From contig JAOAFP010000007.1 in NCBI GenBank assembly GCA_026416215.1, positions 1 to 32,544 on the forward strand: DNA of 32,544 bases. The letters run 5' to 3'. A program made the translations under genes and the position numbers. The notes under the pieces were generated by a model that searched no databases, had not been told where the DNA came from, and worked only from the letters and a program-made list of their open reading frames with translations. Each line of letters starts with the position of its first letter. Within the stretch, counting starts at the first letter, position 1. This DNA is from Negativicutes bacterium. GTDB taxonomy: Bacteria; Bacillota; Negativicutes; SKW292. Below are positions 1 to 32,544 of the stretch, in pieces.

Positions 1-225
1 GTCCTGGATGACGGCGGCATCACCAGCATCAACATCATCACGGGGAAGAATCTCCTGCGCCGCCCCCGCCAGACCCTCAGCTTTGACCTCAGCTATGCCC
101 GGGGGCCGGTGGAACTCAATTTCCACGGCCTGTATGTGGGGGTGCGGGAGGATCGCCGGCCCTCCTTTCTGCCGCCGTATTTTGCCGTCCGGTCCGGGCG
201 ACGGACCGGACAGAAGAGGAGATGA
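1..225 (+). CDS. 3' end of an ORF entering from the left edge (frame 1, stop TGA 223-225). Product unknown. The beta-strand-like tail weakly resembles the C-terminal barrel strands of a TonB-dependent receptor.
   Basis: Absent from the ORF track because there is no Met inside the window. Frame 1 is open from nt 1 with strong G/C third-position bias. It translates to VLDDGGITSINIITGKNLLRRPRQTLSFDLSYARGPVELNFHGLYVGVREDRRPSFLPPYFAV... The overlapping track ORF 8..295 (frame 2) is Ala/Pro/Arg/Ser-rich junk. Confidence 0.4.
   Translation, partial: VLDDGGITSINIITGKNLLRRPRQTLSFDLSYARGPVELNFHGLYVGVREDRRPSFLPPYFAVRSGRRTGQKRR
187..211 (+). other. Perfect 10-bp inverted repeat (GTCCGGTCCG / CGGACCGGAC, loop GGCGA) just upstream of the atpB ribosome-binding site
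   Basis: Read directly: 187-196 pairs with 202-211. No T-tract follows, so it is not a canonical intrinsic terminator. It lies in the last codons of the upstream ORF, about 5 nt before the GAGGAG RBS of atpB. Confidence 0.6.
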
Positions 226-231
226 TATTGT

Positions 232-891
232 ATGGAAGAGCATCATGTGGTGCAATGGCTGGGGATGCCGGTCAACATCGACACCCTGCAGATGACCTGG
301 ATAGCGATGGCTATAGTGTTTGTGCTGGCAATTCTCGCTACCAAAAGCCTGTCGCTGGTGCCTGGTCGCTGGCAGTCGGTGTTCGAGCTGGCCATTGAGT
401 ATTTCAGCGGTCAAGTAGATGAAGTTGTGGGGAGCAGGGGAAAGTTTCTCAAGCCGGTGTTCATCTCCCTGTTTTTGTTTATTCTCACCTGCAACTGGTT
501 TGACCAGATCCCGATCTTCCACGCACCGACCTCCGATCTAAACACCACCCTGGGACTGGCGCTGCTGGTGATCGTGTCGGTGCATGTGCTGGCCCTGTAT
601 TTCCGGGGCGGCAAGTACGTCGCCCACTTTTTCGAGCCATTCAAGGTATTTGTGGTGATCAACCTGATCGAGGAACTGGCCAAGCCGGTGACACTCTCGT
701 TCCGTCTATTTGGCAATATTTTTGCCGGGGCGGTGTTGACCTGGGTGCTGTCAGTCCTGCTGCCCAGCTGGTTTTTCCCGCCGGGGCTGGCCTGGCAGCT
801 GTTCGGGGTGTTCGTTGGCTTCATTCAGGCATTTGTGTTCACTATGCTGTCAATTTCGTATTTTGGCAACGCTCTGAAGGACGGCCATTAA
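232..891 (+). CDS. atpB: F0F1 ATP synthase subunit a
   Basis: 219 aa polytopic membrane protein carrying the conserved subunit-a stretch LSFRLFGNIFAG (essential Arg). GAGGAG RBS lies 10 nt upstream. First gene of the canonical atpBEFHAGDC order. Confidence 0.95.
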   Translation: MEEHHVVQWLGMPVNIDTLQMTWIAMAIVFVLAILATKSLSLVPGRWQSVFELAIEYFSGQVDEVVGSRGKFLKPVFISLFLFILTCNWFDQIPIFHAPTSDLNTTLGLALLVIVSVHVLALYFRGGKYVAHFFEPFKVFVVINLIEELAKPVTLSFRLFGNIFAGAVLTWVLSVLLPSWFFPPGLAWQLFGVFVGFIQAFVFTMLSISYFGNALKDGH

Positions 892-896
892 AATAA

Positions 897-1178
<282 letters not shown>

Positions 1179-1254
1179 TTGCGGCCGGTGACGGGCCCGG
1201 ACCTGACCGGGCGGTGAACGGGACGCAATCTGGGTCAGAACGGGAGGGAGAAAG

Positions 1255-1755
1255 GTGATTAGTCTCAATTTTACGTTGGTTATGCAGATAATCAACTTCC
1301 TGATTTTTTTGCTGATTTTGTGGCGGTTTGCCTATCGGCCGCTGGTGCGGATGCTCGATCAGCGGCGGGCGAAGATCGAGGGAGATCTCAGCGCTGCCCA
1401 GAAAGAGCGTGAGCAGGCCGAGCGGTTGAGTCAGGAAGTGGCGGCCCAGCTGGCCGACGGTCGGCGGCAGGTTCAGGAGATGCTGGACCGGGCCCGCAAG
1501 ACGATGGAGCAGGAACGGGAACAGGCGCTGGCTGCCACCAAGGCCGAACAACAGCGGATGCTCCGGGAAAGCGAGCAGGAGATAGCCATGGCCAGGGACC
1601 GGGCACTGGCCGAGATTCGCCGGGAAATTGTCGGGCTAGCCCTGGCCTGCGCCGGGAAGATCATTCAGGACAAGCTGGATGAAAAGAGCAACGCGGCGAT
1701 GGTTGAGGCCTATATTGACAGGATCGGCGGCAAGGACGGCCGGATGCCATGTTAG
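1255..1755 (+). CDS. atpF: F0F1 ATP synthase subunit b
   Basis: 166 aa with one N-terminal TM helix (MQIINFLIFLLILWRF), then a long charged Ala/Glu/Arg/Gln coiled coil. GTG start after GGGAGGGAG. Position in the operon fits. Confidence 0.9.
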   Translation: MISLNFTLVMQIINFLIFLLILWRFAYRPLVRMLDQRRAKIEGDLSAAQKEREQAERLSQEVAAQLADGRRQVQEMLDRARKTMEQEREQALAATKAEQQRMLRESEQEIAMARDRALAEIRREIVGLALACAGKIIQDKLDEKSNAAMVEAYIDRIGGKDGRMPC

Positions 1756-2306
1756 GCGGGCAGCTGGTCGAGCGCTATACCCAGGCCTTGTACGCAGCGG
1801 CGGCCGAGGCCGGGGTGCGGGCGGAGGTCGGCGACGGCCTGGCGCAGGTGGCCGGGGTGATGAGAGAGAACAAACTGCTGATGGAGGTGCTGTACAGTCC
1901 GGCCATGCCGGCGGTCGGCAAACGGGAGACGCTGGCCGGGATATTCGCCGGGGTACCGCAGTTGCTGCTGAACTTCCTGTACCTGCTGGTGGACAAGGGA
2001 CGGGAGCCACTGGTCATCCCGGTGGCTGACCGGTATCGGGCACTGCTGTTTGAGGAGCGGTCGGTGGCCGAGGCGGAGGTGACCACCGCCTATCCGCTGA
2101 CCGACCGGCAGCGGCAGAAACTGGTGGCCAGGCTGACAGAAATGGTCAACGCCCCGGACCGGGGCGGCGAGGTAAAGGTGGTGCTGAAGGAAAAAATCGA
2201 CCCGGGAATGGTCGGCGGTATAATTGTTAGGATGGGTGACCGTCTGATCGATGGCAGTGTCGGTCGTCAGCTGGCAGCATTATCGAGGCGGCTGCTGGCC
2301 GGTTGA
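1749..2306 (+). CDS. atpH: F0F1 ATP synthase subunit delta (OSCP)
   Basis: 185 aa. Overlaps the atpF stop by 7 nt. The C-terminus IDPGMVGGIIVRMGDRLIDGSVGRQL matches the conserved delta/OSCP motif (GG..v..gd...DgS). Confidence 0.9.
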   Translation: MLGGQLVERYTQALYAAAAEAGVRAEVGDGLAQVAGVMRENKLLMEVLYSPAMPAVGKRETLAGIFAGVPQLLLNFLYLLVDKGREPLVIPVADRYRALLFEERSVAEAEVTTAYPLTDRQRQKLVARLTEMVNAPDRGGEVKVVLKEKIDPGMVGGIIVRMGDRLIDGSVGRQLAALSRRLLAG

Positions 2307-2336
2307 CGACGGCCGACTAATTTCTCAGGCAGAGAG

Positions 2337-3878
2337 GTGACGGGACAAATCATGAAAATAAGACCAGAAGAAATTACGGCCATTCTGAAAAAACAGATTG
2401 CCGAGTACAACGTCGATCTAAGCGTGGACGAGGTCGGCACGGTGTTGTCGGTAGGCGACGGGGTGGCAAGGGTTTACGGGCTGGAAAAGGCTATGGCCGG
2501 CGAGCTGCTGGAATTTCCCAATGAGGTTTACGGGATGGTGCTGAACCTGGAGGAAGAGCAGGTCGGGGTTGTGCTGCTGGGCGGCGACCTGCTGATCAAG
2601 GAGGGCGACACCGTCCGGCGGACCGGCCGGATTATGTCGATTCCGGTCAGCGATCACTTGATCGGAAGGGTGGTCAATGTTCTGGGGCAGCCAATTGACG
2701 GCAAAGGACCGATTGAGGCCAGCGAGTACCGGCCGCTGGAGTTTCTGGCCCCCGGTATCGCTGATCGCCAGCCGGTCAAGGAACCGTTGCAGACCGGGAT
2801 TAAGGCCATCGATTCGATGATCCCGATTGGCCGCGGTCAGCGCGAGCTTATCATCGGTGACCGCCAGATCGGCAAGACGGCTATCGCCATTGACACCATA
2901 ATCAACCAGAAGGGCAAAGGCGTGATCTGCGTCTATGTGGCAATCGGCCAGAAGGAATCGTCGGTGGCCCGCCTGGTCAAGACGCTGGAGGACAACGGGG
3001 CGATGGAGCACACGATTATCGTCTCGGCTACCGCCAGCGAAAGCTCGACCTTGCAGTATCTGGCTCCCTATGCCGGCTGCGCGGTGGGGGAATACTTTAT
3101 GTTCAGGGGCAAACACGCCCTGTGCGTGTACGACGACCTGACCAAGCAGGCCCAGGCCTACCGGGCAATGTCGCTGCTGCTGCGGCGGCCGCCCGGTCGG
3201 GAAGCCTACCCCGGGGATATTTTCTACTGCCACTCGCGGTTGCTGGAGCGGGCGGCCAAGCTGTCTGACGACATGGGCGGGGGGTCGCTTACCGCGCTGC
3301 CGATAATTGAGACCCAGGCCGGCGACGTCACGGCCTATATTCCGACTAACGTAATATCGATTACCGACGGGCAGATTTATCTTGAAGGAGATCTGTTCTA
3401 CGCCGGGATCCGGCCGGCGATCAACGTCGGGATTTCAGTTTCCCGGGTCGGTGGCAACGCCCAGATCAAAGCCATGAAGCAGGTGGCCGGCCGCTTGCGG
3501 CTGGATATGGCCCAGTACCGCGAACTGGCGGCGTTTGCCCAGTTCGGCTCCGATCTGGACAAGGCCAGCCAGGCGACAATCGCCCGCGGCGAGCGGATGA
3601 CGGTGATTTTGCAGCAGAACCAGTACGAGCCGATGGCGGTGGAGGAGCAGATAATTGCCATCTATGCCGGCACCAGCGGTTTTCTCGACGACGTGAGGGT
3701 TGGCTCGGTCAAGCGGTTTGAGCGTGAGCTGCTGAAGTTCATGCAGGCCAATTACGCCGAGATTGGCAAGAAAATCGCCGAAGAGAAGGTTATTTCCGAC
3801 GAGACCAGGGCTGCTCTGGACAAAGCGCTGCGCGAGTTCAGGGACTCGTTTGCCGATGACTCGTCGGCGGCAAGGTGA
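2337..3878 (+). CDS. atpA: F0F1 ATP synthase subunit alpha
   Basis: Walker A GDRQIGKT and a typical alpha N-terminus [16 protein letters not shown]. The true start may be ATG 2352 (MKIRPEE...) rather than GTG 2337. Confidence 0.97.
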
Positions 3879-3885
3879 GTGAGGC

Positions 3886-6176
<2,291 letters not shown>

Positions 6177-6178
6177 CG

Positions 6179-6595
6179 ATGGCCGGGACTTTCGAGTTTA
6201 CCCTGGTCACCCCCGAGCGGGTGGTCTACGCCAAGCCAGCGAACATGCTGATTGCCCGGACCACCGAGGGCGACATCGGGGTCTTGCCCAGCCACGCCAG
6301 GTTGATGGCAGCCCTGAAGAGCTGGCCGGTGAGGATCATGACGGACGACGGGCGACAGGTGGCGGCGGTTAGCGGCGGCTTCATCGAGGTCCGTCCCGAT
6401 CGGGTTACGGTACTGGCCGATACGGCCGAGCTGGCTGGCAATATCGATGTCGGACGGGCGCAGGCAGCGAAGGAACGGGCAGAAAGCCGGTTGCGTGACC
6501 GGGGCGAGGGAGTGGACATTGCCCGGGCCGAGCGGGCGCTGCGCCGGGCCGAGGCCAGGCTGCTGGCAGCCAGCTGGCAGCTCGGCAAACAATGA
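6179..6595 (+). CDS. atpC: F0F1 ATP synthase subunit epsilon
   Basis: 138 aa. Starts 2 nt after the atpD stop. N-terminal beta-sandwich followed by an Ala/Arg/Glu-rich helical hairpin. Last gene of the operon. Confidence 0.9.
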   Translation: MAGTFEFTLVTPERVVYAKPANMLIARTTEGDIGVLPSHARLMAALKSWPVRIMTDDGRQVAAVSGGFIEVRPDRVTVLADTAELAGNIDVGRAQAAKERAESRLRDRGEGVDIARAERALRRAEARLLAASWQLGKQ

Positions 6596-6605
6596 TGACA
6601 GGCAG

Positions 6606-6637
6606 TGAGCCTCTGGGAGACAGGGGCTCATTTTGTT
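6606..6637 (+). terminator. Intrinsic terminator of the atp operon
   Basis: TGAGCCTCTG (6606-6615) pairs with CAGGGGCTCA (6621-6630). The stem is 10 bp with one G-U, the loop is GGAGA, and TTTTGTT follows. Confidence 0.8.
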
Positions 6638-6710
6638 ACCGGGAAGACTGGTTGGCGGCAGTCATTCAGTGTGGGGCAGATCCGTCTGCCCGGTCCGTCG
6701 GGGAGAGAGG

Positions 6711-7850
6711 ATGACGCAGAAAAATCAGGGACGGACCAGAATCATGATTTTGTCAGCTCCGTTCGGCAGCGGGCACCGTCAGGCCGCCCGAGCGATCGCC
6801 GAGTGGTGGGAAGGGGCTGTCGGGGGAGAATGCCGGGAATTGGATGTGTTTGAGCTCCTGCCAGCCTGGCTGACCCGGGGGCTGGTAAATACCTACCTGA
6901 CCAGCCTGCAAATCGATCAGCGGTTGTACCGCCGGCTCTACCGCGCAAGCAACCGGTCTTCGGGCCGGGGACTGGCCATACGCGGCCTGCTGAACAAGTT
7001 TTTTGCCGGCCAGATAGCCAGGGAGCTGGATCGCTACCGGCCGGCGGCAGTGGTCTGCACTCATGCCACCCCGCTGGGCGGAATGGTGACCCTTGGACGG
7101 AAGGGATGCTTCCGGGGACCGGTCTACTCCGTGGTAACCGACTATACCGTTCACCGCTGGCTGATTTATCGCGACCCGGTAACCTATTTCGTCGGCTGTG
7201 AGGAAAATGCCAGGGAACTGGTGGCGGCGGGAGCCGGACAGGTGACGGTAAGCGGCATTCCCTTGCGGCGGCAGTTTTGCCGGCCGGCCGCTTTCGGGCC
7301 TGGCGGGGATGAACAGGCAGCAACCGCCGGACGGCCAGTGCTAAGGGTGCTGATCAGCGGCGGCGGGCATGGGTTGCTGCCGCTGGTTGATTTGGTCGGC
7401 GCACTGTTGGCCGGCGGTGACGGGCTGAAGCTGACTGTGGTCTGTGGCCGGGCTGACCGGCTCCGCGACCGTCTGCTCCGGTTGTTTGGCCGGGAAGACC
7501 GGCTGACTGTGCTGGGACTGGTCGAGGACATGGCGGCGTTGATGGGCAGGGCCGATTTGATGATCGGCAAGGCGGGCGGGGTGAGCGTGAGCGAGGCCCT
7601 GCAGATGGCGGTGCCAATGATTGTTTACGCCCCGCTGCCCGGGCAGGAGGAAGGCAACTGCAATTGGTTGCTCAGCCACCAGCTGGCCCGGCGGGCGGAT
7701 TCGCTATCCGAACTGGTGGGGATGGTGGCCGGGCTGGCAGATGACCGCGCAGACCTCAGGCGGTGGCGGACGAGACTGCTTCAGCGACCCCGCTGCCCTG
7801 GTGGGGCAATGATCGTCGAGCAGCTGAAGGAGGACTTGCAGCTTGGATAA
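6711..7850 (+). CDS. GT28-family glycosyltransferase, UgtP / MGDG-synthase-like (diacylglycerol glycosyltransferase family)
   Basis: N-terminus ILSAPFGSGHRQAARAI is the MGDG-synthase/UgtP signature. The C-terminal half has the GT-B motif GKAGGVSVSEAL...P. I prefer ATG 6711 (preceded by GGGAGAGAGG) over the track start 6633. Confidence 0.7.
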   Translation: MTQKNQGRTRIMILSAPFGSGHRQAARAIAEWWEGAVGGECRELDVFELLPAWLTRGLVNTYLTSLQIDQRLYRRLYRASNRSSGRGLAIRGLLNKFFAGQIARELDRYRPAAVVCTHATPLGGMVTLGRKGCFRGPVYSVVTDYTVHRWLIYRDPVTYFVGCEENARELVAAGAGQVTVSGIPLRRQFCRPAAFGPGGDEQAATAGRPVLRVLISGGGHGLLPLVDLVGALLAGGDGLKLTVVCGRADRLRDRLLRLFGREDRLTVLGLVEDMAALMGRADLMIGKAGGVSVSEALQMAVPMIVYAPLPGQEEGNCNWLLSHQLARRADSLSELVGMVAGLADDRADLRRWRTRLLQRPRCPGGAMIVEQLKEDLQLG

Positions 7851-8925
7851 GTTCTGTCAGGCTACTTTGTTCACCTGTCCTAGGATCAGGCGGGGACAGC
7901 TGCTTCAGTTGTACATGCAGGCAGTGGCGGCCGGTGCCGGTGGGGGGGAACGGCAGATACTGGCGGCTGCGGCCGGAATCCTGACCGCCGATCAGCTGTC
8001 GGGACTGAGGGAGCACTGGCGGAGGCGCAGCCCGGAGTGGCTGGCCGAACGGTGCCGGCAACTGGGGGCTGAGGTGATCGTTATCGATGACCGGGAATAT
8101 CCGCTGTACCTGAGATCTATCCACCGGCCGCCGCTGGTGTTGTTCTGCCGGGGCAGGCTGCCGGTGGACGGGGCTGACTGCCTGGCCGTGGTGGGAATGC
8201 GGAGGGCATCAGCCTATGGTCGGCAGGTGGCCAGTCAGCTGGCCCGGCAGCTGGCCGAACGGGGAGTGACCATTGTCAGCGGGGCGGCACGGGGGATCGA
8301 CACTGCCGCCCACCAGGGGGCACTGGCGGCCGACGGCGGGCGGACGGTGGCCGTGCTGGGGTGTGGTCTGGACTATGTATACCCGCCGGAAAACAGGCGG
8401 CTGTTGGCCGATATCGCCGAGCGGGGGGCGGTGGTCAGCGAGTATTTGCCGGGGACCAGGCCGTTCCTGGGCCATTTTCCCCAACGCAACCGGATTATCA
8501 GCGGTCTGTGCTGGGGAACGCTGGTGGTCGAGGCGGCGGAGCGGAGCGGTGCGCTGATAACGGCTGATTTCGCCCTTGAACAGGGCCGGGAGGTATACGC
8601 TGTGCCGGGGCCGGTCACCGGTGGCAACAGCCGCGGCTGTCACTGGCTGATCAAACAGGGGGCCAAGCTGGTGGATGGTGTGGATGACATTGCCGGGGAT
8701 TACCGGTTGCCGGCCGGTAAGGGCAAAAGTCAGACACCGCCTGACTTGACGGTCGATGAAAAAATGCTTTATGATTGCCTGCGGGCTGATCGACCGCTGG
8801 CGGCCGATGAGCTGATTGAAATGACCGGAATGCCGGCGGCCCGGATGTCAGCAGCCCTGATGGGCCTGGTGCTTAAGGACGCCGCTGTCGAACACCCGGG
8901 CCAGATGTACAGCCGCGGCTGGTAG
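7843..8925 (+). CDS. dprA: DNA processing protein A (Smf)
   Basis: Rossmann-like DprA core: GMRRASAYGRQVA...IVSGAARGIDTAAHQGAL...TVAVLGCGLDYVYPPEN...FPQRNRIISGL..VVEAAERSGALITA. TTG start overlaps the upstream stop by 8 nt; ATG 7915 is an alternative. Lies next to topA as in Bacillus. Confidence 0.9.
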   Translation: MDKFCQATLFTCPRIRRGQLLQLYMQAVAAGAGGGERQILAAAAGILTADQLSGLREHWRRRSPEWLAERCRQLGAEVIVIDDREYPLYLRSIHRPPLVLFCRGRLPVDGADCLAVVGMRRASAYGRQVASQLARQLAERGVTIVSGAARGIDTAAHQGALAADGGRTVAVLGCGLDYVYPPENRRLLADIAERGAVVSEYLPGTRPFLGHFPQRNRIISGLCWGTLVVEAAERSGALITADFALEQGREVYAVPGPVTGGNSRGCHWLIKQGAKLVDGVDDIAGDYRLPAGKGKSQTPPDLTVDEKMLYDCLRADRPLAADELIEMTGMPAARMSAALMGLVLKDAAVEHPGQMYSRGW

Positions 8926-8963
8926 CGGCGGCGGGAGATGACGGTGACGAAAGTGTCTGAACG

Positions 8964-11168
8964 ATGAAAAATCTGCTGATTGTCGAGTCCCCGACCAAGG
9001 CGCGGACGATCGAAAAGTATCTGGGAAAAGACTATCAGGTCAGGGCGTCGATGGGGCACCTGCGCGACCTGCCCAAATCGCGCCTGGCAGTGGACGTCGA
9101 CAACGGGTTTGTCCCAGAGTATGTAACTATCAGGGGCAAGGCCGGCCTGATCAGGGAATTGCGGAAACTGGCCGGTGCGGCCGACAGGGTGCTGTTGGCC
9201 ACCGACCCCGACCGTGAAGGGGAGGCCATTGCCTGGCAGCTGGCGGAAATCTTGTCCCTGCCGGCCGATGGCTGTTGCCGGGTGGAATTCAACGAGATTA
9301 CCAAGGGGACGGTAGCGGCGGCGATAAGCCGTCCGCGCCCGGTTGACGGTGGCCGGGTTGAGGCTCAGCAGGCCCGGCGGATACTCGACCGGCTGGTGGG
9401 CTACCGGCTCAGCCCGCTGCTGTGGAAAAAGGTCAGGCGGGGACTGAGTGCCGGCCGGGTACAGTCGGTGGCGGTGCGTCTGATCTGCGACCGCGAACAG
9501 GAACGGGAGAATTTTGTCGTCGAGGAGTACTGGACCATTCACGCCTGGTTGATGACAGAGAATGGAGAACGGCTGGTGGCCGAGCTGTCGGCAATCGACC
9601 GGGCCAGGCCGGCCATTGCCGATCAGGAACGGGCAGCGGCTGTCTGCCGGGAAATTGAACAGCAGGAATTTTGGGTCGGTGAGGTCAAGGAAGCCGTTCG
9701 CCGCCGCAACCCGCTGCCGCCGTTCATAACCAGCAGCCTGCAGCAGGATGCATCGCGCAAGCTGGGGTTTTCCGGCAAGCGGACGATGCTGATAGCCCAG
9801 CAGCTGTACGAGGGGCTGCCGATCGGCCAGTCCGGCCCGGTGGGGCTGATCACCTACATGCGGACCGATTCCACCAGGGTGGCGGAGAGTTTTCAGCAGG
9901 AGGCCCGGCAATATATTGCCCGGACCTACGGTCAGGATTATCTGCCGGCCAGGCCGCCGCAGTACGTAAAGAAGCAGGCCCAGGACGCCCACGAGGCAAT
10001 CCGCCCGACGACCATAAGCCTGCCGCCGGAAACAGTCAGACCCCACCTGACAGCTGATCAGTACAGGGTATATCAGCTGATCTGGCAGAGATTCATTGCC
10101 AGCCAGATGGGAGCGGCGGTTTACGATACGGTGGCGGCGAAGCTGACCGCCGGCCGGTTTGGATTCAAGGCCGGCGGCTCAGTTCTGAGATTTGCCGGCT
10201 GGCTGGCGGTGTACAGCGACGAAGCGGAGGAGAATGACCGGCCAATTCCCAAGCTTGCCGCCGGGCAGCGGCTGACATGCGAGGGCGTGGAGGGTAAACA
10301 GCATTTTACCGAGCCACCGCCCCGGTTCAATGAGGCCAGTCTGATCAAGCTCCTGGAGGAAAAGGGGATAGGCAGGCCAAGCACTTACGCCACAATCATC
10401 AGCACCATCCAGGACCGCGGTTATGTGGCCATGGAGGACAAACGCTTTTATCCCACGGTGCTGGGCAGGACGGTAAACGACTTGCTGCTGGACAATTTTG
10501 CCGAGATTGTCGATGTTGATTTCACAGCGACAATGGAGGAAAGGCTGGATCTGATTGCCGAGGGCCGGGACAGCCGCCAGGTGTTGCTCAGCGAGTTTTA
10601 CCGGCGGTTTGCGGCCGAGGTGGAGCGGGCTGAACGGGAACTGCCGCGGGTCAGGATGCCGGAACAGGTAACCGGCGAGATTTGCGAGAAGTGCGGTAAA
10701 AATATGGTGATCCGGTCGGGGCGGTTCGGCGAGTTCCTGGCCTGTCCGGGCTGGCCGGAGTGTAAAAATGCCAAGCCGCTGGCGGTCAGGGTGGATGCCG
10801 TCTGTCCGCTGTGCGGCGGTCAGGTGCTGGAAAAAAAAGGAAAAAACCGGAAGAAATTTTACAGCTGCGCCAACTATCCCCAGTGCGGCTTTACCAGCTG
10901 GGGGATCCCGGTGGCCGACAGCCAGTGCCCGCAGTGCGGAAGCTATCTGGTCCGCAACCCGGGCAGGGGCCGCCGGAAAGAGGTGTGCGGCAACAGCAGG
11001 TGCTCTGATCGTATGCCGGCAGGCGTGAAAAAAAAGACTACCGGCAAACGGCAGCCAACCGGCAGGAAGAGACCGGCGGCCACCCCAGCCGGCCGCACGG
11101 CCGGCAAGGGGCAAAGGAGACCGGCAGGTACCGCCGGGCGGACAGCCGCCGGCAAACGAAAAAAATGA
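8964..11168 (+). CDS. topA: DNA topoisomerase I
   Basis: TOPRIM N-terminus LLIVESPTKARTIEKYLG and the active-site region GLITYMRTDS. Three C-terminal Cys4 zinc ribbons (CEKCG..CPGWPEC, CPLCGG..CANYPQC, CPQCGS..CGNSRC). Ends in a Lys/Arg/Gly/Pro/Thr-rich basic tail of about 50 aa. Confidence 0.95.
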   Translation: MKNLLIVESPTKARTIEKYLGKDYQVRASMGHLRDLPKSRLAVDVDNGFVPEYVTIRGKAGLIRELRKLAGAADRVLLATDPDREGEAIAWQLAEILSLPADGCCRVEFNEITKGTVAAAISRPRPVDGGRVEAQQARRILDRLVGYRLSPLLWKKVRRGLSAGRVQSVAVRLICDREQERENFVVEEYWTIHAWLMTENGERLVAELSAIDRARPAIADQERAAAVCREIEQQEFWVGEVKEAVRRRNPLPPFITSSLQQDASRKLGFSGKRTMLIAQQLYEGLPIGQSGPVGLITYMRTDSTRVAESFQQEARQYIARTYGQDYLPARPPQYVKKQAQDAHEAIRPTTISLPPETVRPHLTADQYRVYQLIWQRFIASQMGAAVYDTVAAKLTAGRFGFKAGGSVLRFAGWLAVYSDEAEENDRPIPKLAAGQRLTCEGVEGKQHFTEPPPRFNEASLIKLLEEKGIGRPSTYATIISTIQDRGYVAMEDKRFYPTVLGRTVNDLLLDNFAEIVDVDFTATMEERLDLIAEGRDSRQVLLSEFYRRFAAEVERAERELPRVRMPEQVTGEICEKCGKNMVIRSGRFGEFLACPGWPECKNAKPLAVRVDAVCPLCGGQVLEKKGKNRKKFYSCANYPQCGFTSWGIPVADSQCPQCGSYLVRNPGRGRRKEVCGNSRCSDRMPAGVKKKTTGKRQPTGRKRPAATPAGRTAGKGQRRPAGTAGRTAAGKRKK

Positions 11169-11173
11169 CCGAG

Positions 11174-11200
11174 AACGCTCCGCTGCCGGCGGAGCGTTTT
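11174..11200 (+). terminator. Intrinsic terminator after topA
   Basis: AACGCTCCGC (11174-11183) pairs with GCGGAGCGTT (11189-11198). The loop is 5 nt and the stem runs into TTTT. Confidence 0.8.
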
Positions 11201-11352
11201 GTCCAGCCGACGGGACTGGGTAGCCGGGCAGGGGCGATGACCGGGAATGGCAAGGCTGGACGCAGCCGGCGGCAGGGCAGGATATTGGCAGCCGGTGTGG
11301 AATGAACCGGGCAGGGCCGTTCGGTAATTTTAAATTGCAACGGAGAATGACA

Positions 11353-13488
11353 ATGAATCCGCTTTTTGCCCTTGACATAGGCACCCGCAGCGTGGTGGGG
11401 ATAGTCGGACGGCTGGACGATCAGCAACAGATCGTCGTTCAGTCGCACTACCGGCTGGAGCACAGAAAACGAGCCATGCTCGACGGGCAGATCCACGATG
11501 TGCCGGAGGTGGCACGGGTGTTGGCGGCGGTGCGGAAAAAACTCAGTGAGGCCGGAGGTCCGCTGACCGAGGTGGCAGTGGCGGCGGCCGGGCGGGCGCT
11601 ACTGACCACCCGGGCTGATGCCGAGCTGCATTTTTCGCCGGCATCACCGCTCAGCCGGCAGGATGAGCACGCCATCGAACTGCTGGCGGTACAGGCCGCC
11701 CAGCGGCAACTGGCCCTGTCGTACGATGAGCGGGCGGCCGCCCAGTACTACTGTGTGGGCTACAGTGTGATCAGCTACCATCTCGATGATTATCCGCTGA
11801 AGAGCCTGGTCGGCCAGACCGGTCGGCACGGCCGGGCGGAAATAGTGGCAACTTTTCTGCCCAGGCAGGTGATCGACAGCCTGCAGGTGGCGGTAAACGA
11901 AGCCGGCATGGAAATTGCCTCGCTGACTCTCGAGCCGATTGCCGCGATCCATCTGCTGGTTCCCGATACCATGCGCCACCTCAACCTCGTGCTGGTGGAC
12001 GTGGGGGCGGGGACCTCGGACATAGCTGTCACCAGTGACGGGGCGATTGTCGCCTATGGGATGGTGCCGCATGCCGGTGACGAGATCACCGAGGAACTGT
12101 CCCAGCAGTACCTGCTGGATTTCAACGAGGCTGAGTGGCTTAAGATCGCTTACAGCCGGGCGGCAGAGGGAGCGGAGCTGACTGCCCGCAACGTACTGGG
12201 ACGGGAAATTTTGGTTGCCCGGTCGGCGGTGGCGGCCTGCGTAGACCGGGCGGTTGCCCGGCTGGCCGATGAAATCGGCCGGGAGATCATCCAGCTGAAC
12301 GGTAAGCTGCCACAGGCTGTGCTGTTAGTCGGCGGCGGGGCCATGACCCCCAATCTGGATAAGTTTCTGGCCGGGCGGCTGGGGTTGCCGACGGAGCGGA
12401 TTGCCGTCCGCCGTCCGGACACGGTGGGCGGGTTTCTTAACCTGCCGGAAGAACTGTCGGCGTCGGACGCGGTTACCCCGCTGGGGATCATCGCACTGGC
12501 CGGCCGGCAGCGCTACCAGTTTATAACGGTGACTGTCAACGGCGAACGGTACCGGCTGTTTAATCTGGGGCGGCTGACGGTGGCAGACGGGCTGCTGGCG
12601 GCCGGCAGCGATCTGCGACGGGTGTTCGGCCAGCCAGGCAAAGGACTGACGGTGACGATCAACGGGCAGACCCGGACTGTCCCCGGGACGCTGAACCAAC
12701 CGGGCGAAGTGAGGAAGAACGGCGAAGTGTGCGCCATGGAAACCGGTCTTGACGACGGTGACGTGTTGACTGTGGTCCACGGGGTGGACGGCAGTCCCCC
12801 GCAGCTGACGGTGGCCGATTTGCTGCCGGTCCATGCCGCGGTGGAAATTTCAGTCAACGGCAAGGAATACCGGCTGGACGGAATGGTTAGCATCAATGGC
12901 CGTCGTGCCCGGTATGACACGCCGGTGGGCGATCGCGACGTGATCGTAACTGAAAATTTTGGCCGCATCGGTGAAATTCTTCAGTATTTCACCATCGACC
13001 ACACGGCACCGTCCTGCGAATTTTTCGTCAACGGCGAACGCCGTCAGTATCAGGCCCGGACCGAAATCCGCCTTAACGGCCAGCTGTGTGGCCCCGATCA
13101 ACTGGTATCGCCCGGTGACCGGGTGGAGATCGAGTTTTCCGGGGCGCCGACGGTTGGGGAACTGGTTAATGAGGACTGTGGGGACGATCAGTACATCACT
13201 CTGACCTTCAACGGCCAGCGCTGCGATCTGGCGGTGGCCCGCAACCAGCTGCTGCTGGACGGACAGGAAGTCGAACCGCACACCAGAATTTATCCCCGGG
13301 CCGAGCTGGTGATCAACCGGCAACGACTTAGCCAGCCTATCGTCAGCGACGTGCTGCTGGCGGCCGGCTACCAGCCACCGCTGTCGGTGGGGCGCGGGAA
13401 AATTTTTATCACCGTTAACGGCCGGCCGGCAGAGTTTATCACTCCGGTGGCGGCCGGTGACGAAATTACGATCGGGGTGACTGAATAG
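11353..13488 (+). CDS. Actin-fold (ASKHA; FtsA/PilM/EutJ-like) ATPase fused to a C-terminal array of 5-6 ThiS/MoaD-like beta-grasp modules. Function unknown.
   Basis: ASKHA motifs are FALDIGTRSVVG (phosphate 1), LVLVDVGAGTSDIAV (phosphate 2) and VLLVGGGAMTPNL (adenosine). The C-terminal roughly 320 aa repeats the pattern h-x-h-x-h-N-G ... N-G ... G-D-x-h-x-h. I prefer ATG 11353 (GGAGA 7 nt upstream; MNPLFALDIGT) over the track start 11302. Confidence 0.75.
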   Translation: MNPLFALDIGTRSVVGIVGRLDDQQQIVVQSHYRLEHRKRAMLDGQIHDVPEVARVLAAVRKKLSEAGGPLTEVAVAAAGRALLTTRADAELHFSPASPLSRQDEHAIELLAVQAAQRQLALSYDERAAAQYYCVGYSVISYHLDDYPLKSLVGQTGRHGRAEIVATFLPRQVIDSLQVAVNEAGMEIASLTLEPIAAIHLLVPDTMRHLNLVLVDVGAGTSDIAVTSDGAIVAYGMVPHAGDEITEELSQQYLLDFNEAEWLKIAYSRAAEGAELTARNVLGREILVARSAVAACVDRAVARLADEIGREIIQLNGKLPQAVLLVGGGAMTPNLDKFLAGRLGLPTERIAVRRPDTVGGFLNLPEELSASDAVTPLGIIALAGRQRYQFITVTVNGERYRLFNLGRLTVADGLLAAGSDLRRVFGQPGKGLTVTINGQTRTVPGTLNQPGEVRKNGEVCAMETGLDDGDVLTVVHGVDGSPPQLTVADLLPVHAAVEISVNGKEYRLDGMVSINGRRARYDTPVGDRDVIVTENFGRIGEILQYFTIDHTAPSCEFFVNGERRQYQARTEIRLNGQLCGPDQLVSPGDRVEIEFSGAPTVGELVNEDCGDDQYITLTFNGQRCDLAVARNQLLLDGQEVEPHTRIYPRAELVINRQRLSQPIVSDVLLAAGYQPPLSVGRGKIFITVNGRPAEFITPVAAGDEITIGVTE
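12523..13485 (+). repeat. Protein-level tandem array of about 60-aa beta-grasp-like modules inside the ASKHA gene
   Basis: In-frame seeds are ITVTVNG (12523), LTVTING (12646), VEISVNG (12841), CEFFVNG (13015), ITLTFNG (13195) and IFITVNG (13402). Most are followed by a second NG/DG and a GD-x-hydrophobic strand: DDGDVLTVV, GDRDVIV, PGDRVEIEF, AGDEITIGV. The DNA itself is not a near-identical repeat. Confidence 0.7.
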
Positions 13489-14430
13489 ATGACAAAGACG
13501 GGCCGTCGCGGTTATGACGAGCTGATAACTGCCGGCGACTGGCGGCGAATGCTGCAGGGAGCTTATCTGGCCTTTGTCAGGGAATACCACGCCATTGACC
13601 GGCTGAACTGCCGGGATGGGGTTAAAGGCGACACCGGAACCAACTTGCTGCTGACGGTGATGGCTGCACACCGGACGGCCCAGGCGACTGGTCAGGACGA
13701 CGGGCTGGGCGTGGTCTGCCGGCGGGCGGCCGACAGTGCCAGGCTGGCCGCCCGTGGTGCGGCGGGGAAGGTACTGGCCACTATGATGGACGGTCTGGCT
13801 GCCGGTCTGGCCGGTGAGGATAAGGCCACGGCGGCCAAAATGAGCCGGGCCCTGCAGCGGGCCATTCTGGCTGCCTACCGGGCTTCGGCCCGACCGGACG
13901 AAGGGGCGATGGTGGTGATCAGCCGGGCGATGGCCAGAGGGGCCCGGGCGGCCTTGTCCCGGCACTGGTCACTGGCCGAAGTGCTGGCTGCGGCGATTGA
14001 AGTGGGTGAGGAGGAAATTGGCCGCTGGGCAGATGCCGGCCGGACCGGGGGCTGGCAGGATCCGGGCGCCAGGGGGTTACTCCTGTTTCTGCGCGGCTGC
14101 CGGGAAGGATTGCTGGGGGCCAGTGACAGTCCCGAGGCCGATTTCGACCTCTGCCTGGAGCCGGTGGACGAACGGGGACAACCACTGACCAGCGGGGAAA
14201 TACTGCCGTACCGCCTGCGCCTGACCGTGAACGGCGCCCGTCTGCCGGCGGCAGCTGTAACCCGACAGTTGCTGGGGCTGGGGCGGGAGGTGATGGTTAA
14301 CCGCAACGGCGACCGGCTGACCGTCGGATTGGACACCGCCGCACCGGGCAGGGTGATCGACTGTGCCCTGTCGTGGGGGATAATCGGTGAGGTAAAAATT
14401 GTCAGCCGGGCAGATGCCGGGGATGGCTGA
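13489..14430 (+). CDS. Dak2/DhaL-like (FakA/YloV N-domain-like) protein with a C-terminal extension of about 75 aa carrying the same TVNG module motif
   Basis: ATG 13489 abuts the upstream TAG (13486-13488). Motifs IDRLNCRDGVKGDTGTNLL, ARGAAGKVL, ARPDEGAMVVISR and DPGARGLLLF align by eye with the Dak2 signatures LNVFPVPDGDTGTNM, GARGNSGVIL, PVEGTILTV and DSGGKGL. The C-terminus is YRLRLTVNGARL...VNRNGDRLTV. Confidence 0.65.
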   Translation: MTKTGRRGYDELITAGDWRRMLQGAYLAFVREYHAIDRLNCRDGVKGDTGTNLLLTVMAAHRTAQATGQDDGLGVVCRRAADSARLAARGAAGKVLATMMDGLAAGLAGEDKATAAKMSRALQRAILAAYRASARPDEGAMVVISRAMARGARAALSRHWSLAEVLAAAIEVGEEEIGRWADAGRTGGWQDPGARGLLLFLRGCREGLLGASDSPEADFDLCLEPVDERGQPLTSGEILPYRLRLTVNGARLPAAAVTRQLLGLGREVMVNRNGDRLTVGLDTAAPGRVIDCALSWGIIGEVKIVSRADAGDG

Positions 14431-14507
14431 CGGCAGCATCCGCAGCCGTAGCGGCCGGCCGTCGGCCGGCGTCTGCTGGTAGCGAAATTACGGAGGTGGG
14501 GTGGCTG

Positions 14508-16040
14508 GTGACGACGTTATACCTTGACGGGCACAGCCTGACGGTTGAAGATGTCGAGGCGGTGGCCCGGCGCTGGCGGCCGGTGTCGATCAGTCAGCTG
14601 GGTGTTGAGCAGCTTCGGCGCAGCCGGGCGGTAGTTGACCGGGTGCTGGCGGACGAGGTTCCCATGTACGGCATTTCGACCGGATTTGGCGAACTGAGTT
14701 CGGTGTACATTGTGGCGGATAAGCGGGCACTACTCCAGTACAACCTGATCGTCAGCCACGCAGCGGGAACAGGCGGGCTGCTGCCGGTTGACACTGCCCG
14801 GGCGGTAATGCTGCTCAGGCTGAACTCGTTGTGTAAGGGGTTTTCCGGGGTCAGACCGGAAACGGCCGGATTTATCGCCGAAATGCTTAACCGCCGGGTG
14901 ACTCCGGCCATTCCCTGCAAGGGATCGGTGGGAGCCAGCGGCGATCTGGCGCCGCTGGCCCACATGGCACTGGCGATGATCGGCGAGGGCGAGGTGTTTT
15001 ACAATGACCGGCTCTGGCCGGCCCGGCAGGCCCTGGCCGAAGTGGGGCTAATCCCGCTGGAGCTGGCCGGCAAAGAGGGGCTGGCCCTGATCAACGGCAC
15101 ATCGGTAATGTCGGCCTACGGCAACCTGGCCTGTTATGATGCCGGGCAGCTGCTGAAGCTGGCGGACATCGCCGGTGCCATGTCGCTGGAAGCCCTGAAG
15201 GGCACCCGGCGGGCCTTCGACCCGCGGGTGGCGGCTGTACGTCCCCACCCCGGGCAGGCAGCCACCGCCGACAATATCCTGCGGCTGACCGGGGACAGCG
15301 AGATTATTGCCTCGCATGCCAACTGCCGACGGGTGCAGGATGCTTATTCGCTGCGCTGCATATCCCAGGTCCACGGGGCATCGAAGGATGCCTGGCGGCG
15401 GGTGCGGGAGGTGCTGGACACCGAGAACAATTCGGTGACCGACAATCCGCTGATTATGCCGGACAGCGGCGAAATAATATCCGGTGGTAATTTCCATGGT
15501 CAGCCGGTGGCTTTGGTTATGGATTATGCCAAGGTGGCAACGGCTGAAATCGGCAATATTGCCGAGCGGCGAATCGCCCGGCTGGTCGACCCGGCCCTCA
15601 GCGGGCTGCCACCATTTCTGACTGCCAACGCCGGACTGCACTCGGGGATGATGATCATGCAGTACACAGCGGCCGCTCTGGTATCGGAAAACAAAGTGCT
15701 CTGCCATCCGGCCAGCTGTGATTCCATCCCCACCTCGGCCAACCAGGAGGATCACGTCAGCATGGGTACGATAGCCGCCCGCCAGCTTGGGGAAATACTG
15801 GAAAATGTCCGCAGTGTGGTGGCTATCGAATTGTTGTGTGCCGCCCAGGCGCTGGACTTCATGAAGCCGCTGCGGCCTGGGGTGGGGGTGGCGGCGGCCC
15901 GGACAGCCATTCGTGAGCTGGTCCCCCACTGGCAAGTCGACCGAATTGCCGCAGCTGACATGGAGGCTGTCCGGCGGATGGTGGCCGATGGCAGTCTGCT
16001 GGCCAGGGTGGAGGGAGCGGTTGGCAGTCTAGCGGTCTGA
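14508..16040 (+). CDS. hutH: Histidine ammonia-lyase (MIO-dependent)
   Basis: MIO-forming triad in GSVGASGDLAPLAHMAL, YGISTGFG, and the HAL-type Ser-His selectivity pair in LIVSHAAGTG. Also NSVTDNP and QEDHVSMG. I prefer GTG 14508 (GGAGG 12 nt upstream; MTTLYLDGHSLT) over 14496. Confidence 0.9.
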   Translation: MTTLYLDGHSLTVEDVEAVARRWRPVSISQLGVEQLRRSRAVVDRVLADEVPMYGISTGFGELSSVYIVADKRALLQYNLIVSHAAGTGGLLPVDTARAVMLLRLNSLCKGFSGVRPETAGFIAEMLNRRVTPAIPCKGSVGASGDLAPLAHMALAMIGEGEVFYNDRLWPARQALAEVGLIPLELAGKEGLALINGTSVMSAYGNLACYDAGQLLKLADIAGAMSLEALKGTRRAFDPRVAAVRPHPGQAATADNILRLTGDSEIIASHANCRRVQDAYSLRCISQVHGASKDAWRRVREVLDTENNSVTDNPLIMPDSGEIISGGNFHGQPVALVMDYAKVATAEIGNIAERRIARLVDPALSGLPPFLTANAGLHSGMMIMQYTAAALVSENKVLCHPASCDSIPTSANQEDHVSMGTIAARQLGEILENVRSVVAIELLCAAQALDFMKPLRPGVGVAAARTAIRELVPHWQVDRIAAADMEAVRRMVADGSLLARVEGAVGSLAV

Positions 16041-16067
16041 GTCCCGGTGTGCGACGATGGTGGCACA

Positions 16068-16107
16068 AAAATTAAGAGCCTGCTTGCCGGGGCAGGCTCT
16101 TAATTTT
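16068..16107. terminator. Bidirectional intrinsic terminator between convergent hutH and the minus-strand hydrolase-like gene
   Basis: AAAATTAAGAGCCTGC (16068-16083) pairs perfectly (16 bp) with GCAGGCTCTTAATTTT (16092-16107). The loop is 8 nt. An A-tract on one side and a T-tract on the other allow termination in both directions. Confidence 0.9.
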
Positions 16108-16142
16108 GTCCGGGTTTTTGCGCCGGCCGGTGGCCGGCATGG

Positions 16143-17711
16143 TCACTGGCGGCTAAAAACCGCCGGCTGAGCCGGGGTGGAGAAAGCGTCGACCGTCAGC
16201 TGGCTGTACCGGCCGCCTACCGGCCGGCCGAACGACACCGTTCCCGACAGATCATCGATTAGATAAGGCAGGTCGAGGTGGTACCGGTCACCACCAATCG
16301 GCTGCAGCGGGTAGCGAAGGTTGACGTAGCCGAGCTGGGCGTACAGCCGCCCCTGTTCGGCAGTGACGACAATCGTTCCGTACAGAGGATGGCGGTAGCG
16401 GCCGACAAACGGCGAAGGGTCGGCAGGATCGGGAAAGGCGGCCGGCGGCTGGTCGGACAACCTGGCGGCCCGCCAGGCGGCCAGGCGGTCAGCAGCCAAC
16501 GGCGGCAGCGGCGGCTGGGAGATTGCCGCCAGGAAATCGATTGCCAGATCACGCACCACCAGCGGCCGGCTGAGGTTGGCGACGATAATCACCCCGGTGT
16601 GCAGATCGGGGGCGAAGGCCATGACCGACTGGCAGCCGCCGGTGCGGTCGTATTGATAAAAGATATCCTGGCCGTTGATTACGGTGTAAAGCCAGCCTGG
16701 ACACCCCCAGGTTCCGGGATCATCGGCAGTTACCGCCACCGGTCTGCGGGTCTCGCGGAGGCTGGCCGGGCTTATCACCTGGCGGTGGGCAAACATTCCG
16801 TCGTTAAGCTGCATGATCAGGAAATTGCCGAGGTTCCGGACGGTGGAATTGACGGCCAGCCCGGCTCCGTATTCATACAGTGCGCCGAGATAAGGCCAGT
16901 TGTCGGGCAATTGGCGCAACTGGCCGTTCTGCCACTGGTGCAGGCCGAACCGGTCGACGGCATCGATGAAATTGCTGCTGCCGGTGGTGGTGCGGAACAT
17001 TGACAGGTAGCGCAGCAGGTCGTCGCTGAGAATTTTCTCCCATGGCCGCTCACCGTGCCGCTCGAGCAGCTTGCCGAGAAGGGTATGGGTGGCAAGCTGA
17101 GGCTGGCAGATCGTACCGGGAGGGGTTAGCTGGCTGATGGCCGGTATGGCGAGCAAGATGTCCTGACGGGTTGCGCCGAACAGCGACTGACCCACGCCGG
17201 CGTCGGCTGGCAGGCCGGCGGCATTGGCCAGCAGCTGGCGGACGGTGACCGACTGCCGGTCGGCACTGTTATTCCACTGGAACGGAGGATAAACCTTGGC
17301 CAGCGGGCTGTCCCAGCTGAAATAACGGCGGTCAACAGCCAGGGCGGCAAGGCTTGCGGTCAGCGGCTGGGTCAGACGGCCGATCGGAAAAATAGTGTCA
17401 AGGTCGGGTGGCTGCCGGTCGTCGGCGGCCAGCTGGCCAAACCCCTGCCAGTAGACCAGTGAATCATTCTCGACTACCGCCACTACCAGCCCCGGCGCCT
17501 GAATGGCAGCCTGAGCCTTCTGGCAGTTGCCAGCCAGCTGCTGCCATAGCAGCTGGCGCTGCTGGTCGGCGGCGGAACTGTCCGAGGTCAGGACTTGCCT
17601 GAGCTGCTGGTTGACGCCGGCCAGGGGGTCGGCGGCAGCGGCTGAAGCCGGCAGCGACGGGGCAATAGCCAGGGTGACGACGGTGAACAGGGATAAAAGC
17701 CGGATTGCCAT
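16143..17711 (-). CDS. Secreted beta-lactamase / peptidase S12 family protein with a substituted active site (predicted pseudoenzyme). The C-terminal domain is lipocalin-like.
   Basis: Signal peptide MAIRLLSLFTVVTLAIAPSLPASAAAA. Family pattern PGLVVAVVENDSLVY...DLDTIFPIGRLTQPLTASL...VTVRQLLANAAGL. Where the family has S-x-x-K, this protein reads R-L-T-Q (codons at 17378-17367, minus strand). Confidence 0.7.
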   Translation of the reverse strand: MAIRLLSLFTVVTLAIAPSLPASAAAADPLAGVNQQLRQVLTSDSSAADQQRQLLWQQLAGNCQKAQAAIQAPGLVVAVVENDSLVYWQGFGQLAADDRQPPDLDTIFPIGRLTQPLTASLAALAVDRRYFSWDSPLAKVYPPFQWNNSADRQSVTVRQLLANAAGLPADAGVGQSLFGATRQDILLAIPAISQLTPPGTICQPQLATHTLLGKLLERHGERPWEKILSDDLLRYLSMFRTTTGSSNFIDAVDRFGLHQWQNGQLRQLPDNWPYLGALYEYGAGLAVNSTVRNLGNFLIMQLNDGMFAHRQVISPASLRETRRPVAVTADDPGTWGCPGWLYTVINGQDIFYQYDRTGGCQSVMAFAPDLHTGVIIVANLSRPLVVRDLAIDFLAAISQPPLPPLAADRLAAWRAARLSDQPPAAFPDPADPSPFVGRYRHPLYGTIVVTAEQGRLYAQLGYVNLRYPLQPIGGDRYHLDLPYLIDDLSGTVSFGRPVGGRYSQLTVDAFSTPAQPAVFSRQ

Positions 17712-17798
17712 GTGTACCTCTTAACAGATATTGTGCGCCGGGCGGTGCTGTCAACCGGGGTTTCGGCAAAGCCCGGCTATTATCCTGCCGGCGGTTTG

Positions 17799-17807
17799 TG
17801 ATATACT
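17799..17807 (+). promoter_or_regulatory. Candidate extended -10 promoter element (TGaTATACT) for the lysA-like gene
   Basis: TG-n-TATACT sits about 85 nt upstream of ATG 17891. No good -35 hexamer is present. Weak, sequence-only call. Confidence 0.3.
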
Positions 17808-17890
17808 GGGCGAGGTCTGCTGCCGGCAGGAGAAGTGGGACATCCCCGGTTCCTGCCGGAGGACTCCATAATCAAAAGGGGCCGAGTGGG

Positions 17891-19147
17891 ATGAAACAGC
17901 TGAAAAGTGAAAAAATGCCGCCGTTTGCTGCCGCCGTCTGGCGCGAGCTGGCGGAAAAATACGGCACGCCGCTCTACGTTTACGACCGGGCGGGAATAAT
18001 CCGGTCGCTGACCGGTTTGCAGCAGGCATTCGCCTGGGTGCCGGGCTACAAGGAATATTTTGCCGTGAAGGCCAACCCCAATCCCCAGATACTGCGGCTT
18101 CTGGCCGATAACGGGGCCGGGGCTGACTGTGCGTCGCTGGCCGAACTGATCCTGGCCGAGCGGGTGGGACTGAAGGGAGAGGAGATTATTTTCACTTCCA
18201 ACCAGACCCCCGATCAGGAGTTCGTCAAGGCCTGCGAGCTAGGGGCGATCATCAATCTTGATGACATCAGCCACATCGAGGTGGTGGAGGGGCTGTGCGG
18301 GCTGCCGGAATTGCTGTCTTTCCGCTACAATCCCGGTGAGGCCCGCTCGGTGGGCAACAGTATCATCGGCCTGCCGGCTGAAGCCAAGTACGGTATGACC
18401 CGGGACCAGCTGTTGACGGCGGTGGGAATTTGCCGGAAAAAGGGAGTCAGGCGGTTCGCTCTGCACACCATGGTGGTTTCCAATGAACTAAACGGCCAGT
18501 GCTTTGTAGACACGGCCAGGATGATGTTTGAACTGGCGGTGGAAATCTACCGGTGTTGGCAAATCAAAGTCGAAATGATCAACCTCGGCGGGGGTGTGGG
18601 CATTCCCTATCTCCCTCAGCAGCAGCCGGTTGACCTGCCGGCTGTCGGCGGGGCCATCCGCCGGCTGTACGACCATTTGCTGGTGGCCAACAGGCTGACC
18701 GGCATTCGTCTAAGCCACGAGTGTGGCCGGCTGATCACCGGTCCGCACGGATATTTGCTGACGCGGGCCATCCGCCACAAAAACACCTACAAAAATTACA
18801 TTGGGGTGGATGCCTGCATGGCCAACCTTATGCGGCCGGGAATGTACGGTGCCTATCACCACATCACGGTGGTGGGCAAGGAAGGGTTGCCGTACGGGCA
18901 GAAGTACGACGTGGTCGGCAGCCTGTGCGAAAACAACGACAAATTTGCCATCGACCGCCCGCTGCCGGCCATTGACGCCGGCGACCTGCTGGTGATCCAC
19001 GACGCTGGGGCTCACGGCTATGCGATGGGCTTTAACTACAACGGCCGGCTCAGGTGTCCGGAGGTGATGGTCGGTGAACAAGGTGAAAGCTGGATGATCC
19101 GTCGTGGCGAGACGCTGGACGATTATTTCGCCACCATGATCTGGTAA
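17891..19147 (+). CDS. lysA: PLP-dependent Orn/DAP/Arg decarboxylase family 2 enzyme, probably diaminopimelate decarboxylase
   Basis: PLP-lysine motif YFAVKANPNP, GTPLYVYD, the NLGGGVGIPY glycine loop, ECGRLITGP, CENNDKF and AGAHGYAMGFNYNGR. The upstream 62 codons of the track ORF overlap the divergent gene start and look non-coding, so the start is set at ATG 17891 (MKQLK...). Confidence 0.7.
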   Translation: MKQLKSEKMPPFAAAVWRELAEKYGTPLYVYDRAGIIRSLTGLQQAFAWVPGYKEYFAVKANPNPQILRLLADNGAGADCASLAELILAERVGLKGEEIIFTSNQTPDQEFVKACELGAIINLDDISHIEVVEGLCGLPELLSFRYNPGEARSVGNSIIGLPAEAKYGMTRDQLLTAVGICRKKGVRRFALHTMVVSNELNGQCFVDTARMMFELAVEIYRCWQIKVEMINLGGGVGIPYLPQQQPVDLPAVGGAIRRLYDHLLVANRLTGIRLSHECGRLITGPHGYLLTRAIRHKNTYKNYIGVDACMANLMRPGMYGAYHHITVVGKEGLPYGQKYDVVGSLCENNDKFAIDRPLPAIDAGDLLVIHDAGAHGYAMGFNYNGRLRCPEVMVGEQGESWMIRRGETLDDYFATMIW

Positions 19148-19149
19148 GG

Positions 19150-19182
19150 CTGCCGGAAAACGCGATTAACCGGCAGGATTTT
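19150..19182 (+). terminator. Possible intrinsic terminator after the lysA-like gene
   Basis: CTGCCGG (19150-19156) pairs with CCGGCAG (19070+100 numbering: 19170-19176), followed by GATTTT. The 13-nt loop is large, so confidence is moderate only. Confidence 0.45.
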
Positions 19183-19360
19183 GCCGGCCGGTGGCGAAAT
19201 CAGGGTCAGCAGGACAGGAATCCGGCGGGCAGCAGTCCCGAAAATTCCATCTCAGTCCGGTGTTGATCCGGACGGGCCGGCGGCGCGCACCTACCGGCCT
19301 CGGCCGGCGGGAATGCGGTCGCGGTAAAAATTTTTTAAGGCGATCAAGGGAGGAAACGAA

Positions 19361-20398
19361 GTGGGCAAGCTTTACATTCGCACCGTCGCTCTGATTCTGG
19401 CGATCAGTCTGTCGGCAGGCTGTGCAACGGCCCTGGCGGCGGCCGGGCCGGCCGCGGAACTCACCATGGCCGGCAAGCTGTCCGCCCTGGAAAAAGCCTA
19501 CTACGGCAGTGAACAGGCCGGAGCGTTGCTGGAACGGGTCGACCGGCTGGAAACCGATGTCTACGGAATGCGGGGGACAACATCGCTGGATGAGAGGCTG
19601 ACCAATCTCTACACTTACACGTTCGTGACCAGCGACAGTACGCCGCCGTCGTTTGTTCTCAAGCTCAACGCCGTTGAGTGGGGGGTGACCCACAATATCA
19701 GCGACGGGCCGCTGAAAAACCGGTTGACCAAGGTTTACCAGCTGGTGGTGGGCAACGACACCCAGATGTCGCTGAACGACATGCTGCGCAAGCTGTCCAC
19801 TGTCACTTTCGGTAACCAGTCGGCCACCTTCAGTGCCGTCACTGTTCCCAAGGATACGCTGATCAAGATTGAGTTCATCAACGACGCCAACAGCAAAACC
19901 TCACGGGTGGGGGACCCGCTCAACTTCAAGGTGGCGGAGGATGTGACGATCAACGGGGTGGTGGCCATCCCCAAGGGGGCGTACGGTCGCGCCAAGGTCA
20001 GCAAGGCTGAGCCGGCCGGCAGTTTTGGCCGCCAGGGACAGCTGGAAGCCAGTTTTCAGGATGTTACGGCTATGGATGACAGTTCAGTCGGGGTGTTTCT
20101 CGGCGAAAAGGCCAAACAGGAAAGCACCAACATGGCTTATGCGGCCGGGGCCAGCCTGGTCGGGCTGGCACTGCTCGGCCCGGTGGGGCTGATTGGCGGC
20201 ATTTTCGTCCAGGGCGACGAGGTGAGCATTAAATCCGGCCAGATGCTTTATCTTCAGACCACCAAGGCCACCACGGTGTACGGTGTGCAGCCGCCGGCCG
20301 CCGACGGCGGCAGCCCGCCCGGCAGCTCTCCCGACGGCGAGATTGCCGAGTACCATGTAAGCAGCGACGACAGCAACAACCAGTGGGTGAACTACTGA
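19361..20398 (+). CDS. Lipoprotein of unknown function with a C-terminal glycine-zipper hydrophobic segment
   Basis: GTG start after GGGAGG. Lipobox LSAGC at residues 17-21. Duplicated LE-x-x-YG...L-(E/D)-R motif near the N-terminus. Also contains AAGASLVGLALLGPVGLIGGIF and an acidic Pro/Ser/Gly tail. Confidence 0.6.
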   Translation: MGKLYIRTVALILAISLSAGCATALAAAGPAAELTMAGKLSALEKAYYGSEQAGALLERVDRLETDVYGMRGTTSLDERLTNLYTYTFVTSDSTPPSFVLKLNAVEWGVTHNISDGPLKNRLTKVYQLVVGNDTQMSLNDMLRKLSTVTFGNQSATFSAVTVPKDTLIKIEFINDANSKTSRVGDPLNFKVAEDVTINGVVAIPKGAYGRAKVSKAEPAGSFGRQGQLEASFQDVTAMDDSSVGVFLGEKAKQESTNMAYAAGASLVGLALLGPVGLIGGIFVQGDEVSIKSGQMLYLQTTKATTVYGVQPPAADGGSPPGSSPDGEIAEYHVSSDDSNNQWVNY

Positions 20399-20450
20399 TC
20401 AGACAGCCGGCGGGGCCGGTCCGGGCCGGCGCCGTCATTCAGGTCCTGAC

Positions 20451-20476
20451 AAACCGCCTGCGGGCGGTTTTGTTGT
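20451..20476 (+). terminator. Intrinsic terminator after the lipoprotein gene
   Basis: AAACCGCC (20451-20458) pairs with GGCGGTTT (20463-20470). The loop is TGCG and the stem runs into TTTTGTTGTT. Confidence 0.7.
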
Positions 20477-20510
20477 TGCCGTTGGCCAAAGGGATCGGGG
20501 AGGGGGAAAG

Positions 20511-21335
20511 GTGCTAAGAAACTGGCAGAAAATGCTCATTTACCTGTCGCTGGCCGGGGTGTGGCTGGTGACGGCCGGACCATTTCTCTGGCTGCTCAGC
20601 ACCTCGCTCAAGGACAAAAATGCCAACATTTTCGCCTATCCGCCGCAATTCTGGCCGCAGCCGCCGACACTGGAAAATTTTGCCGTGGTCACGCAGGCGG
20701 TGCCGATGGCCGGCTATTTCGTCAACAGCCTGATTGTGGCGGCAATAGCAGTGGCCGGACAGCTGCTGCTCTGCTCGATGGCGGCGTTTCCGCTGGCCCG
20801 GATGCGGTTTGTCGGGAGGAGGCTGATCTTCCTGCTGATCGTCAGCACGATGATGATCCCTGGGCAGGTGTGCATTTTGCCGCTGTTTATCATGGTGGCC
20901 GGCTGGGGACTGAAGAACAGCTATCTGGGTCTGGTTCTGCCGTCTCTGGTCGGGGCGTTCGGGATTTTTCTGCTGCGGCAGGCATTCCTGGCCGTGCCGC
21001 GATCGCTGGAGGAGGCGGCGGTGCTCGATGGGATGAACCCCTGGCAGATCTGGTGGCGGGTGCTGCTGCCGGCCGTCAGACCGGCACTGTCTACGCTGGC
21101 CATATTTTCGTTCGTGGCAGTCTGGGGTGATTTTATGTGGCCGCTGCTGATCACCGACGATCCGCACTATTTTACCCTGGCCCTGGGGGTGCAGCAGTTG
21201 TCGGGGACATTCACCCTTGACTGGCGGCTGGTGGCGGCCGGGGCGGTGATCAGCATCCTGCCGATTGTCGTGCTGTTCGCCTTCTGTCAGCGCTACTTCA
21301 TCAGCGGCACGGTCACCTCCGGGGTCAAAGAATGA
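20511..21335 (+). CDS. Carbohydrate-type ABC transporter permease (MalG / CUT1 family), with no partner genes nearby
   Basis: Six predicted TM segments. Intact EAA loop SLEEAAVLDGMNPWQIWWRVLLPAVRP. GTG start after GGGGAGGGGGAAAG. Confidence 0.8.
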   Translation: MLRNWQKMLIYLSLAGVWLVTAGPFLWLLSTSLKDKNANIFAYPPQFWPQPPTLENFAVVTQAVPMAGYFVNSLIVAAIAVAGQLLLCSMAAFPLARMRFVGRRLIFLLIVSTMMIPGQVCILPLFIMVAGWGLKNSYLGLVLPSLVGAFGIFLLRQAFLAVPRSLEEAAVLDGMNPWQIWWRVLLPAVRPALSTLAIFSFVAVWGDFMWPLLITDDPHYFTLALGVQQLSGTFTLDWRLVAAGAVISILPIVVLFAFCQRYFISGTVTSGVKE

Positions 21336-22438
21336 AACTGTGGCTCAACCGGTGGGAGCCGCTGGTGATCATCACCATCCTGCTGTCCCTGGTCGGTACG
21401 GTCAACATATTAAGCGCCAGTTTTGTCCGGGCTGAGCAAATCTACGGCGATGCCTGGTTTTTCCTCAAGCGCCACCTGGTCTACCTGTCGCTGGGGATGG
21501 CGGTGCTGGCGGCGGTGATCAGGGTGCCGCCGGCCACCTGGCGCAACCGGCGGATGCTGACCGTGGCAACGGTGTCGATTGGGCTGCTTTTGCTGCTGGT
21601 TTCCTTCACCGGTGTCGGTACGGTAATCAACGGCTCGCGCCGCTGGCTGATGGTCGGCGGGGTTTTGCAGTTCCAGCCTTCCGAACTGGCGAAAATTGTC
21701 GTAATTATGCTGGCCGCTCGCTATCTGTCCGACAACCGGCGGCAGGGCGGCAATGTTTCGCTTTGGTCGGGGCCGCTGGCAGTGGCAGCGGGCTACGCCG
21801 CCATGGTCCTGAAGCAGCCGGATATGAGCACGGCTACCCTGATTGTGGCTGTGCCGCTGCTCCTGTTTCTGATCGCCGGGGTCTCCCGGGTTGCCTGGCT
21901 GGCATTGCTGACCGGTGGGGTAGCCGGTCTAATCGGTCTGGCCGGTTTTGCCAGTTACCGGCTGGCCCGGCTCAAAGCCTGGTGGGATCCCTGGGCGGAT
22001 TTTGACAAGAGCGGCTACCAGAGTGCCCAGGCACTGATCGCCATTGGTGCCAGCGGACTGACTGGAGCGGGGCTGGGCAAGGGCTACAGCAAGTTTAACT
22101 ATCTGCCCGAGGCCCATACCGATTTTGCCTTTGCCGTGCTGTGCCAGGAGTGGGGAATTGCTGGGGCGGTGGTGGTGACGGTACTGTTTGGCCTGCTGGT
22201 GTTCTACGGCGTGCAGGTGGCGATTCGGGCCGACCGGCACGGCTGCTTTCTCAGTCTGGGAATGATATTGCTGATCGGCTGTCAGGCCGCCGTCAACATG
22301 GCCATGGTTACCGGTCTGCTGCCGGTGATGGGAATTCCGTTGCCGTTCATCAGCTACGGGGGAACGGCGCTGCTGGTTCAGTTTTTTGCCGTGGCGGTGG
22401 TGGTGGCGGTCGGCCGGACCAACGAGCGGACGGCCTGA
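21332..22438 (+). CDS. SEDS-family peptidoglycan glycosyltransferase (FtsW/SpoVE-type)
   Basis: 368 aa polytopic protein with ILSASFV, RRWLMVGGVLQFQPSELAKI, PDMSTA, PEAHTDFAFAV and LPFISYGGTALL motifs. Its ATG overlaps the permease TGA (ATGA). Confidence 0.85.
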   Translation: MKLWLNRWEPLVIITILLSLVGTVNILSASFVRAEQIYGDAWFFLKRHLVYLSLGMAVLAAVIRVPPATWRNRRMLTVATVSIGLLLLLVSFTGVGTVINGSRRWLMVGGVLQFQPSELAKIVVIMLAARYLSDNRRQGGNVSLWSGPLAVAAGYAAMVLKQPDMSTATLIVAVPLLLFLIAGVSRVAWLALLTGGVAGLIGLAGFASYRLARLKAWWDPWADFDKSGYQSAQALIAIGASGLTGAGLGKGYSKFNYLPEAHTDFAFAVLCQEWGIAGAVVVTVLFGLLVFYGVQVAIRADRHGCFLSLGMILLIGCQAAVNMAMVTGLLPVMGIPLPFISYGGTALLVQFFAVAVVVAVGRTNERTA

Positions 22439-22459
22439 CAGTGGGGAGGAGGGAAGAAA

Positions 22460-23953
22460 ATGTTGGATCAAATTGATCTTTCCCGCACAGTGGACAAGGA
22501 GGAATACCGCCGGGAAATCAGGCGACTGGGGCTGAGACTGGCTGGATTGCAGCGGCAGGCCCGGGATTTGAAGATTCCCCTGGCAATAGTGTTTGAGGGC
22601 TGGAATGCCGCCGGCAAGGGAACGCTGCTGAACAAGCTGTTGCAGTGGCTGGATCCGCGGGGGTTCACCGTTTACAACATGAAGGCACCGCAGGAGGATG
22701 AAGCCATGCGGCCGTTTTTGTGGCGGTTCTGGCTGAAAACTCCGGCCCGGGGCAGAATTTCGATTTTCGACCGCAGCTGGTACCGGCGGGTGGTGACCGA
22801 CCGGGTGGAGCGCAAGGTGGGTGAACGACAGTCACTCAAGGATTATCACGACATTAGTGTCTTTGAGCGGCAGCTGGCCGACGATGGCTGTGTGGTGCTG
22901 AAATTTTTCCTTCACATCAGCAAAAAGGAGCAGGGCAAACGATTCAGGGCCCTTGAGGCCAACAAGTCCACCGCCTGGCGGGTGACGGCCGAGGACTGGC
23001 GGCACCACAAGGAATATGATGACTACCTGCGCATGTACGATGCAATGCTGGTTCACACCAATCATCATTATGCGCCGTGGACGGTGATTGAGGCGCAGGA
23101 TACCCGTTATGCCACCCTGAAGGTGTTCCGTCACCTGATCGACGCCCTGGAGAAACAGATTGCCGCCGTCAGGCAGGCGGCCGGCCGCCCGGCCGAGAAA
23201 CCGCACATCGATATCAATGACGGCAGCTGGCGCTGGGAGTCATCTATGCTGGAACGGGCCGATCTGTCGCTGACCATGTCCCGCGACGAATACAGGCAGC
23301 AGCTGAAAAAATACCAGAAGCGTCTGCTCGAAATCGAACACGAAATATACGAGCGGCGCATCCCGGTGGTTATTGTCTACGAAGGCTGGGATGCAGCCGG
23401 CAAAGGGGGGAACATCAAACGGCTGACGGAAAATCTTGATCCCCGCGGTTATGAGGTCATTCCGGTTTCCGCCCCCAGCCGGGAGGAATTCAGTCATCAC
23501 TATCAGTGGCGGTTCTGGCGGGCGCTGCCCAAGGCCGGACACATTGCGATCTTCGACCGTTCGTGGTACGGCCGGGTGCTGGTTGAGCCGATCGAGGGTT
23601 TCTGTACAGCCGGGGAGTGGCAGCGGGCCTATCAGGAGATCAACGAAATGGAGGAAACTTGGGCCAATTTTGGCACGGTGATCTTCAAATTCTGGCTCCA
23701 CATCGACAAGGAGGAGCAGCTGAGGCGGTTCAGCGAACGGCAGGCCAACCCCGACAAGCAGTACAAAATCACCGAAGAGGACTGGCGCAACCGGGACAAA
23801 TGGGACCAGTACCAGCACCTGGTGGATGAAATGCTGATCCGGACCAGTACCCCGTACGCGCCCTGGACGGTGGTGGAGTCCAACTGCAAGCTTTACGCCC
23901 GGATCAAGGTGTTGCAGAACATCGTTGAACGGATGGACAGGGTGCTGGGGTAG
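22460..23953 (+). CDS. Two-domain polyphosphate kinase 2 (PPK2 class II, polyphosphate:AMP/ADP phosphotransferase type)
   Basis: Two PPK2 modules, each with a P-loop plus FDRSWY: VFEGWNAAGKGT...IFDRSWYRR and VYEGWDAAGKGG...IFDRSWYGR. Both also carry the W+V / APW lid motifs. RBS is GGGGAGGAGGG. Confidence 0.85.
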   Translation: MLDQIDLSRTVDKEEYRREIRRLGLRLAGLQRQARDLKIPLAIVFEGWNAAGKGTLLNKLLQWLDPRGFTVYNMKAPQEDEAMRPFLWRFWLKTPARGRISIFDRSWYRRVVTDRVERKVGERQSLKDYHDISVFERQLADDGCVVLKFFLHISKKEQGKRFRALEANKSTAWRVTAEDWRHHKEYDDYLRMYDAMLVHTNHHYAPWTVIEAQDTRYATLKVFRHLIDALEKQIAAVRQAAGRPAEKPHIDINDGSWRWESSMLERADLSLTMSRDEYRQQLKKYQKRLLEIEHEIYERRIPVVIVYEGWDAAGKGGNIKRLTENLDPRGYEVIPVSAPSREEFSHHYQWRFWRALPKAGHIAIFDRSWYGRVLVEPIEGFCTAGEWQRAYQEINEMEETWANFGTVIFKFWLHIDKEEQLRRFSERQANPDKQYKITEEDWRNRDKWDQYQHLVDEMLIRTSTPYAPWTVVESNCKLYARIKVLQNIVERMDRVLG

Positions 23954-23965
23954 GCCGGACGGCGG

Positions 23966-25987
23966 GTGAACAGCGTGGCAACGGTGCAAAAACGGATCGT
24001 TCTGGTCATGCTGGCGGTGCTGGCGATGCTGGCCGCGGTGGTGGTGCGGGTGGCCTGGCTGCAGGCCGCCCGCAGTGATGAGCTGGCGGCCAGGCTTAGG
24101 GGACAGGTCATGGACAACAAGGCGATCAATATGCCGCGGGGGCCGATTTACGACCGCAATGGCCGGGAAATGGCGATGAGCATCACGGTTAAATCCCTGT
24201 ACGCCGATCCGATGTTGATCCGGAAGGAGGGCAAGGTCGATCCGGCAGCGGTGGCCCGGGCCATTTCCCCCCTGCTCGGGCTGAGTGAGGATGAGATTGT
24301 CAGGAAACTGACAAGCGACAGCGGTTTTGTCTGGCTGAAACGGCTGCTGGACAAGCCGGCCAGCGACGAAATTGGCCGGCTGATCAGGGAAAACGGCTGG
24401 AACGGGGTTGCGTTTGTCGAGGAGAGCAAGCGGATTTATCCCAACGACGAGCTGGCAGCCCAGGTGATAGGGTTCGTCGGCACCGATGACAACGGACTGG
24501 CCGGGATCGAGCTGGAATTCGACAGCAAACTGCGCGGCGGCCGATACGACCAGTGGGTGGAAACCGATATGTCGGGGACGCCGATTTTCGATTCGATAAT
24601 TCAGTACACCAGCAAACGGCAGGGCAAAGCCCTGTACCTGACTGTTGACCAGGTGGTGCAGGCAATTGTGGAACAGGCGCTGGACCGGGGGGTGCAGGCC
24701 ACCAAGGCCGACGGGGCGGTGGCTATTGTTCTTGACCCCAGGACGGGTGAGGTGCTGGCCATGGCCAGCCGTCCGACCTTTAATCCCAATCGTTACGAGC
24801 AGGCCAGCCCGGTCAGCTGGCGCAACCGGGCGATCAGCATGGTGTACGAGCCGGGCTCGACCTTTAAGCCGGTGGTGGCGGCGGCGGCCATGCAGCTGGG
24901 ACTGGTCCATCCTGATGACCCGCTGTATGACGGCGGCTCGGTTAGTGTCGGCGAGCGGGTGATTAAAAACTGGGACGGCGGCGGACTGGGAGCGGTGACA
25001 TTCACCGACATAGTCAAGTATTCGGTCAATACCGGGTTTGTTCAGGTCGGGCTGAGGATGACGGCTGATCAGGAGCTGGATTTTGTCGAAAAATTCGGGT
25101 TTGGCCAGCCGACCAGGATTTCCCTGCCGGGAGAGGAAAGCGGGATTCTTTTCTCCCGGGCCGACATCACCCGCTCCGATCAGGCGTCGATGTCGATCGG
25201 CCAGGGTGTGGCTGTCACCCCCATTCAACTGATCCGGGCGATTGCTGCCATTGCCAACGGCGGCCTGCTGCTGGAACCACACATCGTGCGGGAAATTCGT
25301 GACGCCGAGGGCGGGGTGGAATTCGATGCATCAACCACCCCGGTCCGGCAGGTCATCCAGCCGGAGGTGGCAGCCGAACTGGCGAAAATGATGCAGCAGG
25401 TGATCAGCGACGGCAGTGGCAAGCGGGCGGCAGTGAAGGGCTATAACCTGGCTGGCAAGACCGGTACGGCTGAGCGGCTGCGCGAGGGAGGGGGAGGATA
25501 TTCCGGCTACATTGCCTCGTTTGTCGGGTTTGGCCCGGTCGAGGAGCCGCAGTTCGTCGTGCTGGTGGTGATCGACAATCCCAAGGGGCTGATCTACGGG
25601 GGAGAAATTGCCGCCCCGGTGTTCCGGGAAATAGTTTCACAGCTTCTCAGTTACCGCAATGTTCCCCGGACGGTGGACAGCGTGGTCGAGCAGGCGGCAC
25701 GGACCGCGGCCCCGCCATCCGGCAGCGATGGCAAGTCATCGCCGCCCCCTCCGGCCGGCAACGGCGCAACCGGCCGGCCGGTCATGCCGGACCTGCGGGG
25801 GCTCAACGTCCGGCAGGTCTGCACGATGCTGTCTGACCGGGGGATTGGGGTGAGAATAAACGGCAGCGGTCTGGCAGTCGGCCAGTCGGTGCCGCCGGGC
25901 CGCCCCCTGGATGAAAACGAAGTGGTGACGGTTGACTTTGCCTGGCCGGTTTCCCCGCTCGCCGGGCCAGGCAGGCAGGAACGATAA
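23966..25987 (+). CDS. Class B penicillin-binding protein (FtsI/SpoVD-type transpeptidase) with one C-terminal PASTA domain
   Basis: N-terminal TM anchor and the dimerisation-domain motif RGPIYDRNG. Catalytic motifs STFK, SVN and KTGTA are present. PASTA-like MPDLRGLNVRQVCTMLSDRGIGVRINGSGLAVGQSVPPG. Confidence 0.9.
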   Translation: MNSVATVQKRIVLVMLAVLAMLAAVVVRVAWLQAARSDELAARLRGQVMDNKAINMPRGPIYDRNGREMAMSITVKSLYADPMLIRKEGKVDPAAVARAISPLLGLSEDEIVRKLTSDSGFVWLKRLLDKPASDEIGRLIRENGWNGVAFVEESKRIYPNDELAAQVIGFVGTDDNGLAGIELEFDSKLRGGRYDQWVETDMSGTPIFDSIIQYTSKRQGKALYLTVDQVVQAIVEQALDRGVQATKADGAVAIVLDPRTGEVLAMASRPTFNPNRYEQASPVSWRNRAISMVYEPGSTFKPVVAAAAMQLGLVHPDDPLYDGGSVSVGERVIKNWDGGGLGAVTFTDIVKYSVNTGFVQVGLRMTADQELDFVEKFGFGQPTRISLPGEESGILFSRADITRSDQASMSIGQGVAVTPIQLIRAIAAIANGGLLLEPHIVREIRDAEGGVEFDASTTPVRQVIQPEVAAELAKMMQQVISDGSGKRAAVKGYNLAGKTGTAERLREGGGGYSGYIASFVGFGPVEEPQFVVLVVIDNPKGLIYGGEIAAPVFREIVSQLLSYRNVPRTVDSVVEQAARTAAPPSGSDGKSSPPPPAGNGATGRPVMPDLRGLNVRQVCTMLSDRGIGVRINGSGLAVGQSVPPGRPLDENEVVTVDFAWPVSPLAGPGRQER

Positions 25988-26063
25988 AAAATCTGGCGAA
26001 TAGGAACCGTAAGGCGGGCGGACAGGCAGCAAATGTCAAAATAAAAATCAGGGAGGTTGACCA

Positions 26064-27191
26064 ATGATCATCGGGGTGCCAAAGGAAATTAAGGACAACG
26101 AGAACCGGGTGGGGCTGACTCCGGCCGGGGCGGAGGCACTGAAGAATCACGGCCATCAGGTGATGATCGAGCACAACGCCGGGCTGGGCAGCGGTTTCAC
26201 TGACGCTGACTATCAAAAGGCGGGGGCGGAGATCATTCACGACAAGCGCCGGCTGTTTGACCGGGCGGACATGATCGTCAAGGTTAAGGAGCCGCTGCCC
26301 CCGGAGTACGACCTGTTTCACGAGGATCAGATACTGTTTACTTACCTTCATCTGGCACCGGAGCCGGAGCTTACCCGCGCTCTGCTCAACAAACGGGTGG
26401 TGGGCATTGCCTACGAGACCATCACCGGCAAGGATGGCCGGGGCCTGCCGCTGCTGAAGCCGATGAGCGAAGTGGCCGGACGGATGTCGGTGCAGATTGG
26501 GGCGCAGTTCCTGACCAAGACCTACGGTGGACTGGGAGTACTGCTGGGCGGTGTACCGGGGGTGTGTCCGGCCCAGGTGGTGATTATCGGCGGCGGGATC
26601 GTCGGCACCAATGCTGCAAAGATGGCACTGGGTATGGGGGCCAGGGTTACGATTATGGACAACAACCCCGACCGGATGCGGGAACTGGATGATATCTTCG
26701 GCGGCCGGCTGGTGACAGTTATGTCCAACAGCTACAACATCGCCGAGTGGGTGGCTAGGGCCGACTTGCTGATCGGGGCGGTGCTGGTGCCGGGGGCCAA
26801 GGCGCCCAAACTGGTCAAGGAAGAAATGGTCAAAGGTATGCGGCCGGGGGCGGTGATCGTGGATGTGGCGATCGACCAGGGCGGTTCGATCGAAACCATT
26901 GACCGGATAACCACCCACAGCGAGCCAACCTACGAAAAATACGGAGTGGTGCACTACGCGGTGGCCAATATGCCGGGAGCAGTACCGCGGACTTCGACAT
27001 TTGCCCTGACCAACGCCACCATGGAGTACGCCCTGGCTATTGCCGACATGGGCTGGCGCAAGGCGGTGTCGACCATTCCCGGGCTGGCCTCGGGTGTGAA
27101 CGTCTGCGAGGGTAAACTGACCTACAAAGCGGTGGCGGATGACCTGGGGCTGACCTATACCCCGCTGGACCGGGTCTGTGATATAAGGTAG
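26064..27191 (+). CDS. ald: L-alanine dehydrogenase
   Basis: [22 protein letters not shown] is the canonical N-terminus. NAD fold [14 protein letters not shown], and VDVAIDQGG. Confidence 0.95.
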
Positions 27192-27201
27192 CGAACAGGC
27201 G

Positions 27202-27238
27202 GGCGGAAAAAAGGCGGGTAACCGTCTTTTTTTCCGCC
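27202..27238 (+). terminator. Long hairpin / intrinsic terminator after ald
   Basis: GGCGGAAAAAAGGCGG / GTAA loop / CCGTCTTTTTTTCCGCC. The inner G/C stem is followed by a 7-T run, and the A-run pairs with the T-run to extend the stem. Confidence 0.65.
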
Positions 27239-27265
27239 GGCACAACTACCGGCGGGAGAAAAACG

Positions 27266-28387
27266 ATGTACGAACGGGCAGCATGGGTGGAAGTCAACCT
27301 CGGGCACATCGCCCATAATTTACGCAGCATCAAGCTCCACATCGGTGACAGCTGCAAGCTGTGTCTGGCGATCAAGGCCGACGCCTACGGCCACGGGGCG
27401 GTGGCGGTGTCTAACCTGGCAGCCGGCTGTGGAGTGGAATATCTGGCGGTGGCGACCCTGACCGAGGCATTGGAACTGAGACGCAGCGGCAACACCCTTC
27501 CCATTCTCATCCTCAGCAAAATTCCCGCCTATTACGCGTCCTACCTGGCAGCCTACAACCTCGAGCAGACGGTGTTTGACCGGGAAACCGCCGGCGTACT
27601 TTCCGAGTGGGGGGTAAAGCTGGAAAAAAAAATCCGGGTTCATGTCAAGATCGACAGCGGTATGGGACGGATCGGGGTGAACTACCGGCAGGGCGGGGAA
27701 TTTGTCCGCTACCTGCTCGGACTGCCGGGGCTGACGGTAAGCGGGATTTTCACCCATTTTGCCGACGCCGATTCCCGGGATCTGAGCTTCACCTACAGGC
27801 AGCTGCGGAGATTCTGCGGGGTTCTGACAGAGCTGAGACGGGACGGAATTGTCCTGCCGCTGGTCCACGCCGCCAACAGTGCGGCCACGCTGGCAGTGCC
27901 CGACAGCTGGTTTGACATGGTCAGGGTGGGGATTGCCGCCTACGGGCTGCGGCCGTCGCCTGACTTTGTCCCGCCGCTGGAATTGCGGCCGGCCATGGAA
28001 CTGAAGTGCCGGATTGTCCAGCTGAAGGAGGTGCCGGCCGGAACTCCGATCAGCTACGGTTGTACGTTTGTCACCTCCCGGCCGAGCCGGATCGCCACGT
28101 TGCCGGTGGGATATGCCGACGGCTACAGCCGCCGGCTGTCCAACCGTGGCTGGGTGATGGCCGGTGGGGTGAGGGTACCGGTGGTTGGCCGGGTTTGTAT
28201 GGATCAGACCATGATCGACGTTACTGACGTGCCGGCGGTGGGGGTGGACGATGAAGTGTCGCTGTTCGGCGGTGACGGGGTGAGTGTTGATGAAGTGGCC
28301 GGCTGGCTGGGAACGGTGAATTATGAGGTGATAACATCCCTCAGTCAGCGGGTGCCGGTAATCTACCGGCAACAGAAGGACACCTGA
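27266..28387 (+). CDS. alr: Alanine racemase
   Basis: PLP-lysine motif AIKADAYGHGA. Also VHVKIDSGMGRIG, the HFA.AD motif, PVGYADGY and VGRVCMDQ. Confidence 0.93.
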   Translation: MYERAAWVEVNLGHIAHNLRSIKLHIGDSCKLCLAIKADAYGHGAVAVSNLAAGCGVEYLAVATLTEALELRRSGNTLPILILSKIPAYYASYLAAYNLEQTVFDRETAGVLSEWGVKLEKKIRVHVKIDSGMGRIGVNYRQGGEFVRYLLGLPGLTVSGIFTHFADADSRDLSFTYRQLRRFCGVLTELRRDGIVLPLVHAANSAATLAVPDSWFDMVRVGIAAYGLRPSPDFVPPLELRPAMELKCRIVQLKEVPAGTPISYGCTFVTSRPSRIATLPVGYADGYSRRLSNRGWVMAGGVRVPVVGRVCMDQTMIDVTDVPAVGVDDEVSLFGGDGVSVDEVAGWLGTVNYEVITSLSQRVPVIYRQQKDT

Positions 28388-28441
28388 AGTTGCCGGAGGC
28401 CGGCTGCAGGGCTGTGCCGGTCGGTTCGGGAAGGGGCGGAC

Positions 28442-29425
28442 ATGAGTATTTGCGTCGGCGATATCAAAACAATGGCCAAAGGCCAGCCGATCCGGGGAGT
28501 TTATCTCCTCAGCGGTTTTGAAATCCGGTCGGGAGGACAGAACGGGCGTTACGGCTCGGCCAGGCTGTCCGATCGCAGCGGGAAAATCGAGGCCCGGATC
28601 TGGGAGCTGCCCGATGATCCGGCCTGGCTGAGCGAAATGCCGGTAGTCTTCATAGAGGGTGAATACTGCCCTTACCAGGGGGTGCCCCAGGTCAGGATCA
28701 GCCGGCTGGCTGCTGTGCCGGACGAACAGTTGAAGGCCGGGATGCTGAGCAGTCTGGTGCGGGTCAGCAGTCACGACCCGAGGGTGATGTGGGGCGAACT
28801 GACCGGACTGGTTGAATCGATGGGCGATCAAAGAGTCAGGGCCTTCTGTGACCGGCTGATCTTCGACGACGAAGAGGTGTGCGGGCGTCTGCGGGTCTGG
28901 CCGGCGGCGGTGGCTTTTCATCACGACTACGTCGGCGGGCTGCTGCAGCATACCTGGGAAATGGCCAGAATGGCTGACGCACTGGCCAAAACTGCGCCGG
29001 ATATCAACCGCGACCTGTTGCTGGCCATGGTCTGCATGCACGACATCGGCAAGATCCACGAGATCGAGGTTGACCGGCTGGGGGGACCGGCCGGTTTCAG
29101 CAGGCAGGGCCGGTTGCTGGGACACATCTACATTGGCATGGCAATGGTGGACCGCTGTGGGCGGCGGTACGATCTCGACCCCGAGGTCGGGCTGGCCCTG
29201 CAGCACGCCATTTTAAGCCATCACGGCAGCAGGGAGTTTGGCAGCCCGTTGCCGCCAAAAATAAAGGAAGCGCAGATTCTGCACTTCCTTGACAACATGA
29301 GCGCCAGGCGGGAGATATTTGCCACCGAGCTGGCCTCCGTCCGTCCGGGAACGTTCAGTCCGTGGGTCAAATCCATACAGAGCGAGATCTATCTGCCGGA
29401 TTTCCCGTCCGGCGACGATCAGTAG
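28442..29425 (+). CDS. yhaM: 3'-5' exoribonuclease YhaM-type (OB-fold plus HD domain)
   Basis: N-terminal OB-like segment (GRYGSARLSDRSGKIEARIW), then an HD domain: FHHDYVGGLLQHTWEMA...CMHDIGKIHE...ILSHHG. Confidence 0.8.
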   Translation: MSICVGDIKTMAKGQPIRGVYLLSGFEIRSGGQNGRYGSARLSDRSGKIEARIWELPDDPAWLSEMPVVFIEGEYCPYQGVPQVRISRLAAVPDEQLKAGMLSSLVRVSSHDPRVMWGELTGLVESMGDQRVRAFCDRLIFDDEEVCGRLRVWPAAVAFHHDYVGGLLQHTWEMARMADALAKTAPDINRDLLLAMVCMHDIGKIHEIEVDRLGGPAGFSRQGRLLGHIYIGMAMVDRCGRRYDLDPEVGLALQHAILSHHGSREFGSPLPPKIKEAQILHFLDNMSARREIFATELASVRPGTFSPWVKSIQSEIYLPDFPSGDDQ

Positions 29426-30285
29426 ACGATCACCACCCGACAACCGGCCAGGACGCCGCCGGATGCCTGGAGACGGAGGATCATCCAGCCGGCATCGGCG
29501 TCGACCGTGACCACCGTGCCATTCGACTGGCTGCCGGTGGCCCGGACGATCAGCGGGTTGTCGCCCACCCGATCGCCCAGGGACGGCCAGTCGTCGAAGC
29601 GGCAGTAGGCAGCGACGGCATTTGTCGACAGCTCGCGCGGGGAAATGAACCGGTAGTCGTAGATCGTAAGGTCGTCGGTTTTTATGCTGGGCAAGAGGCA
29701 GGGGGTAACGGGCAGATTACGGGCATCAACCACCAGCCCGGTATAGGGGGATAAAGGATTTTGGCCGGGTCTCCCGGCCGGTTCCGGAGCTGGCCACGGT
29801 TCGGCCTGATAGTCGGCGATACAGCTCAGCACCGTCCCGGCAAAGCTGTTGTAGCCGGTCAGCCTGACTCTGCGGATCAAAGTGAGGATCCCTTCGTCAC
29901 CGATCTCCTGCTCGAGGACCGGGCTGTTGTCGGCCAGACGGCGCAGTTTGGCGACCAGCTCGTTGTCGTCGCCGGCAATGTCGGCGGCCGTCCGGTCAGC
30001 GGTCAGGGGAAAACGCAACATATAGTCGCTGAGGCTGTCGGCAGCGTGGATCAATGCCGCCTGTCTGGTGGCCGCCAGCGACTCAAAATCGCCGCTGTTC
30101 AGGGAAACGAAGCAGTAAATATAGCCGGACGGCCAGTCCTGCCAGGTTATCACCCGGTCACCGTGCCGGGTGTTATCATAGACGCCATTGTCGCTGGCGG
30201 CCGGAATGGCGACCGTTGCCTGTCCGGCTGCCGGCGGCAGCAGGACGATGGCGGCGGCGCAGGCAAGCAGAAGGAATCTTTTCAT
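29419..30285 (-). CDS. Secreted protein of unknown function
   Basis: Signal peptide MKRFLLLACAAAIVLLPPAAGQA. Start is set at the second ATG (30285) because GAGGAG abuts the first ATG (30291). Its stop overlaps the yhaM stop by 7 nt, tail to tail. I recognise no family. Confidence 0.6.
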   Translation of the reverse strand: MKRFLLLACAAAIVLLPPAAGQATVAIPAASDNGVYDNTRHGDRVITWQDWPSGYIYCFVSLNSGDFESLAATRQAALIHAADSLSDYMLRFPLTADRTAADIAGDDNELVAKLRRLADNSPVLEQEIGDEGILTLIRRVRLTGYNSFAGTVLSCIADYQAEPWPAPEPAGRPGQNPLSPYTGLVVDARNLPVTPCLLPSIKTDDLTIYDYRFISPRELSTNAVAAYCRFDDWPSLGDRVGDNPLIVRATGSQSNGTVVTVDADAGWMILRLQASGGVLAGCRVVIVY

Positions 30286-30421
30286 GATCATCTCCTCAAG
30301 TCTGGCGGCGGTCGGTCAGACCGCCCGGATACGGGTACAACTGCTTTTTGGTTTTCGCCGTCCGGGCAGGAAATCCCTGCCGGTGCCGGCAGAATAATTT
30401 TCAGGCGGGGGTCGGCCGTTA

Positions 30422-31663
30422 ATGCTGACTATGGTATATGCCGACGAGCGCGGCAACATCTTCGATCAGCCGGGCTGGCAGGCGCTGGGGGCGGCCGGCA
30501 GCCGGTGCTTCCGGCCGTTTGGAAGGGGGGAGGTGGTGGCGCTGCCGCCGGGAGCTGACCTGATGTTCCTGCCGGGCCGCCGGCCGCTGGGCCAACACAA
30601 CCGGCGACTGGAGGTGCTGGCCGGGCGGCTGGCGGTGGCGGCCATACTGCCGATCGGCTATACCCGGACGATGGTGCCGGCCTACAGGGCTGACCGTGAT
30701 GCCCGGCAGCTGCCGTTTTTCGGTTATACGGCAGTGGGGTATGGCGACGGCCGGCTATGGGCGGCGGCAATCAGGACATCGGCGGCCGGGCAGTGGCGTC
30801 CCGGGCGGTTTGGCACCCCTGACCTGCCGGAGCGGATTGAACACCAGCTGAGGGCTCACCCCGACAACCGGATTGTCGGGCATCTGGCCCGCTGTGCCTC
30901 ACAGTGGGGATGTCCCACCGCCCAGAATTTTTTTTACCGCCGCTGGGAAATGGGACTGCCCACCACCGCCGGCTGCAACGCTGACTGCCTGGGCTGCATA
31001 TCCCGACAGCCGGCCGGTGGTTGTCCGGCCCCCCACAGCCGTATAGCCTTCAAGCCTACAGTTGGGGAAATCGTCAGTGTTGCCTTGGGCCATCTGACCG
31101 GCGCGGCAAATCCGATCGTCAGCTTTGGCCAGGGATGCGAGGGGGAACCGCTGTTGTCGGCCGATCTGCTGGCCGAGGCAATCAGGGTGATCCGTCGCCG
31201 TTGCCGGCGGGGAATGATCAACATCAACACCAACGCCGGGCGGCCGGACGGTCTGGCCAAACTGCTGCAGGCCGGACTGGACGGCGTGCGGGTGAGTATG
31301 ATCAGTGCCCGGCCGGCCACTTATCAGGCCTATTACCGGGCGGCATACAGCTGGGAGGCAGTGGGGGAGTCGCTGGAGCTCTGCCGCAGGCACCAGGTGT
31401 TCTGGTCGTTGAATTTCCTGCTCATGCCCGGGCTTAACGACAGCCCGGACGAAATGGCGGCCTGGCGGGATTTTCTGCGCCGCTACCAACCACCGATGAT
31501 CCAGTTTCGCAACCTTAACATCGATCCCGGATATTTCTGGCGACAGATGCCCAGAGCGGCGGGACCGCCGCTGGGAGTCAGGGAAATGATCGGGGTGTTC
31601 CGCCAGGAGTTTCCCGGCATCAGGCTGGGGAACCACACGATATACCGCCGGCGCCGAGGCTGA
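30422..31663 (+). CDS. Radical SAM protein with an uncharacterised N-terminal domain of about 170 aa
   Basis: CxxxCxxC cluster motif GCNADCLGC (Cys codons 30974-30997) followed by a TIM-barrel-like region (FGQGCEGEPLL, NINTNAG). No C-terminal Cys-rich SPASM or twitch motif is visible. The start is uncertain (ATG 30422 or 30431) and the RBS is weak. Confidence 0.7.
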   Translation: MLTMVYADERGNIFDQPGWQALGAAGSRCFRPFGRGEVVALPPGADLMFLPGRRPLGQHNRRLEVLAGRLAVAAILPIGYTRTMVPAYRADRDARQLPFFGYTAVGYGDGRLWAAAIRTSAAGQWRPGRFGTPDLPERIEHQLRAHPDNRIVGHLARCASQWGCPTAQNFFYRRWEMGLPTTAGCNADCLGCISRQPAGGCPAPHSRIAFKPTVGEIVSVALGHLTGAANPIVSFGQGCEGEPLLSADLLAEAIRVIRRRCRRGMININTNAGRPDGLAKLLQAGLDGVRVSMISARPATYQAYYRAAYSWEAVGESLELCRRHQVFWSLNFLLMPGLNDSPDEMAAWRDFLRRYQPPMIQFRNLNIDPGYFWRQMPRAAGPPLGVREMIGVFRQEFPGIRLGNHTIYRRRRG

Positions 31664-31677
31664 CGAGGGGCTTTTTA

Positions 31678-31706
31678 TTGACGGGGAACAGGGGCTGTAT
31701 TATAAT
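31678..31706 (+). promoter_or_regulatory. Consensus-like sigma-A promoter upstream of sigH
   Basis: TTGACG (31678-31683), a 17-nt spacer, then TATAAT (31701-31706). It lies about 70 nt upstream of ATG 31777. Confidence 0.75.
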
Positions 31707-31776
31707 TTGTCCTGTTGATCCACAATTGAATAACCTGCGCTTGGGCAATCAATCAATCCACGGAGGCAAGCAGCGG

Positions 31777-32535
31777 ATGCGGGCACCCTTACGAGTCAGT
31801 GATGCGGACAGGTTTACCGGCTGGACGGACGAAAGTATCGTGCTTGAGGCGAAGAACAACAATGACGACGCTGCATTGGAGTACATCATCAACAAGTACC
31901 GGAGCTTTGTGCGGGCAAGGGCAAGGACGTATTTTCTGGTAGGGGCCGAGCGTGAGGATATCATTCAGGAGGGGATGATTGGTCTTTTCAAGGCGGTGCG
32001 TGATTTCCGGCACGACAAGCTGTCCTCGTTCCGGGCGTTTGCCGAGCTGTGTGTGACCAGGCAGATTATCACTGCGATCAAGACAGCCACCCGCCAGAAG
32101 CATATCCCTCTCAATTCGTACGTTTCGCTGAACAAACCGTTGTATGAGGAAGACGCCGACCGGACGCTGATGGATGTTATTTCCGGCACATCGGCCACCG
32201 ATCCGGCCGAACTGGTTCTCGACAAGGAAGAGTACGACCGGATCGAGGGCCGGATGGGGGAGATACTCAGTGAACTGGAGTGGAGCGTGCTGATGTACTA
32301 CCTGGATGGCAAGTCATACCAGGAGATCGCCGAATCGGTGGGGAGGCATGTCAAGTCGATCGACAATGCCCTGCAACGGGTCAAGCGCAAGCTCGAGCGT
32401 TATGTGGAGTGTTACAGCGACGGGGCGAACATCCATTCGATCTACCGGGGGCTGGCCAACCTTAACCGCAATTTTATCACCGGCGGGGCAGCCGGCGATG
32501 ACGTGGACGGTATGGTCTGCTGGGGGGAGAGGTAG
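31777..32535 (+). CDS. sigH: RNA polymerase sigma factor SigH (Spo0H)
   Basis: Near-identical blocks to Bacillus subtilis SigH as I recall it: REDIIQEGMIGLFKAVRDF, FAELCVTRQIITAIKTATRQKHIPLNSY and HVKSIDNALQRVKRKLE. ATG 31777 has GGAGG 10 nt upstream, and the track start 31678 lies inside the promoter. About 35 extra C-terminal residues relative to B. subtilis. Confidence 0.93.
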   Translation: MRAPLRVSDADRFTGWTDESIVLEAKNNNDDAALEYIINKYRSFVRARARTYFLVGAEREDIIQEGMIGLFKAVRDFRHDKLSSFRAFAELCVTRQIITAIKTATRQKHIPLNSYVSLNKPLYEEDADRTLMDVISGTSATDPAELVLDKEEYDRIEGRMGEILSELEWSVLMYYLDGKSYQEIAESVGRHVKSIDNALQRVKRKLERYVECYSDGANIHSIYRGLANLNRNFITGGAAGDDVDGMVCWGER

Positions 32536-32544
32536 GCAGGCGGG

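Follow-up and report, generated by a model that had tools for sequence, protein, structure and literature searches.

What might a cell do with an actin-fold ATPase and a Dak2-domain protein whose genes abut? The question is raised by two genes in a 32,544-nucleotide contig of a Negativicutes bacterium, the whole of which we call the window. Both lie on the forward strand, where gene A (11353..13488) encodes 711 amino acids and gene B (13489–14430) encodes 313. The stop codon of A, TAG at 13486–13488, is directly followed by the ATG of B at 13489–13491, with zero bases between, just as an earlier sequence-only reading had it, and GGGGTG at 13474–13479 forms a Shine-Dalgarno-like element for B. 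The layout of this junction (13474..13491) is compatible with translational coupling. The earlier reading knew of no characterised precedent for the pairing, and we too found no paper on A together with a FakA-type partner. Its domain calls and the co-occurrence that it proposed to look for stand; its DhaL-type B, its residue D43 and its active kinase fared worse.

The longest possible reading frame for A opens at 11302, and the NCBI record starts the gene at 11347 (713 amino acids). A Shine-Dalgarno sequence, GGAG at 11342–11345 (+ strand), lies 7 nucleotides before the ATG at 11353, a spacing that favours 11353 over 11347; the orthologues of A likewise begin four amino acids ahead of FALDIG. 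The first 385 amino acids (11353..12507) make up an FtsA-type actin-fold (ASKHA) ATPase domain. This assignment, first made by eye, is confirmed by Pfam (FtsA, 1.8e-12; PilM_2, 8.7e-12; MreB_Mbl, 1.2e-10), by NCBIfam and by PDB sequence matches to FtsA, PilM, EutJ and MreB. The structures closest to an AF2 model of A (pLDDT 83.5) are those of FtsA (Foldseek E 2e-27; TM 0.84–0.88 normalised to the target, approximately 400 columns), with PilM second. The 1C insert is present, and the phosphate-1, phosphate-2 and adenosine motifs are intact; the three actin-fold motifs quoted by the earlier reading are indeed found in the translation (FALDIGTRSVVG, amino acids 5–16; LVLVDVGAGTSDIAV, 212–226; VLLVGGGAMTPNL, 323–335), and the nucleotide-motif residues are invariant in 23 orthologues.

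The remainder of A (12517..13485, + strand) consists of some five arrayed beta-grasp modules of the ThiS/TGS/ubiquitin-like kind, with approximate limits at amino acids 389–476, 485–536, 538–596, 600–660 and 663–711. Such a multi-module tail had been suspected from the sequence and is upheld by structure prediction and by cross-matches between modules. A separate AF2 model of amino acids 383–711 has a pLDDT of 86, and Foldseek matches it to the multi-ubiquitin domain protein 9cd2 (E 1e-4), ISG15, TGS (2kmm), ThiS (2k5p), 1ryj and SAMP1, and also to MoaD. HMMs of single modules match one another weakly (M3 to M5, 1e-6; M3 to M2, 3e-5), and Pfam recovers pieces of ThiS, TGS, S4 and Ub-Mut7C, all sub-threshold. 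The best fold matches to the C-terminal 330 amino acids are bacterial multi-ubiquitin-domain proteins and tandem beta-grasp arrays (9cd2, 8u38; ISG15; Wza), but the likeness is one of fold only, at 8–10% identity and with a low TM across the whole array. Unlike the multi-ubiquitin-domain proteins, A has no C-terminal Gly-Gly and no E1, E2 or JAB genes nearby; PADLOC finds no defence family.

We conclude that A is an FtsA-like ATPase, so far uncharacterised, that ends in a series of ubiquitin-like domains. It belongs to a separate paralogous family of approximately 710 amino acids, present in at least 576 species genomes, whose public names include “cell division protein FtsA” and “rod shape-determining protein.” Tried as an FtsA equivalog, A scores 86 bits on TIGR01174 (cut-off 175.85) and 41.8 on PRK09472 (cut-off 409), and the assignment was rejected. 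Could the names nevertheless be right, with A an ordinary FtsA or MreB and B an unrelated neighbor? FtsA is the best structural match to the first 385 amino acids, 1C insert included, but these membership tests contradict the names, a 325-amino acid beta-grasp array occupies the place of the C-terminal amphipathic, membrane-targeting helix of FtsA, the gene is neither beside ftsZ nor in a dcw cluster, and in some MAG annotations more than one numbered ftsA copy is given for the same genome; we regard this reading as barely credible. A shares its actin-fold branch with the PilM, EutJ and DDR-type ASKHA scaffold or chaperone ATPases, with significant though sub-threshold profile matches and with structural matches. 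However, it scores below all of these family cut-offs, pilN, pilO, com, eut and diol-dehydratase genes are absent from its vicinity, and none of the PilM, EutJ and DDR families carries a beta-grasp array. In Selenomonadaceae, the orthologues of A have Lys/Arg-rich N-terminal tails, some with an AT-hook-like RGRPKK; the A of the window has no basic tail.

What, then, is B? Amino acids 1–205 (13489..14103, + strand) form a Dak2 (FakA_N-like) helical-barrel domain, and the similarity, whose failure would have counted against the earlier reading, holds at both the profile level (Pfam Dak2, E 9.8e-17; 61.8 bits, cut-off 27) and the structure level (PDB sequence matches to the FakA N domains 7ed6, 7w7h and 7rm7). 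The Dak2 motifs that it quoted (GDTGTN, ARG..G..L, P.EG....V, D.G.+GL) are all present. Its stand-alone DhaL-like protein, however, is instead a truncated FakA: amino acids 206–313 (14104..14430, + strand) are a linker and a region like the FakA middle (M/L) domain, B matches the YloV profile at positions 2–289 of 530, and its nearest relatives are FakAs of approximately 540 amino acids at 31–39% identity. B is a singleton, and among 15 billion proteins nothing is nearer to it than approximately 39% identity. BLAST aligns it with amino acids 6–303 of a Sporomusa malonica FakA (E 1e-48, 38.6% identity), itself encoded next to an A orthologue; the homology runs end to end with no frameshift, and B ends where FakA_C would start, a clean C-terminal truncation at a domain boundary.

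When B is set against known systems, all of it proves homologous to FakA (S. aureus, S. suis, B. subtilis YloV; 7rm7, 7w7h), namely to the N (Dak2) and middle domains, and it shares the GDTGTN, P-x-E-G and D-x-G-x-x-G motifs, but it lacks the FakB-docking FakA_C domain and reaches 51 bits on the NCBIfam FakA equivalog, whose cut-off is 975. Like DhaL, it is a small separate protein with a helical-barrel, nucleotide-holding Dak2 domain; unlike DhaL, it is FakA-type, with a middle domain and without the DhaL cap helix. It also falls far below the cut-off of the dihydroxyacetone kinase profile PRK14479 (17 bits against 492). The absence of DegV and DhaK from the window, claimed earlier, is upheld by Pfam on 22 of the 25 long ORFs and by six-frame tblastn of the whole window (best E 0.3), and the same searches find no FakA_C homologue; no FakA_C remnant was found 3′ of B, and profile searches of the window ORFs find no DhaM or DhaR.

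The sequence-only reading proposed a new two-component kinase or phosphorelay, and placed magnesium-binding aspartates in the region of D43 and D48. In an active system of this kind B would bind ATP/ADP-Mg and transfer phosphate, while A would replace DhaK or FakB, or would phosphorylate the ADP on B anew, the part that DhaM plays for DhaL. D48 is kept, but D43 aligns with a Pro of the canonical NVFPVPDGDTGTN, which is no Mg ligand position; the true first site is Lys46, in the motif KGDTGTN, where S. aureus has Asp38. In addition, the beta-phosphate Asn (S. aureus Asn82) is Ala91, the ARGNSG of FakA is ARGAAG, and the Cys-His-His cluster (S. aureus Cys240, His282, His284) is Arg242, Gly280 and Asp282. 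The residues lost are ones whose mutation gives an inactive FakA (PMC9136124; PMC10848957): the S. aureus D38A/D40A double mutant is inactive and Cys240, His282 and His284 are each worth approximately 100-fold in activity (PMC9136124), and S. suis D37A is inactive (PMC10848957). On the other side, S. suis D39A is still active (PMC10848957), which implies some tolerance at the metal site; B keeps Asn40, Asp48, Thr49 and Asp191 (S. aureus Asn32, Asp40, Thr41, Asp185) together with GDTGTN and DPGA, the ATP motifs of A are intact, and the two genes are tightly coupled. A is nonetheless of the FtsA/PilM scaffold type, unlike the sugar-kinase and acetate-kinase ASKHA proteins. Because catalytic residues and the FakB-binding domain are missing, a kinase or phosphorelay based on Dak2 catalysis is improbable. 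B is the N-terminal and middle part of FakA, a fatty-acid kinase, with key catalytic residues lost.

Does the pairing recur? Among loci with an A orthologue and enough flank (60 in Negativicutes, 11 in Bacilli), a FakA-type gene adjoins A in 43 of the 60, always divergently. Six of these pairs have canonical FakA and DegV; the other 37 have a short form (412–440 amino acids) without the Mg-binding aspartates. In the reverse direction, A stands beside the short form in 52 of the 69 loci that hold it, so the co-occurrence called for earlier is found both ways. A FakA-type gene is easily the commonest neighbor of A orthologues (45/85 loci; the next gene cluster, 13), and the pair is kept across three different genomic contexts with poorly conserved flanking genes. 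In Sporomusaceae, A adjoins DegV and canonical FakA, so the lack of DegV is true of the window but not of the pairing; this adjacency sits within a wider syntenic block (Tex, FTCD_C, hemL, hemB) in which other genes can replace FakA-DegV. FakA is not known to act with an actin-fold protein. The Selenomonadaceae form lacks both Mg aspartates, yet a large number of its residues are invariant, those of the Cys-His-His cluster among them. A kinase-dead FakA derivative can clearly be maintained beside A, and since these far more numerous partners lack both aspartates, kinase chemistry cannot be what conserves the pairing. Nor does A need the partner, because a FakA-type neighbor is lacking at 17 of the 60 loci in Negativicutes and at every one of the 11 in Bacilli.

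The same exceptions bear on whether B is simply the remnant of an ancestral fakA beside A, a gene stripped of DegV, C domain and catalytic residues that is now turning into a pseudogene. On that view local inversion and deletion, without functional partnership, made the two genes neighbors and brought stop against start. Of the 68 positions with at least 85% conservation across 126 canonical FakAs, 32 are kept in B; B is a singleton, FakA-DegV can drop out of the Sporomusaceae block, and at the 62% G+C of the window, where long spurious ORFs are common, an open frame is a weak sign of function. B also diverges faster than A, and canonical FakA more slowly, so that its rate fits relaxed constraint as well as new function. 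However, 313 codons remain open without a frameshift, codon usage and GC3 are those of the real genes of the window, the truncation is clean, and the losses cluster at catalytic and metal positions while structural Gly, Pro and linker motifs are retained. A comparably kinase-dead derivative is, moreover, maintained by A in Selenomonadaceae with a promoter region in common. Decay of B is an alternative that we think rather unlikely. The gene order of the window could have arisen by descent through a single local inversion.

How might the pair be expressed? A consensus scan finds a candidate sigma-H-type promoter (−35 GCAGGATAT at 11277–11285, 11-nucleotide spacer, −10 GTGGAAT at 11297–11303, + strand) that lies 50 nucleotides upstream of the ATG of A. 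Nowhere else in the window, on either strand, is there a strict match to RNAGGAWWW-N11-12-RNNGAAT, and shuffled sequence gives a mean of 0.01 per window; the consensus is that of B. subtilis and B. thuringiensis (PMC8510167) and may not be that of Negativicutes. Matches to the consensus precede orthologues of A in two Firmicutes classes, Negativicutes and Bacilli. A sigma-H-type element is found upstream of A orthologues at 84 of 133 loci, against 0 of 133 intragenic controls, and sigma-H-like boxes precede A in 8 of 12 Bacilli loci, including Brevibacillus and Tepidibacillus. An element of approximately 50 bp with the core TTCGCGAA occurs in 77 of 87 intergenic regions; judged by sequence, it appears to consist of two overlapping divergent sigma-H-like promoters, which in Selenomonadaceae appear to serve both A and the FakA-type gene. 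The ftsAZ genes of B. subtilis also have a sigma-H-dependent promoter.

Competence genes are under the control of sigma-H-family factors in those Firmicutes that do not sporulate, and in the window A directly follows dprA-topA. A might then serve DNA uptake or handling, as an actin-like ATPase of a PilM-like or nucleoid-associated type, with B as an accessory; the basic tails in Selenomonadaceae and the rank of PilM among the structural matches would agree with this. But dprA-topA lies beside A in this window only, other A loci having quite different neighbors, no pilN, pilO or com gene is close, FtsA fits better than PilM, and this A lacks the basic tail. We consider a role in DNA handling very improbable.

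The reading that we favor, tentatively and at somewhat less than an even chance, is that A and B are a co-regulated module of stationary phase or sporulation onset, with B as an accessory subunit that is not a kinase. The two genes would be this lineage's version of a pair conserved in Negativicutes, an FtsA-like beta-grasp ATPase with a FakA-derived protein, transcribed as one unit that probably starts at the sigma-H-type promoter and is turned on at stationary-phase entry or sporulation onset. The working part would be A, as a scaffold or polymer that depends on nucleotide and makes its protein contacts through the beta-grasp array. The known FakA/FakB route to acyl-phosphate is presumably closed to B, but since its helical-barrel fold is kept, along with four of six nucleotide ligands, it may still hold nucleotide; B could serve A as an adaptor or sensor, much as E. 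coli DhaL, beyond catalysis, signals to DhaR through protein contacts. As the earlier reading suggested, A might also be a scaffold that offers something to the Dak2 module. An origin beside FakA and DegV hints that the module is connected with membrane-lipid supply or envelope remodelling. Between the candidate promoter and A, a G+C-rich hairpin followed by AATTTTAAAT (11306..11325, + strand) scans as a terminator-like site; it would stand at the very start of the predicted 5′UTR or could, alternatively, be the terminator of topA.

Genes A and B lie on the forward strand of the window, which has a G+C content of 62%, and their products are each 100% identical to NCBI proteins from this Negativicutes MAG. 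A (11353-13488, 711 amino acids) ends in a TAG at 13486-13488, and the ATG of B (13489-14430, 313 amino acids) follows directly with no spacer. Nine nucleotides 5' of this ATG, on the same strand, the sequence reads GGGGTG, which is Shine-Dalgarno-like. The longest open reading frame for A starts at 11302, and the public record starts at 11347 (713 amino acids, MTMNPLF). We prefer 11353 over both, because a GGAG box (11342-11345, forward strand) is placed 7 nt 5' of this ATG and because the orthologues of A start four residues ahead of FALDIG. The genes 5' of A are the atp operon, an MGDG-synthase-like glycosyltransferase gene, dprA and topA; 3' of B are hutH, a beta-lactamase-family gene on the opposite strand, a lysA-like decarboxylase gene and cell-wall genes. 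Farther along, in the region 21332-25987, a gene for a two-domain PPK2 polyphosphate kinase (22460-23953) is flanked by an FtsW/RodA/SpoVE-family gene and a gene for a PASTA-domain class B PBP.

The motifs quoted for both proteins in the sequence-only reading are all found in the sequence. Profile searches assign the first approximately 365 amino acids of A to the actin-fold branch that holds FtsA, PilM, MreB and EutJ, below every curated family cut-off among those profiles (FtsA equivalog TIGR01174: 86 bits, cut-off 175.85; PRK09472, also FtsA: 41.8, cut-off 409; PilM TIGR01175: 56.4, cut-off 133). No pil genes (pilN/pilO) are present among the window ORFs. With an AF2 model of A built from 23 orthologues (pLDDT 83.5), the best Foldseek matches are FtsA crystal structures (7q6f, 7q6d, 7q6g; E approximately 1e-27, TM 0.84-0.88 over about 400 columns), followed by PilM, EutJ and MreB. 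The FtsA match takes in the 1C (SHS2) insert. Across the family of A there is no variation in the phosphate-1 (DIGTRS), phosphate-2 (DxGAGTSD) or adenosine (GGG) motif. FtsA is thus the known system nearest to A, but A departs from it in three of four defining features: the equivalog cut-offs are missed, the amphipathic helix is absent, with beta-grasp modules making up the C-terminal 325 amino acids, and the gene is neither beside ftsZ nor in a dcw cluster, its neighbours being topA and B. That A is an ordinary FtsA, as its fold might suggest, is in our judgment scarcely credible.

The beta-grasp array proposed for A from the sequence is real. In a separate model of the C-terminal 330 amino acids (pLDDT 86) we count one long and four shorter modules, whose HMMs match each other weakly. 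The array matches bacterial multi-ubiquitin-domain proteins (9cd2, E 1e-4), as well as ISG15 and Wza repeats; single modules match TGS (2kmm), ThiS (2k5p), 1ryj and SAMP1 (3po0), with Foldseek probabilities of 0.99-1.0, and also MoaD. A shares this fold with the ThiS/MoaD/ubiquitin-like modifiers but has neither a free C-terminal Gly-Gly, since it ends in a beta-strand (...EITIGVTE), nor an E1-like partner, no ThiF/MoeB-like gene being present among the window ORFs. The PADLOC defence models give no credible match, so the multi-ubiquitin defence proteins are not supported as family relatives of A.

The family of A comprises thousands of proteins of approximately 710 amino acids (43-48% identity) and is present in at least 576 species genomes in a genome scan, the majority of them Negativicutes (Sporomusa, Pelosinus, Selenomonas, Megamonas, Mitsuokella, Pectinatus, Anaerovibrio); the Bacilli with A include Brevibacillus, Aneurinibacillus, Tepidibacillus and Sporosarcina. 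Its public names are "cell division protein FtsA" and "rod shape-determining protein." We reject the first name on the FtsA equivalog cut-offs. Records under either name are probably misannotated, the cut-offs compared being those of FtsA and not of MreB; the annotation so corrected is widespread. The members differ at their ends. Selenomonadaceae orthologues (L016-L080, e.g., L049:7824-10163, L037, L038, L057) carry N-terminal tails of 30-130 amino acids rich in Lys, Arg, Thr and Ala, about 20 of them with AT-hook-like motifs of the RGRPKK type, and a Pro/Ala-rich C-terminal extension with a conserved last peptide (...L[TS]IxDFIRxD). In Bacilli the C-terminus is FWE or YWE instead of this peptide, and A of the window has neither the basic tail nor the extension.

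The Dak2 assignment of B holds at the profile level (Pfam PF02734, E 9.8e-17; the score of 61.8 bits is well over the cut-off, 27), and FakA_N structures in the PDB match B with E-values of 2e-14 to 3e-10. B matches the YloV/FakA profile over the N-terminal and middle domains only (TIGR03599: positions 2-289 of 530, 107.3 bits against 396.1), and scores 51.4 bits against 975 for FakA_VfrB (NF038248) and 17.2 against 492 for the dihydroxyacetone kinase profile PRK14479. When 1.84 billion cluster representatives are searched exhaustively, the relatives found are FakAs of approximately 540 amino acids that align to residues 10-309 of B, with a best identity of about 37-39%. A word-index search for close relatives returns B itself as the sole match; B is a singleton in the databases searched.

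Several residues of Staphylococcus aureus FakA have assigned roles. Two Mg ions are bound by Asn32, Asp38 and Asp40, the phosphates are touched by Thr41 and Asn82 and the ribose by Asp185, and Cys240, His282 and His284 of the middle domain each account for approximately 100-fold in activity, while FakB is docked by the FakA_C domain (PMC9136124). Activity is lost in a D37A mutant at the equivalent Mg-binding Asp, and the middle domain dimerises, its Cys/His residues forming a zinc finger (PMC10848957). We assigned the corresponding residues of B from alignments with canonical and A-linked FakAs. Among the Mg ligands, Asn32 and Asp40 are kept (N40, D48) and Asp38 is replaced by K46. Thr41 (alpha-phosphate) and Asp185 (ribose) are kept as T49 and D191, and Asn82 (beta-phosphate) is lost (A91), which leaves four of the six Mg/nucleotide ligands. 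All three middle-domain residues, which make up a catalytic triad or zinc finger, are lost (Cys240 to R242, His282 to G280, His284 to D282), and FakA_C is absent, B stopping at the middle domain. D43, which had been taken for a Mg-binding residue of B, aligns with a proline. Overall, 68 positions show a conservation of at least 85% among 126 canonical FakAs, and B retains 32 of these. FakA remains the known system nearest to B, but B departs from it in five of six defining features.

Neither are the usual partners at hand. The sequence-only reading had found no DegV or DhaK homologue in the window, and indeed Pfam scans and a six-frame tblastn of its 32.5 kb reveal no DegV/FakB or DhaK gene and no FakA_C (best tblastn E for the last, 0.3); Dak1 and PTS-EIIA genes, for the DhaK/DhaM partners, are also missing among the window ORFs. 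On the residues it carries, B cannot be a fatty-acid kinase by the known mechanism. The proposal that A and B form an active two-component kinase or phosphorelay can draw on the retained Dak2 fold and on the four ligands that B keeps; given the losses of Asp38, Asn82, the Cys/His residues and FakA_C, we regard it as improbable.

Could B instead be a decaying relic, whose adjacency to A is merely historical? Its lost residues and its singleton status fit such a history. Its codon usage and GC3 are like those of the bona fide genes of the window. Since the homology to FakA runs without a break, B must be a real gene or have been one until very recently. We consider the relic possible but doubtful. 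Most other short matches are fragments with canonical motifs. One exception is P0191, a complete stand-alone protein of 314 amino acids with Dak2 and FakA-like_M domains (gene 16-960 of L166, a 1012-bp metagenome contig that offers no gene context). It has a canonical PDGDTGTN, is without the Cys/His cluster and is 28% identical to B; an architecture of N-terminal and middle domains only therefore exists beyond B.

The association of A with a FakA-type gene is conserved in Negativicutes, as can be seen from both directions. A FakA-type neighbour is found at 45 of 85 loci with an A orthologue, the next commonest gene cluster at 13. Among loci with enough flank, the FakA-type gene is beside A in 43 of 60 in Negativicutes and in none of 11 in Bacilli. 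Conversely, A lies divergently upstream in 52 of 69 metagenome loci found via a short FakA-like protein. The pairs counted have the FakA-type gene just upstream of A and divergently transcribed. The third-best relative of B, P0128, proved not to be such a pair, as it belongs to a canonical DegV-FakA operon by ctsR-mcsB-clpC with no A nearby.

The pairs fall into two kinds. In 6 of the 43 (Sporomusaceae and relatives), the partner is a canonical FakA of approximately 540 amino acids with PDGDTGTN intact and DegV ahead of it, which is a normal fatty-acid kinase operon. In the other 37 (Selenomonadaceae and relatives), it is a short form of 412-440 amino acids without DegV, composed of Dak2, the middle domain and just the first half of FakA_C. 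The short form has G-AGTLPGTHILRTMGAAV in place of the Mg loop and thus lacks the equivalents of Asn32, Asp38, Asp40 and Thr41, and its Cys-His-His cluster is invariant. The set of residues lost in B is complementary to the set lost in the short form. By neighbour joining, the short form falls inside the FakA clade of Negativicutes, to which B, on a long branch, is attached in 48 of 50 bootstraps, as sister to the short form in 30 and to the whole Negativicutes A-linked clade in 18. As this position is unstable, we make no claim of independent catalytic losses in B and the short form. Relative to A, canonical FakA evolves more slowly (73% identity against 60% for A), while the short form (58% against 64%) and B (39.5% against 45.5%) evolve faster.

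The window is the only locus in which the partner is downstream of A on the same strand. In Sporomusaceae the order is FTCD_C<-FakA<-DegV<- ->A, from which A->B->hutH could arise by descent through inversion of A and loss of DegV; the exact abutment suggests that the pair has since been turned into an operon. The FTCD_C gene (formiminotransferase-cyclodeaminase C domain) lies beside the FakA-DegV/A region at L001:2547-3188, L005:4842-5486, L169:2552-3193 and L170:793-1440, and in the window hutH, encoding histidine ammonia-lyase (14496-16040), comes next after B. Both belong to histidine degradation and may be remnants of the same ancestral neighbourhood. At loci that lack FakA-DegV or have it farther from A, small ORFs with no Pfam match are found divergently upstream of the A orthologue, of 61 amino acids (L005:5611-5796, L170:5557-5742, L171:1223-1408) or 30 amino acids (L003:5775-5867).

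The upstream region of A points to a particular sigma factor. The spacer of sigma-H promoters is 11-12 nt in the B. subtilis literature. The consensus is RNAGGAWWW for the -35 box and RNNGAATWW for the -10 box (PMC8510167); it is derived from Bacillus and may not be that of Negativicutes. A strict match occurs once in the window on either strand, with 0.01 expected, at 11277-11303 (GCAGGATAT-N11-GTGGAAT), 50 nt 5' of the A start codon; a sigma-70 promoter scan gives nothing upstream of A. A relaxed pattern is found upstream of A orthologues at 84 of 133 distinct loci, compared to 0 of 133 intragenic controls. In Bacilli, 8 of 12 loci have a sigma-H-like match of the form ACAGGATTC-N-CGAAT. At three Bacilli loci (L069, L082, L084), TTTGTCGAAA motifs, present twice in L084, lie just upstream of the RBS of the A orthologue and adjoin the sigma-H-like boxes; we take them to resemble the Spo0A box TGTCGAA.

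In 87 distinct intergenic regions of the Selenomonadaceae type, we find a common element of approximately 50 bp (AAACAGGATTctattntataATTCGCGAAATAAtanaAATAACCTTTT), with one copy per locus (L006-L165, e.g., L028, L049, L023) and none in the window. Its palindromic core TTCGCGAA is present in 77 of the 87 regions, compared to a shuffle maximum of 14. The relaxed sigma-H pattern points toward A in 69 of the 87, toward the FakA-like gene in 65 and in both directions in 52; in shuffles it is seen in 1 of 87. The element reads as two putative overlapping, divergent sigma-H-type promoters, with an added regulator site at the palindrome being possible. We also considered that the palindrome might be an operator for a repressor or form an RNA hairpin; its arms, however, pair in part only, and the paired promoters fit better. 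An Rfam scan of the whole window and five related loci finds nothing at the pair or at this element, the only matches being 6S RNA and tRNA elsewhere in L028.

The A family, together with its FakA-derived partner in Negativicutes, looks like a set of candidate sigma-H regulon members, and this would predict that they are expressed when cells pass into stationary phase or begin to sporulate. In non-sporulators, such control might put expression of the A family together with competence genes. A DNA- or competence-related role for A and B would accord with this promoter type, with the adjoining dprA and with the basic, AT-hook-like tails of the Selenomonadaceae proteins. The tail is absent from A of the window, and dprA-topA is beside A at this locus only; we hold such a role to be quite improbable.

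What we propose is a FakA-derived pseudoenzyme, so judged from its residues, joined to an uncharacterised family of FtsA paralogues. Our tentative but preferred explanation is that A and B are co-expressed and that B is an ex-enzyme accessory of A, not a kinase, in a process of the membrane lipids or envelope. Like the Selenomonadaceae short form, B would be kept as an accessory subunit. A would be an active ATPase, scaffold or polymer, with protein-binding surfaces supplied by the beta-grasp array, and the ancestry beside FakA/DegV would suggest that the process it serves is the supply of membrane lipids or the remodelling of the envelope. We trust the descriptive part of this explanation far more than the functional one.

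It is tempting to go further, although the full chain of steps is rather unlikely to hold, and to regard A and a FakA-derived pseudokinase as a cytoskeletal or envelope system of Firmicutes that is under sigma-H control and has so far gone unrecognised. As cells enter stationary phase or sporulation, A would polymerise or act as a scaffold at the membrane, and the ex-kinase subunit would couple it to fatty-acid or acyl-phosphate supply. Negativicutes would have made a regulatory subunit out of the FakA enzyme on at least one occasion and, as the complementary losses in B and the short form allow, possibly on two independent ones.

A literature search (FakA, Dak2, DegV, FtsA, beta-grasp, Negativicutes) found no paper on the A/B pair or on an FtsA fused to a beta-grasp array, on which two large beta-grasp surveys are silent. 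The pair is a well-defined and testable lead. If the pairing is functional, no earlier case would exist in which a bacterial actin homologue has taken on a subunit of fatty-acid kinase as its non-catalytic partner, and the sigma-H regulon would gain a new member conserved from Brevibacillus to Selenomonas. If B is only a relic, the locus still shows how FakA decayed step by step, in three stages, within Negativicutes.

The window has, including the A promoter, three relaxed sigma-H matches, compared to 0.22 expected, a number reached in 0 of 300 shuffles. The other two are intergenic and correctly oriented: GCAGGATAATAGCCGGGCTTTGCCGAAA (17761-17788, reverse strand), some 50 nt ahead of the beta-lactamase/DUF3471 gene (16143-17711, reverse strand), and GCAGGATTTTGCCGGCCGGTGGCGAAA (19173-19199, forward strand), about 160 nt before an ORF (19361-20398) with no Pfam match and a lipoprotein-like LSAGC signal. 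A G+C-rich hairpin followed by AATTTTAAAT (11306-11325, forward strand) lies 3' of the predicted -10 box and 5' of the RBS of A; it may terminate topA, stabilise the 5'UTR or act as an attenuator.

Follow-up and report, generated by a model that had tools for sequence, protein, structure and literature searches.

The gene located at positions 11353 to 13488 of the forward strand encodes a protein of 711 amino acids which is a paralogue of the cell division protein FtsA, and not FtsA proper. It appears fairly probable that the membrane anchor of FtsA has been replaced in this paralogue by five beta-grasp domains, themselves probably interleaved, and that the protein would act as an ATP-binding scaffold prolonged by a stiff rod. 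The probable interleaving of these domains is the new element brought by this analysis. Its open reading frame (11302-13488) contains two other in-frame ATG codons, at 11302 and 11347. The ATG at position 11353 is preceded, 7 nt upstream, by a GGAG sequence (11342-11345), fits the consensus N-terminus of the homologues (MxKxLLFALDIG) and is probably the genuine start of the protein; the stop codon is the TAG at 13486-13488. The genes dprA and topA are found upstream, a terminator hairpin of topA lying at about 11174-11200, and a fakA remnant and hutH are found downstream.

The sequence-only reading had described the bearer of the array as a bacterial actin-fold ATPase. This description is confirmed by Foldseek and can be made more precise, the fold being that of FtsA. 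Indeed, the best matches of the N-terminal half are all FtsA structures (7q6f, 7q6d, 1e4g and 3wqt among them), with TM scores of 0.84-0.88, rmsd values of 2.7-3.1 A and E-values of 1e-27 to 4e-28; 7q6f is aligned over about 400 columns with a TM score of 0.88, an rmsd of 2.7 A and an E-value of 1e-27. PilM, EutJ and MreB rank only after FtsA. In the predicted model, the whole actin fold of the FtsA type, with its specific 1C subdomain, is contained in residues 1 to about 385, and this actin-like (ASKHA) ATPase domain, encoded at 11353-12501, is also matched by TIGR01174 (85.9 bits, or 87.7 in the genome search) and PF14450 (48 bits). The phosphate-1, phosphate-2 and adenosine motifs of FtsA are present; the nucleotide-binding motifs DIGTRS, DVGAGTSD and VGGGA are intact and show little or no variation among 72 homologues, suggesting that the protein binds ATP.

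True FtsA proteins carry a flexible linker followed by a C-terminal amphipathic helix that targets them to the membrane; they bind the C-terminal peptide of FtsZ and polymerise on membranes, and their gene typically lies in the dcw cluster beside ftsZ. Here, in contrast, the place of the linker and helix is taken by a beta-grasp array of about 325 residues. No C-terminal amphipathic helix of the FtsA type is present and the AF2 model shows no terminal helix, the chain ending instead with strand beta5 of domain 5 of the array (...GDEITIGVTE). The score against TIGR01174 is below the equivalog cut-off of 175.85, and among the neighbours of the gene in the window (the whole stretch of 32,544 nucleotides that was analysed) there is neither a dcw cluster nor an adjacent ftsZ. 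The only database names in use for this family are "cell division protein FtsA" and "PilM"; the annotation as FtsA is wrong because the membrane helix is missing, the gene is outside the dcw cluster and the equivalog cut-off is not reached.

The C-terminal array had been read from its motifs as a series of ThiS/MoaD-like beta-grasp modules, and both the Pfam matches and the predicted structure bear this out. The AF2 model has a pLDDT of 88 for the full-length protein and 88.5 for the array alone. When the array is compared to the PDB with Foldseek, the top matches are all beta-grasp proteins, i.e. multi-Ubl proteins, ISG15, the di-Ubl of OASL, SAMP1, TGS, MoaD and ThiS; the TGS domain 2kmm, for example, is matched with a TM score of 0.63 and an rmsd of 2.9 A. 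Pfam searches on 27 homologous arrays detected Ub-Mut7C in 24, ThiS in 20, TGS in 15, ThiS-like in 13 and DUF348 in 12. The ThiS profile (PF02597, cut-off 22.5 bits) scores 34.2 bits on the whole protein and 40.8 on the array alone, whereas single domains reach only 14-20 bits, all under this cut-off. As modelled, the array is thus made of five divergent ThiS/TGS/ubiquitin-like beta-grasp domains spread over about 325 residues. It shares with the ThiS, MoaD, TGS and Ub-Mut7C families (Pfam clan Ubiquitin) both the fold and the signature, namely i-x-v-N-G in beta1, v-N-G in beta3-beta4 and G-D-x-v-x-i-v, but differs from them in that its domains are internal, five in tandem, devoid of Gly-Gly and of an E1 partner, and probably interleaved, so that none would be contiguous. 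Conservation is highest at the two ends of the array, in domains 1 and 5; the first part of domain 1 is the most conserved piece of the array and domain 4 the least conserved. The array is acidic, with a pI of 5.05 and a net charge of -10.

The best structural matches, 9cd2 and 9d59 (E 2e-5), are the multi-Ubl proteins (Ubl3) of Bub-type operons, in which several beta-grasp domains are likewise carried by one bacterial polypeptide. In the present protein, by contrast, five domains are fused to an ATPase and the identity is about 10%; no Bub-type operon (E1, E2, JAB/DUB) surrounds the gene in the window, and the protein does not end in Gly. Three-domain bacterial multi-Ubl proteins form Ca2+-dependent homodimers and helical filaments (Gong et al., bioRxiv 10.1101/2024.11.21.623966).

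The six motifs of the form h-x-h-x-h-N-G on which the sequence-only reading was based all belong to the reading frame of ORF 11302-13488 and have the very positions given for them: ITVTVNG (residue 408 of this ORF, nt 12523), LTVTING (449, nt 12646), VEISVNG (514, nt 12841), CEFFVNG (572, nt 13015), ITLTFNG (632, nt 13195) and IFITVNG (701, nt 13402), all on the forward strand. Their spacing, given as 41 to 69 aa, was measured at 41, 65, 58, 60 and 69 aa. In the six-frame translation of the window this pattern occurs eight times, seven of them in the array gene and the gene downstream. The repeats are statistically real, since the profile of the C-terminal 329 residues, built from 66 homologues and compared to itself with hhalign, gives off-diagonal matches displaced by about 65, 129 and 240 residues (E 8e-25, 9e-20 and 3e-9). 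The strongest coevolving feature pairs the N of each (N/D)G with a D located exactly 14 residues further on (4 of the 16 top DCA pairs). The number of modules had been put at five to six: five can be retained, and the sixth was rejected, the IFITVNG seed being strand beta3 of domain 5. Similarly, the two-part pattern of a seed followed by (N/D)G...GD is real and ThiS/MoaD-like, but a seed and the tail that follows it most likely do not make up one module: owing to the interleaving, each would be part of a different domain.

This arrangement can be followed along the chain. According to the AF2 secondary structure, three types of elements, A (the beta1-beta2 hairpin, h-x-h-x-h-N-G-x-x-x-x-h), H (a helix) and T (beta3-beta4-beta5, with an N-G turn and then G-D exactly 14 residues later), succeed one another in the order A1 H1 A2 T1 H2 A3 T2 H3 A4 T3 H4 A5 T4 H5 T5. 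Each type of element thus occurs exactly five times; a hairpin precedes H1, and no hairpin separates H5 from T5. Domain k would probably consist of A_k, H_k and T_k, the hairpin A_k+1 of the next domain being inserted between H_k and T_k. The first part of domain 1 (12517-12627) comprises A1 (ITVTVNG-ERYRLF, 12517-12564) and H1 (TVADGLLAAGSDLRRV, 12580-12627), A1 being linked by DCA to both H1 and T1. It is followed by A2 (LTVTING-QTRTV, 12646-12681), which lies between H1 and T1 and would provide beta1-beta2 of domain 2; the DCA pairs 52T-147V, 61P-131I and 60V-102L connect it to T2 and H2. T1 (EVRKNGEVCAMETGLDDGDVLTVV, 12706-12777) would bring beta3-beta4-beta5 to domain 1, as indicated by H1-T1 and A1-T1 contacts and by the top DCA pair N73-D87; the stretch matched by the TGS profile of Pfam coincides with it. 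The segment 12802-12954 contains H2 (12802-12828), A3 (VEISVNG-KEYRL, 12841-12876) and T2 (MVSINGRRARYDTPVGDRDVIV, 12883-12954), in which H2 and T2 would complete domain 2 and A3 begin domain 3 (DCA top pair N132-D146; A3-H3 pair 116I-159I). In the same manner, H3 (12961-12990) and T3 (TEIRLNGQLCGPDQLVSPGDRVEIEF, 13060-13137) would complete domain 3 and A4 (CEFFVNG-ERRQYQ, 13012-13053) open domain 4 in the segment 12961-13137, with the H3-T3 pairs 159I-202V and 156I-208V and the pair N192-D206. In the segment 13147-13326, assigned from AF2 and natural variants, H4 (13147-13170) and T4 (RNQLLLDGQEVEPHTRIYPRAELVINRQR, 13240-13326) would complete domain 4 and A5 (ITLTFNG-QRCDLAVA, 13189-13239) begin domain 5; the second strand of A5 and the first of T4 form in AF2 one continuous strand of 14 residues (E239-252). 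Finally, H5 (PIVSDVLLAAG, 13336-13368) and T5 (KIFITVNGRPAEFITPVAAGDEITIGVT, 13399-13482), in the segment 13336-13482, would form domain 5 together with A5, as suggested by four-domain homologues and by the DCA pairs 241C-288A, 236F-284V, 236F-281V, 233T-312F, 281V-322I and N306-D320.

A more ordinary arrangement, in which the domains would be beads on a string or permuted, each helix, hairpin and three strands folding locally, the first hairpin being supernumerary and the last unit devoid of one, had to be weighed against the interleaved topology and is considered unlikely. It has in its favor the phase of the hhalign repeat, which is precisely helix-hairpin-strands, the A-to-T connections of only 2-3 residues in domains 2-4, which could be tight turns, and a few sequence-local DCA pairs such as 158E-176V and 51V-91V. 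In homologues, the A-to-T junctions contain a Pro-containing kink instead of a tight turn. A helix-first unit does not follow the beta-grasp order, yet the proteins retrieved by Foldseek are canonical beta-grasps, and these targets of 70-90 residues are aligned over 90-116 columns, as expected if the query contains an insertion. Mean-field DCA was carried out on 382 sequences (Neff 317); additional homologue searches with Lysinibacillus and Selenomonas queries brought little gain for this coevolution alignment, nearly all relatives found being 74-100% identical. Among the top L/2 pairs, 18 fall in the interleaved blocks A_k x (H_k, T_k) for k = 2-5, i.e. 7.7 per 1000 possible pairs, against 6 in the sequence-adjacent blocks A_k+1 x (H_k, T_k), i.e. 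2.5 per 1000, even though proximity should favor local pairs; the other offsets give 0.7-4.0, the highest being +3. MI-APC points in the same direction, with 12 pairs against 6. The repeat-averaged maps show the canonical beta1-beta5 (A -2 with T +15) and beta1-helix contacts, and A5 has strong DCA contacts with H5 and T5 and none with H4. Domains 2 and 5 contribute most of this signal, the block scores of the two topologies being barely different in domain 3 (0.70 vs 0.68) and domain 4 (0.62 vs 0.60). DCA performed on split halves, which is too noisy (Neff 119 and 144) to reproduce this outcome, gives the advantage to the interleaved blocks in just 5 of 8 and 6 of 8 cases, i.e. 11 of 16, a result that leaves some room for the local arrangement. 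An enrichment without explanation is also seen in DCA between elements of domains 1-2 and of domains 4-5.

Natural variants argue in the same sense as the full alignment. The number of domains varies from three to five across homologues, and in 11 four-domain homologues the missing parts are precisely A4, H4 and T4, which are three non-contiguous pieces of the five-domain protein. A4 and T4 are dropped separately while A5 is kept directly before H5-T5; the resulting C-terminal A-H-T unit is contiguous and matches positions 3-69 of the 76 positions of the Pfam ThiS profile. Likewise, de-interleaved constructs of domains 2, 3 and 5 cover positions 2-69 of this profile, against only 40-69 for the native sequence. 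To our knowledge, a domain-weaving topology of this sort has not been described for beta-grasp proteins.

In the interleaved topology, the chain would cross three times between adjacent domains, and a stiff rod, instead of beads on a string, is expected because each domain carries the first hairpin of the next one. This acidic rod could be used as an arm of fixed length for protein-protein interactions and, by analogy with FtsA, the protein may assemble with itself or attach to a larger machine. Its architecture suggests a scaffold that binds ATP and bears a rigid acidic rod for interactions with other proteins. A quite improbable alternative is that the modules are RNA-binding units of the S4/TGS type, the protein tethering RNA (tRNA, rRNA or the ribosome) to an actin-like ATPase. 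S4 domains commonly show the pattern V-x-V-N-G...G-D-x-I-x-V, and partial S4 matches were obtained with Pfam in 8 of the 27 homologues (best E 8e-7), in addition to the 15 with TGS. The alpha-L motif of S4 domains consists, however, of two helices followed by the beta part, with a basic surface. The S4 match (PF01479) is limited to profile positions 27-48 of 48, which correspond to the beta part, the alpha-L helices being absent; no S4 protein is found among the best 50 Foldseek matches listed; and the array is acidic throughout the family (median pI 5.1, net charge about -10). RNA-binding modules were rejected on the basis of this acidity and of the partial nature of the matches.

The stop codon of the FtsA-like gene is directly followed by the start codon of the next gene (TAG-ATG), located at 13489-14430 of the forward strand, which encodes a truncated and degenerate FakA paralogue of 313 aa. 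FakA comprises three domains (Dak2, middle and C-terminal). The first two are present here, with 61.8 bits for Dak2 (PF02734), a match to positions 2-289 of 530 of the YloV profile TIGR03599, and 39% identity over 311 aa with the N-terminal part of Sporomusa FakA (residues 5-302). In contrast to FakA/YloV (TIGR03599, NF038248), the gene does not encode the C-terminal domain, and a search of the 85%-complete genome revealed neither this domain nor DegV/FakB. In the DGDTG motif another residue stands in place of the first Asp, and substitutions also affect the Cys and His-x-His of the middle domain (PYC...HxH in Sporomusaceae and most Selenomonadaceae copies), which have become R and G-x-D.

It had also been proposed that this Dak2-like protein contains a further copy of the beta-grasp motif (YRLRLTVNG...VNRNGDRLTV, 14209-14330) and that the two proteins associate through the shared module. 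The strings are present, with LRLTVNG at nt 14215 and VNRNGDRLTV at nt 14296, but they do not form a beta-grasp module. The alignment with 17 FakA-like neighbours shows that they lie in strands of the middle domain of FakA, a region in which orthologues have PYCTEFxVK...lkVHiHT without V-N-G or N-G-D; moreover, the profile of this segment matches the array with an hhalign probability of only 0.13% (E 0.45). Judging from these sequences, the resemblance is fortuitous. A shared module cannot therefore underlie hetero-oligomerisation, the Dak2-like copy not being a module, and association by this means is very improbable even if the genes abut. The gene pair itself is conserved in Negativicutes, the FtsA-like gene and a Dak2-domain gene being immediate neighbours in 30 loci of the Negativicutes type, and the neighbour is kept in Selenomonadaceae despite the loss of the kinase motif DGDTGTN; no such pairing exists in Bacilli. 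On the grounds of this pairing a functional link between the two proteins is possible, as is a physical interaction by other means than a shared module.

Lastly, it is hardly conceivable that the domains are sulfur carriers, or modifiers released by processing and conjugated via an E1, as their likeness in sequence and fold to ThiS, MoaD, SAMP1 and the multi-Ubl proteins could suggest: sulfur carriers need a free C-terminal Gly-Gly for adenylation and thiocarboxylation, whereas the modules are internal as first described and the protein ends in GVTE, no conserved Gly-Gly exists in the aligned C-terminal tails of the homologues and none was seen at domain ends, no E1 (ThiF/MoeB), ThiG/MoaE, E2 or JAB gene is present in the 32.5-kb window, the two ThiF-family genes of the genome both lie on other contigs, and the release of a single domain would be impossible from an interleaved chain. 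The protein is neither a sulfur carrier nor a conjugatable modifier, because it has no C-terminal Gly-Gly and no E1 nearby.

The family is large: clustering at 50% identity yields at least 919 clusters, and members occur in no fewer than 529 genomes of representative species, many Bacilli and Negativicutes among them. Within the same class, the FtsA-like paralogue is present in about 19 of 26 genomes, against 11 for FtsA; it coexists with canonical FtsA in these 11 and occurs without it in others. Its neighbourhoods are lineage-specific and do not point to a single pathway: fakA-like genes in Negativicutes, aroA/ytxJ in Bacilli, and azlCD in both four-domain loci examined. A literature search found no paper on this family.

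FtsA-like actins organise division, pili and cell shape. It is tentatively suggested, as a rather doubtful extension of the scaffold interpretation, that this protein is a new cytoskeletal or scaffolding element of bacteria, in which a rod of interleaved ubiquitin folds attached to an FtsA-derived ATPase would serve as a ruler or docking arm for lineage-specific partners. In Negativicutes, the partner of the rod would be the catalytically dead FakA/Dak2 paralogue, and the protein could partly replace FtsA in the species devoid of it. The retention of the Dak2/FakA-like gene beside the FtsA-like gene, despite the decay of its kinase motifs, provides a concrete hypothesis for such a partner. The present analysis brings to light an unstudied relative of actin whose distribution within its class is no narrower than that of FtsA, and corrects the annotation of family members named FtsA, which are not FtsA. 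If confirmed, the interleaved beta-grasp rod would represent a new way of assembling ubiquitin folds into a stiff arm of several domains and, with its natural three-, four- and five-domain forms, a clean case of tandem repeats evolving into interlocked domains.

The gene that carries the beta-grasp array occupies an open reading frame on the forward strand (11302-13488), which amounts to 728 amino acids when counted from its first ATG. The ATG at 11353 is favored as the probable start, giving a predicted product of 711 residues, because a GGAG lies upstream of it (11342-11345) and because the homologs share the consensus start MxKxLLFALDIG. A form of 713 residues is present in a public protein collection. 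The N-terminal half of this protein matches the FtsA, PilM, MreB and EutJ models, with a score of 85.9 bits for the FtsA equivalog TIGR01174, under its cut-off of 175.85. The full-length AlphaFold2 model (alignment of 72 sequences, pLDDT 88.1) superposes best on FtsA crystal structures (TM 0.84-0.88, rmsd 2.7-3.1 A over about 400 columns, E 4e-28 to 1e-27), and PilM, EutJ and MreB rank after FtsA. The nucleotide-binding motifs DIGT, DVGAGTSD and GGG are invariant or nearly so across the family. The N-terminal half is thereby shown to adopt the FtsA fold and to keep its nucleotide-binding motifs intact.

The C-terminal half is built of repeats. The six in-frame motifs of the type h-x-h-x-h-N-G (h, hydrophobic) reported by the sequence-only reading were all recovered, starting at nucleotides 12523, 12646, 12841, 13015, 13195 and 13402, with spacings of 41, 65, 58, 60 and 69 residues. 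Translating the whole window in six frames yields eight matches to this pattern, of which seven fall in this gene and the next one. The repeat detection proposed as a check revealed a statistically supported periodicity: the profile of the last 329 residues (66 homologs), aligned to itself, gave off-diagonal matches with E-values of 8e-25 (shift of about 65), 9e-20 (shift of about 129) and 3e-9. From the motif positions, the pattern count and these self-alignments, the periodicity of the array is therefore real. Its predicted secondary structure comprises exactly five seed-type beta1-beta2 hairpins (A1-A5), five helices (H1-H5) and five three-strand units (beta3-beta4-beta5, T1-T5), and every T unit contains an N-G turn followed by G-D exactly 14 residues on. 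Five to six modules had been counted initially; five domains stand and the sixth does not, because the sixth seed, IFITVNG, is the beta3 strand of T5. As for a possible variation of this number among homologs, forms with three, four and five domains do occur.

The C-terminal 328 residues were also modeled alone (27 sequences, pLDDT 88.5), and the top ranks of the PDB matches are occupied by beta-grasp proteins only. These matches include the bacterial multi-ubiquitin proteins 9cd2 and 9d59 (E 2e-5 and 7e-3), ISG15, the di-Ubl of OASL, SAMP1, MoaD, ThiS, 2Fe-2S ferredoxin-like domains and TGS domains (2kmm: TM 0.63, rmsd 2.9 A). Pfam scans of 27 homologous arrays detected Ub-Mut7C (24), ThiS (20), TGS (15), ThiS-like (13), DUF348 (12) and Fer2_4 (9). 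The ThiS/MoaD-like character first read from the motifs is thus borne out, and the array is shown to consist of five beta-grasp domains, with no Gly-Gly and no E1 found near the gene. With a median pI of 5.1 the array is acidic, and its most conserved domains are those at the two ends, 1 and 5.

In a canonical beta-grasp, beta1-beta2 is followed by a helix and then by beta3-beta4-beta5 (A-H-T). The order along the array is A1 H1 A2 T1 H2 A3 T2 H3 A4 T3 H4 A5 T4 H5 T5, which fits two topologies. The domains could be sequence-local, each compact unit being made of Hk, Ak+1 and Tk. Most likely they are interleaved: domain k would combine Ak, Hk and Tk, the hairpin of the next domain being looped out between the helix and beta3. 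Four indirect lines of evidence bear on this choice. Mean-field DCA was performed on 305, later 382, non-redundant arrays (Neff 262 and 317). Its top pairs, numbered within the array, include some that link A5 with H5 or T5 (241C-288A, 236F-284V, 233T-312F), and further pairs link A2 with T2 (52T-147V, 61P-131I), A2 with H2 (60V-102L) and A3 with H3 (116I-159I). Among the top L/2 pairs, for k = 2-5, 18 fall in the blocks joining Ak to Hk or Tk, versus 6 in the sequence-adjacent blocks; MI-APC gives 12 versus 6. The other block offsets yield 0.7-4.0 pairs per 1000 possible, with a peak at +3. In repeat-averaged maps, the expected beta1-beta5 and beta1-helix contacts appear under the interleaved pairing only. 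The evidence has weak points: with the alignment split in halves, DCA becomes too noisy to reproduce this result, and domains 3 and 4 contribute little to the signal.

The series of three-, four- and five-domain forms supports the interleaved topology. Eleven homologs with arrays of about 262-294 residues are missing exactly three separate pieces, namely A4, the H4 region and T4, and end in a contiguous A-H-T unit; in the three-domain homolog P0264, the element order A H (A T H)n T is retained. The contiguous A-H-T unit of four-domain homologs covers positions 2-69 of 76 of Pfam ThiS, as do artificial Ak+Hk+Tk joins of domains 2, 3 and 5 of the window (E 1e-3 to 5e-2, both kinds included), the native array sequence covering positions 40-69 only. 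In the AlphaFold2 model, the second strand of A5 and the first strand of T4 form one strand of 14 residues, and the A-to-T junctions of homologs display x-P-x kinks and no tight turns. A further weak point is that the DCA map (window 12517-13482) contains excess couplings between domains 1-2 and 4-5 (e.g. 20F-281V, 13N-283D, 49L-322I); they could mean that the rod folds back on itself or that molecules touch head to tail, or they could be an artefact of the repeats.

The next gene (13489-14430, forward strand, 313 residues) directly abuts the TAG stop of the FtsA-like gene. Its product contains a Dak2 domain (61.8 bits), covers positions 2-289 of 530 of YloV/FakA and aligns over 311 residues, at 39% identity, with residues 5-302 of the FakA of Sporomusa malonica. 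A further copy of the module had been proposed in this protein. Since the segment concerned, YRLRLTVNG...VNRNGDRLTV, aligns to the FakA middle domain, where relatives have PYCTEFxVK...lkVHiHT, and since its profile does not resemble that of the array (probability 0.13% and E 0.45 in hhalign), this seventh copy is, on these comparisons, a chance resemblance; a beta-grasp module common to the FtsA-like and Dak2-like proteins is refuted by the same data. The C-terminal domain of FakA is missing, and the first Asp of DGDTG as well as the conserved Cys and His-x-His of the middle domain are replaced. Its sequence marks this protein as a degenerate FakA, encoded by the sole Dak2-domain gene found in this 85%-complete genome of 1.6 Mb. 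Searches of the genome recovered neither a FakA C-terminal domain nor DegV (FakB); apart from this piece, the fatty acid kinase system seems to have been lost. A histidine ammonia-lyase gene (14496-16040) follows after a gap of 65 nt, with no other hut gene seen among the ORFs scanned. A tight block on one strand, 7 kb downstream (20511-25987), encodes an ABC permease, a SEDS protein (FtsW/RodA family), a two-domain PPK2 and a class B PBP with a PASTA domain.

The array profile retrieved 919 clusters (50% identity) at E <= 1e-3 and 216 at E <= 1e-30, and representative species genomes hold at least 529 confirmed relatives, from at least 599 pattern matches. These proteins, mostly of 705-735 residues, bear only the names "cell division protein FtsA", "FtsA domain-containing protein" or "PilM". 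Relatives among the matches listed belong to Negativicutes and to many Bacilli, including Lysinibacillus, Brevibacillus, Niallia, Oceanobacillus and Sporosarcina. In the Bacilli loci (L042-L084), the gene has aroA (DAHP synthase/chorismate mutase, beside ccpA) on one side and ytxJ-ytxH-ytxG-murC on the other, an insertion site that is not known to be occupied in Bacillus subtilis 168. In 30 Negativicutes-type loci, the divergent upstream neighbor is a FakA-like gene. This neighbor is a canonical FakA, with DegV, in Sporomusaceae and a DhaL-like Dak2 protein of 269 residues in oral Selenomonas. In Selenomonadaceae (loci L015, L017, L019, L021, L027-L029, L037 and L040; just upstream, minus strand) it is a FakA-like protein of about 415 residues, in which DGDTGTN and EGTIL are replaced (e.g. 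GAGTLAGTH) and which looks like a pseudoenzyme retained beside the FtsA-like gene. The azlC-azlD genes, for a branched-chain amino acid exporter, lie beside the FtsA-like gene in divergent orientation in both four-domain loci examined (L169:1736-3718 and L171:6001-7932, from different samples). The Selenomonas massiliensis homolog (L014:7815-10292, 826 residues) is extended at its N-terminus by about 60 residues, in which two KRRGRPKK motifs resemble AT-hooks, and bears a C-terminal tail of about 60 residues beyond the array. In the class to which the window belongs, about 19 of 26 genomes have the FtsA-like/beta-grasp gene and 11 have a canonical FtsA, and several complete (single-contig) genomes contain the former without the latter. 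The genome of the window (contigs C235, C148 and C51) has no canonical FtsA above the TIGR01174 cut-off.

This protein belongs to known kinds, the FtsA family and the beta-grasp fold, and their combination is already visible in databases; a literature search found no publication on the family. The new elements are the interleaved topology with the domain series that supports it, the rejection of the shared module and the link, in Negativicutes, to a decaying FakA paralog. Because the pairing with a Dak2-domain gene is conserved in Negativicutes, it suggests the product of this gene as a candidate partner, a pairing being no proof of contact. The FtsA-like half would ensure ATP-dependent self-assembly or docking, and the acidic, putatively stiff beta-grasp rod may serve as a protein-interaction arm of fixed length.
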